Origin: Promethearchaeota archaeon
GTDB lineage: Archaea; Asgardarchaeota; Lokiarchaeia; Sigyniarchaeales; SOKP01
Reading direction: 5' to 3'
DNA length: 32,000 bases
Assembly: GCA_030606485.1 (NCBI GenBank)
Contig: JAUWGH010000012.1
Span: forward strand, 18,602 to 50,601
The position numbers were made by a program, and so were the translations under genes. The notes beneath the pieces are model-generated. The model saw nothing but the letters and a program-made list of their open reading frames with translations. It ran no database searches and was not told the origin of the DNA. Numbering within the stretch: the first letter of the stretch is position 1; the number at the start of each line of letters is the position of its first letter. Shown piece by piece: positions 1 to 32,000 of the stretch.

Positions 1-465
1 ACAACCCCCACCACCTCCTGAATGATGAGATAACCCTCCACCGACTGCAGCGGCTAACCCACTTCCAGGACCCATATTACCTGTATAATAACCTTTATCA
101 AACAATCTAGCATTGAGTTGAGACCAATTTATTCCACATTGAACCGTGACGCAATGATTATCTTCATCAATGTCTAAAATTTTATTCATTCTTTTCATAT
201 CTACTAAAATTGTTTCTTCACTAATGGGTTTACTACCTCCCATCAAGCCACAACCACCACCTCTTGGTAAGATTGGGGCTTTATATTTATTGGCAACCCT
301 TACAATTTCAGATACTTGTTCAGTAGATTCTGGTCTTATCACGATTTGTGGGATTATCTCTGGTAGAACTGGATCTAATCCCCTAGAATAAGATATATTT
401 ATGTAATCTTTATCTGAGCAATATTTATTTCCCACAATTTTGGCTAATTCATCATATAAACCCAT
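1..465 (-). CDS. FAD-binding oxidoreductase (FAD_binding_4, GlcD/D-lactate dehydrogenase-like), 3'-truncated by the window edge
   Basis: Not in the ORF track; translated by hand from ATG 465: MGLYDELAKIVGNKYCSDKDYINISYSRGLDPVLPEIIPQIVIRPESTEQVSEIVRVANKYKAPILPRGGGCGLMGGSKP...VDMKRMNKILDIDEDNHCVTVQCG. Shows the family motifs V-x-P-x-S-T-E-Q-V, PRGGG and DMKRMNKILDID. A GAGGGA RBS-like motif lies upstream. Frame is open to base 1. Confidence 0.9.
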   Translation of the reverse strand, partial: MGLYDELAKIVGNKYCSDKDYINISYSRGLDPVLPEIIPQIVIRPESTEQVSEIVRVANKYKAPILPRGGGCGLMGGSKPISEETILVDMKRMNKILDIDEDNHCVTVQCGINWSQLNARLFDKGYYTGNMGPGSGLAAAVGGGLSHHSGGGGGC

Positions 466-606
466 AAAAAATATCCCTCATAACTTAGTTTATTATTAAG
501 TCTAAAAAAATAATTAATTTTTTCTGATAATATAGACTCAGTAAGAATATATATAATATTGTTTTAATTAAATCCTTTATTAAAATTGCTTTTAATCGCT
601 TGTAGC

Positions 607-1824
607 TCAAACAGTGTAGGAATTTGAACAAGAATTATCTATTTTTTTTATAATTTGCATGCATATTTTAAAGACATTAACCAAATTTTTAAAATCTACA
701 TTTTCAATGACGTCATCCCTTGTATGATAAAAAAGTTCTTTTGATGAGTGTGGTATACTACTTATTGAAGTGGTTGCAATATTTTTACGGCTAAAGCTTA
801 ATGAATCCGTATATGCCATTAAAGGGGCTAATCTTACATTTATATTTAACTCTTTAGCGGTATCGTTTATAAGCCCCACAATTTTCTTATCCATTTTCAC
901 TAAGCCAAAAATTTCAGTTGTACTTATTTGAAGTATCCCATTTTTATTTCCCACATTATCAACATTTATTACTATAGCATTTTTAATTTCATCTAAATGG
1001 GATTTAACAAACGCTTTACTTCCTTTAGACCCAATTTCTTCGCATCCATAGGAATTAATCCAAATTTCTACTGAATTAGGCTTATTTTTAGGATGGTTCA
1101 AATTTTTAGCTAATTCATAACATACTGCAGTTCCTGATAGATTATCATTAGCCCCCATAACAGAACGATTTGAAATTATAAAAAATAATTGAATTAAGAT
1201 AATTGGAACACCAGCTATAAATATCCAAAAAAAAAAGAAGTAAATACTAGAAAAGATCACTTGCATTTGAAAAATAATCAAGAAATTCTGAATTAATAAA
1301 ATCACTAATAAAATTACATTTAAAAATAGATTTATTGCAATAATTACCGCAAACCCGGAATGAATTTTTCTAATTAATGAAAATTCCCAATTTGAGTCGA
1401 TATGACTTCCAATAATTATAATTTTTTTTCTCATTTCCTTGGGTTTTATTTTTCCTATAACATTTTGAGAGTTCTTTTTAGAAAAAAAAGGATCAATAAT
1501 TTCTTTAACAAAACACATTTCTCCCCATAAAATTAAAACTGAAATTACTGTAATAATTAAACTTAGCCAGGGGGACAAAAAATAAAAACAGATTCCAATA
1601 ATATACAAAATCATCGGTATTCTAAATGCTGCCTTATATGCTCCGGGATGTGTATAAAATTTTTCAATGGTAATCTTATCACAATACTTTTTGATTGTAT
1701 TATAAAAAAATTTAGACCCCTCTGCTTCTTTCTTAGAGCAAGGTGGGCGCGGTCCTATTTTTTCACAAATTTCGAGAATATAATTTCTCATATCTTTCTC
1801 TAGAACAGCATTTGAATTTTGCAA
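607..1824 (-). CDS. M28 family zinc peptidase with inserted transmembrane segments
   Basis: Metal-ligand motifs GSHIDS, GANDNLSG, GCEEIG, VDNVG and FYHTRDD; two hydrophobic hairpins (about aa 68-105 and 155-218). TTG start. Confidence 0.88.
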   Translation of the reverse strand: MQNSNAVLEKDMRNYILEICEKIGPRPPCSKKEAEGSKFFYNTIKKYCDKITIEKFYTHPGAYKAAFRIPMILYIIGICFYFLSPWLSLIITVISVLILWGEMCFVKEIIDPFFSKKNSQNVIGKIKPKEMRKKIIIIGSHIDSNWEFSLIRKIHSGFAVIIAINLFLNVILLVILLIQNFLIIFQMQVIFSSIYFFFFWIFIAGVPIILIQLFFIISNRSVMGANDNLSGTAVCYELAKNLNHPKNKPNSVEIWINSYGCEEIGSKGSKAFVKSHLDEIKNAIVINVDNVGNKNGILQISTTEIFGLVKMDKKIVGLINDTAKELNINVRLAPLMAYTDSLSFSRKNIATTSISSIPHSSKELFYHTRDDVIENVDFKNLVNVFKICMQIIKKIDNSCSNSYTV

Positions 1825-1976
1825 AATAAAAACCTCTATTAAATATTGATCGAAAATTAATTTAAATTAGGCTTAAGAATGATAATTTATAAGTAATCTA
1901 AAAGTCTTAATCTTTTTTATTGAATAAAATTACTATAATTAGTTAAAAAAATTTTTATACTGATCAGGCTGGGAAA

Positions 1977-2996
1977 ATGTCAAAAGTTTTAATAACTGGT
2001 GCAAATGGATTTATTGGGGCGAATATTGTAAGAGCAGCTTTAAAGAAACGTTATGAAGTTAAAGCATTTGTCAGAAAAACATCAAATTTAATAAACCTTA
2101 GGGATTTAGATATTGATTTTGCTTATGGTGATTTGAGGGATATCAAATCCATAAGTAAAGCAATGGATGATTGTGATTTTATAATTCATGCGGGAGCAAT
2201 TTACATATTTTTACCTATGTGGTTTTGGGCAGATCCTAAAAAAATACAGGCAATATATGATGTGAATGTATGGGCTACAAATAAATTAATGAAAGAAGCA
2301 AAGGAAAAAGGAATTAAAAAAGTAATTTTTACAAGTTCAGAAAGTGCTGTAGGTATGCCATCTGATGGTTCTTTAGGAGATGAAAAACTTTATGCAAAAC
2401 CAAAAGAATTACCTGGTCATTATAAGAGATCAAAGTATTTGGGTGAATTAATAGCACAAAAATGGAATAAAAAGGGATTAACAACTTGTTCTATTCTTCC
2501 AACCGTTCCTATCGGCCCTTATGATATAAAACCTACACCTACTGGCAGGATTATAAGGGATTTCATGAACGGGAAAATGCCGGGTTTTGTTGATACAAGA
2601 TTGAATATTGTTTCTGTTAAAGATGTTGCAATGGCACATGTTCTTGCGATTAAGAATGGAAAAGGAGGAGAACGTTATATTGCAGGAAATAAAAATATGT
2701 CCTTCGGAGATTTCTTACGTTTAATTGCTGATGTTGCAGGAAAAAAAGCTCCAATTTTTATGTTTCCAAAAATTTTAGCGAAAATGTTTGCATTCTTCGA
2801 TGAATTCATCTCGTGTAAAATAAGACATACCGACCCACAAACACCTTTAGAGAGTGTTGCCGCTTCTGAGCATTATCGAGAATTCGATTGTTCTAAAGCA
2901 TGGACCGAGTTGATGATGCCTAGAACAAATTTATATATTGCTATTAGGGAACAAATTGACTGGTTTTATCAAAATGGTTATATAAAAGCTAAGTAA
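1977..2996 (+). CDS. Extended SDR, NAD-dependent epimerase/dehydratase, HpnA/dihydroflavonol reductase-like
   Basis: Rossmann motif TGANGFIG, catalytic YKRSK, and the HpnA-like segment PIGPYDIKPTPTGRIIRDFMNGKMPGFVDTRLNIVSVKDVA. Confidence 0.88.
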   Translation: MSKVLITGANGFIGANIVRAALKKRYEVKAFVRKTSNLINLRDLDIDFAYGDLRDIKSISKAMDDCDFIIHAGAIYIFLPMWFWADPKKIQAIYDVNVWATNKLMKEAKEKGIKKVIFTSSESAVGMPSDGSLGDEKLYAKPKELPGHYKRSKYLGELIAQKWNKKGLTTCSILPTVPIGPYDIKPTPTGRIIRDFMNGKMPGFVDTRLNIVSVKDVAMAHVLAIKNGKGGERYIAGNKNMSFGDFLRLIADVAGKKAPIFMFPKILAKMFAFFDEFISCKIRHTDPQTPLESVAASEHYREFDCSKAWTELMMPRTNLYIAIREQIDWFYQNGYIKAK

Positions 2997-3027
2997 AATA
3001 TTATAGAAATATACTTTTAATAATTTT

Positions 3028-4158
3028 TCATAGTTCATAATGTTTTACTATATCGGCAACCATTTCCACTTTCCTAAAATCAGCATTTGGAGGCAGTTCA
3101 TCAGATACACCTAAAATAAGATTTGGAGAGAACATCTCTAACACTTTTTGAGTATATTTTTTCACATATTTAAATGAGTATAGAGGTAAGAAAATTAAGG
3201 CGGGAATTCCATCAAGAAAAATTTTTTTACCTATGGAATCTTGAATTTCTTCTAAAGTTACATCACCCTGGGGTTTAGCTGTTAGGGCTTCTAAACCGTC
3301 AAATGGTAATCCTTCTAAATATGGAAGTAAATCCTTTAAAGAACCGTCCATATGAATGTGGCAATATTTCCCAACTCTATGAAATTGTTTTACTCGTTTT
3401 TCATAATATGGAATTAGAAACTTTTCAAAATATCTCGGAGGACTTAAATTACAATCAATATTTTCTCCGAAATTAAAAATTTTAATTGGGGAATTGCATA
3501 GAATTTCAAACATATCATCATCACAACCGTCCATAAATTTCATTAAATCTTCCATTTCATTCGGATATCGCCTTAAATTTATAATTGTCCTTTCAAAACC
3601 CATATATTGTGTTATTAAACTCATATAAGGAGAACGAGCAAAATAGGTACCTACAACACCTCTATCTCCAATTATTTTTTTTGCTAACTTAAAAATTGGC
3701 AAATAAAAATGAAATTTTGTATGTTTTATAATATATTTTAAAATTTTCATATCATTAACAGTTTTAACTGGATATTCAACAAGATGCCCTCCTCGACTTT
3801 TTTTATAAAGATTCCCTAATTTAGTTTTATACACGGTGATTAACGTTCCATCCGTTCTATCACGTGCCCATTTAACTCGAATATGTCTTATTTTTTTACG
3901 TGGCCATATTAATGGCAAGTAAAAATTTTCTATAACATATCTTGGACTAGCTTCAAGATAATCAAAAATTCCCAGTAAACTTTTTCTTAAAATATATTTA
4001 GGTATCTTACCAGCACATTTTTTATCAGTTCTTGGTCGCCTCCATAGACGGTTTCCATAGTACCAGTAATAAAGCCTGGGGCTAAATACTATTCTATCAA
4101 TTGTTTTTCGAGAAAATGTGTTTAAAACTCTTTGCCGAAGTGTTAATACTTTTGACAT
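3028..4158 (-). CDS. Uroporphyrinogen decarboxylase / MtaA-CmuA-like TIM-barrel family protein
   Basis: N-terminal RQRVLNTFSRKTIDR; SPYMSL...MGFE; LSPPRYFEKFLIPYYEK; HIHMDGSLKDLLP; C-terminal LILGVSDELPPNA, all typical of URO-D-like proteins. Confidence 0.75.
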   Translation of the reverse strand: MSKVLTLRQRVLNTFSRKTIDRIVFSPRLYYWYYGNRLWRRPRTDKKCAGKIPKYILRKSLLGIFDYLEASPRYVIENFYLPLIWPRKKIRHIRVKWARDRTDGTLITVYKTKLGNLYKKSRGGHLVEYPVKTVNDMKILKYIIKHTKFHFYLPIFKLAKKIIGDRGVVGTYFARSPYMSLITQYMGFERTIINLRRYPNEMEDLMKFMDGCDDDMFEILCNSPIKIFNFGENIDCNLSPPRYFEKFLIPYYEKRVKQFHRVGKYCHIHMDGSLKDLLPYLEGLPFDGLEALTAKPQGDVTLEEIQDSIGKKIFLDGIPALIFLPLYSFKYVKKYTQKVLEMFSPNLILGVSDELPPNADFRKVEMVADIVKHYEL

Positions 4159-4383
4159 AATTAATAACTCACATAACTCAAAAATATGTTTAGTTTTAAA
4201 TTTTATAAATTTTTAATATGAAAAGTTATATTGAAACAAAAAATTAAAAAAAATAAAAAGTAAGGCAAGATCGTTTAATTAAATAGAGCGACTTCAATAG
4301 ATTTTTAAAAGATAACCATTTTTTCAATATTAATTAAAACTGGAAACCTATACTATATTTTAATAATTTAGGTAGAAATATAT

Positions 4384-5454
4384 TTGAAATTATTTGTCAC
4401 TTTATCATATTTTCACAGTAAAATCGGTCCATATATATATTGTTCATTTCCAGAAAAAGCTTTAGATGCCCAATTAATGCGTAAAATTGCAAACCTTATG
4501 GATCACCCACTTGATGAAGGCTTTTTTAATTATAATTTTGAAGATCTTAATTCTATGAATTATTATTTTGAAATTTACTCTGGTTGGGCGCGTGGTGGCA
4601 GACAAATGTTAATGTTATCCGTAATTGTAAATCAAATTGTTACTCAAGAGAGAGAAAAAAATGTTCTATCATGGTTTATTGAAATTATAGAAAAGTTACA
4701 ATCTAATGAAGAGGCCTATAAAGCATTCCATTTATATGAAAAACAAAAATATGATGAGAAAATTCAAAAAAATATTGAAGAAAATGAAAAATTAGTTAAG
4801 AGCTGGTTAAAAGAAATATATTGGGCATCATTAGAGGAATTTCGTGATAAGAGTGAAGAAGAAAAAATAGCATCTGTTTTTAAAGATAAAGAAATCTTTG
4901 ATACTCATGAAAAGCTTTCTATAGGTGCTATTGCATATGATGATTTACAAAAATGGTTTAATGAAAATTTTAAACAATCATTGTTTGATGGCGTAATAAA
5001 AAAATTATTAGATAATCAATTTATTTTGTTAACCGAAATTATCTACGAACAACATATACTCCTTTTAAAAGAAGTTAAAGCTATAAGAATGCCACCAAAA
5101 AGTCTAATAGAGCATTTTGACGAAAGTCCAAAAATTAGTGATCTTGTTGTCCATAAGGTTAAAAAAGTTTTTGATAAATATATTCCAACTAAGGAAGATT
5201 CATTTCAATTATTTCAATTTATTGCAGATCCTAAAATATACAATGTACTTTCAAAACTACGAACAGGTCCTATCTTAAAAAACACCCTACCTAATCTAAT
5301 TTCAGAAAATGCTTTTACTTCATTGCTTGAAATTCTCAAAATTTTGAAAAAACATGAAATTATTGATGAATTTAAATATAAAAGGGAAATTTTTGTTGTT
5401 TTAATAGCTGATATTCAAATTACTACATCCTTTCCTAAATATCTAAGAAAATAA
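4384..5454 (+). CDS. Asgard NPRL2/uDENN-like longin-domain protein with probable C-terminal winged helices
   Basis: N-terminal LSYFHSKIGPYIYCSFP resembles the F-H/D-x-x-x-G-P strand-turn of uDENN/NPR2 longin domains. The C-terminal helix-helix-hairpin repeats look wHTH-like. TTG start. Confidence 0.6.
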   Translation: MKLFVTLSYFHSKIGPYIYCSFPEKALDAQLMRKIANLMDHPLDEGFFNYNFEDLNSMNYYFEIYSGWARGGRQMLMLSVIVNQIVTQEREKNVLSWFIEIIEKLQSNEEAYKAFHLYEKQKYDEKIQKNIEENEKLVKSWLKEIYWASLEEFRDKSEEEKIASVFKDKEIFDTHEKLSIGAIAYDDLQKWFNENFKQSLFDGVIKKLLDNQFILLTEIIYEQHILLLKEVKAIRMPPKSLIEHFDESPKISDLVVHKVKKVFDKYIPTKEDSFQLFQFIADPKIYNVLSKLRTGPILKNTLPNLISENAFTSLLEILKILKKHEIIDEFKYKREIFVVLIADIQITTSFPKYLRK

Positions 5455-5461
5455 TAAAAAT

Positions 5462-6553
5462 CTATGGAACGGTTAAAAAATTTAATAGATTTCTTTGTTT
5501 GAATTTTATCTTAGTATCTAAATTGGATAATTTAATTCCAATAAGACGAATTTTTCTTTTTCCTTTCGAAAATTCCTTAAACAACTCTAAAATAATTTCT
5601 AACGTTTTTTTCTCATTTTGTATAGGAATGAAAAGTGATTTAGATCGAGTAAAAGTAATGAACCCCTGAAATCTAATCTTTAAAGTTATTGTTTTATAGA
5701 AAATATTGTGTTTAATTATTTTTTTATGAATTTTCTTATTGATCTCTTCAAAAGTTTTAAGTATTAATTTAAAATCATCTGTATCTTCAAGAAACGTTTT
5801 TTCTCTACTGATTGATTTTCGTTCCTCTCTAAACTCTTGCACAGGTCTAATATTTAATCCATTTACGATCTCCCAAATCCATTTTCCACTTTTACTAAAT
5901 AGCTCAATCATCTTGGGTAAGGGGATTTTGATGAAATCACCGATTACTTTTATTCCTTTCTCGTTATAGTATTTTTTAGTTATTTTTCCAATCCCGGGAA
6001 TCCTAATAATATCCATATTTTCTAAGAATGATTTTATATTTTCTGGTTCAACTACTGTAATTCCATTGGGTTTATCATGATCTGAACTAATTTTAGCTAA
6101 AGTTTTTGTAGGGGCACAACCAATAGAACATGTAATACTCTCTGATCTATAAATTTCTTCTTTTATATTTTCCGCTATCTCCCTTGCTTCTTTAAAGTCA
6201 GAACATATTTTTGTTATGTCCAAATAGGCTTCATCAGAACCAACTTGTTGGAAAGCTGGTGAATATTTTCTAATAATGCTCATTACATTTTTAGAAACTG
6301 CACTATATTTAGCAAAATTAGGTCGAATAAATATCGCATGAGGACATAATTTGTATGCCTGAGATATTGGTGTAGCTGAATGAATTCTATATCTTCTCGC
6401 CTCATAAGAACACGTGGCTACAACTCCTCTACCCTTTCCCTCTTTAGGATCCGCTCCTACAATAAGGGGTTTTCCTTTATATTCTGGATTATCTCTCGCT
6501 TCAACTGCGGCAAAAAAGCAATCCATATCGATGTGAAAAATAATACGACCCAT
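5462..6553 (-). CDS. dinB: DNA polymerase IV (Y family)
   Basis: HIDMDCFFAAVE, CSYEARRY, GSDEAYLDIT, CSIGCAPTKTLAKISSDHDKPNG, HhH IPGIGK, little-finger KSISREKTF...IRLIGIKLS. Confidence 0.97.
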   Translation of the reverse strand: MGRIIFHIDMDCFFAAVEARDNPEYKGKPLIVGADPKEGKGRGVVATCSYEARRYRIHSATPISQAYKLCPHAIFIRPNFAKYSAVSKNVMSIIRKYSPAFQQVGSDEAYLDITKICSDFKEAREIAENIKEEIYRSESITCSIGCAPTKTLAKISSDHDKPNGITVVEPENIKSFLENMDIIRIPGIGKITKKYYNEKGIKVIGDFIKIPLPKMIELFSKSGKWIWEIVNGLNIRPVQEFREERKSISREKTFLEDTDDFKLILKTFEEINKKIHKKIIKHNIFYKTITLKIRFQGFITFTRSKSLFIPIQNEKKTLEIILELFKEFSKGKRKIRLIGIKLSNLDTKIKFKQRNLLNFLTVP

Positions 6554-6825
6554 TATCTTATTTTATTAGGGCTTTTATTTAAAATAAAATGTAATTAAAA
6601 TGTTTAAATTAAGAGAAATAACATTGAAATTTAAAAAAAAAGACTCAAAGATTTAACTAATTTTCTAATATGTTCTTCAACATCAACCTTTCTTGTAATC
6701 ATCATCTTCAACTTTATAAATCAAATCACAAATAATAATTATTGATTCTAATGTCATTTTTCAGCGTAAATATTAAAAATATGAACATTAATGAATGCTG
6801 TGGTTGGACAAAAAATAAAGGGATT

Positions 6826-8028
6826 TTAATTAATCATTTCTTCAGATTTTTTCCAAGCTTCAGAATTAATTTTTCTAATTCTATTAACAAATTCTTCTTC
6901 AGAAATATTCTCTTCATCAGCTAGGATATCATTTACTTTTTTAATTATTGGGTTTTCAATTTCTTTCGATTTTTTAACAAATTCCTGGTACTCTATTTTG
7001 TTAAAATGATTTTTAAATGGCTTAATAAAATCACTATGTTTACTCCATAACCATTCTGAATCTATTTTATCATTAGGTTTGGGTTCTAAAACTTTTAATC
7101 CTGCTACAGGAAATATATAAGGCTTAAAAACACTTAAACATGGTAACATTGTACCTGTGAACCAATGAATTGATTTCCTCGAATTTGATCTAAGTAAACT
7201 TACCTGACTTCCAGCTGATGGCGTTCCACGGTGCATACACAAACCAACTTTATGCTCTCGTAGAAATTCCATCATCAATGTAGGGGTTATTTTTCCTTTA
7301 TTTTCAGTTAATAGTTGCAAAGATCTACCATCTCGACAAGTAGGTGGAAATTTCTCTGGAATTGGTGCAGCTGAAAAATTTTTAGCAAAGTTAAAATCAT
7401 CATCATCTTTACAATAACCCTTTTCTATAGTATATTGTACTATTCCATCCCTTCTGAAATCACCTTTTCCCCGAATTGATAAATTATTTGAAATAGATCT
7501 TACATCTTTAACTACTTCAACAACCCACCACATATCTGCTGTTTCTAATAAGAAAGCTTCTTTAGGATCAGCAATTAAAAATGAATTATGGTAAGACCAT
7601 CCTTGAGCTCCAAAAGCACAGCTCCCTCCTTGTCCAAATTTTTCTAATAATTTTATGATCATATCAAGTGCTTCTTTTGCTGTTTTACCTCTTTCGAGTC
7701 CTAAACGTAAGAGATCCATTCCTAATAAGCCGGTATCTCTTAATGGTTCCTTAGTAAAAACAGCTTCATTACCAATAACTACACCATATTCATTTGTACC
7801 CATTTCAGCACCATACATCCACCAAGGTTGGCTTAATAATACTGCAGCATTCTCGTTAACTTGAGGAATCGAAATATAGGTGCATTTTAATTCCTCTCCA
7901 ATAGCATGCTTGGTTCTGGGAGAATAGGTAATTAGTTGAGCTTCTGATTGAGGTCTATCACTATTTTTTCCAAAAATCACATCCCCATTTTTAGTACTAT
8001 TTGTTAATGCAAGAAATGTATCACACAT
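6826..8028 (-). CDS. Secernin-like C69 family peptidase (Ntn hydrolase)
   Basis: N-terminal nucleophile MCDT; FGKNSDRP; GAEMGTNEYGVVIGNEAV; LLGMDLLRLGLERGKTAKEA. Confidence 0.9.
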   Translation of the reverse strand: MCDTFLALTNSTKNGDVIFGKNSDRPQSEAQLITYSPRTKHAIGEELKCTYISIPQVNENAAVLLSQPWWMYGAEMGTNEYGVVIGNEAVFTKEPLRDTGLLGMDLLRLGLERGKTAKEALDMIIKLLEKFGQGGSCAFGAQGWSYHNSFLIADPKEAFLLETADMWWVVEVVKDVRSISNNLSIRGKGDFRRDGIVQYTIEKGYCKDDDDFNFAKNFSAAPIPEKFPPTCRDGRSLQLLTENKGKITPTLMMEFLREHKVGLCMHRGTPSAGSQVSLLRSNSRKSIHWFTGTMLPCLSVFKPYIFPVAGLKVLEPKPNDKIDSEWLWSKHSDFIKPFKNHFNKIEYQEFVKKSKEIENPIIKKVNDILADEENISEEEFVNRIRKINSEAWKKSEEMIN

Positions 8029-8036
8029 AATAATTC

Positions 8037-8054
8037 AAATAGAAATAGAAATAG
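8037..8054. repeat. Short tandem repeat (AAATAG)x3 just upstream of the secernin start
   Basis: Read directly: aaatag aaatag aaatag, followed by aaag. Confidence 0.6.
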
Positions 8055-8310
8055 AAAGTAAAAAAAGTTTTATTATTTTAAAAATGGAAATCAAAAAAGA
8101 TAATTTGAAAGAAATAAAATAACTTTCGATTTTTTCAAATGCTTTTCTAATCAATTTAGGATAGAATCTAAAATTATTTACATTAGATTGAATTTTCTTG
8201 TAGAAATTTAATACTTAATGCGAATTAATAGTTATTTAAAATTAGGTTTAAGAACAATAAAATTATAATTAATTTATTATTACAATTGAAAAATCTTATT
8301 AAAATATGAA

Positions 8311-10089
8311 ATGAAAGTTTGGATATTTACCTTTGAATACGTAGGTATTTTGAAAGTTGGCGGATTAGGTGAGGTTCCGGCAAACCAAGCAAAATCCCTT
8401 AAAGATGAGTTGGATATTACAATCTTTATGCCTTCCCATGGTAAAAAAGATAATTTTCAATCAAGTTCGAATATATTTGATTTAGGATTAAATTTTACGG
8501 GGGATTTTATCCCATATGAGTTTGATATTCATATTTCACACGCAAAATATGATATTTCACTACATAAAGTAGAAGTTAATGGAATAAATGTTATATTAGT
8601 TTCCGGAAATAATGAAATTTCAAAAAAGATTTTAGAAGATCCACGTGTTTATAGTCCTGAATCTTTATCTGGAAAAATTGGATTATTTAGCTATGCAATT
8701 AGACATTATGTGGAATATTTAATTGAAAATAATCCAAATTTATTACCTGATATTGTGCATATTCATGATTATCATCCATTCATAGCTTTTATCGCTATGA
8801 AACAGGAATTATTAAAACATGATTTAAATATTCCTTCTATTATTACATTTCATTTATTGACATGGCCAAGAAAAAATAAGCGTTTTCTAAAAGCATGTGG
8901 CATTGATGATACATCTCTGCTAATTTGGTTGGATAATGAGAAAAAAAAATTATCATTTGAGGAAATTTTTGAATTAGCAAGAAACAATGAACGTATGAAT
9001 CCTTCATTAGAAAAAATTTGCGCATTAATTGCAGACATCATAACTTCAGTGAGTAAATCATACTTAGAATCAGATGTAATACCCAATCTTGGAGGTGATT
9101 TAATTTTTCCCAAATCAGATTTTGTATGGGATGGATGTGACTGGGATTACGATGAAATAATAACTGAGATTAAAAACAAATTTTCTAAAGAAATTATAAA
9201 TTTTGCTGGCATTACTGATTATTCAAAAATATCCCGATGGGATATGAGAAGATTTCTATTAAAATTTAAAATTGAGAATATTCCTAAAAATGAACCAATT
9301 ATTACATCGAAAATCGTTTTAAAGGTTGTTAATTCTATAAATGGGGTTTATCCAATACTCCAAGATCGAAAGGTTAAAGCGTTTAATGAAGATGGCCCTT
9401 TAATTCTAACTTCAGGTAGAATTTCACATCAAAAAGGAATAGATACTATTTTAAAATCAATTCCTCTAGTAATTGAGAAGGTTCCTAAAGCAAGATTTTT
9501 AATGCTTTTGATGCCCAACGAATATACTCTGGAGGATGTCAAATCTTATGCTAAATTCATGAAAATTCATCCTCAAAATCTTAGAATTTTATTTGGCAAA
9601 TCAATATCAATTTATCATCTTGCCCATATTTGCGCGGATCTTTATTGTTGTCCTTCTAGATGGGAACCCTTTGGAATTATTGCGCTTGAAGCCATGTCTT
9701 CCAAAATCCCAGTAATCGCCACTAAAGTAGGAGGTTTTCAAGAATCCATAATCGACCTTAATAATGACTTAGAAAATGGAACAGGAATTCTAGTTAAGAA
9801 AGAAAATCCAGAAGAATTAGCTAATGCACTTGTTTCAATGTTAATCACTTCTGAAATTTGTAGAATAAAGAAGACTAAAGACCTAATCCCAAAATCTGAA
9901 TTGAATTTAATGGTGCATGATATCTTCTATCCTGCTCTTAGAAAGAGAGTTATAGAGGATAACCTTTATTATGATAAGATTAAGGAGAATTGTCTGAAGA
10001 GAGTAGAGGAAAATTTCAGATGGAAAATAGTCTCTAAAAAACTTCTCTCTCTCTATAATAAGTCAAAAAAATTAATAAAAAATAATTAA
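8311..10089 (+). CDS. glgA: Glycogen/starch synthase (GT5)
   Basis: KVGGLGEV (KxGGL), HIHDYH, TSVSKSY, GRISHQKG, PSRWEPFGIIALEAM, GGFQESI, TGIL. Confidence 0.88.
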   Translation: MKVWIFTFEYVGILKVGGLGEVPANQAKSLKDELDITIFMPSHGKKDNFQSSSNIFDLGLNFTGDFIPYEFDIHISHAKYDISLHKVEVNGINVILVSGNNEISKKILEDPRVYSPESLSGKIGLFSYAIRHYVEYLIENNPNLLPDIVHIHDYHPFIAFIAMKQELLKHDLNIPSIITFHLLTWPRKNKRFLKACGIDDTSLLIWLDNEKKKLSFEEIFELARNNERMNPSLEKICALIADIITSVSKSYLESDVIPNLGGDLIFPKSDFVWDGCDWDYDEIITEIKNKFSKEIINFAGITDYSKISRWDMRRFLLKFKIENIPKNEPIITSKIVLKVVNSINGVYPILQDRKVKAFNEDGPLILTSGRISHQKGIDTILKSIPLVIEKVPKARFLMLLMPNEYTLEDVKSYAKFMKIHPQNLRILFGKSISIYHLAHICADLYCCPSRWEPFGIIALEAMSSKIPVIATKVGGFQESIIDLNNDLENGTGILVKKENPEELANALVSMLITSEICRIKKTKDLIPKSELNLMVHDIFYPALRKRVIEDNLYYDKIKENCLKRVEENFRWKIVSKKLLSLYNKSKKLIKNN

Positions 10090-10104
10090 CAGAGGGAATA
10101 TGGT

Positions 10105-10518
10105 ATGGAGGAATTGTTAAGGTGGCATGCTCCTTGCGGAATTTATTGTAAAGCTTGTCCTGGAATAAGATTTTATAACTGTAAGGGATGTCGAGAAGAA
10201 AAAGGTAGAATATCTAAATTTCCTACATGCAAAACTTTTGAGTGTGTTATTAGTAAGGGATATGATTTTTGTTATGAATGTGAAGAATTTCCTTGCGAAA
10301 TGCTTATGCCTATCGTTAATTTTGAAATCTTTTTACCACATAATTCGAAAGTCTACAACTCAGTTATGATAAAGAAACTAGGTTTAGAAGAATGGTCAAA
10401 CATTTGCGAAGAAAGAACCAATTATTATTATAAAGGAAAAAAAATTCGCTATGGTGGCGATCCACTTACCCTTGAAAAAAAAGATGCGAGTTTGTATAAA
10501 AAAAAGGAAAAGAAATAA
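10105..10518 (+). CDS. DUF3795-like Cys-rich metal-binding protein
   Basis: APCGIYCKAC...CKGC...C...C.....FCYECEEFPC cysteine pattern. Starts 15 bp after glgA. Confidence 0.75.
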   Translation: MEELLRWHAPCGIYCKACPGIRFYNCKGCREEKGRISKFPTCKTFECVISKGYDFCYECEEFPCEMLMPIVNFEIFLPHNSKVYNSVMIKKLGLEEWSNICEERTNYYYKGKKIRYGGDPLTLEKKDASLYKKKEKK

Positions 10519-10567
10519 TTGGTTTGACAAAAATAACAATATCTGTGAGAATTCAAGGGATTAAAAA

Positions 10568-10727
10568 ATGGTAAAAAAAATCCTTGCGACTGGTGCATCT
10601 GGTTCAACGGTTGGGGAAACTTTTAAGGAGTAATATAGAAGAGAAGAATCTTGTTTATTCTAAAAGTGAAGTTATAAATCTCATTGAGAATTGCAACACC
10701 GACATGAACTATTTTTTACAATTTTAA
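10568..10727 (+). pseudogene. Possible remnant of an NAD(P)-binding Rossmann-fold gene (SDR/NmrA-like)
   Basis: ATG 10568 gives MVKKILATGASGSTVGETFKE*, with a stop at 10631-10633. A frame change at the GGGG/AAA run continues GKLLRSNIEEKNLVYSK... to TAA 10727. Confidence 0.4.
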
Positions 10728-10758
10728 ATAGTTTTTTCTTTAAGAAAGAATGAAGTAA

Positions 10759-11370
10759 ATGTTATTTTTTGATTTTGACCCGTTTGGTGGTTTTATAATG
10801 GCATTTAGTGACGTTATAGATATGATAATAAACATTTATATCATAATTCTGCCGTACATGAAAAATATATTTGCGACTATTTTTCTAATAATGGGAATCT
10901 TATTGATTTATAAGATCTTTTTCAAAAGGAGAAAGAATGTAAAAATTAAAACCGGATATTATCAACCTATTATTCCAGAGACTTTATTAGGTATTTTTTA
11001 TATAATACTTGCATGGGGATTATATTTTGATTTTATCTTAATGTTAATTATTAATATAAGTGAATTAGCTCCTCCACCCTTGATATTTTATATTATTGAA
11101 TCGCTTGGATATTCTGGATTTGCTGATATATTTGTCCCTCTAACTTCAGAATGGCAGAATTTAAATAATCTCCAGCTGCTGGGCATGTTATTTATTGGAA
11201 CTATATCTATTTTAGGTTTTATTTTATTAATTTATGGAATTCTAGTATTTATCAATAAGGATCTTAAGGGAAAGAAGAATAGTTTTGGTTCGATAATTGG
11301 AGGTTTTGCAATTATTTTAATTTTGGGTTTATCTCCAGGAGCTTCTCTATTATTAATAAACTCAATATAA
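10759..11370 (+). CDS. Hypothetical multi-pass membrane protein
   Basis: 203 aa with about five hydrophobic segments; no family motif recognised. Confidence 0.7.
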   Translation: MLFFDFDPFGGFIMAFSDVIDMIINIYIIILPYMKNIFATIFLIMGILLIYKIFFKRRKNVKIKTGYYQPIIPETLLGIFYIILAWGLYFDFILMLIINISELAPPPLIFYIIESLGYSGFADIFVPLTSEWQNLNNLQLLGMLFIGTISILGFILLIYGILVFINKDLKGKKNSFGSIIGGFAIILILGLSPGASLLLINSI

Positions 11371-11473
11371 GAAATTCACTTCTTTTATTTCCATGAATTA
11401 ATTAAACCTTAAGAATGGAAATATTGGAACTGGTTAAAAAAAAACTTTTCAGTTATGAATAATTCTTATTATA

Positions 11474-12700
11474 ATGAGAAATCGTATTATTCTACTTCTA
11501 TCGGTTTTTTTCCAAATGGCTGGAGGGATCTCATTTTTTACATATTATCCAAGATTTCTTTCAGCTCTTGGTGCTGATAATTTCCTCATTAGCTTTATTA
11601 TTTCAATGTTTTCATTAGCTTCTTTTATTTTTCCATCAATAATTGGCTTTTTTTCTGACAAATTTCAAACAAGAAAGAAGTTTATTAGATACGGAATTAT
11701 CGGGAATATAATTATTATAATTCCCATATTTTTTATAGGAATAGAATACATATGGATTTATTTTCCTTTAATTTTTATTAGTGGGTTTTTTATAAATTGT
11801 TATGGCATGATTTATCCTTTATTTTCAGAAGTTTGTTTAAATGATTCAAAATGGATTTCTTATTACAGTGCAGTTGTTGCTTCAGCATGGTTCTTTGGTT
11901 CTTTTTTTTGTGGAATATATGTAGATCTTATCGGAATTGAATATTTATTTTATTATTATATCTCATTTTTATTAATCAGTTTTATTTTTTCTTTATTTAT
12001 AAAAGAGGATAGAGAAGAAATATTTAAGTTAAACAAATCTTTAAAAAAGGATAATCTTGTAAATGTTGATTTAGAGAAAATTCAACATGATAATATATTA
12101 AATACTATATCTTATTCTCTTTATTTTGCATTATTTTTTAGAAATTTTGGAATTCGCCCTATTTTTAATGTACTTGCGATCTTTTTTGCTTTAACTTTAA
12201 CATCAGATATAGAAATCGGTTTTTTAATTAGTATAAATTTTTTACTTCAAATTGCCATTTCAGTTATGATTGGAAGAATTATTAATAAGAAAAACATGAA
12301 ATTCATACTTATTTTAGGATTTATATTTAGCTCATTTGCTATGCTTGGATATTATTTCTCACGAGATTTCTGGGGTTTTCTAATTGCTCAATTACTAGTA
12401 AGCATCAGTTATGCTGCCTTTTGGACAGCATCAATTATATATATCTCCCAAAACACTACACCTGAGAATAAGGGGCGTTATGTTGGTCATGCAAATTCAT
12501 TTTTTAGTTTAGGAAACTTTACGGGAAATATTTTTTTTGGAATCCTATTAATGATAAATGATAATTTTTATTTTACTATTCTTGTATTGTTCTTATTCCC
12601 AACCATTTCTGCATTATTTATCCTTTTTGGATTCAAATCAACTAAAACAATGGAAATTAAAAATAACCTTCATTCCAAAAGGGAAATAATTGCTGTGTAA
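11474..12700 (+). CDS. MFS transporter
   Basis: About 12 TM segments; motif-A-like IGFFSDKFQTRK and GRIINKKNMK; TTPENKGRYVG. Confidence 0.9.
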   Translation: MRNRIILLLSVFFQMAGGISFFTYYPRFLSALGADNFLISFIISMFSLASFIFPSIIGFFSDKFQTRKKFIRYGIIGNIIIIIPIFFIGIEYIWIYFPLIFISGFFINCYGMIYPLFSEVCLNDSKWISYYSAVVASAWFFGSFFCGIYVDLIGIEYLFYYYISFLLISFIFSLFIKEDREEIFKLNKSLKKDNLVNVDLEKIQHDNILNTISYSLYFALFFRNFGIRPIFNVLAIFFALTLTSDIEIGFLISINFLLQIAISVMIGRIINKKNMKFILILGFIFSSFAMLGYYFSRDFWGFLIAQLLVSISYAAFWTASIIYISQNTTPENKGRYVGHANSFFSLGNFTGNIFFGILLMINDNFYFTILVLFLFPTISALFILFGFKSTKTMEIKNNLHSKREIIAV

Positions 12701-14639
12701 TTGCACCCTTTTTATCAGGTATAACTTCAATTTCATCTCTAAGCCAAGATGATATCCATTTTATTTTGTCTTTAAACCTATTATCTAGAAATATTATTGC
12801 TCCTTTATCTTTAATTAACCTAATTGGCCGTCCAGCTGCTTGATTCGCTCTCTCAATTGCCGGGTATAAGTAACCGAATATCCAGCCTTTCTTATTAAAA
12901 ACATTATCATAATATTTAATTTTAGCATTAACCCGTGGCGTAGGGATATGATACGGGAAACCAGCTATAACAACAGAATTCATGAATTCAGCAGGATAAT
13001 CTTCTCCTTCGCTGTTTCGACCACCGCATACCCCTAAGAGCACAGCTCCAGTATTTTTTCCTTCATTTTTAAATTTTTCAATCATTACTGCATTTTCTGC
13101 TGCAGAAATATTTGAATCTTCAATAAATAATATTTTATTGTATTTTTGAACTATTTGTTCAATATCTTGCTTTAAAAGTGCTTTAAGCACATTATAAGAT
13201 GCACAAAATATACCTACATTCCCCGGGGTGCAATAAATCACTTCTTCAATTTTATAAACCATCTTTTTATATGTTTGAGCATTTCTATTTTCTTTTTTTG
13301 TGTTTACGTTCTCAATGATTAAAGCTTTAATATTCTTTTTTGGGAAGGGGGATGGTGATACAATTACTTTTGTTGCTTTACCGGTTTCATTTAATCCCAT
13401 TAAATTAGTATATACGTATGGGTTTACTGTACCGGAGAGACTCAATGTAGAAAATGCCTTCTTAAAAACAGGAACGGTTATTTCTCGAGGATCTAAAGCC
13501 ACAATCTCCATAGAAATGTTTTTATTGCCTTCTCGTGTCGTCCTTAGATTATAACAAAAGAAAAATCGTTCATTATCTAAGACTTCTAACCATTTTAACC
13601 AATATTTTGCGATTGACCCGATATAATCGCGTTGAACTAATCCCTGACTTGATTTAATTTCGGCTACATAAGAACTAAATTCTTTCAACTCTTTTATTAA
13701 AATTTTAAAGCTGTTTAAATCCTTTAATCCTATCTTTTCATAAAGATTTTTTACCAAAATCTCTGGATTTAATTCACGCTCCTCTATGTTAAGATTTTTT
13801 TGTTTGTTTTCCAGATGAGCAATTAAAATTCTTACTAAATTTATCATATTCCGATCAGAGTTATAAAGTTCCAAATCTTTTAGAGCCAATTTGAGAATAA
13901 ATGGAGTTATACGCTTAGAATTTACTTCCGTTGCCATACTTAAGATATTGTGGCATTCATCATTTATTAAAATACAGTTAAATAGATCCGTATTTATAAA
14001 TTTTAAGAAAACCTCCTTTATATCAGGATTAAATAGCCAGTGATATGAACAAATTACAATTCCCACTTTTTCTAATAGAAGTTTGCTTAAGAAATACGGA
14101 CAGTACCCCGCTCCAACTGCGAAACTAATAATCTCATCAGCATCACATGGTTCTATTAGAAGCTTTTTTGCAATTTTCGAAATATCTTCGGCTTTACCTA
14201 GATCTCTCATTAATTTTGAAAAATATTTGCAATTCTTATTTTTTCTTAAATCTCTGCAAACAGAAATACTATCCCGGGGTGATAATTTGAGTTGAAGCAG
14301 AGTTTTATTAAGACACATTTCATGCCGTCCTTTAATGCTAATTCCATTGATTGGTCTATCAAATTTGTTTTTTGATAAAAACTTTGTAATTTTTTTTAAT
14401 TCTCTGAGTGCTCTGAAATTTTGTGTGTGAGTTCTGCAAAGATATATAATTTTTAAGCCATTTTCAAGAGCTAAGGGTAAAATGCTACTGAGAGCAATTA
14501 TTGTTTTCCCAGTACCATTGGGAGCGACTAAAATAATGTTCTTTCTTTCTTTGACACAATCACTAATTTCTTTTGTATTTTCCTCTTGTCCTTTTCTAAA
14601 GGCTTCATAAGGGAAAAAGGTTGCATATTTAAATACGAT
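12657..14639 (-). CDS. xpd: XPD/Rad3 family Fe-S DNA helicase; true 5' end lies upstream of the tracked ATG at 14318
   Basis: The frame is stop-free from 14660 to 12657. The upstream part encodes the Q-motif region FFPYEAFRKGQ and Walker A APNGTGKT. The tracked part has four Fe-S Cys (MCLNK, SVC, KNC, YCPY), DECHN, LSGT, GRNSEGEDY and QAAGRPIR. Start placed tentatively at ATC 14639. Confidence 0.93.
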   Translation of the reverse strand: MVFKYATFFPYEAFRKGQEENTKEISDCVKERKNIILVAPNGTGKTIIALSSILPLALENGLKIIYLCRTHTQNFRALRELKKITKFLSKNKFDRPINGISIKGRHEMCLNKTLLQLKLSPRDSISVCRDLRKNKNCKYFSKLMRDLGKAEDISKIAKKLLIEPCDADEIISFAVGAGYCPYFLSKLLLEKVGIVICSYHWLFNPDIKEVFLKFINTDLFNCILINDECHNILSMATEVNSKRITPFILKLALKDLELYNSDRNMINLVRILIAHLENKQKNLNIEERELNPEILVKNLYEKIGLKDLNSFKILIKELKEFSSYVAEIKSSQGLVQRDYIGSIAKYWLKWLEVLDNERFFFCYNLRTTREGNKNISMEIVALDPREITVPVFKKAFSTLSLSGTVNPYVYTNLMGLNETGKATKVIVSPSPFPKKNIKALIIENVNTKKENRNAQTYKKMVYKIEEVIYCTPGNVGIFCASYNVLKALLKQDIEQIVQKYNKILFIEDSNISAAENAVMIEKFKNEGKNTGAVLLGVCGGRNSEGEDYPAEFMNSVVIAGFPYHIPTPRVNAKIKYYDNVFNKKGWIFGYLYPAIERANQAAGRPIRLIKDKGAIIFLDNRFKDKIKWISSWLRDEIEVIPDKKGAITQQLFPFWNEGYF

Positions 14640-14646
14640 AAATTTA

Positions 14647-14650
14647 CACC
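14647..14650 (-). promoter_or_regulatory. Putative archaeal RBS (GGTG) 7 nt before the ATC at 14639
   Basis: Minus strand reads GGTG-TAAATTT-ATC, the same spacing as GGTG-AAATTAA-ATG at 18752..18765. Confidence 0.45.
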
Positions 14651-14785
14651 ATTTAAGTTTCTAAATACTATGTAATAAATAATTTGATTAAAATATAAAA
14701 TATATTGAATGAGGGATTAGTAAATTAGTAAAAATAAAACTTATAAAGAAAAATTAAAATAATTCAAACTTATCTATTTAATTAA

Positions 14786-15649
14786 ATGCTGGAAAAATAT
14801 AATTTAAACTCAACCAAACTTCTTACACAGAAAGATATCATCCTAAAAACTTCAATATTTTTGATAGGTTTTTTATTAATTTTAGTGCAGAATTGGATAA
14901 ACCCAATTTTAATTTTATATCCTATTGTCTCGTTTAGTTTTTCATTATTTTTTCAAATAATAGAGTCTAATAAGAAAATCACAGAAATAGAAGATTCTAT
15001 TATATCTTATAACCCTTTTGGAGGAGAAAATGGAAACTCAAATATATTGACCATATTTTCTTATTTGCAAATGCTTTTAATCTTTACAGCAGGGTTAGAT
15101 TCATTATTCCATCCACAATTAGTAGATAATTTTTTCTTGTTTTTTCTTATCCCCCTTGTATTCTTATATGGATTTGAATTCTTTTTGCTCCTTATTAAAG
15201 TTCTCAATAAAGCAATAATTGAAATTGATTTAAAAAATTTTAAGAATCAAATAAAACAAAATTCTAAAAATAAGATGAATAAAGATGTAATATCATTTAT
15301 TGAGATTAATAGATTTAAAAGATATTCTCTGTATAACCTTATTTTGTTTGTAATAATTCTGATTTTTACCTTGGGCATGTCATTCTTAGCATTCTTTAAT
15401 CAAATACTGGCGTTACCCTTTTATCTCCCCGGAACCGGTATTGAAGGTTCTCAACCCGTTAATATTTCTTATGGACTATATCTTAGCGTAATTATGCCAC
15501 CAATCTACACAATTTGGTTTTTGTATCAGATCTATAAAAACATAATAGATTTTTCTCATGATTCCACAGAAAAGGTTATTAATGTTATAACCGATGATTC
15601 AAAAAAAGCAGTTATATTAAATTTTCTTAATTTTAACAAAAATAATTGA
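14786..15649 (+). CDS. Hypothetical multi-pass membrane protein
   Basis: 287 aa with about six hydrophobic segments; no family recognised. Confidence 0.7.
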   Translation: MLEKYNLNSTKLLTQKDIILKTSIFLIGFLLILVQNWINPILILYPIVSFSFSLFFQIIESNKKITEIEDSIISYNPFGGENGNSNILTIFSYLQMLLIFTAGLDSLFHPQLVDNFFLFFLIPLVFLYGFEFFLLLIKVLNKAIIEIDLKNFKNQIKQNSKNKMNKDVISFIEINRFKRYSLYNLILFVIILIFTLGMSFLAFFNQILALPFYLPGTGIEGSQPVNISYGLYLSVIMPPIYTIWFLYQIYKNIIDFSHDSTEKVINVITDDSKKAVILNFLNFNKNN

Positions 15650-15737
15650 TTATAAATTTATAAATAACATAAATATTTTCCATATATTATAGAAGAATCA
15701 TTTATCTCTAATAGGTATAATAATAAAAAATTCGAAA

Positions 15738-16271
15738 ATGAGCAATAAGCCTTTATATGTATTTAAAATCATTGTCGTCGGCGAAGGCGGTGTTGGGAAA
15801 ACCACAATGATCCGCCGGTTATGTTACCAAAAATATATGCCCCAAAAGCTCACAATAGGCGCGGATTTGGCTTCATATGACTTGGAGATCGATGATAATC
15901 CTTTTAAATTACAGCTCTGGGATTTTGCGGGAGAAAAGAGGTTTAGATTCTTCCTTCCTTCTTATTGTAAAGGTGCAGTAGGCGCTCTCTTAGTATTTGA
16001 CCTCGCGAGATATTCAACCTTTAAAAAATTGAATGAGTGGTATGAGATAGTAACTCAAAATTCAAAACATCTTTCTATTATTTTAGTTGGTTCTAAATGC
16101 GATTTAGTGAAAGAAAAAGGTGCAATTGATTTTGAAGAAATACTAGAATTTCAAAAATCACATAATATTGAAGGCTATATCGAAACTTCGTCTAAAACAG
16201 GGGAAAACAATAAAGATGTCTTTGAACTACTAGTAAGAAAAATTAAAGATAAGATGGATAAAAATAAATAA
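15738..16271 (+). CDS. Rab-like small GTPase (Ras superfamily, Asgard type)
   Basis: G1 GEGGVGKT, G2 TIG, G3 WDFAGE, G4 GSKCD, G5 ETSSK. RabF-like motifs IGADL, KLQLW, RFRFFL, YCKGA and LVFDLA. No C-terminal Cys prenylation motif. Confidence 0.93.
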   Translation: MSNKPLYVFKIIVVGEGGVGKTTMIRRLCYQKYMPQKLTIGADLASYDLEIDDNPFKLQLWDFAGEKRFRFFLPSYCKGAVGALLVFDLARYSTFKKLNEWYEIVTQNSKHLSIILVGSKCDLVKEKGAIDFEEILEFQKSHNIEGYIETSSKTGENNKDVFELLVRKIKDKMDKNK

Positions 16272-16292
16272 GGTAATTTTAATATAAAAAGG

Positions 16293-16301
16293 AAAAAAAA
16301 A
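16293..16301 (-). terminator. Oligo-T terminator candidate after the FrhB-like gene
   Basis: A9 run on + (T9 on -), 7 bp past the stop at 16309. Confidence 0.5.
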
Positions 16302-16308
16302 TTAGGGT

Positions 16309-17253
16309 TTATTCACTCATAAAATATTTTAATTCTTCAAGAGATAAACCTAAATAATGTATTGTTGCCCTATCAGTTCCGAGTAATGTCTGAATATTTT
16401 TTCTCTTCTTTCTATTTGTAAGTTCTTTCAACTTTGTTAAATCTGGAGTCTTATTCGCAATTTCAATCTGACCCGCTTTTATTGCGGCATCAATAAGATC
16501 TTGACCTGTTTTATTTCTAATAATTACTAGAGTTTCTTCTTTTACTGCACCCATTGTTCCAACTGATAAATCTGAATGTTCGGCTGCGAAATCCACGCAA
16601 AATTTACAACCCGGCAACGCTCCAGAAGCGCACATGAACCCAATCTTTAATGTTGTATAATTTGCCCCAGTACTAAACGGAGAAAGCATGACTTTACTAA
16701 CTCCTGTAAGATGGCACGGATTTCCAAGAAACCCAATTTTATTAGCACCATTTTCCCATGCTTCACCGATACCAGTGACTAATGGACCTGCTAATTGAAG
16801 GCTTCTTTCGGGGATATATTTTTTAGCTTCTTTAGCAGCTTTTACGACCACCGGGATATTATTATTTTTTCCTTTAATTTTCGTAGCATCCTTCGGTAAA
16901 ACCATTGCGTCAATCATTTTTTCAGAAAATGCTGCTTCAATTAAACCTAGTAAAACAGAATCCGCTTTTTTGGTTTTTACAGAGATTATGTCTTTATAAA
17001 ACCCAAGAGCCATATCTGCTCTTTTCTGACCAAAAAGCATTTCATCTATTTTTCCTAATGGAAGGTCTGTTCTAGGACAACTATTATAACATAAACCGAT
17101 TGTTTCTTGGCATTCAAATTCAAATTGTGGAAGTCCAACATCATCATAGGCTATATGGTGACAAAAAGCTCCGCAAGTGCCACAGTGGGCACATTTTCCG
17201 TTGTAAATAACTTCAGTCTCCAAATCAGGAGAAGATTTTTCAATTTTTAACAT
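16309..17253 (-). CDS. FrhB/FdhB-like protein (F420 hydrogenase/dehydrogenase beta subunit family) with N-terminal ferredoxin, apparently degenerate
   Basis: CAHCGTCGAFC and C...GLCYNSCPRT ferredoxin; GNPCHLTGV; GFMC; GCKFCVDFAAEHSDLSVGTMG; VIIRNKTGQDLIDAAIKAG. Confidence 0.82.
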   Translation of the reverse strand: MLKIEKSSPDLETEVIYNGKCAHCGTCGAFCHHIAYDDVGLPQFEFECQETIGLCYNSCPRTDLPLGKIDEMLFGQKRADMALGFYKDIISVKTKKADSVLLGLIEAAFSEKMIDAMVLPKDATKIKGKNNNIPVVVKAAKEAKKYIPERSLQLAGPLVTGIGEAWENGANKIGFLGNPCHLTGVSKVMLSPFSTGANYTTLKIGFMCASGALPGCKFCVDFAAEHSDLSVGTMGAVKEETLVIIRNKTGQDLIDAAIKAGQIEIANKTPDLTKLKELTNRKKRKNIQTLLGTDRATIHYLGLSLEELKYFMSE

Positions 17254-17286
17254 TTCTTATCCACTTTAATCTATAATTGAATATTT

Positions 17287-17529
17287 TTATTTTAAATATT
17301 GACTGCAAGAATCTTTAATTCTACGCCTTAAATGGCCCGGTTCTTTCCATACAATCCATGTACCTCCAGATTTCCTAAAATTTAAGTGATAATTATCTTC
17401 AATTTTGAAAAGTACCTTTTTAATGTAAGTCCAAGATAAATTTGTATTATCTTCGATTTCTTTAATGGAAACTGGATGGTTTTCTTCCATGTTATTGAAA
17501 AAAGTGACAATTCTTTCATAGCCACTCAT
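17287..17529 (-). CDS. Small winged-helix protein
   Basis: SIKEIEDNTNLSWTYIKKVL helix-turn-helix followed by the wing FRKSGGTWIVW. Ends 33 bp before the FrhB-like gene. Confidence 0.65.
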   Translation of the reverse strand: MSGYERIVTFFNNMEENHPVSIKEIEDNTNLSWTYIKKVLFKIEDNYHLNFRKSGGTWIVWKEPGHLRRRIKDSCSQYLK

Positions 17530-17843
17530 TGGTTCTTGAATGTTATCATTTTCTGTTATTTTTTAACGACCTTTAAAAGATTCTTAATGCCAACTAAATT
17601 TAATTTTAAGAATTAAAAAAAATTTAAAAAGTTATGTTTGAAATTTCAAACTCTTCAAGTCCAATTTTTGAACTTCCCAATTTATTCATTATTGAATTAG
17701 TAAAACTTAGTTTCTCCATTGAAAAAATTCCGGGAAAATGTTTAAAAAATTTATGGATTGACATTCTTTCTCGGAAATATATTGATTGATAATTAGAATT
17801 ATTACTAAATCAATAGTCTTTATTGTTATATATATAATCTTAC

Positions 17844-18635
17844 TTGATTCTATATAATCAAAAAGATATTGAATTGAAATTCCAACAAATGGAAGAAAAA
17901 ACAAAAAGAAAAATACCCAAAGAACACCATGAGTATTTAGAAGAAAAAATAATCCCTAATATTGATTACGATCCGCGATATGGAATGGATCCTGGGGTAC
18001 AGCTGGAAAATTATAATGAATACATACAAATTCTCAAAAAAATTTGTAGAAATGATGGAATTCTTATAGAAAAGGAGAAAAATAAACACCTTGAAAATCA
18101 TTTACTTAATGAAGAGGAACAGTTAGTAAAAGACATAGATATAAATAACCAAACTATATTGAATGCAATAGAAATATCAAGTGAAAAATTAAGGAAATTA
18201 AAACATTTTATTCAGTATCAGAAGGACAAAATTAAAGAGCTTGAAATACAGAAAAATCAAGAAATTCAAGATATAAGAGAAGAAAATATAAATTTAATGC
18301 AAGAGAAAGAGATTTTGGAAAGTAAAGTCTTTAAAGATCTCGTCTCTAAAGTGCTTACTAATATTCCATACTTACCTGCGTTACCTTCAAATCCAAATTT
18401 AGCTCAAATTCCTAGAGTTCATAGTGATATCGAAATAAAACGGATAAGAAGACCGCCAACGGTAAAAACACACCTCAATCCTAAAGAAAATGCTTTTCGT
18501 GCAGTAGTTGTGGAATTAAAAGGAGCACTTAAGAAAGGAAATCCTTTGAAGCCAATTGATCCGCAAGAATTAAAAGAGATAAAAGAAGAGCGTGAAAAAA
18601 GAATGAAAGAAATTAAAGATCGAAAACTTTTTTAA
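17844..18635 (+). CDS. Coiled-coil protein with Pro-enriched linker and C-terminal WH2-like motif
   Basis: Heptad-rich aa 75-165; IPYLPALPSNPNLAQIP and RRPP; FRAVVVELKGALKKGNPLKPID at aa 218-239. The start may be ATG 17889 rather than TTG 17844. Confidence 0.7.
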   Translation: MILYNQKDIELKFQQMEEKTKRKIPKEHHEYLEEKIIPNIDYDPRYGMDPGVQLENYNEYIQILKKICRNDGILIEKEKNKHLENHLLNEEEQLVKDIDINNQTILNAIEISSEKLRKLKHFIQYQKDKIKELEIQKNQEIQDIREENINLMQEKEILESKVFKDLVSKVLTNIPYLPALPSNPNLAQIPRVHSDIEIKRIRRPPTVKTHLNPKENAFRAVVVELKGALKKGNPLKPIDPQELKEIKEEREKRMKEIKDRKLF

Positions 18636-18762
18636 CATTTACAAGAGTTTTGTCGTTTAAACAGAGTAATCTGAAAAATAAATTTTTACAAAAATATAAA
18701 TACATCTTTTGCTGAATTATATTTGAAAATGAATTTATTCATTTTTTAAAAGGTGAAATTAA

Positions 18763-19086
18763 ATGGTAATAGTTATATGGCGTCAAATTCAACAAATTCA
18801 ACCAGGTAAATGGGATGAGTTAGAAGAGATTAACAAAAAATTCAATGAAATCGAAAAGAGGCTTGGATTTCCTGACAACAAGAAGCGATATCGTCACATA
18901 GTTGGGACCCAATATATAAATACCCTTATTATAGAATTCCAATGGGAGAGTATGGCTCAAATGGAAAAAACGATAACAAAAGCTGTCTTGGATCCTGAGT
19001 ATCAGAAACTTCAAGCTAAAGCAGAACCGATTATCGAAAGTAGCCAATGGGAATTATATATTCCATGGCCATTGGTTCCTCCATAA
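18763..19086 (+). CDS. NIPSNAP-like dimeric alpha-beta barrel protein
   Basis: IQPGKWDE...EFQWESMAQME...DPEYQKL...IIESSQWELY pattern; GGTG RBS 7 nt upstream. Confidence 0.65.
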   Translation: MVIVIWRQIQQIQPGKWDELEEINKKFNEIEKRLGFPDNKKRYRHIVGTQYINTLIIEFQWESMAQMEKTITKAVLDPEYQKLQAKAEPIIESSQWELYIPWPLVPP

Positions 19087-19146
19087 ATCTTTGAAAAAAG
19101 AACTAAAGAAATCTCAGTATCTGTTTGGATTCTAAATTTTATTTAA

Positions 19147-19159
19147 TTTTTTTTTTTTT
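19147..19159 (+). terminator. Oligo-T terminator candidate
   Basis: T13 run between the convergent genes ending at 19086 and 19180. Confidence 0.5.
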
Positions 19160-19179
19160 ATCATTCTTTTATTAAAAAA

Positions 19180-20655
19180 TCATAATCCCCATTTTCCCGG
19201 ATTAAAGATATTATTGGGATCCATTGCATTTTTAATTCGTTCTAATAATTTAATCCAATTTGGGTCACACCTTTCTCTTATTTTTTCTGTCATCCACACT
19301 GGTGTTTTATAGGGCACGCAATCGTATTCAAGCATAACTTTTAAAAATTCTTTTTGAAGTTCTTCTACTATTGCTTGCTCTTTTTTCTTATTATATCGAA
19401 TAATTGGTCTGAAAACGCAATAATGGCTTGATTTCATGCTTTTCATATAGATAATTGGCCCAATTCCATATTGTTTAAATAAGTCATAACATTTCTCCAT
19501 AAGGGGTCCAAGATGATCTGGGTTTGCATAGCTCCCGATCCAAGTTAATCCATCCCATTCATAAAGAGGAGTTATTACGCTGGGTATATCAGTGAACATT
19601 CTAAATTCAGGGCCTAAAATATTAGCGAATGTGACAAAATTTGTAAGGAATATATTATTTTTAACTCGTTCCTTTATTTTCTTAAAAATCTTTCTCACGT
19701 AATTTATTTTAGCATTTAGTAATTCTTTCGTATGATCTGAAATGGATATTATAACTACATAATTCGGTTCTTTTTCAAACTTTTTAGGTTTAATCAAGCC
19801 ATACGTCATTTTTGCTATTTCTGAATTAATTGCAGAAATATCCTCACAAACTTCAATTCTACCCAATTCTCTAAGAATTTCAGCACATTCCATATGTCCA
19901 TAAACAATTGCTAATAATACCATATTATATTCCTTTTTGGGCCATAATTGGACTGCACATTTAGTTACAATACCAGTCATTCCTTGCCAACAAAGAAATA
20001 AACCGGTTAAATCAGGAATTGGATATCGCGCAAACCAATTATCAGGTTTAAATTCCTTAGAAAGAAAACATGAACCTGTTCTAACTAAATCCCCGTTATT
20101 TAGAATAATTTCCAACCCATTTACCCAATCTGCCATACTTCCATAGGAACCACTTAAATTTGATAATCCAGATAAAAGAGCGTTTCCAACAACGCTAGCA
20201 TATGGTGGGGCCATTGTATAGCCGTATTTCAGGTTTGGATGGTTCTCATCTAAATATTTTTTTAATTGTCCGAATGTCACACCGGGTTCTAATAGGGCGT
20301 ACATCATTGATTCATGAATTTTGATAATTTTATTCATTTTTTTACCCATATCTAAAATAATTCCTCCTTCATTTGGAATTGTGAGACCTCCTACGTTATT
20401 TCCGCTAATATAGGGAACAATTGGGATTGAATACTCATTACAATAATTTACTAATGAGATAATTTGATTTACAGTTTCTGGAATTACCACAAAATCCGGC
20501 ATATGTGGTGTTGCTTCAGTCATATCATAAGAGTAGGGATATAAATCATGTTGTCTATCAGAAACATTAGATTTACCAAATATCTTTATTAATTCATTTA
20601 ATATTTTTTCTTTCTCTATCCTTTCAAAAATATTTCTTTCTTTAATGGTTGTCAA
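19180..20655 (-). CDS. FAD-binding oxidoreductase, VAO/PCMH (4-cresol dehydrogenase flavoprotein-like) family
   Basis: PDFVVIPETVNQI, DMGKKMNKII, EPGVTFGQL, SVVGNAL, GLEIILNNGDLVRTG, GIVTK, C-terminal DPNNIFNPGKW. TTG start with GGAGG 7 nt upstream. Confidence 0.9.
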   Translation of the reverse strand: MTTIKERNIFERIEKEKILNELIKIFGKSNVSDRQHDLYPYSYDMTEATPHMPDFVVIPETVNQIISLVNYCNEYSIPIVPYISGNNVGGLTIPNEGGIILDMGKKMNKIIKIHESMMYALLEPGVTFGQLKKYLDENHPNLKYGYTMAPPYASVVGNALLSGLSNLSGSYGSMADWVNGLEIILNNGDLVRTGSCFLSKEFKPDNWFARYPIPDLTGLFLCWQGMTGIVTKCAVQLWPKKEYNMVLLAIVYGHMECAEILRELGRIEVCEDISAINSEIAKMTYGLIKPKKFEKEPNYVVIISISDHTKELLNAKINYVRKIFKKIKERVKNNIFLTNFVTFANILGPEFRMFTDIPSVITPLYEWDGLTWIGSYANPDHLGPLMEKCYDLFKQYGIGPIIYMKSMKSSHYCVFRPIIRYNKKKEQAIVEELQKEFLKVMLEYDCVPYKTPVWMTEKIRERCDPNWIKLLERIKNAMDPNNIFNPGKWGL

Positions 20656-20657
20656 AT

Positions 20658-21050
20658 TTAAACCTCCTCGTAAGTTTTATTTGCCAAATGTAATGCTTTA
20701 ACTAAAATACTTTGAAATTTATTTATTGTAAAAATGCGGTAAATTTTTTTTACTTTTAATTTTCTTCTTAAAAAGGCAGAGATTAACCCCAATCTCCCCT
20801 CGGTTATAGCTATTAAAGCATCAAGTGTCATTTTTATTTTTATGTGATATTTTGGTTTCTCTCCATATTCAATAGTAATTTCTGAATTATTAAAAATTAG
20901 TGTTATTTCATATAAACCTATTATTTCGACTACGATTATTCGCTGCCAATTCTTGATTTTCTTTAAAATTTTTTCCTTGGTTAGCATTGGTGTAAGTACA
21001 TTTTTTAGTGCTAAACCTAAGATATCCTCTGGTTGATTTATTATACTCAT
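20658..21050 (-). CDS. SCP2 sterol/lipid-binding domain protein
   Basis: 130 aa; C-terminal MTLDALIAITEGRLGLISAFLRRKLKV matches the SCP2 signature. 2 bp gap to the downstream oxidoreductase. Confidence 0.78.
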   Translation of the reverse strand: MSIINQPEDILGLALKNVLTPMLTKEKILKKIKNWQRIIVVEIIGLYEITLIFNNSEITIEYGEKPKYHIKIKMTLDALIAITEGRLGLISAFLRRKLKVKKIYRIFTINKFQSILVKALHLANKTYEEV

Positions 21051-21146
21051 TTTTAATCTGTATTTTTTATTTTTTTTTTTAATATTTTTTTTAATATTTT
21101 TTATATTCTTATTCTTTTTGCTTTAAACAAGAAATATCTATAATTT

Positions 21147-22061
21147 TTAAAGCCATTTAACTCTTACCAGTTTCCGAGCTGGAATTCTATGATATTTAAC
21201 ATTGGGGTACCCTATTGATAATGTATATCCTACAATATTTCCTTTTGGGATTTTTACCAATTCAGAAACAGAACTGAATTGATTTAATAGAGAAGTCGCA
21301 AATCCTAAAGAGCAAGTCGCTAAACCCAAAGTTTCTGCAGCCAACATTATATGACAAGCGGCTAACGAGCAATCTTCTACTAAAGTTGATGTCGTTTCTT
21401 TAGGAGCATGAATAATAATAATTTCTGTATTCCAACGCCAAAATTCAATTCCAACTTTAATTCCAAGTAATATCCTTTTAAAAGAATCAAGTCGCTCCCC
21501 TACAATTCTCAATATCTTTTCTCCTAATACCACTTTCAGCGAAGCATACCCTTCAGGATCTTCATATTTTTTTATAAAATCAGAAACATTTTTTGTTAAA
21601 GCTTCTGAAAATTTAGCAAGTAATTCTGGATTCTGCACGACCGTATAATGAACATTTTCAGTGTTGGAACCAGTAGGAGAATATCTTGATAACTCTAAAA
21701 TCTTTTCAATTAATTCTTTTGGAACTGGCTTTTCTTTAAATTGCCGGATTGACCTTCGAGTTTGAACAAGATTGATTAGAGAATCGAAAGTAATTCCCTT
21801 TTCTTTTACGGGAAGATCTTTAACTCCATCTAAAGGACGTGTTTTTAATTGAATTACATTAACTGGACAGATAGCTACGCAATGGCCACATTCAATACAA
21901 TCTTCTTCGAAGTTGTGCGCTACCTGAAGCTTATCATCTTTGAAATAAAATAATCTGGGAACACATTCGTCAATACAAGCTTTACACTTGGTGCACTCCC
22001 CCACATTTATTGAAATTTTAGAATTTTCTATTATATCTTGATTTAAATTTTTATTTTTCAT
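21147..22061 (-). CDS. Nitroreductase family protein with N-terminal 2x[4Fe-4S] ferredoxin
   Basis: CTKCKACIDEC and CIECGHCVAICP; RRSIRQFK; SPTGSNTE; HIMLAAETLGLATC; LSIGYP. Start moved to ATG 22061 because GGAGTG lies 6 nt upstream; the track uses GTG 22070. Confidence 0.92.
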   Translation of the reverse strand: MKNKNLNQDIIENSKISINVGECTKCKACIDECVPRLFYFKDDKLQVAHNFEEDCIECGHCVAICPVNVIQLKTRPLDGVKDLPVKEKGITFDSLINLVQTRRSIRQFKEKPVPKELIEKILELSRYSPTGSNTENVHYTVVQNPELLAKFSEALTKNVSDFIKKYEDPEGYASLKVVLGEKILRIVGERLDSFKRILLGIKVGIEFWRWNTEIIIIHAPKETTSTLVEDCSLAACHIMLAAETLGLATCSLGFATSLLNQFSSVSELVKIPKGNIVGYTLSIGYPNVKYHRIPARKLVRVKWL

Positions 22062-22089
22062 ATTAAACACTCCATTAGGATATTATTTA

Positions 22090-23154
22090 TTACAAGACTG
22101 AAAAGATCCAGTAAGTTAATAGCATTGTTCCCAATCCTAGAAATATAGAAATAGGCAATCCTGGTAAAATTTTATTTTTCTTTAATCCCAAGATAGTAAT
22201 TCCAGTACCTAATATTATAGCACAAGCAGTTGCGATTAAAATAATAATATTATTTGTAAAAATAAGAGCATGAGAAGTTAGCATGCTGTAAAAAGCTAAA
22301 TCTCCAATACCAATTTCTAGTGAAGATATATCATATTCAACCTCATATTCGCCTTCTTCTGCCTGGTCCTCCAATTTTTTAAATTTTTCTTTTTTGGGAG
22401 AATTTTCAAAAAAAATATCAAACATTTTTTTAATTGGGCCCCGCTTCGATTTAACAGCGTATATATCCCAAATTGAGATTAATACTAAAATTATTATAGT
22501 TGTAATTGGTGGAATCATCATTCCCATAAAAGCTCCAATTAAAAGGCCAATAAGTAAAATAAATAAATTCTTAATTCTGGGGGAGTCTCCTTTTATATAT
22601 TTATAAATCATAAAAATTGTAAAGGCACCTATACATACATACATTATATTTGAAACAATTATATATAGTTCATTTTCAAATATGTCCCGGGTTATTAACC
22701 ATAAAATTATATCTCCATAAAGAATCAATAGAAAGAAGCATAAAAGTGCAAATGAGAAAGCAAATATATATTTTAAAGCATTAATTCCTTTTTTTTTAAT
22801 AATATAAATTATAATAAAACTTGAAACAGCTGCATAACTAATAAAAATTAGCCCATTTAATAACGCACCTATACCTCCATATTCAGATTCAGGAAAGATT
22901 ACCCCTTCAATCTGAATTCCGGCTACTACATAACTAAGATAAGCCAAAATTCCAGATATAATAACAACAGTTATAATTGGGATTGGAAAATATTTTGCTT
23001 TAACTTGAAATGTGGGCATAAAGCTTGGTTCAGATATTTCTTCATCAATAACATTATTATCGTCGTTATTTTTTTCTTTCTGTATCTCAATATTTATTTT
23101 CCTATCAGAATTTTTCTCTTTTTCCTTGTTAATTATTTCCTTATTTTCCGGCAT
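22090..23154 (-). CDS. Presenilin-family (A22, GxGD) intramembrane aspartyl protease
   Basis: Catalytic ISIWDIYAV (YD-type) and EIGIGDLAFYS (GxGD); PAL-like LPGLPISI; about nine TM segments; acidic N-terminus and loop. Confidence 0.93.
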   Translation of the reverse strand: MPENKEIINKEKEKNSDRKINIEIQKEKNNDDNNVIDEEISEPSFMPTFQVKAKYFPIPIITVVIISGILAYLSYVVAGIQIEGVIFPESEYGGIGALLNGLIFISYAAVSSFIIIYIIKKKGINALKYIFAFSFALLCFFLLILYGDIILWLITRDIFENELYIIVSNIMYVCIGAFTIFMIYKYIKGDSPRIKNLFILLIGLLIGAFMGMMIPPITTIIILVLISIWDIYAVKSKRGPIKKMFDIFFENSPKKEKFKKLEDQAEEGEYEVEYDISSLEIGIGDLAFYSMLTSHALIFTNNIIILIATACAIILGTGITILGLKKNKILPGLPISIFLGLGTMLLTYWIFSVL

Positions 23155-23302
23155 TATCTTCTATTTATAATTTAAAAATTATTAAAAACAATTACATTAA
23201 GAATTGAAGGAATATTAAAATACAAATTCTTTTTGTTTTTTTTAGTAATAACGAAAAAACCCTAAATAATTTTAAGATTAAAACATATAATATCTTCTAA
23301 TT

Positions 23303-23608
23303 ATGACTATTTTATTGTCTAAATACTTGGGTAAAAGTATAATACATAATCAGCAAGGAGTCAAAATCGGTAAATTAGATGACCTCGTAGTTTCAAAAGA
23401 AACAGGGAAAATCATTTCATATATTGTGAAATTGACTGATACTAAAAATATTATTTCGAAATTACCCAAACTTGAAAAAGGATTGATAATGGTACCTTTT
23501 CCATTTATCTCATTTACTAATGAGAAATTTTATATTTATGAAAATGAAATTGCAAAATTTTTAGAAAAAAGTAAGAAAGAACAAATATCTTATAAAGATA
23601 GAATTTAA
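23303..23608 (+). CDS. PRC-barrel domain protein
   Basis: LSKYLGKSIIHNQQGVKIGKLDDLVVSKETGKIISYIV...MVPF. Confidence 0.85.
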   Translation: MTILLSKYLGKSIIHNQQGVKIGKLDDLVVSKETGKIISYIVKLTDTKNIISKLPKLEKGLIMVPFPFISFTNEKFYIYENEIAKFLEKSKKEQISYKDRI

Positions 23609-23672
23609 TTTTAATTGAAAACAAGGAAAATTAAAAATAACCTAAAGATATTAAATAAGCATTTCTTTAATT

Positions 23673-24920
23673 TTAAAAAGAAATTCCAGGTGTTTTTTGA
23701 GCGAATTCAAACACCTTTTGAAACCTTTCTTCTATAGGTCTCTTATAATAACGTAAAGGATATAGTTCATTTATTGTAAATTTATAAATTTTAATCCATC
23801 TCTTAGCTACTTCATCTATTCTATGCAATTTGACATATTTTTTACAATTTTTACTAAACTCTGCTCTTAAATCATCATCTTTAAATAATTGGATCACACG
23901 TTTTTCAAATTCACTTAAATTATTGACAAGAAATCCAGTTTTTTTATGTCTTATTACGTCTTGAATACCGCAACCATTCGCACCTACTGAGGGAGTACCT
24001 TGTGCCATAGCTTCTAATAAAACTAAACCTTCCGCCTCAACCCAACTATATAAACAAGATATGTCAGCTGTATTATAAATTTTTATTAAATTATTATCAG
24101 ACACGTATCCAGTTTGAGTAACATATTCCTGTAGTCTATATTTTTGAATTTTATGTTTAATTGAAGGCATTGAAGGCCCAGTACCGACTAATAGTAAATG
24201 AGAATCTGGGACTACTTTATGAATTCTCTTAAAAGATTTTACAATTTTTTCGATATTTTTCTCAGGAGATTGACGAGATGCATAAAGTAAAACTTTTTTA
24301 TCTCCAAGATTATATTTCTCTCTAATTTCTCCACCATCAACTTTTTTAAAATAAAATTCTTCAATTCCATTCGTTAAAATTATAAGTGGGTTTTTTAAGA
24401 ACCTATGTTTTAAGAGTAATTTTTTCTTAGAAGGAGTTGGAACTGAAACTAAGTCAAATTTTTGCCATATATGTCTTTCAAAAGCCCATAAAAAGCCGGT
24501 TTTACTCAAAATTTTGCCTACAATGGGAACATAGATATCTGAGTAATATGACAGAGGAGAATTATGAGTTCCAACCATAGGAATACCAAAATATTTTGAC
24601 CAACTCAAACCCATTACACCAATCGTAACTGGGGTCATGATATGGCTGATATCTAAAAATTCATTTTCTGGAAAAAAGTAGTTATGAATTGGAAGGGAAA
24701 ATATTATTTCGGGATCATGACTAATCCTGTAGCCTCCAACATCATGATAGAAAAGATTTTTTTGTTTAGAATTATTTTTCCTTATACAAGGAGCAAATAC
24801 ATGGACTCTATGACCCGTTCGTGCTATAGCTTCTGATAAACTTCTTACAGCCTTTGCAATTCCACTAACTTGGGAATATACATAACTGAAAATACCAATA
24901 TCGAGAGATTGTTTGGGCAT
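23673..24920 (-). CDS. GT4 glycosyltransferase, monoglycosyl-diacylglycerol synthase (Mgs/UGDG)-like, copy 1
   Basis: IGIFSYVYSQVSG, GHRVHVF, SRQSPEKN, VGTGP, EAEGLVLLEAMAQGTP. Confidence 0.88.
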   Translation of the reverse strand: MPKQSLDIGIFSYVYSQVSGIAKAVRSLSEAIARTGHRVHVFAPCIRKNNSKQKNLFYHDVGGYRISHDPEIIFSLPIHNYFFPENEFLDISHIMTPVTIGVMGLSWSKYFGIPMVGTHNSPLSYYSDIYVPIVGKILSKTGFLWAFERHIWQKFDLVSVPTPSKKKLLLKHRFLKNPLIILTNGIEEFYFKKVDGGEIREKYNLGDKKVLLYASRQSPEKNIEKIVKSFKRIHKVVPDSHLLLVGTGPSMPSIKHKIQKYRLQEYVTQTGYVSDNNLIKIYNTADISCLYSWVEAEGLVLLEAMAQGTPSVGANGCGIQDVIRHKKTGFLVNNLSEFEKRVIQLFKDDDLRAEFSKNCKKYVKLHRIDEVAKRWIKIYKFTINELYPLRYYKRPIEERFQKVFEFAQKTPGISF

Positions 24921-24973
24921 CTAAATTTCACCTAGTTTTCTTTTGATCTTATTTAACACCTTTTTCAATTTTC

Positions 24974-26086
24974 TTATTTTTGGATTTTTTCAAGATATAA
25001 ATTTTTTAGTTTAATTACTCTATTATAAAGTTTATCAATCTGTTTTATAATCTTTTTAAAGTTATGTAATTCATCGGTAATACTATAAGCGTTTTTGATA
25101 AGTTTATTTTTAAAATTAGAATCATGGAGGATTTTTTCAATGCCAGTAATAAATTCATCATGATTATTTGCCTTATAACAAGATTCGCAGTGAATTAACC
25201 AATCAAATGGCTCAATATTCCGGACAACAATAGGTAATTTACAAACTGAAGCTTCTAGAAGGGGGATTCCTTGATTTTCTGTGTAGGATGGATATATTAA
25301 CACATCAGCTCCATAATAAGGCTCGCAAATATTATCATAATAGCCTGTAAAAATACAATTTTTTAATTCGGATGCTTTTTTTACATAAATATTTTCTTTT
25401 ATAGGTCCTACCCAAACGAACCAATAATTTGATAAATCTTTTGCACATCTAAAAAATTCATCTGGTCCTTTTTTTCTCCATGTATAACCAACATTTAAAA
25501 TGATTTTCCCATCTATTGGGATGTTGTATTTTTCATTTAAGAATTTTCTAAAATTCTCTCGATATTCTCTTTTCTCTTTAAATTTTTCGAATTTTATACC
25601 GTTACTAACAACATAAATGGGTGGTCTTTTCTTTAATTTTAATCTTTTAAGAGAACTTTTAGAAAACTCTGTGGGAGTGATTAACATGTGGGAAATATTA
25701 TATAGAAATTTGAGATAAATTTTAGTTAATTTCCCCCAACTTATTATATTAGGTAGAAATCCACCTTCTAAATCCTCAACCGTAGTATGTGCATGTTGAA
25801 TAACTGCTGCATTATACTTTTTTCTCATAGTCCATAATTGATATGCGGTTAATGGATCAAAAGATGAACTAGCAATTATATCAACATTATTATTTTGAAC
25901 CCATTTGGGAATTGATTTTCCTTTATTTGGAATCCAAACGTTATGACCGTTGTTTCTTAATGAATTAATTACATCCCGAGTATTTGTCTCTATACCTCCT
26001 ACGGTTTTTACGTTGGTAAATCTTTTGTATATACGAAAATTTTCAATAAAAATAATATTAAGAGGTTTAATCATTATTAATTTCAC
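24974..26086 (-). CDS. GT4 glycosyltransferase, diglycosyl-diacylglycerol synthase (Dgs/CpoA)-like
   Basis: HAHTTVEDL, LITPTEFSK, VSNGI, KKGPDEF, FVWVG, PSYTENQGIPLLEA, PIVVRNI. Confidence 0.82.
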   Translation of the reverse strand: MKLIMIKPLNIIFIENFRIYKRFTNVKTVGGIETNTRDVINSLRNNGHNVWIPNKGKSIPKWVQNNNVDIIASSSFDPLTAYQLWTMRKKYNAAVIQHAHTTVEDLEGGFLPNIISWGKLTKIYLKFLYNISHMLITPTEFSKSSLKRLKLKKRPPIYVVSNGIKFEKFKEKREYRENFRKFLNEKYNIPIDGKIILNVGYTWRKKGPDEFFRCAKDLSNYWFVWVGPIKENIYVKKASELKNCIFTGYYDNICEPYYGADVLIYPSYTENQGIPLLEASVCKLPIVVRNIEPFDWLIHCESCYKANNHDEFITGIEKILHDSNFKNKLIKNAYSITDELHNFKKIIKQIDKLYNRVIKLKNLYLEKIQK

Positions 26087-26217
26087 TTAAATTTAATTTG
26101 GATTTCTAAAATTTTACATTTTTTATATAAATGATCTCTCTTTTAATTATCAACATATACTAAAGAATACCACATTGATGATTTTTTAAATTAAAATAAT
26201 TATAAATTAATTCTCTT

Positions 26218-27465
26218 TTAAAATAAAATTCCAGGAATTTTCTGTGTGAATTCGAACACCTTTTGAAACCTTTCTTCTTTAGACCTCTTATAATAACGTA
26301 AAGGGTATAATTCATTTATAGTAAATTTATAAATTTCAACCCATTTTTTTGCCACTTCATTTATCCTATGCATATTTGCATATTTTTTACAATTTTTTCC
26401 AAACTCTGCTCTTAAATCATCATCAGTAAATAATTGAATAACTTTATTTTCAAATTCTTTCAAATTATTAACGAGAAATCCAGTTTTTTTATGTCTTATC
26501 ACATCTTTTATACCGCATCCGTTTGCACCTACTGAAGGAGTGCCTTGGGCCATAGATTCTAATAAAACTAAACCTTCTGCTTCAATCCAACTGTATAGAC
26601 ATGATACATCAGCTGTATTATAAATTTTTAATAATTCCAGGTCAGAAATGTATCCTGTTTGTGTTACATGCTCTTGTAATTTGTACCAATGAATTCTACG
26701 CTTAACTGATTGTACGGATGGTCCTGTTCCAACTATTAATAAATGAGAATCAGGGATTTTTTTATGAATTCTTTTAAACGCTTTTACTACTTTTTCAACA
26801 TTTTTTTCAGGAGATTGACGACATGCATAAACTAAAACTTTTTTATCACCGAGATTATATTTTTCTCTAATATCACTTCCATCAATTTTTTGAAAATAGA
26901 AATCATCAATACCATTTGTTAAGCTTATAATAGGATTTTTGAAAAATCTGTGTTCAAGTAGTAACTTCTTTTTTGAGGGGGTTGGAACAGAAATCAAATC
27001 AAATTTTTGCCAAATATGTCTCTCCCATGCCCATAGAAAACCAGTCTTTTTCATTATCTTCCCTGCTATAGGAATATAGGTATCGGAATAATATGCAAGA
27101 GGAGAATGATGAGTTCCAACCATTGGGATACCTAAATATTTCGACCAAATAAGTCCCATCACTCCAATAGTTACAGGAGTCATAATATGGCTTATGTCTA
27201 AAAATTCATGCTCAGGAAAAAAATAATTGTGGATCGGGAGTGAGAATATTATTTCTGGGTTTGTTCCTACCCTAAATCCACCAACATCATGAATAAATAG
27301 ATTTTTTGGTTTAGGTTCCCCATTTTGAATCTTTGGAGAAAAAATATGAACTCTGTGACCTGTTTTTGCTACAGCCTCGGCTAAACTTTTGACAGCTTTT
27401 GCAATCCCACTTATTTGGGAATACATCATACTGAAAAATCCAATATCAAGAATGTTTTTAGGCAT
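26218..27465 (-). CDS. GT4 glycosyltransferase, Mgs/UGDG-like, copy 2 (paralog of 23673..24920)
   Basis: Same length (415 aa), colinear, with long identical stretches such as FLDISHIMTPVTIGVMGL and QGTPSVGANGCGI. Confidence 0.88.
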   Translation of the reverse strand: MPKNILDIGFFSMMYSQISGIAKAVKSLAEAVAKTGHRVHIFSPKIQNGEPKPKNLFIHDVGGFRVGTNPEIIFSLPIHNYFFPEHEFLDISHIMTPVTIGVMGLIWSKYLGIPMVGTHHSPLAYYSDTYIPIAGKIMKKTGFLWAWERHIWQKFDLISVPTPSKKKLLLEHRFFKNPIISLTNGIDDFYFQKIDGSDIREKYNLGDKKVLVYACRQSPEKNVEKVVKAFKRIHKKIPDSHLLIVGTGPSVQSVKRRIHWYKLQEHVTQTGYISDLELLKIYNTADVSCLYSWIEAEGLVLLESMAQGTPSVGANGCGIKDVIRHKKTGFLVNNLKEFENKVIQLFTDDDLRAEFGKNCKKYANMHRINEVAKKWVEIYKFTINELYPLRYYKRSKEERFQKVFEFTQKIPGILF

Positions 27466-27758
27466 CTAAACTTGAACTCTATTATTTCCTAAAATTAGAA
27501 ATAAAATTATTAATAGTTTGATATATATTTAATTAGCTATTTTTTTATATAAATCCTTGTTTATTAAAAAAATTGATAGTTTTTAATAAATTTCGTTCCA
27601 TCATTCCAAAATATTAATGGAAATAGGGAATTCTAAAAGGAAAACATTTATTATTGATTTTCGTAATTGATTTTTTTTATTCATCGTATTTTTTTTAAAT
27701 ATTTTTTTTAAACAAATTTGATCAAAAAATTTTTTTACCATAAATTATTTTGTTTCCT

Positions 27759-27953
27759 ATGGATGAGGAACAAGAGAAGGTAATATTAGAAGAAATAAGA
27801 AGTATGAAATATCTTCCATACGCAATAGAGCTTATTTCCGTTGATGGAGATACTTATACCCTTCGTAATAATTGGGGCAACATAATTATATATATAAAGA
27901 AAGGGGATAAATATTTTCTGAAAGAGGAAGTAGAGATGGAAGAAAAAAAATAG
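27759..27953 (+). CDS. Small hypothetical protein
   Basis: MDEEQEKVILEEIRSMKYLPYAIELISVDGDTYTLRNNWGN...; start is ATG 27759 or TTG 27750; followed by a T10 tract. Confidence 0.65.
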   Translation: MDEEQEKVILEEIRSMKYLPYAIELISVDGDTYTLRNNWGNIIIYIKKGDKYFLKEEVEMEEKK

Positions 27954-27954
27954 A

Positions 27955-27964
27955 TTTTTTTTTT
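27955..27964 (+). terminator. Oligo-T terminator candidate
   Basis: T10 run 1 bp after the stop at 27953. Confidence 0.55.
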
Positions 27965-28101
27965 AGGAATATTTTTAGATTCCATATATTTTTACAATAT
28001 TATCTAAAAAAATGATCAATAAGAATTTATGTTAAAATAATTATTCTTTATTTAGAGAGATATTTCTTTATATAAATTTTTTATAAAAGGTTGTTCTTTA
28101 A

Positions 28102-29193
28102 TTGAGAAGAATTAGAAGGAATAGTGAACGGAGAACAGAATCTAAAGAGGGAGAAAAGTTTAGGGCTGTAGTAGATGATCGAACTTCAGTTACTATTATT
28201 AACCGACCAGAGAATACGAAATTAATAATAAGAATTGATCTATCAAATAATTATGATCTACAAATTGAAGCATCGGAAGCGCCGATTGTAAATAAATTTA
28301 TTGGGAATCCGGAGCCATATGAAGTATCTATGGCAGATGTTAAGATTTTGGTGGAAGAGATTTTTCCTATTAATGATTCAATTAAGAAAGTTTTTGGGGA
28401 TGAAAAAGATTTAGATTTGAATAAGATAAGACTCTCAGTCGGGGGGGAAAAAAATGATTATGTGTCTATCGAAGAATCTGATTTGACTATTAATAATGTT
28501 CATCCTACATTAAATGGTTTGATGGAATTTATACAAGAAAATCGTGAAAGTATTTTTGGATTTTTAAATAGAGAGTATATAAATGAGGAAGGAAACATTA
28601 TATATTTAAGTTGCCAAAAAAAGAACCTTTCCCCTAATATTTCATCAATTAAATTAAAATTATTATCAAGTATGCAACAGAGAGGATATTTTTTACAAGA
28701 AGAACATAAATACTATGGTATACAACTTTACGTTATAATTGAGGCAAAAAAATTTGATGACGAGTTATTATACCAATTCCTTCAAGAGCTTGGAATTAAT
28801 TGGGAGATGATATATTTCAGAAGGAAATTATCATTGTTCGATTGGACCGGTATAGAATGTGAAAGGAATTCAGATAATTTAAAAGGTTATATTCGAGCGA
28901 AATATGAAAACCTAAACTATTTTGATATAAATAATATTACTCGAATTGTTGTAAAAAACCAATTATCTTTCAAGGTTGCTGATAAAATTGCATCTCTTCT
29001 GTATGGAATAAAAAGAGAGAGAGCAAATCAATATGGAGATGAGGAATATTCTACTACTCTGAAAAAGGCAGAAATTGTCGCAGCAACCAAGCTTGCATGT
29101 GCTTATCTCGGAGTTAAGAAGGAAATAATAATTGATAAAGATATTTCTCTTTTTGATGTGCAAAAGTATGAGAAAGAACTCACAAATATTTAA
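28102..29193 (+). CDS. Hypothetical protein (weak ubiquitin-like and TFIIB/cyclin-repeat-like segments)
   Basis: 363 aa soluble ORF; start uncertain (TTG); domain hints are by eye only. Confidence 0.7.
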   Translation: MRRIRRNSERRTESKEGEKFRAVVDDRTSVTIINRPENTKLIIRIDLSNNYDLQIEASEAPIVNKFIGNPEPYEVSMADVKILVEEIFPINDSIKKVFGDEKDLDLNKIRLSVGGEKNDYVSIEESDLTINNVHPTLNGLMEFIQENRESIFGFLNREYINEEGNIIYLSCQKKNLSPNISSIKLKLLSSMQQRGYFLQEEHKYYGIQLYVIIEAKKFDDELLYQFLQELGINWEMIYFRRKLSLFDWTGIECERNSDNLKGYIRAKYENLNYFDINNITRIVVKNQLSFKVADKIASLLYGIKRERANQYGDEEYSTTLKKAEIVAATKLACAYLGVKKEIIIDKDISLFDVQKYEKELTNI

Positions 29194-29364
29194 TTTTTTT
29201 CTTCTAAGTCTATAATTATATCTCTTTTTTGTATAAATTCATCCTTCCAATTCATCCTTGGTCATAATAATCTTTTTAAAAGCAATTTTTACTCAAAACA
29301 AAAATCTATATAAAATAAAAAAACAAGGAACTAGCAAGATCTAAAGATTTCCGAGATTTTTAAT

Positions 29365-30465
29365 TTGAAACAAATAAAATTTGAAAATTATTATAATAAA
29401 GTTTTAGGCAGTTGGATTGGTAGAGCTGCGGGAGACCATGTTGGTGCTCCAATTGAGTTTAAACCTTATGATTTTATTATGCAACAATATGGAACAATAG
29501 ACTCTTATTTAAAACCGGTTGATGTTAATTATGTCAATGATGATGAAATGTATGAAATTTGTGCTCTTATTGCATTGGAAAAGCATGGAATTGATCTTTC
29601 TTCAAAAGATATTGCAAAAGAATGGGTTGATCGCCTATATAATCAAACTTTCACCGCAGAGAGAGTAGCTTTAAAAAATTTAAGAAAAGGAATAGAACCA
29701 CCCAAATCAGGAATTACAAAAAACATTTGGTATGATGCTATTGGAGCACAAATGAGAGCAGATATTTGGGGGCAAATATGTCCTGGTTGTCCAAGGATGG
29801 CTAAATATTATGCAGAAATTGATGGATCTATTTCACATGCCGGAATTGGCATTGATGGGGAAGTATATATAGCAATATTAATTTCTAATGCTTTTTTTGA
29901 AAAAGATATAAGAAAAAATATTCATAATTCAATAAAATTCCTTCCCTTGAGAGAAGAAAGTAGATATACAGATATGATTTTTAAAGCAATTGAATTATAT
30001 GATGAAAATCCAAATGATTTTCGTAAAGCAAGAGAGAAATTAATGGAATATTGGAATACTATAAGAGTAGAATTAGTACAAAAAGCTAACGTTAGAAGAA
30101 AGAGGGAATTCTTAAATCATGAGATATTATCAAGAGTTCATGTTTTACCTAATGCAGGCTTTATAATTTTATCATTATTGCATGGTGCCAATACAAAAGA
30201 AGATCCCCTTGGACGTTCAATTTGTATTGCAGCAATGCTTGGTTTGGACACAGATTGTAATTGTGGCAATGTAGGAGCGATTGTTGGGGCTCAAATTGGC
30301 GCAGAAATGATAAAATCGAAGTGGAGAGAGCCATTAAAAGATACTTTTAATACTTATGTTAAAGATTATGAACACTGGAAAATTTCAGAGTTGGCATCTA
30401 GAATTGCAAAAATTGGTAAGGAAATATGTGAAACCAAATGCAAGGATATTGTTAATATTATCTAA
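29365..30465 (+). CDS. ADP-ribosylglycohydrolase (DraG/ARH family)
   Basis: AAGDHVGAPIEF, NDDEMY, SISHAG, GLDTDCNCGNVGAIVGA. Confidence 0.9.
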   Translation: MKQIKFENYYNKVLGSWIGRAAGDHVGAPIEFKPYDFIMQQYGTIDSYLKPVDVNYVNDDEMYEICALIALEKHGIDLSSKDIAKEWVDRLYNQTFTAERVALKNLRKGIEPPKSGITKNIWYDAIGAQMRADIWGQICPGCPRMAKYYAEIDGSISHAGIGIDGEVYIAILISNAFFEKDIRKNIHNSIKFLPLREESRYTDMIFKAIELYDENPNDFRKAREKLMEYWNTIRVELVQKANVRRKREFLNHEILSRVHVLPNAGFIILSLLHGANTKEDPLGRSICIAAMLGLDTDCNCGNVGAIVGAQIGAEMIKSKWREPLKDTFNTYVKDYEHWKISELASRIAKIGKEICETKCKDIVNII

Positions 30466-30496
30466 TTTTAGTTTGTGTTATGTCTGATATAAACTA

Positions 30497-30505
30497 TTTT
30501 TTTTT
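30497..30505 (+). terminator. Oligo-T terminator candidate after the ARH gene
   Basis: T9 run 31 bp past the stop, in the convergent intergenic gap. Confidence 0.45.
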
Positions 30506-30541
30506 AAACTAAATCGATTTAGAATATGAGAATTATTTTTC

Positions 30542-32000
30542 TTATTCTTGATTTTTTTGATCTAAATTTTTTGGAATGGTAAAAACAAAAGTTGAGCCTT
30601 TTCCTACTTCGCTTGTGAAATCTATTGTTCCTCCGTGCATATATACTAATTTTCTAGTTATTGGTAATCCTAGCCCACTTCCCAAAATAGAAATAACTTC
30701 TGGTGATTCTACTCTCTTAAATTCCTTAAAGATGATATTAAAATCTTCCTTCGTAATCCCTATACCTGTATCAATCACTTGAAATTCCCACTGATCTTCT
30801 TTCTCCAAAATTTTAAGTGTTATTTTTCCCTTTTTAGTGAATTTTATGGCATTAGTTAATAAGTTATAAAATATTTCCTTTAACCTTATTGGATCTGCAT
30901 AGATATATTTATCCGTATCTAACCCAATAATTTCAAATTTTAATTTTTTCTTTTCATACATGGGTTGAATTGATGACTTTATTTGAGCAATATGACTTTT
31001 TAAGTGAATTTCTTGGAATCTTAAAATTAATTCGCCCGCTTCAATTCTTGAAATATCTAATATCTGATCAATCATATGTAACAAGTGTTCTCCAGAAGAT
31101 TTAATATCCTTTAGAAAATCGAATTGATCTTCATTTACTGGTCCATAAGAACTCTCAAGAAGTAAATCAGTAAATCCAATAATTGCATTTAGAGGAGTTC
31201 TTAACTCATGAGACATTGAACCCATAAATTCTGTCTTAAATTGTGAGGCTTTTAAGATCTGATCAAGATAAAGCTTCTGTTGGTCCACTGTTTCTTGCAA
31301 TTCCTTAGTTTTTATTTTCACCTCATTTTTCAATTGCTCAGTAAATTTCTCTCTTAATACTTCTGTTCTTTTTCTTTCTGTAATATCACGGGTTAGACTG
31401 TAAAAACCTATTTTTTTTCCATTAGAATCTAATTTTATATTACAAGTACCTTCATAGATTAGTTTCTCCCCATCATATCTAATATCTTCAATCTCAAATC
31501 TTGCACTAGGAACTTCTTCTCTATAAACTTGATTGAAGATCTCGAATAACATTTTTATATATTTCTTATCTACAAAATCTGCATAATTTTTTCCTATCAT
31601 TTCATCTTTTGGAACGCCATAGAAATTACTATGATATTCATTTACAAAAGTATAATTACCCTTCAGATCAAGTTCAAAATATCCTTCTTCTATATTTTCG
31701 AGAATAGAGCGGTATTTTTTTTCGGATTCTTTTAATTTTTGTTCTACCTTCTTGCGCTCGGTAATATCTCTTGAAATTGTTAATGCTTTAGTTTCTCCGT
31801 TAGAATCGATATAAGTTTTTCCTTTAGTTTCAATCCATACATAGTGCCCGTCCTTATGTTTAAGTCGTAATTCTGCTATTCCTTCTCCATACTTAAAGCC
31901 ATTTCTTAAAGCTTTCATGCCTTGTTTAATATCATCTGGATGTATTAAATCTAATCGGGTTTTTCCCAACATATCATCGTTAGAATAACCTAGAATTTTC
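30542..32000 (-). CDS. PAS-domain sensor histidine kinase, 5'-truncated by the window edge
   Basis: Two PAS/PAC repeats; H-box MSHELRTPLNAIIGF; NLLTNAIKFT; DTGIGI; GSGLGLPI; GKGSTF. The frame stays open past ATG 31972 (...KILGYSNDDMLGK) to base 32000. Confidence 0.95.
   Translation of the reverse strand, partial: KILGYSNDDMLGKTRLDLIHPDDIKQGMKALRNGFKYGEGIAELRLKHKDGHYVWIETKGKTYIDSNGETKALTISRDITERKKVEQKLKESEKKYRSILENIEEGYFELDLKGNYTFVNEYHSNFYGVPKDEMIGKNYADFVDKKYIKMLFEIFNQVYREEVPSARFEIEDIRYDGEKLIYEGTCNIKLDSNGKKIGFYSLTRDITERKRTEVLREKFTEQLKNEVKIKTKELQETVDQQKLYLDQILKASQFKTEFMGSMSHELRTPLNAIIGFTDLLLESSYGPVNEDQFDFLKDIKSSGEHLLHMIDQILDISRIEAGELILRFQEIHLKSHIAQIKSSIQPMYEKKKLKFEIIGLDTDKYIYADPIRLKEIFYNLLTNAIKFTKKGKITLKILEKEDQWEFQVIDTGIGITKEDFNIIFKEFKRVESPEVISILGSGLGLPITRKLVYMHGGTIDFTSEVGKGSTFVFTIPKNLDQKNQE

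Follow-up and report, generated by a model that had tools for sequence, protein, structure and literature searches.

WH2 motifs drive the nucleators and nucleation-promoting factors of eukaryotic actin, among them WASP/WAVE, Spire and Cobl. They occupy the cleft between subdomains 1 and 3 of an actin monomer. Oligomeric WH2 proteins include MIM/ABBA, in which a dimeric I-BAR domain is followed by a linker and a C-terminal WH2 motif, VopL/VopF, in which a WH2 array is combined with a dimerisation domain, and shootin-1; Ena/VASP is a tetramer with a G-actin-binding site. To our knowledge, prokaryotic WH2 motifs occur only in bacterial effectors that target host actin. The actin of Asgard archaea is considered to be regulated mainly by profilins and gelsolins (10.1101/2025.11.30.690169, PMC12050087). 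The linkers of Asgard gelsolins carry the WH2-like sequences LVDV, LKDV and LRRV (PMC9433394, PMC7444086, 10.1101/2025.11.30.690169), which contact actin in crystal structures (PMC9433394, PMC7444086). An earlier note on the locus described here knew of WH2-like motifs of Asgards from some gelsolins only, in agreement with the Asgard actin literature examined. Helices that bind actin-family proteins are also found elsewhere: Arcadin-2 of Crenarchaeota and type II plasmid ParR insert a short C-terminal helix into a hydrophobic groove of an actin-family protein (PMC5173319), and a trypanosomatid profilin into which a WH2-like helix is inserted engages one actin monomer through both elements (PMC10907219).

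P0013, encoded in the Promethearchaeota archaeon DNA analysed here (the window, 32,000 nt), is a plausible, though unproven, candidate for a new archaeal regulator of actin. The open reading frame named in the earlier note (17844..18635, forward strand) is present, encodes 263 aa when read from its TTG codon, and contains the quoted motif FRAVVVELKGALKKGNPLKPID at residues 218-239 of that numbering (18495..18560). The TTG at 17844 is, however, a less likely start than the ATG at 17889, since homologs are 248-249 aa long with MEEK as their first residues and a TATA-like 'tatataat' sits within the TTG-started extension. The real start is therefore most likely the ATG, giving a protein of 248 aa, and 15 is subtracted from the earlier residue numbers. 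Judged by the position of 'tatataat', the mRNA may be leaderless or have a short leader. Database forms of 263 aa reflect the choices of gene callers. The features, numbered from the ATG, are as follows.

17844..17888, forward strand: TTG-started 15-codon extension of the reading frame, probably untranslated, as homologs start at MEEK
17851-17858, forward strand: TATA-like box 'tatataat', about 31-38 nt 5' of ATG 17889, read from the sequence
17889..18635, forward strand: likeliest coding sequence, P0013, 248 aa plus stop (29.5 kDa, pI 8.6)
17952..18068, forward strand: conserved N-terminal region, residues 22-60 (NIDYDPRYGMDPG..LENY..Y.QILKKICRNDGI), from conservation in close homologs
18081..18362, forward strand: predicted coiled coil, residues 65-158 (94 residues), from a single AlphaFold2 helix and heptads
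18363..18479, forward strand: disordered Pro-enriched linker, residues 159-197 (IPYLPALPSNPNLAQIP, SDIEIKRIRRPP), from AlphaFold2 and low conservation
18480..18536, forward strand: module helix 1, residues 198-216, amphipathic (F203, V206/V207, L210 at -10, L214 at -6), an AlphaFold2 helix
18537..18560, forward strand: module loop, residues 217-224, G217-N-P-L220-K-P-I-D224 (Gly at -3, Leu at 0, then K-P-I-D)
18561..18632, forward strand: module helix 2, residues 225-248, rich in E/K/R with the conserved core K-R-M-x-E-I, an AlphaFold2 helix over 225-246

P0013 has nine close homologs, and P0012 and P0014 are two further, more distant homologs of full length; the homologs come from at least seven studies and several genera and are not assembly duplicates of one sequence. 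DNA of the locus is present in cold-seep and marine-sediment metagenomes of seven studies, and among public sequencing runs no RNA run is listed as containing it. Comparison of the whole protein with Pfam, NCBIfam and PDB sequences gave nothing meaningful, and its matches to Spermine_synth are sub-threshold noise. The gene has no cytoskeletal neighbours within the window. The genome also encodes Lokiactin (C6:228916-230055), three actin-family paralogs, profilins and gelsolins.

AlphaFold2 (AF2) and heptad analysis bear out the anatomy first proposed, namely a coiled coil, a Pro-enriched linker, a WH2-like motif and a charged helix. The N-terminal region (22-60) is near-invariant in close homologs and 36% identical in P0012; it is modelled at pLDDT 55-74 and belongs to no Pfam or NCBIfam family. 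The coiled coil is modelled as one helix over residues 65-158 (pLDDT 81-97 across 71-150) with an unbroken heptad register, in which one core position reads L,V,N,I,L,I,I,K,I,L,L, and is presumed to be an oligomerisation domain. The linker, including IPYLPALPSNPNLAQIP and RRPP, has pLDDT below 50 for residues 162-197 and shows the lowest conservation of all regions (18-26% identity to distant homologs). Its sub-motif [DE]-I-x-R-I-[RP]-x-x-P is found again in P0011, P0012 and P0014. Two other candidate motifs were set aside. IPYLPALP was considered as a MIM2-like (Vps4 MIT-binding) element and dropped because it is absent from P0010, P0012 and P0014; a possible second WH2-like stretch of the N-domain, reading RDGVNLKSVD in P0012 and RDGVNLKPTP in P0014, scores too poorly to be counted (i-E 0.009), and P0013 lacks it, having ND-G-I-L-I-E-K in its place.

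The spacing of the motif is that of a WASP-type WH2. L210 and L214 provide the hydrophobic residues at -10 and -6 within the AF2 helix 198-216, and after a short linker the segment G217-N-P-L220-K-P-I223 supplies Gly at -3 and the L-[KR]-[KRP]-[VTI] sequence. Such a pattern by itself is weak evidence, because a WH2-like regular expression matches 14 open reading frames in the 3.75-Mb genome, including those of PEPCK, LeuD and an HPS/RraA-like enzyme. These matches are what could favour a chance occurrence of the motif in P0013, devoid of specific function, but such an occurrence is extremely improbable given how the segment has been retained. No relative departs from L210, G217, L220, P222 or I223, and L214 is nearly invariant, the core residues persisting in homologs down to 33% identity. 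Residues 198-225 are 50% identical in P0012, against 18-36% for other regions, and 68% identical in P0010, where the N-domain reaches 77% and the coiled coil and linker 26-34%; at larger divergence this segment is the best conserved of the protein. In addition, the tail of P0013 is significantly homologous to a module family that extends across the order (hhalign probability 96.1%, E 3.2e-9, against the family of 50-aa proteins). Conservation and homology together thus indicate that the motif is non-random.

The module is a unit of 48-50 residues described in neither Pfam nor NCBIfam. A profile of the 50-aa proteins matches residues 209-242 of P0013 in hmmsearch (i-E 4.9e-11; E 6.2e-8 when the genome is searched). 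The match spans helix 1, the loop and helix 2, with the WH2-like helices of protein and family aligned and both L220 and R238, the near-invariant Arg of helix 2, present, which assigns P0013 to the family. A third module-like match in the genome (C2:31562-31681) lies inside a NifS-type gene and is spurious. Of 153 genomes sampled from the order, 142 carry the module (f1, 124/134; f19, 13/14; f28, 1/1; f29, 4/4), and a search of 400 Asgard genomes found it in only one genome outside the order. The module makes up a 50-aa protein, is repeated ten times in tandem in others, is fused elsewhere to a genuine Asgard profilin, and also lies beside RHH, LRR and GTPase domains, the last including a fusion to a Ras-like GTPase. 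At least five genomes, all of one genus, encode the profilin fusion, whose profilin domain matches the solved Asgard profilins 5zza_P (E 2.8e-11), 7pbh_A, 5yed and 5zzb. For the RHH, LRR and GTPase fusions, a connection to actin is not obvious. The coiled-coil architecture seen in P0013 is a new one for the module and is limited to one genus.

Across 97 module instances, Leu at position 0 is universal (97/97) and the Arg of helix 2 is near-invariant (90/97). Position -10 is always hydrophobic, position -9 in about 60%, and -6 is I/L/V/M in about 99%; the consensus continues with G at -3, L at 0, K/Q/T, K/P and I/V, and agrees with WH2 at every defined position. Position -9 is Lys in P0013, as in 20 of the 97 modules, and elsewhere mostly L/M/F. 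The archaeal module thus resembles eukaryotic WH2 (PF02205; N-WASP, WAVE, Spire) in its amphipathic helix, the hydrophobic residues at -10/-9 and -6, the Gly at -3 and the L-[KR]-[KRP]-[VTI] sequence, as well as in its occurrence, single or in tandem, in disordered tails behind Pro-containing linkers. It differs in having Asp at +4, an obligatory second helix with the near-invariant Arg and a 48-50-residue unit, and in being an archaeal sequence of one order that scores below the Pfam threshold and whose actin binding is putative. Beta-thymosin, ciboulot and tetrathymosin (PF01290) are similar in their length of about 45-50 residues, in the succession of N-helix, LKKT-type segment and C-helix, and in standing alone or in tandem; the archaeal module, in contrast, has WASP-type spacing from helix to Leu and a longer, more charged helix 2.

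Profile comparisons gave a more divided result. Neither P0013 nor its tail matches PF02205 at E values up to 10. The WH2 reading of the earlier note is supported in part, by the anatomy, the spacing and a family-level link to actin, and is not supported by Pfam WH2 membership or by the profile of the P0013 subfamily. No member of the module family reaches the Pfam threshold for WH2 or Thymosin; the best PF02205 score in any relative is 13.3 bits (E 0.067), below the gathering threshold of 23.1 bits. This score belongs to the ten-copy protein of Ca. Harpocratesius repetitus, on which WH2 is the only Pfam family matched and whose gene contains the sole match when the 4.36-Mb genome of that organism is scanned with the WH2 HMM. 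Genome-wide scans with this HMM gave E values of 0.14-1.3; a match in genome G117, inside an LRR-associated protein, is spurious. The Thymosin HMM matches no module and, with E values up to 10 allowed, nothing in the genome. Searched against 177,635 PDB sequences, a profile of 37 diverse modules (A9) placed the tandem WH2 of N-WASP (3m3n_W, E 6.3e-4) and, behind it, Spire DDD (3mn7_S, E 0.0036) first, E values that are helped by the three repeats in each chain, and WH2 chains made up five of its nine matches. A profile of the motif of the P0013 subfamily (A8) found no WH2 chain in the PDB at E up to 10. In a language-model search with a 51-aa module protein (the ortholog, in genome G150, of the 50-aa protein of the P0013 genome), a Thymosin-bearing cluster was the nearest named family, at 0.85, which serves as a lead only. 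An arthropod shootin-1 cluster scored 0.76, below the lead threshold of 0.9, and neither HMM nor BLAST revealed a relation to shootin-1.

When only the motif of the 50-aa proteins is used as a profile, designed TIM barrels with 'DLQEALKKG' repeats rank above N-WASP (E 0.83), so the helix-Gly-turn pattern is a generic one. The module might accordingly be a self-associating helix-loop-helix, that is, a folding or dimerisation unit with no role in actin biology whose WH2 likeness is a convergent helix-Gly-turn. The hydrophobic stripe on helix 2 would suit such a unit, as would the position of the module next to obligate-dimer RHH domains and, in P0013, a coiled coil. Ten tandem copies, however, are modelled by AF2 without a compact fold (pTM 0.17), as helices split by low-confidence loops, the G-x-x-L-K-K-I-D segments being non-helical with low pLDDT; this explanation also leaves the profilin fusion and the Lokiactin co-purification described below unaccounted for, and is improbable. 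The module could alternatively be a charged peptide associated with nucleic acids or the ribosome, a suggestion prompted by the 50-aa gene, which in every genus sampled from the family is flanked by the genes for a RimI-like acetyltransferase and for pelota, and by the repeated joining of the module to RHH (NikA/RelB-like) DNA-binding folds. Yet the synteny lies inside one family and is perhaps merely inherited, the module is acidic to neutral (pI 5.6 for the ten-copy protein), no nucleic-acid-binding family is matched, and the profilin fusion and co-purification are again unexplained; such a role is very improbable. RHH-module proteins were also considered as ParR-like adaptors between DNA and actin, a reading left unsupported by their neighbours, since at three loci no actin-like or partition gene lies within 5 kb.

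Evidence connecting the module to actin in cells comes from Ca. Lokiarchaeum ossiferum, which expresses both a ten-copy and a one-copy module protein in culture; both are within a published anti-Lokiactin co-IP data set (10.1101/2025.11.30.690169). The ten-copy protein (CP104013.1, 4726363-4727826) corresponds to GNAMCCOK_04085, an identification made from computed mass (56.45 vs 56.41 kDa) and locus-tag interpolation (4085.3) because exact-sequence look-up of ten-copy proteins returned no database entry. It was enriched at log2 4.53 (adjusted p 0.0021, 44 peptides, 70.5% coverage), compared with 4.44 for the bait actin and 3.97 for 2DGel1 (10.1101/2025.11.30.690169). The ten-copy protein is thus enriched as strongly as actin itself, in an assay that reports association rather than direct contact. 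The one-copy protein, GNAMCCOK_02436 (8.24 kDa), showed no significant enrichment in the same co-IP (log2 0.57, adjusted p 0.105).

These data also bear on whether the module is instead a docking peptide for another part of the actin system, or belongs to an actin-associated complex and makes no contact with actin, for instance by binding profilin, gelsolin or a small GTPase; P0013 would then be a scaffold for that partner. Direct and bridged association cannot be separated by co-IP, and an Arf GTPase, profilin and gelsolins were brought down in the same experiment (10.1101/2025.11.30.690169). The failure of the one-copy protein to be enriched, and the fusions of the module to profilin and to a Ras-like GTPase, are consistent with docking, as is the presence of a Ras-family GTPase gene (15738-16271) two genes upstream of P0013 in the window and in its relatives, and directly beside the gene for P0012. 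Adjacency to a GTPase is nevertheless weak evidence because Asgard genomes abound in small GTPases, and a docking peptide would leave the position-by-position agreement with the WH2 consensus and the leading WH2 matches in the PDB as coincidences without explanation. It is an unlikely explanation. An actin link of the module family is supported by the profilin fusion, the ten-copy arrays, the N-WASP and Spire matches that head the PDB search and the co-purification of the ten-copy protein with Lokiactin.

In design, P0013 resembles MIM/ABBA, VopL/VopF, Ena/VASP and shootin-1, which combine an oligomerisation domain with a disordered Pro-containing linker and a terminal motif that binds actin monomers. 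Its domain order matches MIM/ABBA and, as stated in the earlier note, shootin-1. Unlike these proteins, it has no I-BAR or EVH1 domain and no true poly-Pro profilin site, and it shares no sequence homology with them beyond the motif. Asgard gelsolin motifs are only four residues long, lie between a pair of gelsolin domains and are not preceded by an amphipathic helix, whereas the module of P0013 is autonomous and combined with many other domains. ParR pairs a short helix with an RHH domain, as do some module proteins, but ParR and Arcadin-2 have no sequence similarity to the module and bind in the orientation opposite to thymosin (PMC5173319). In the trypanosomatid profilin the helix is an internal insertion, in contrast to the C-terminal appendage of the profilin-module fusions found in relatives; P0013 itself has no profilin domain.

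The 94-residue coiled coil most likely lets P0013 self-associate, and the oligomer would hold out at least two C-terminal WH2-like modules on disordered, Pro-enriched linkers of about 40 residues. Each module may engage Lokiactin in the manner of WH2 and beta-thymosin motifs on actin. L210 and L214 of helix 198-216 would then sit in the hydrophobic cleft at the barbed face, the extended segment would be fixed in place by L220 of G-N-P-L-K-P-I-D, and the charged helix 225-246 would follow the actin subunit or reach past it. The oligomer could in this way gather several actin subunits, resulting in nucleation, filament tethering or bundling, while the N-terminal region (22-60) might dock to a partner that sets where this occurs. 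For P0013 itself, we infer direct actin binding, its mode, the oligomeric state and any effect on filaments. The chances that P0013 is an oligomeric, WH2-like putative Lokiactin binder appear about even. A more tentative proposal is that it is a dimeric or higher-order WH2-type nucleator or tether of Lokiactin, representing, beside a 50-aa monomer binder, a ten-copy array and a profilin fusion, one of several eukaryote-like deployments of the module in Lokiarchaeales and a form of WH2-based actin control independent of gelsolin and profilin, which may share ancestry with eukaryotic WH2; this fuller version is doubtful.

Because the module is confined to one order, its likeness to eukaryotic WH2 is possibly convergent, and it may be a lineage-specific or convergent development rather than an ancestor of the eukaryotic motif. 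If the actin-binding reading is true, an autonomous WH2-like module with sequesterer-like, tandem, profilin-fused and oligomeric versions would constitute a third class of archaeal actin regulator, with direct consequences for understanding the control of actin nucleation prior to eukaryotes.

The earlier note had placed an open reading frame at 17844..18635 (+) and quoted residues 218-239 of its 263-aa product, both of which are present exactly as given. The TTG start at 17844 is probably wrong: homologs are 248-249 aa long and begin MEEK, and a TATA-like box (tatataat, 17851-17858) lies within the TTG-started extension, so ATG 17889 was taken as the start. In the resulting 248-aa protein (P0013), residue numbers are 15 lower than those of the note. 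An AlphaFold2 model built on nine homologs (mean pLDDT 70) predicts the following layout:

N-terminal tail: low confidence
Residues 22-60: small helical region
Residues 65-158: one helix (pLDDT 81-97 over 71-150)
Residues 162-197: disordered stretch with Pro-enriched sequences
Residues 198-216: module helix 1
Residues 217-224: non-helical loop G217-N-P-L-K-P-I-D224
Residues 225-246: module helix 2

A single heptad register runs throughout residues 65-158 and, together with the model, bears out the anatomy first proposed, namely a coiled coil, a Pro-enriched linker, a WH2-like motif and a charged helix. The last two elements form the tail unit here termed the module.

Taken alone, the WH2-like motif is no more than chance: the pattern hydrophobic-x3-hydrophobic-x2-G-x2-L-polar-[KRPSH]-[VTI] matched 14 ORFs in the 3.75-Mb genome to which the window belongs, including PEPCK, LeuD and an HPS/RraA-type enzyme. 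It is conservation that sets the P0013 motif apart from this noise. Residues 198-225 are 50% identical to those of the distant relative P0012 (other regions, 18-36%) and 68% identical to those of the relative P0010 (N-domain, 77%; coiled coil and linker, 26-34%), and are the best-conserved segment at larger divergence. L210, G217, L220, P222 and I223 (L225, G232, L235, P237 and I238 in the numbering of the earlier note) are invariant in all relatives; their equivalents are also kept in a 148-aa relative with the same tail behind a ribbon-helix-helix-type (RHH) domain. That the P0013 motif is a chance match is hardly credible. The N-domains of P0012 (residues 55-75) and the distant relative P0014 (residues 50-72) contain a stretch that resembles a further WH2-like motif in degenerate form (F-L-K-K-x-x-E-I-x-x-R-D-G-V-N-L-K-[SP]-[VT]); the P0013 equivalent, I-L-K-K-I-C-R-N-D-G-I-L-I-E-K, does not fit the pattern.

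The module extends well beyond P0013. A tail-profile search of the same genome gave as its second match a 50-codon ORF (C6:125006-125155 (+); L041:1501-1650), flanked by genes for a RimI-like acetyltransferase and pelota in a neighbourhood kept across the taxonomic family. Its product is a stand-alone form of the module, of a size that escapes annotation: the two families match in profile-profile comparison (96% probability, E 3.2e-9), and the 50-aa-protein HMM hits P0013 residues 209-242 (i-E 4.9e-11). In profile searches of 400 Asgard genomes, 142 of the 153 sampled from the order carried the module, as did only one genome outside it. The sequence of the small protein in most genera, E-L-K-x-E-I-K-K-G-V-x-L-Q-K-V-D, closely recalls a textbook WH2. 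A sister family has proteins of 479-488 aa composed of ten tandem modules, with examples in Ca. Lokiarchaeum ossiferum B35 and Ca. Harpocratesius repetitus FW102, and further architectures join the module to other domains:

L077:1864-3327 (-), CP104013.1 4726363-4727826: ten-module protein, 488 aa, L. ossiferum B35
L081:1517-2290 (+), L082:1201-1953 (-), L083:764-1531 (+), L084:1189-1956 (-), L085:1176-1934 (-): profilin-module fusions of one genus, 251-258 aa
L079:1823-3124 (-), L080:1763-3031 (-), L103:806-1777 (-), L087:1234-1590 (-), L105:785-1159 (+), L104:915-1358 (-): module beside an RHH (NikA/RelB-like) domain

In the fusions, a profilin domain is joined through a linker to the module, behind which lies a conserved C-terminal stretch of ~55 residues without known family. 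To judge by its matches to Asgard profilin structures (5zza_P, E 2.8e-11; also 7pbh, 5yed and 5zzb), the first domain is a genuine Asgard profilin. The profilin closest to the fused ones in the window's genome (C6:60138-60509 (+), open frame ~200 aa) has another C-terminal extension, with an amphipathic helix AFLDWIKAEDG and without the L-x-K-x-D loop or charged helix. RHH layouts comprise RHH-module (119-148 aa), LRR-module-RHH (423-434 aa) and Ras-like GTPase-module-RHH (~317 aa) proteins, the last two with RHH-like domains. One possibility is that the RHH-module pairing serves as a dimerisation cassette, another that it links DNA to filaments as an adaptor; at the three loci examined, no actin-like gene was found near the RHH-module genes. 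A nucleic-acid- or ribosome-linked peptide is an improbable reading of the module.

Counting from the loop Leu (L220 in P0013) as 0, the consensus of 97 instances is hydrophobic at -10 (100%), L/M/F at -9 (~60%; K in P0013), I/L/V/M at -6, G at -3 and L at 0 (97/97), followed by K/Q/T, K/P, I/V and D. An E-rich stretch comes next, and after it a helix with a near-invariant Arg (90/97). The consensus agrees with a WASP-type WH2 at each of its defining positions; the Asp after I/V and the second helix are additional. No module protein reached the Pfam WH2 (or Thymosin) threshold. The best score, 13.3 bits, was the only Pfam match in the H. repetitus ten-copy protein, and the WH2 HMM matched that 4.36-Mb genome once, inside this gene; in a third closed genome, one of four matches lay inside the ortholog. 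Best matches in two genomes (15 bits, E 0.14-0.2) fall in other genes:

L. ossiferum (G220) C1:4228155-4228208 (-): open frame 429 aa
G225 C1:2945442-2945489 (-): open frame 229 aa

Against all PDB sequences, a profile of 37 diverse modules ranked N-WASP tandem WH2 first (E 6.3e-4) and Spire DDD second (E 0.0036), with three further N-WASP or Spire chains among nine matches; the whole-sequence scores of the first two are inflated by their three repeats per chain. With motif-only profiles, designed TIM barrels containing DLQEALKKG ranked above N-WASP, and the P0013 subfamily's own profile retrieved no WH2 chain from the PDB. Language-model searches, taken as leads only, placed a Thymosin-bearing cluster nearest (0.85) to a 51-aa ortholog of the 50-aa protein (from G150) and shootin-1 third (0.76) for P0013. 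For the ten-copy protein of L. ossiferum, AlphaFold2 predicts ~36-residue helices separated by low-confidence loops at G-x-x-L-K-K-I-D and no compact fold (pTM 0.17), which argues against a solenoid-type folded repeat. It is rather unlikely that the module is a self-associating helix-loop-helix.

Evidence from cells comes from a reported anti-Lokiactin co-immunoprecipitation in L. ossiferum, in which an Arf GTPase, profilins and gelsolins were discussed (10.1101/2025.11.30.690169). Supplementary Table 2 lists GNAMCCOK_04085 (56.41 kDa, 44 peptides, 70.5% coverage), absent from the authors' discussion, with log2(actin/IgG) 4.53 and adjusted p 0.0021, beside 4.44 for actin and 3.97 for 2DGel1 (10.1101/2025.11.30.690169). 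We identify it with the ten-copy protein because the computed mass (56.45 kDa) and the tag interpolated at the gene midpoint (4085.3) agree; tags were interpolated between two 2-domain gelsolins, with tags from Table 3 and coordinates located in the genome. In cells, therefore, a multi-copy family member is associated with Lokiactin, whether by direct contact or through other proteins. By the same approach, the one-copy protein (69 aa, GTG start, 8.24 kDa, L111:413-622, interpolated tag 2437.2) corresponds to GNAMCCOK_02436, which is expressed and not significantly enriched (log2 0.57, adjusted p 0.105; 10.1101/2025.11.30.690169). That the single-copy protein does not survive the immunoprecipitation fits either avidity or indirect binding; P0013 as an indirect actin-system scaffold is unlikely, though the strongest of the alternatives. 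Three more proteins, unnamed in the paper's text, rank above actin (10.1101/2025.11.30.690169, Supplementary Table 2, CoIP sheet):

GNAMCCOK_00333: 37.5 kDa, log2 9.2
GNAMCCOK_02751: 67 kDa, log2 7.7
GNAMCCOK_04250: 20.6 kDa, log2 5.1

Four genes around P0013 are kept in close relatives:

15738-16271 (+): Ras-family GTPase
16309-17253 (-): FrhB-like protein
17287-17529 (-): small HTH-like protein
18763-19086 (+): NIPSNAP-like 107-aa protein, after the P0013 gene

At the P0012 locus, an Arf/Ras GTPase gene lies immediately upstream and an FrhB gene close by, and an Arf GTPase is enriched in the L. ossiferum co-immunoprecipitation. Since small GTPases are numerous in Asgards, the adjacency may be coincidental.

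Neither Pfam nor NCBIfam has a model of the module, and the literature searched gives just four-residue gelsolin linkers, in keeping with the earlier view that Asgard WH2-like elements were known only in gelsolins. The coiled-coil architecture carrying the module is new, as is the confirmation, by mass and locus tag, that module proteins are among the co-immunoprecipitation entries. The N-domain and coiled coil occur in five of five genomes of the genus (the window's own and four others) and in 0 of 149 in the rest of the order, besides metagenomic relatives. The chances are about even that P0013 is a coiled-coil oligomer presenting WH2-like tails to Lokiactin: it would self-associate by its coiled coil and offer these tails to the filament protein, while its N-terminal region would dock to a partner, a domain logic akin to that of MIM/ABBA, VopL/VopF, Ena/VASP and, as already suggested, shootin-1.
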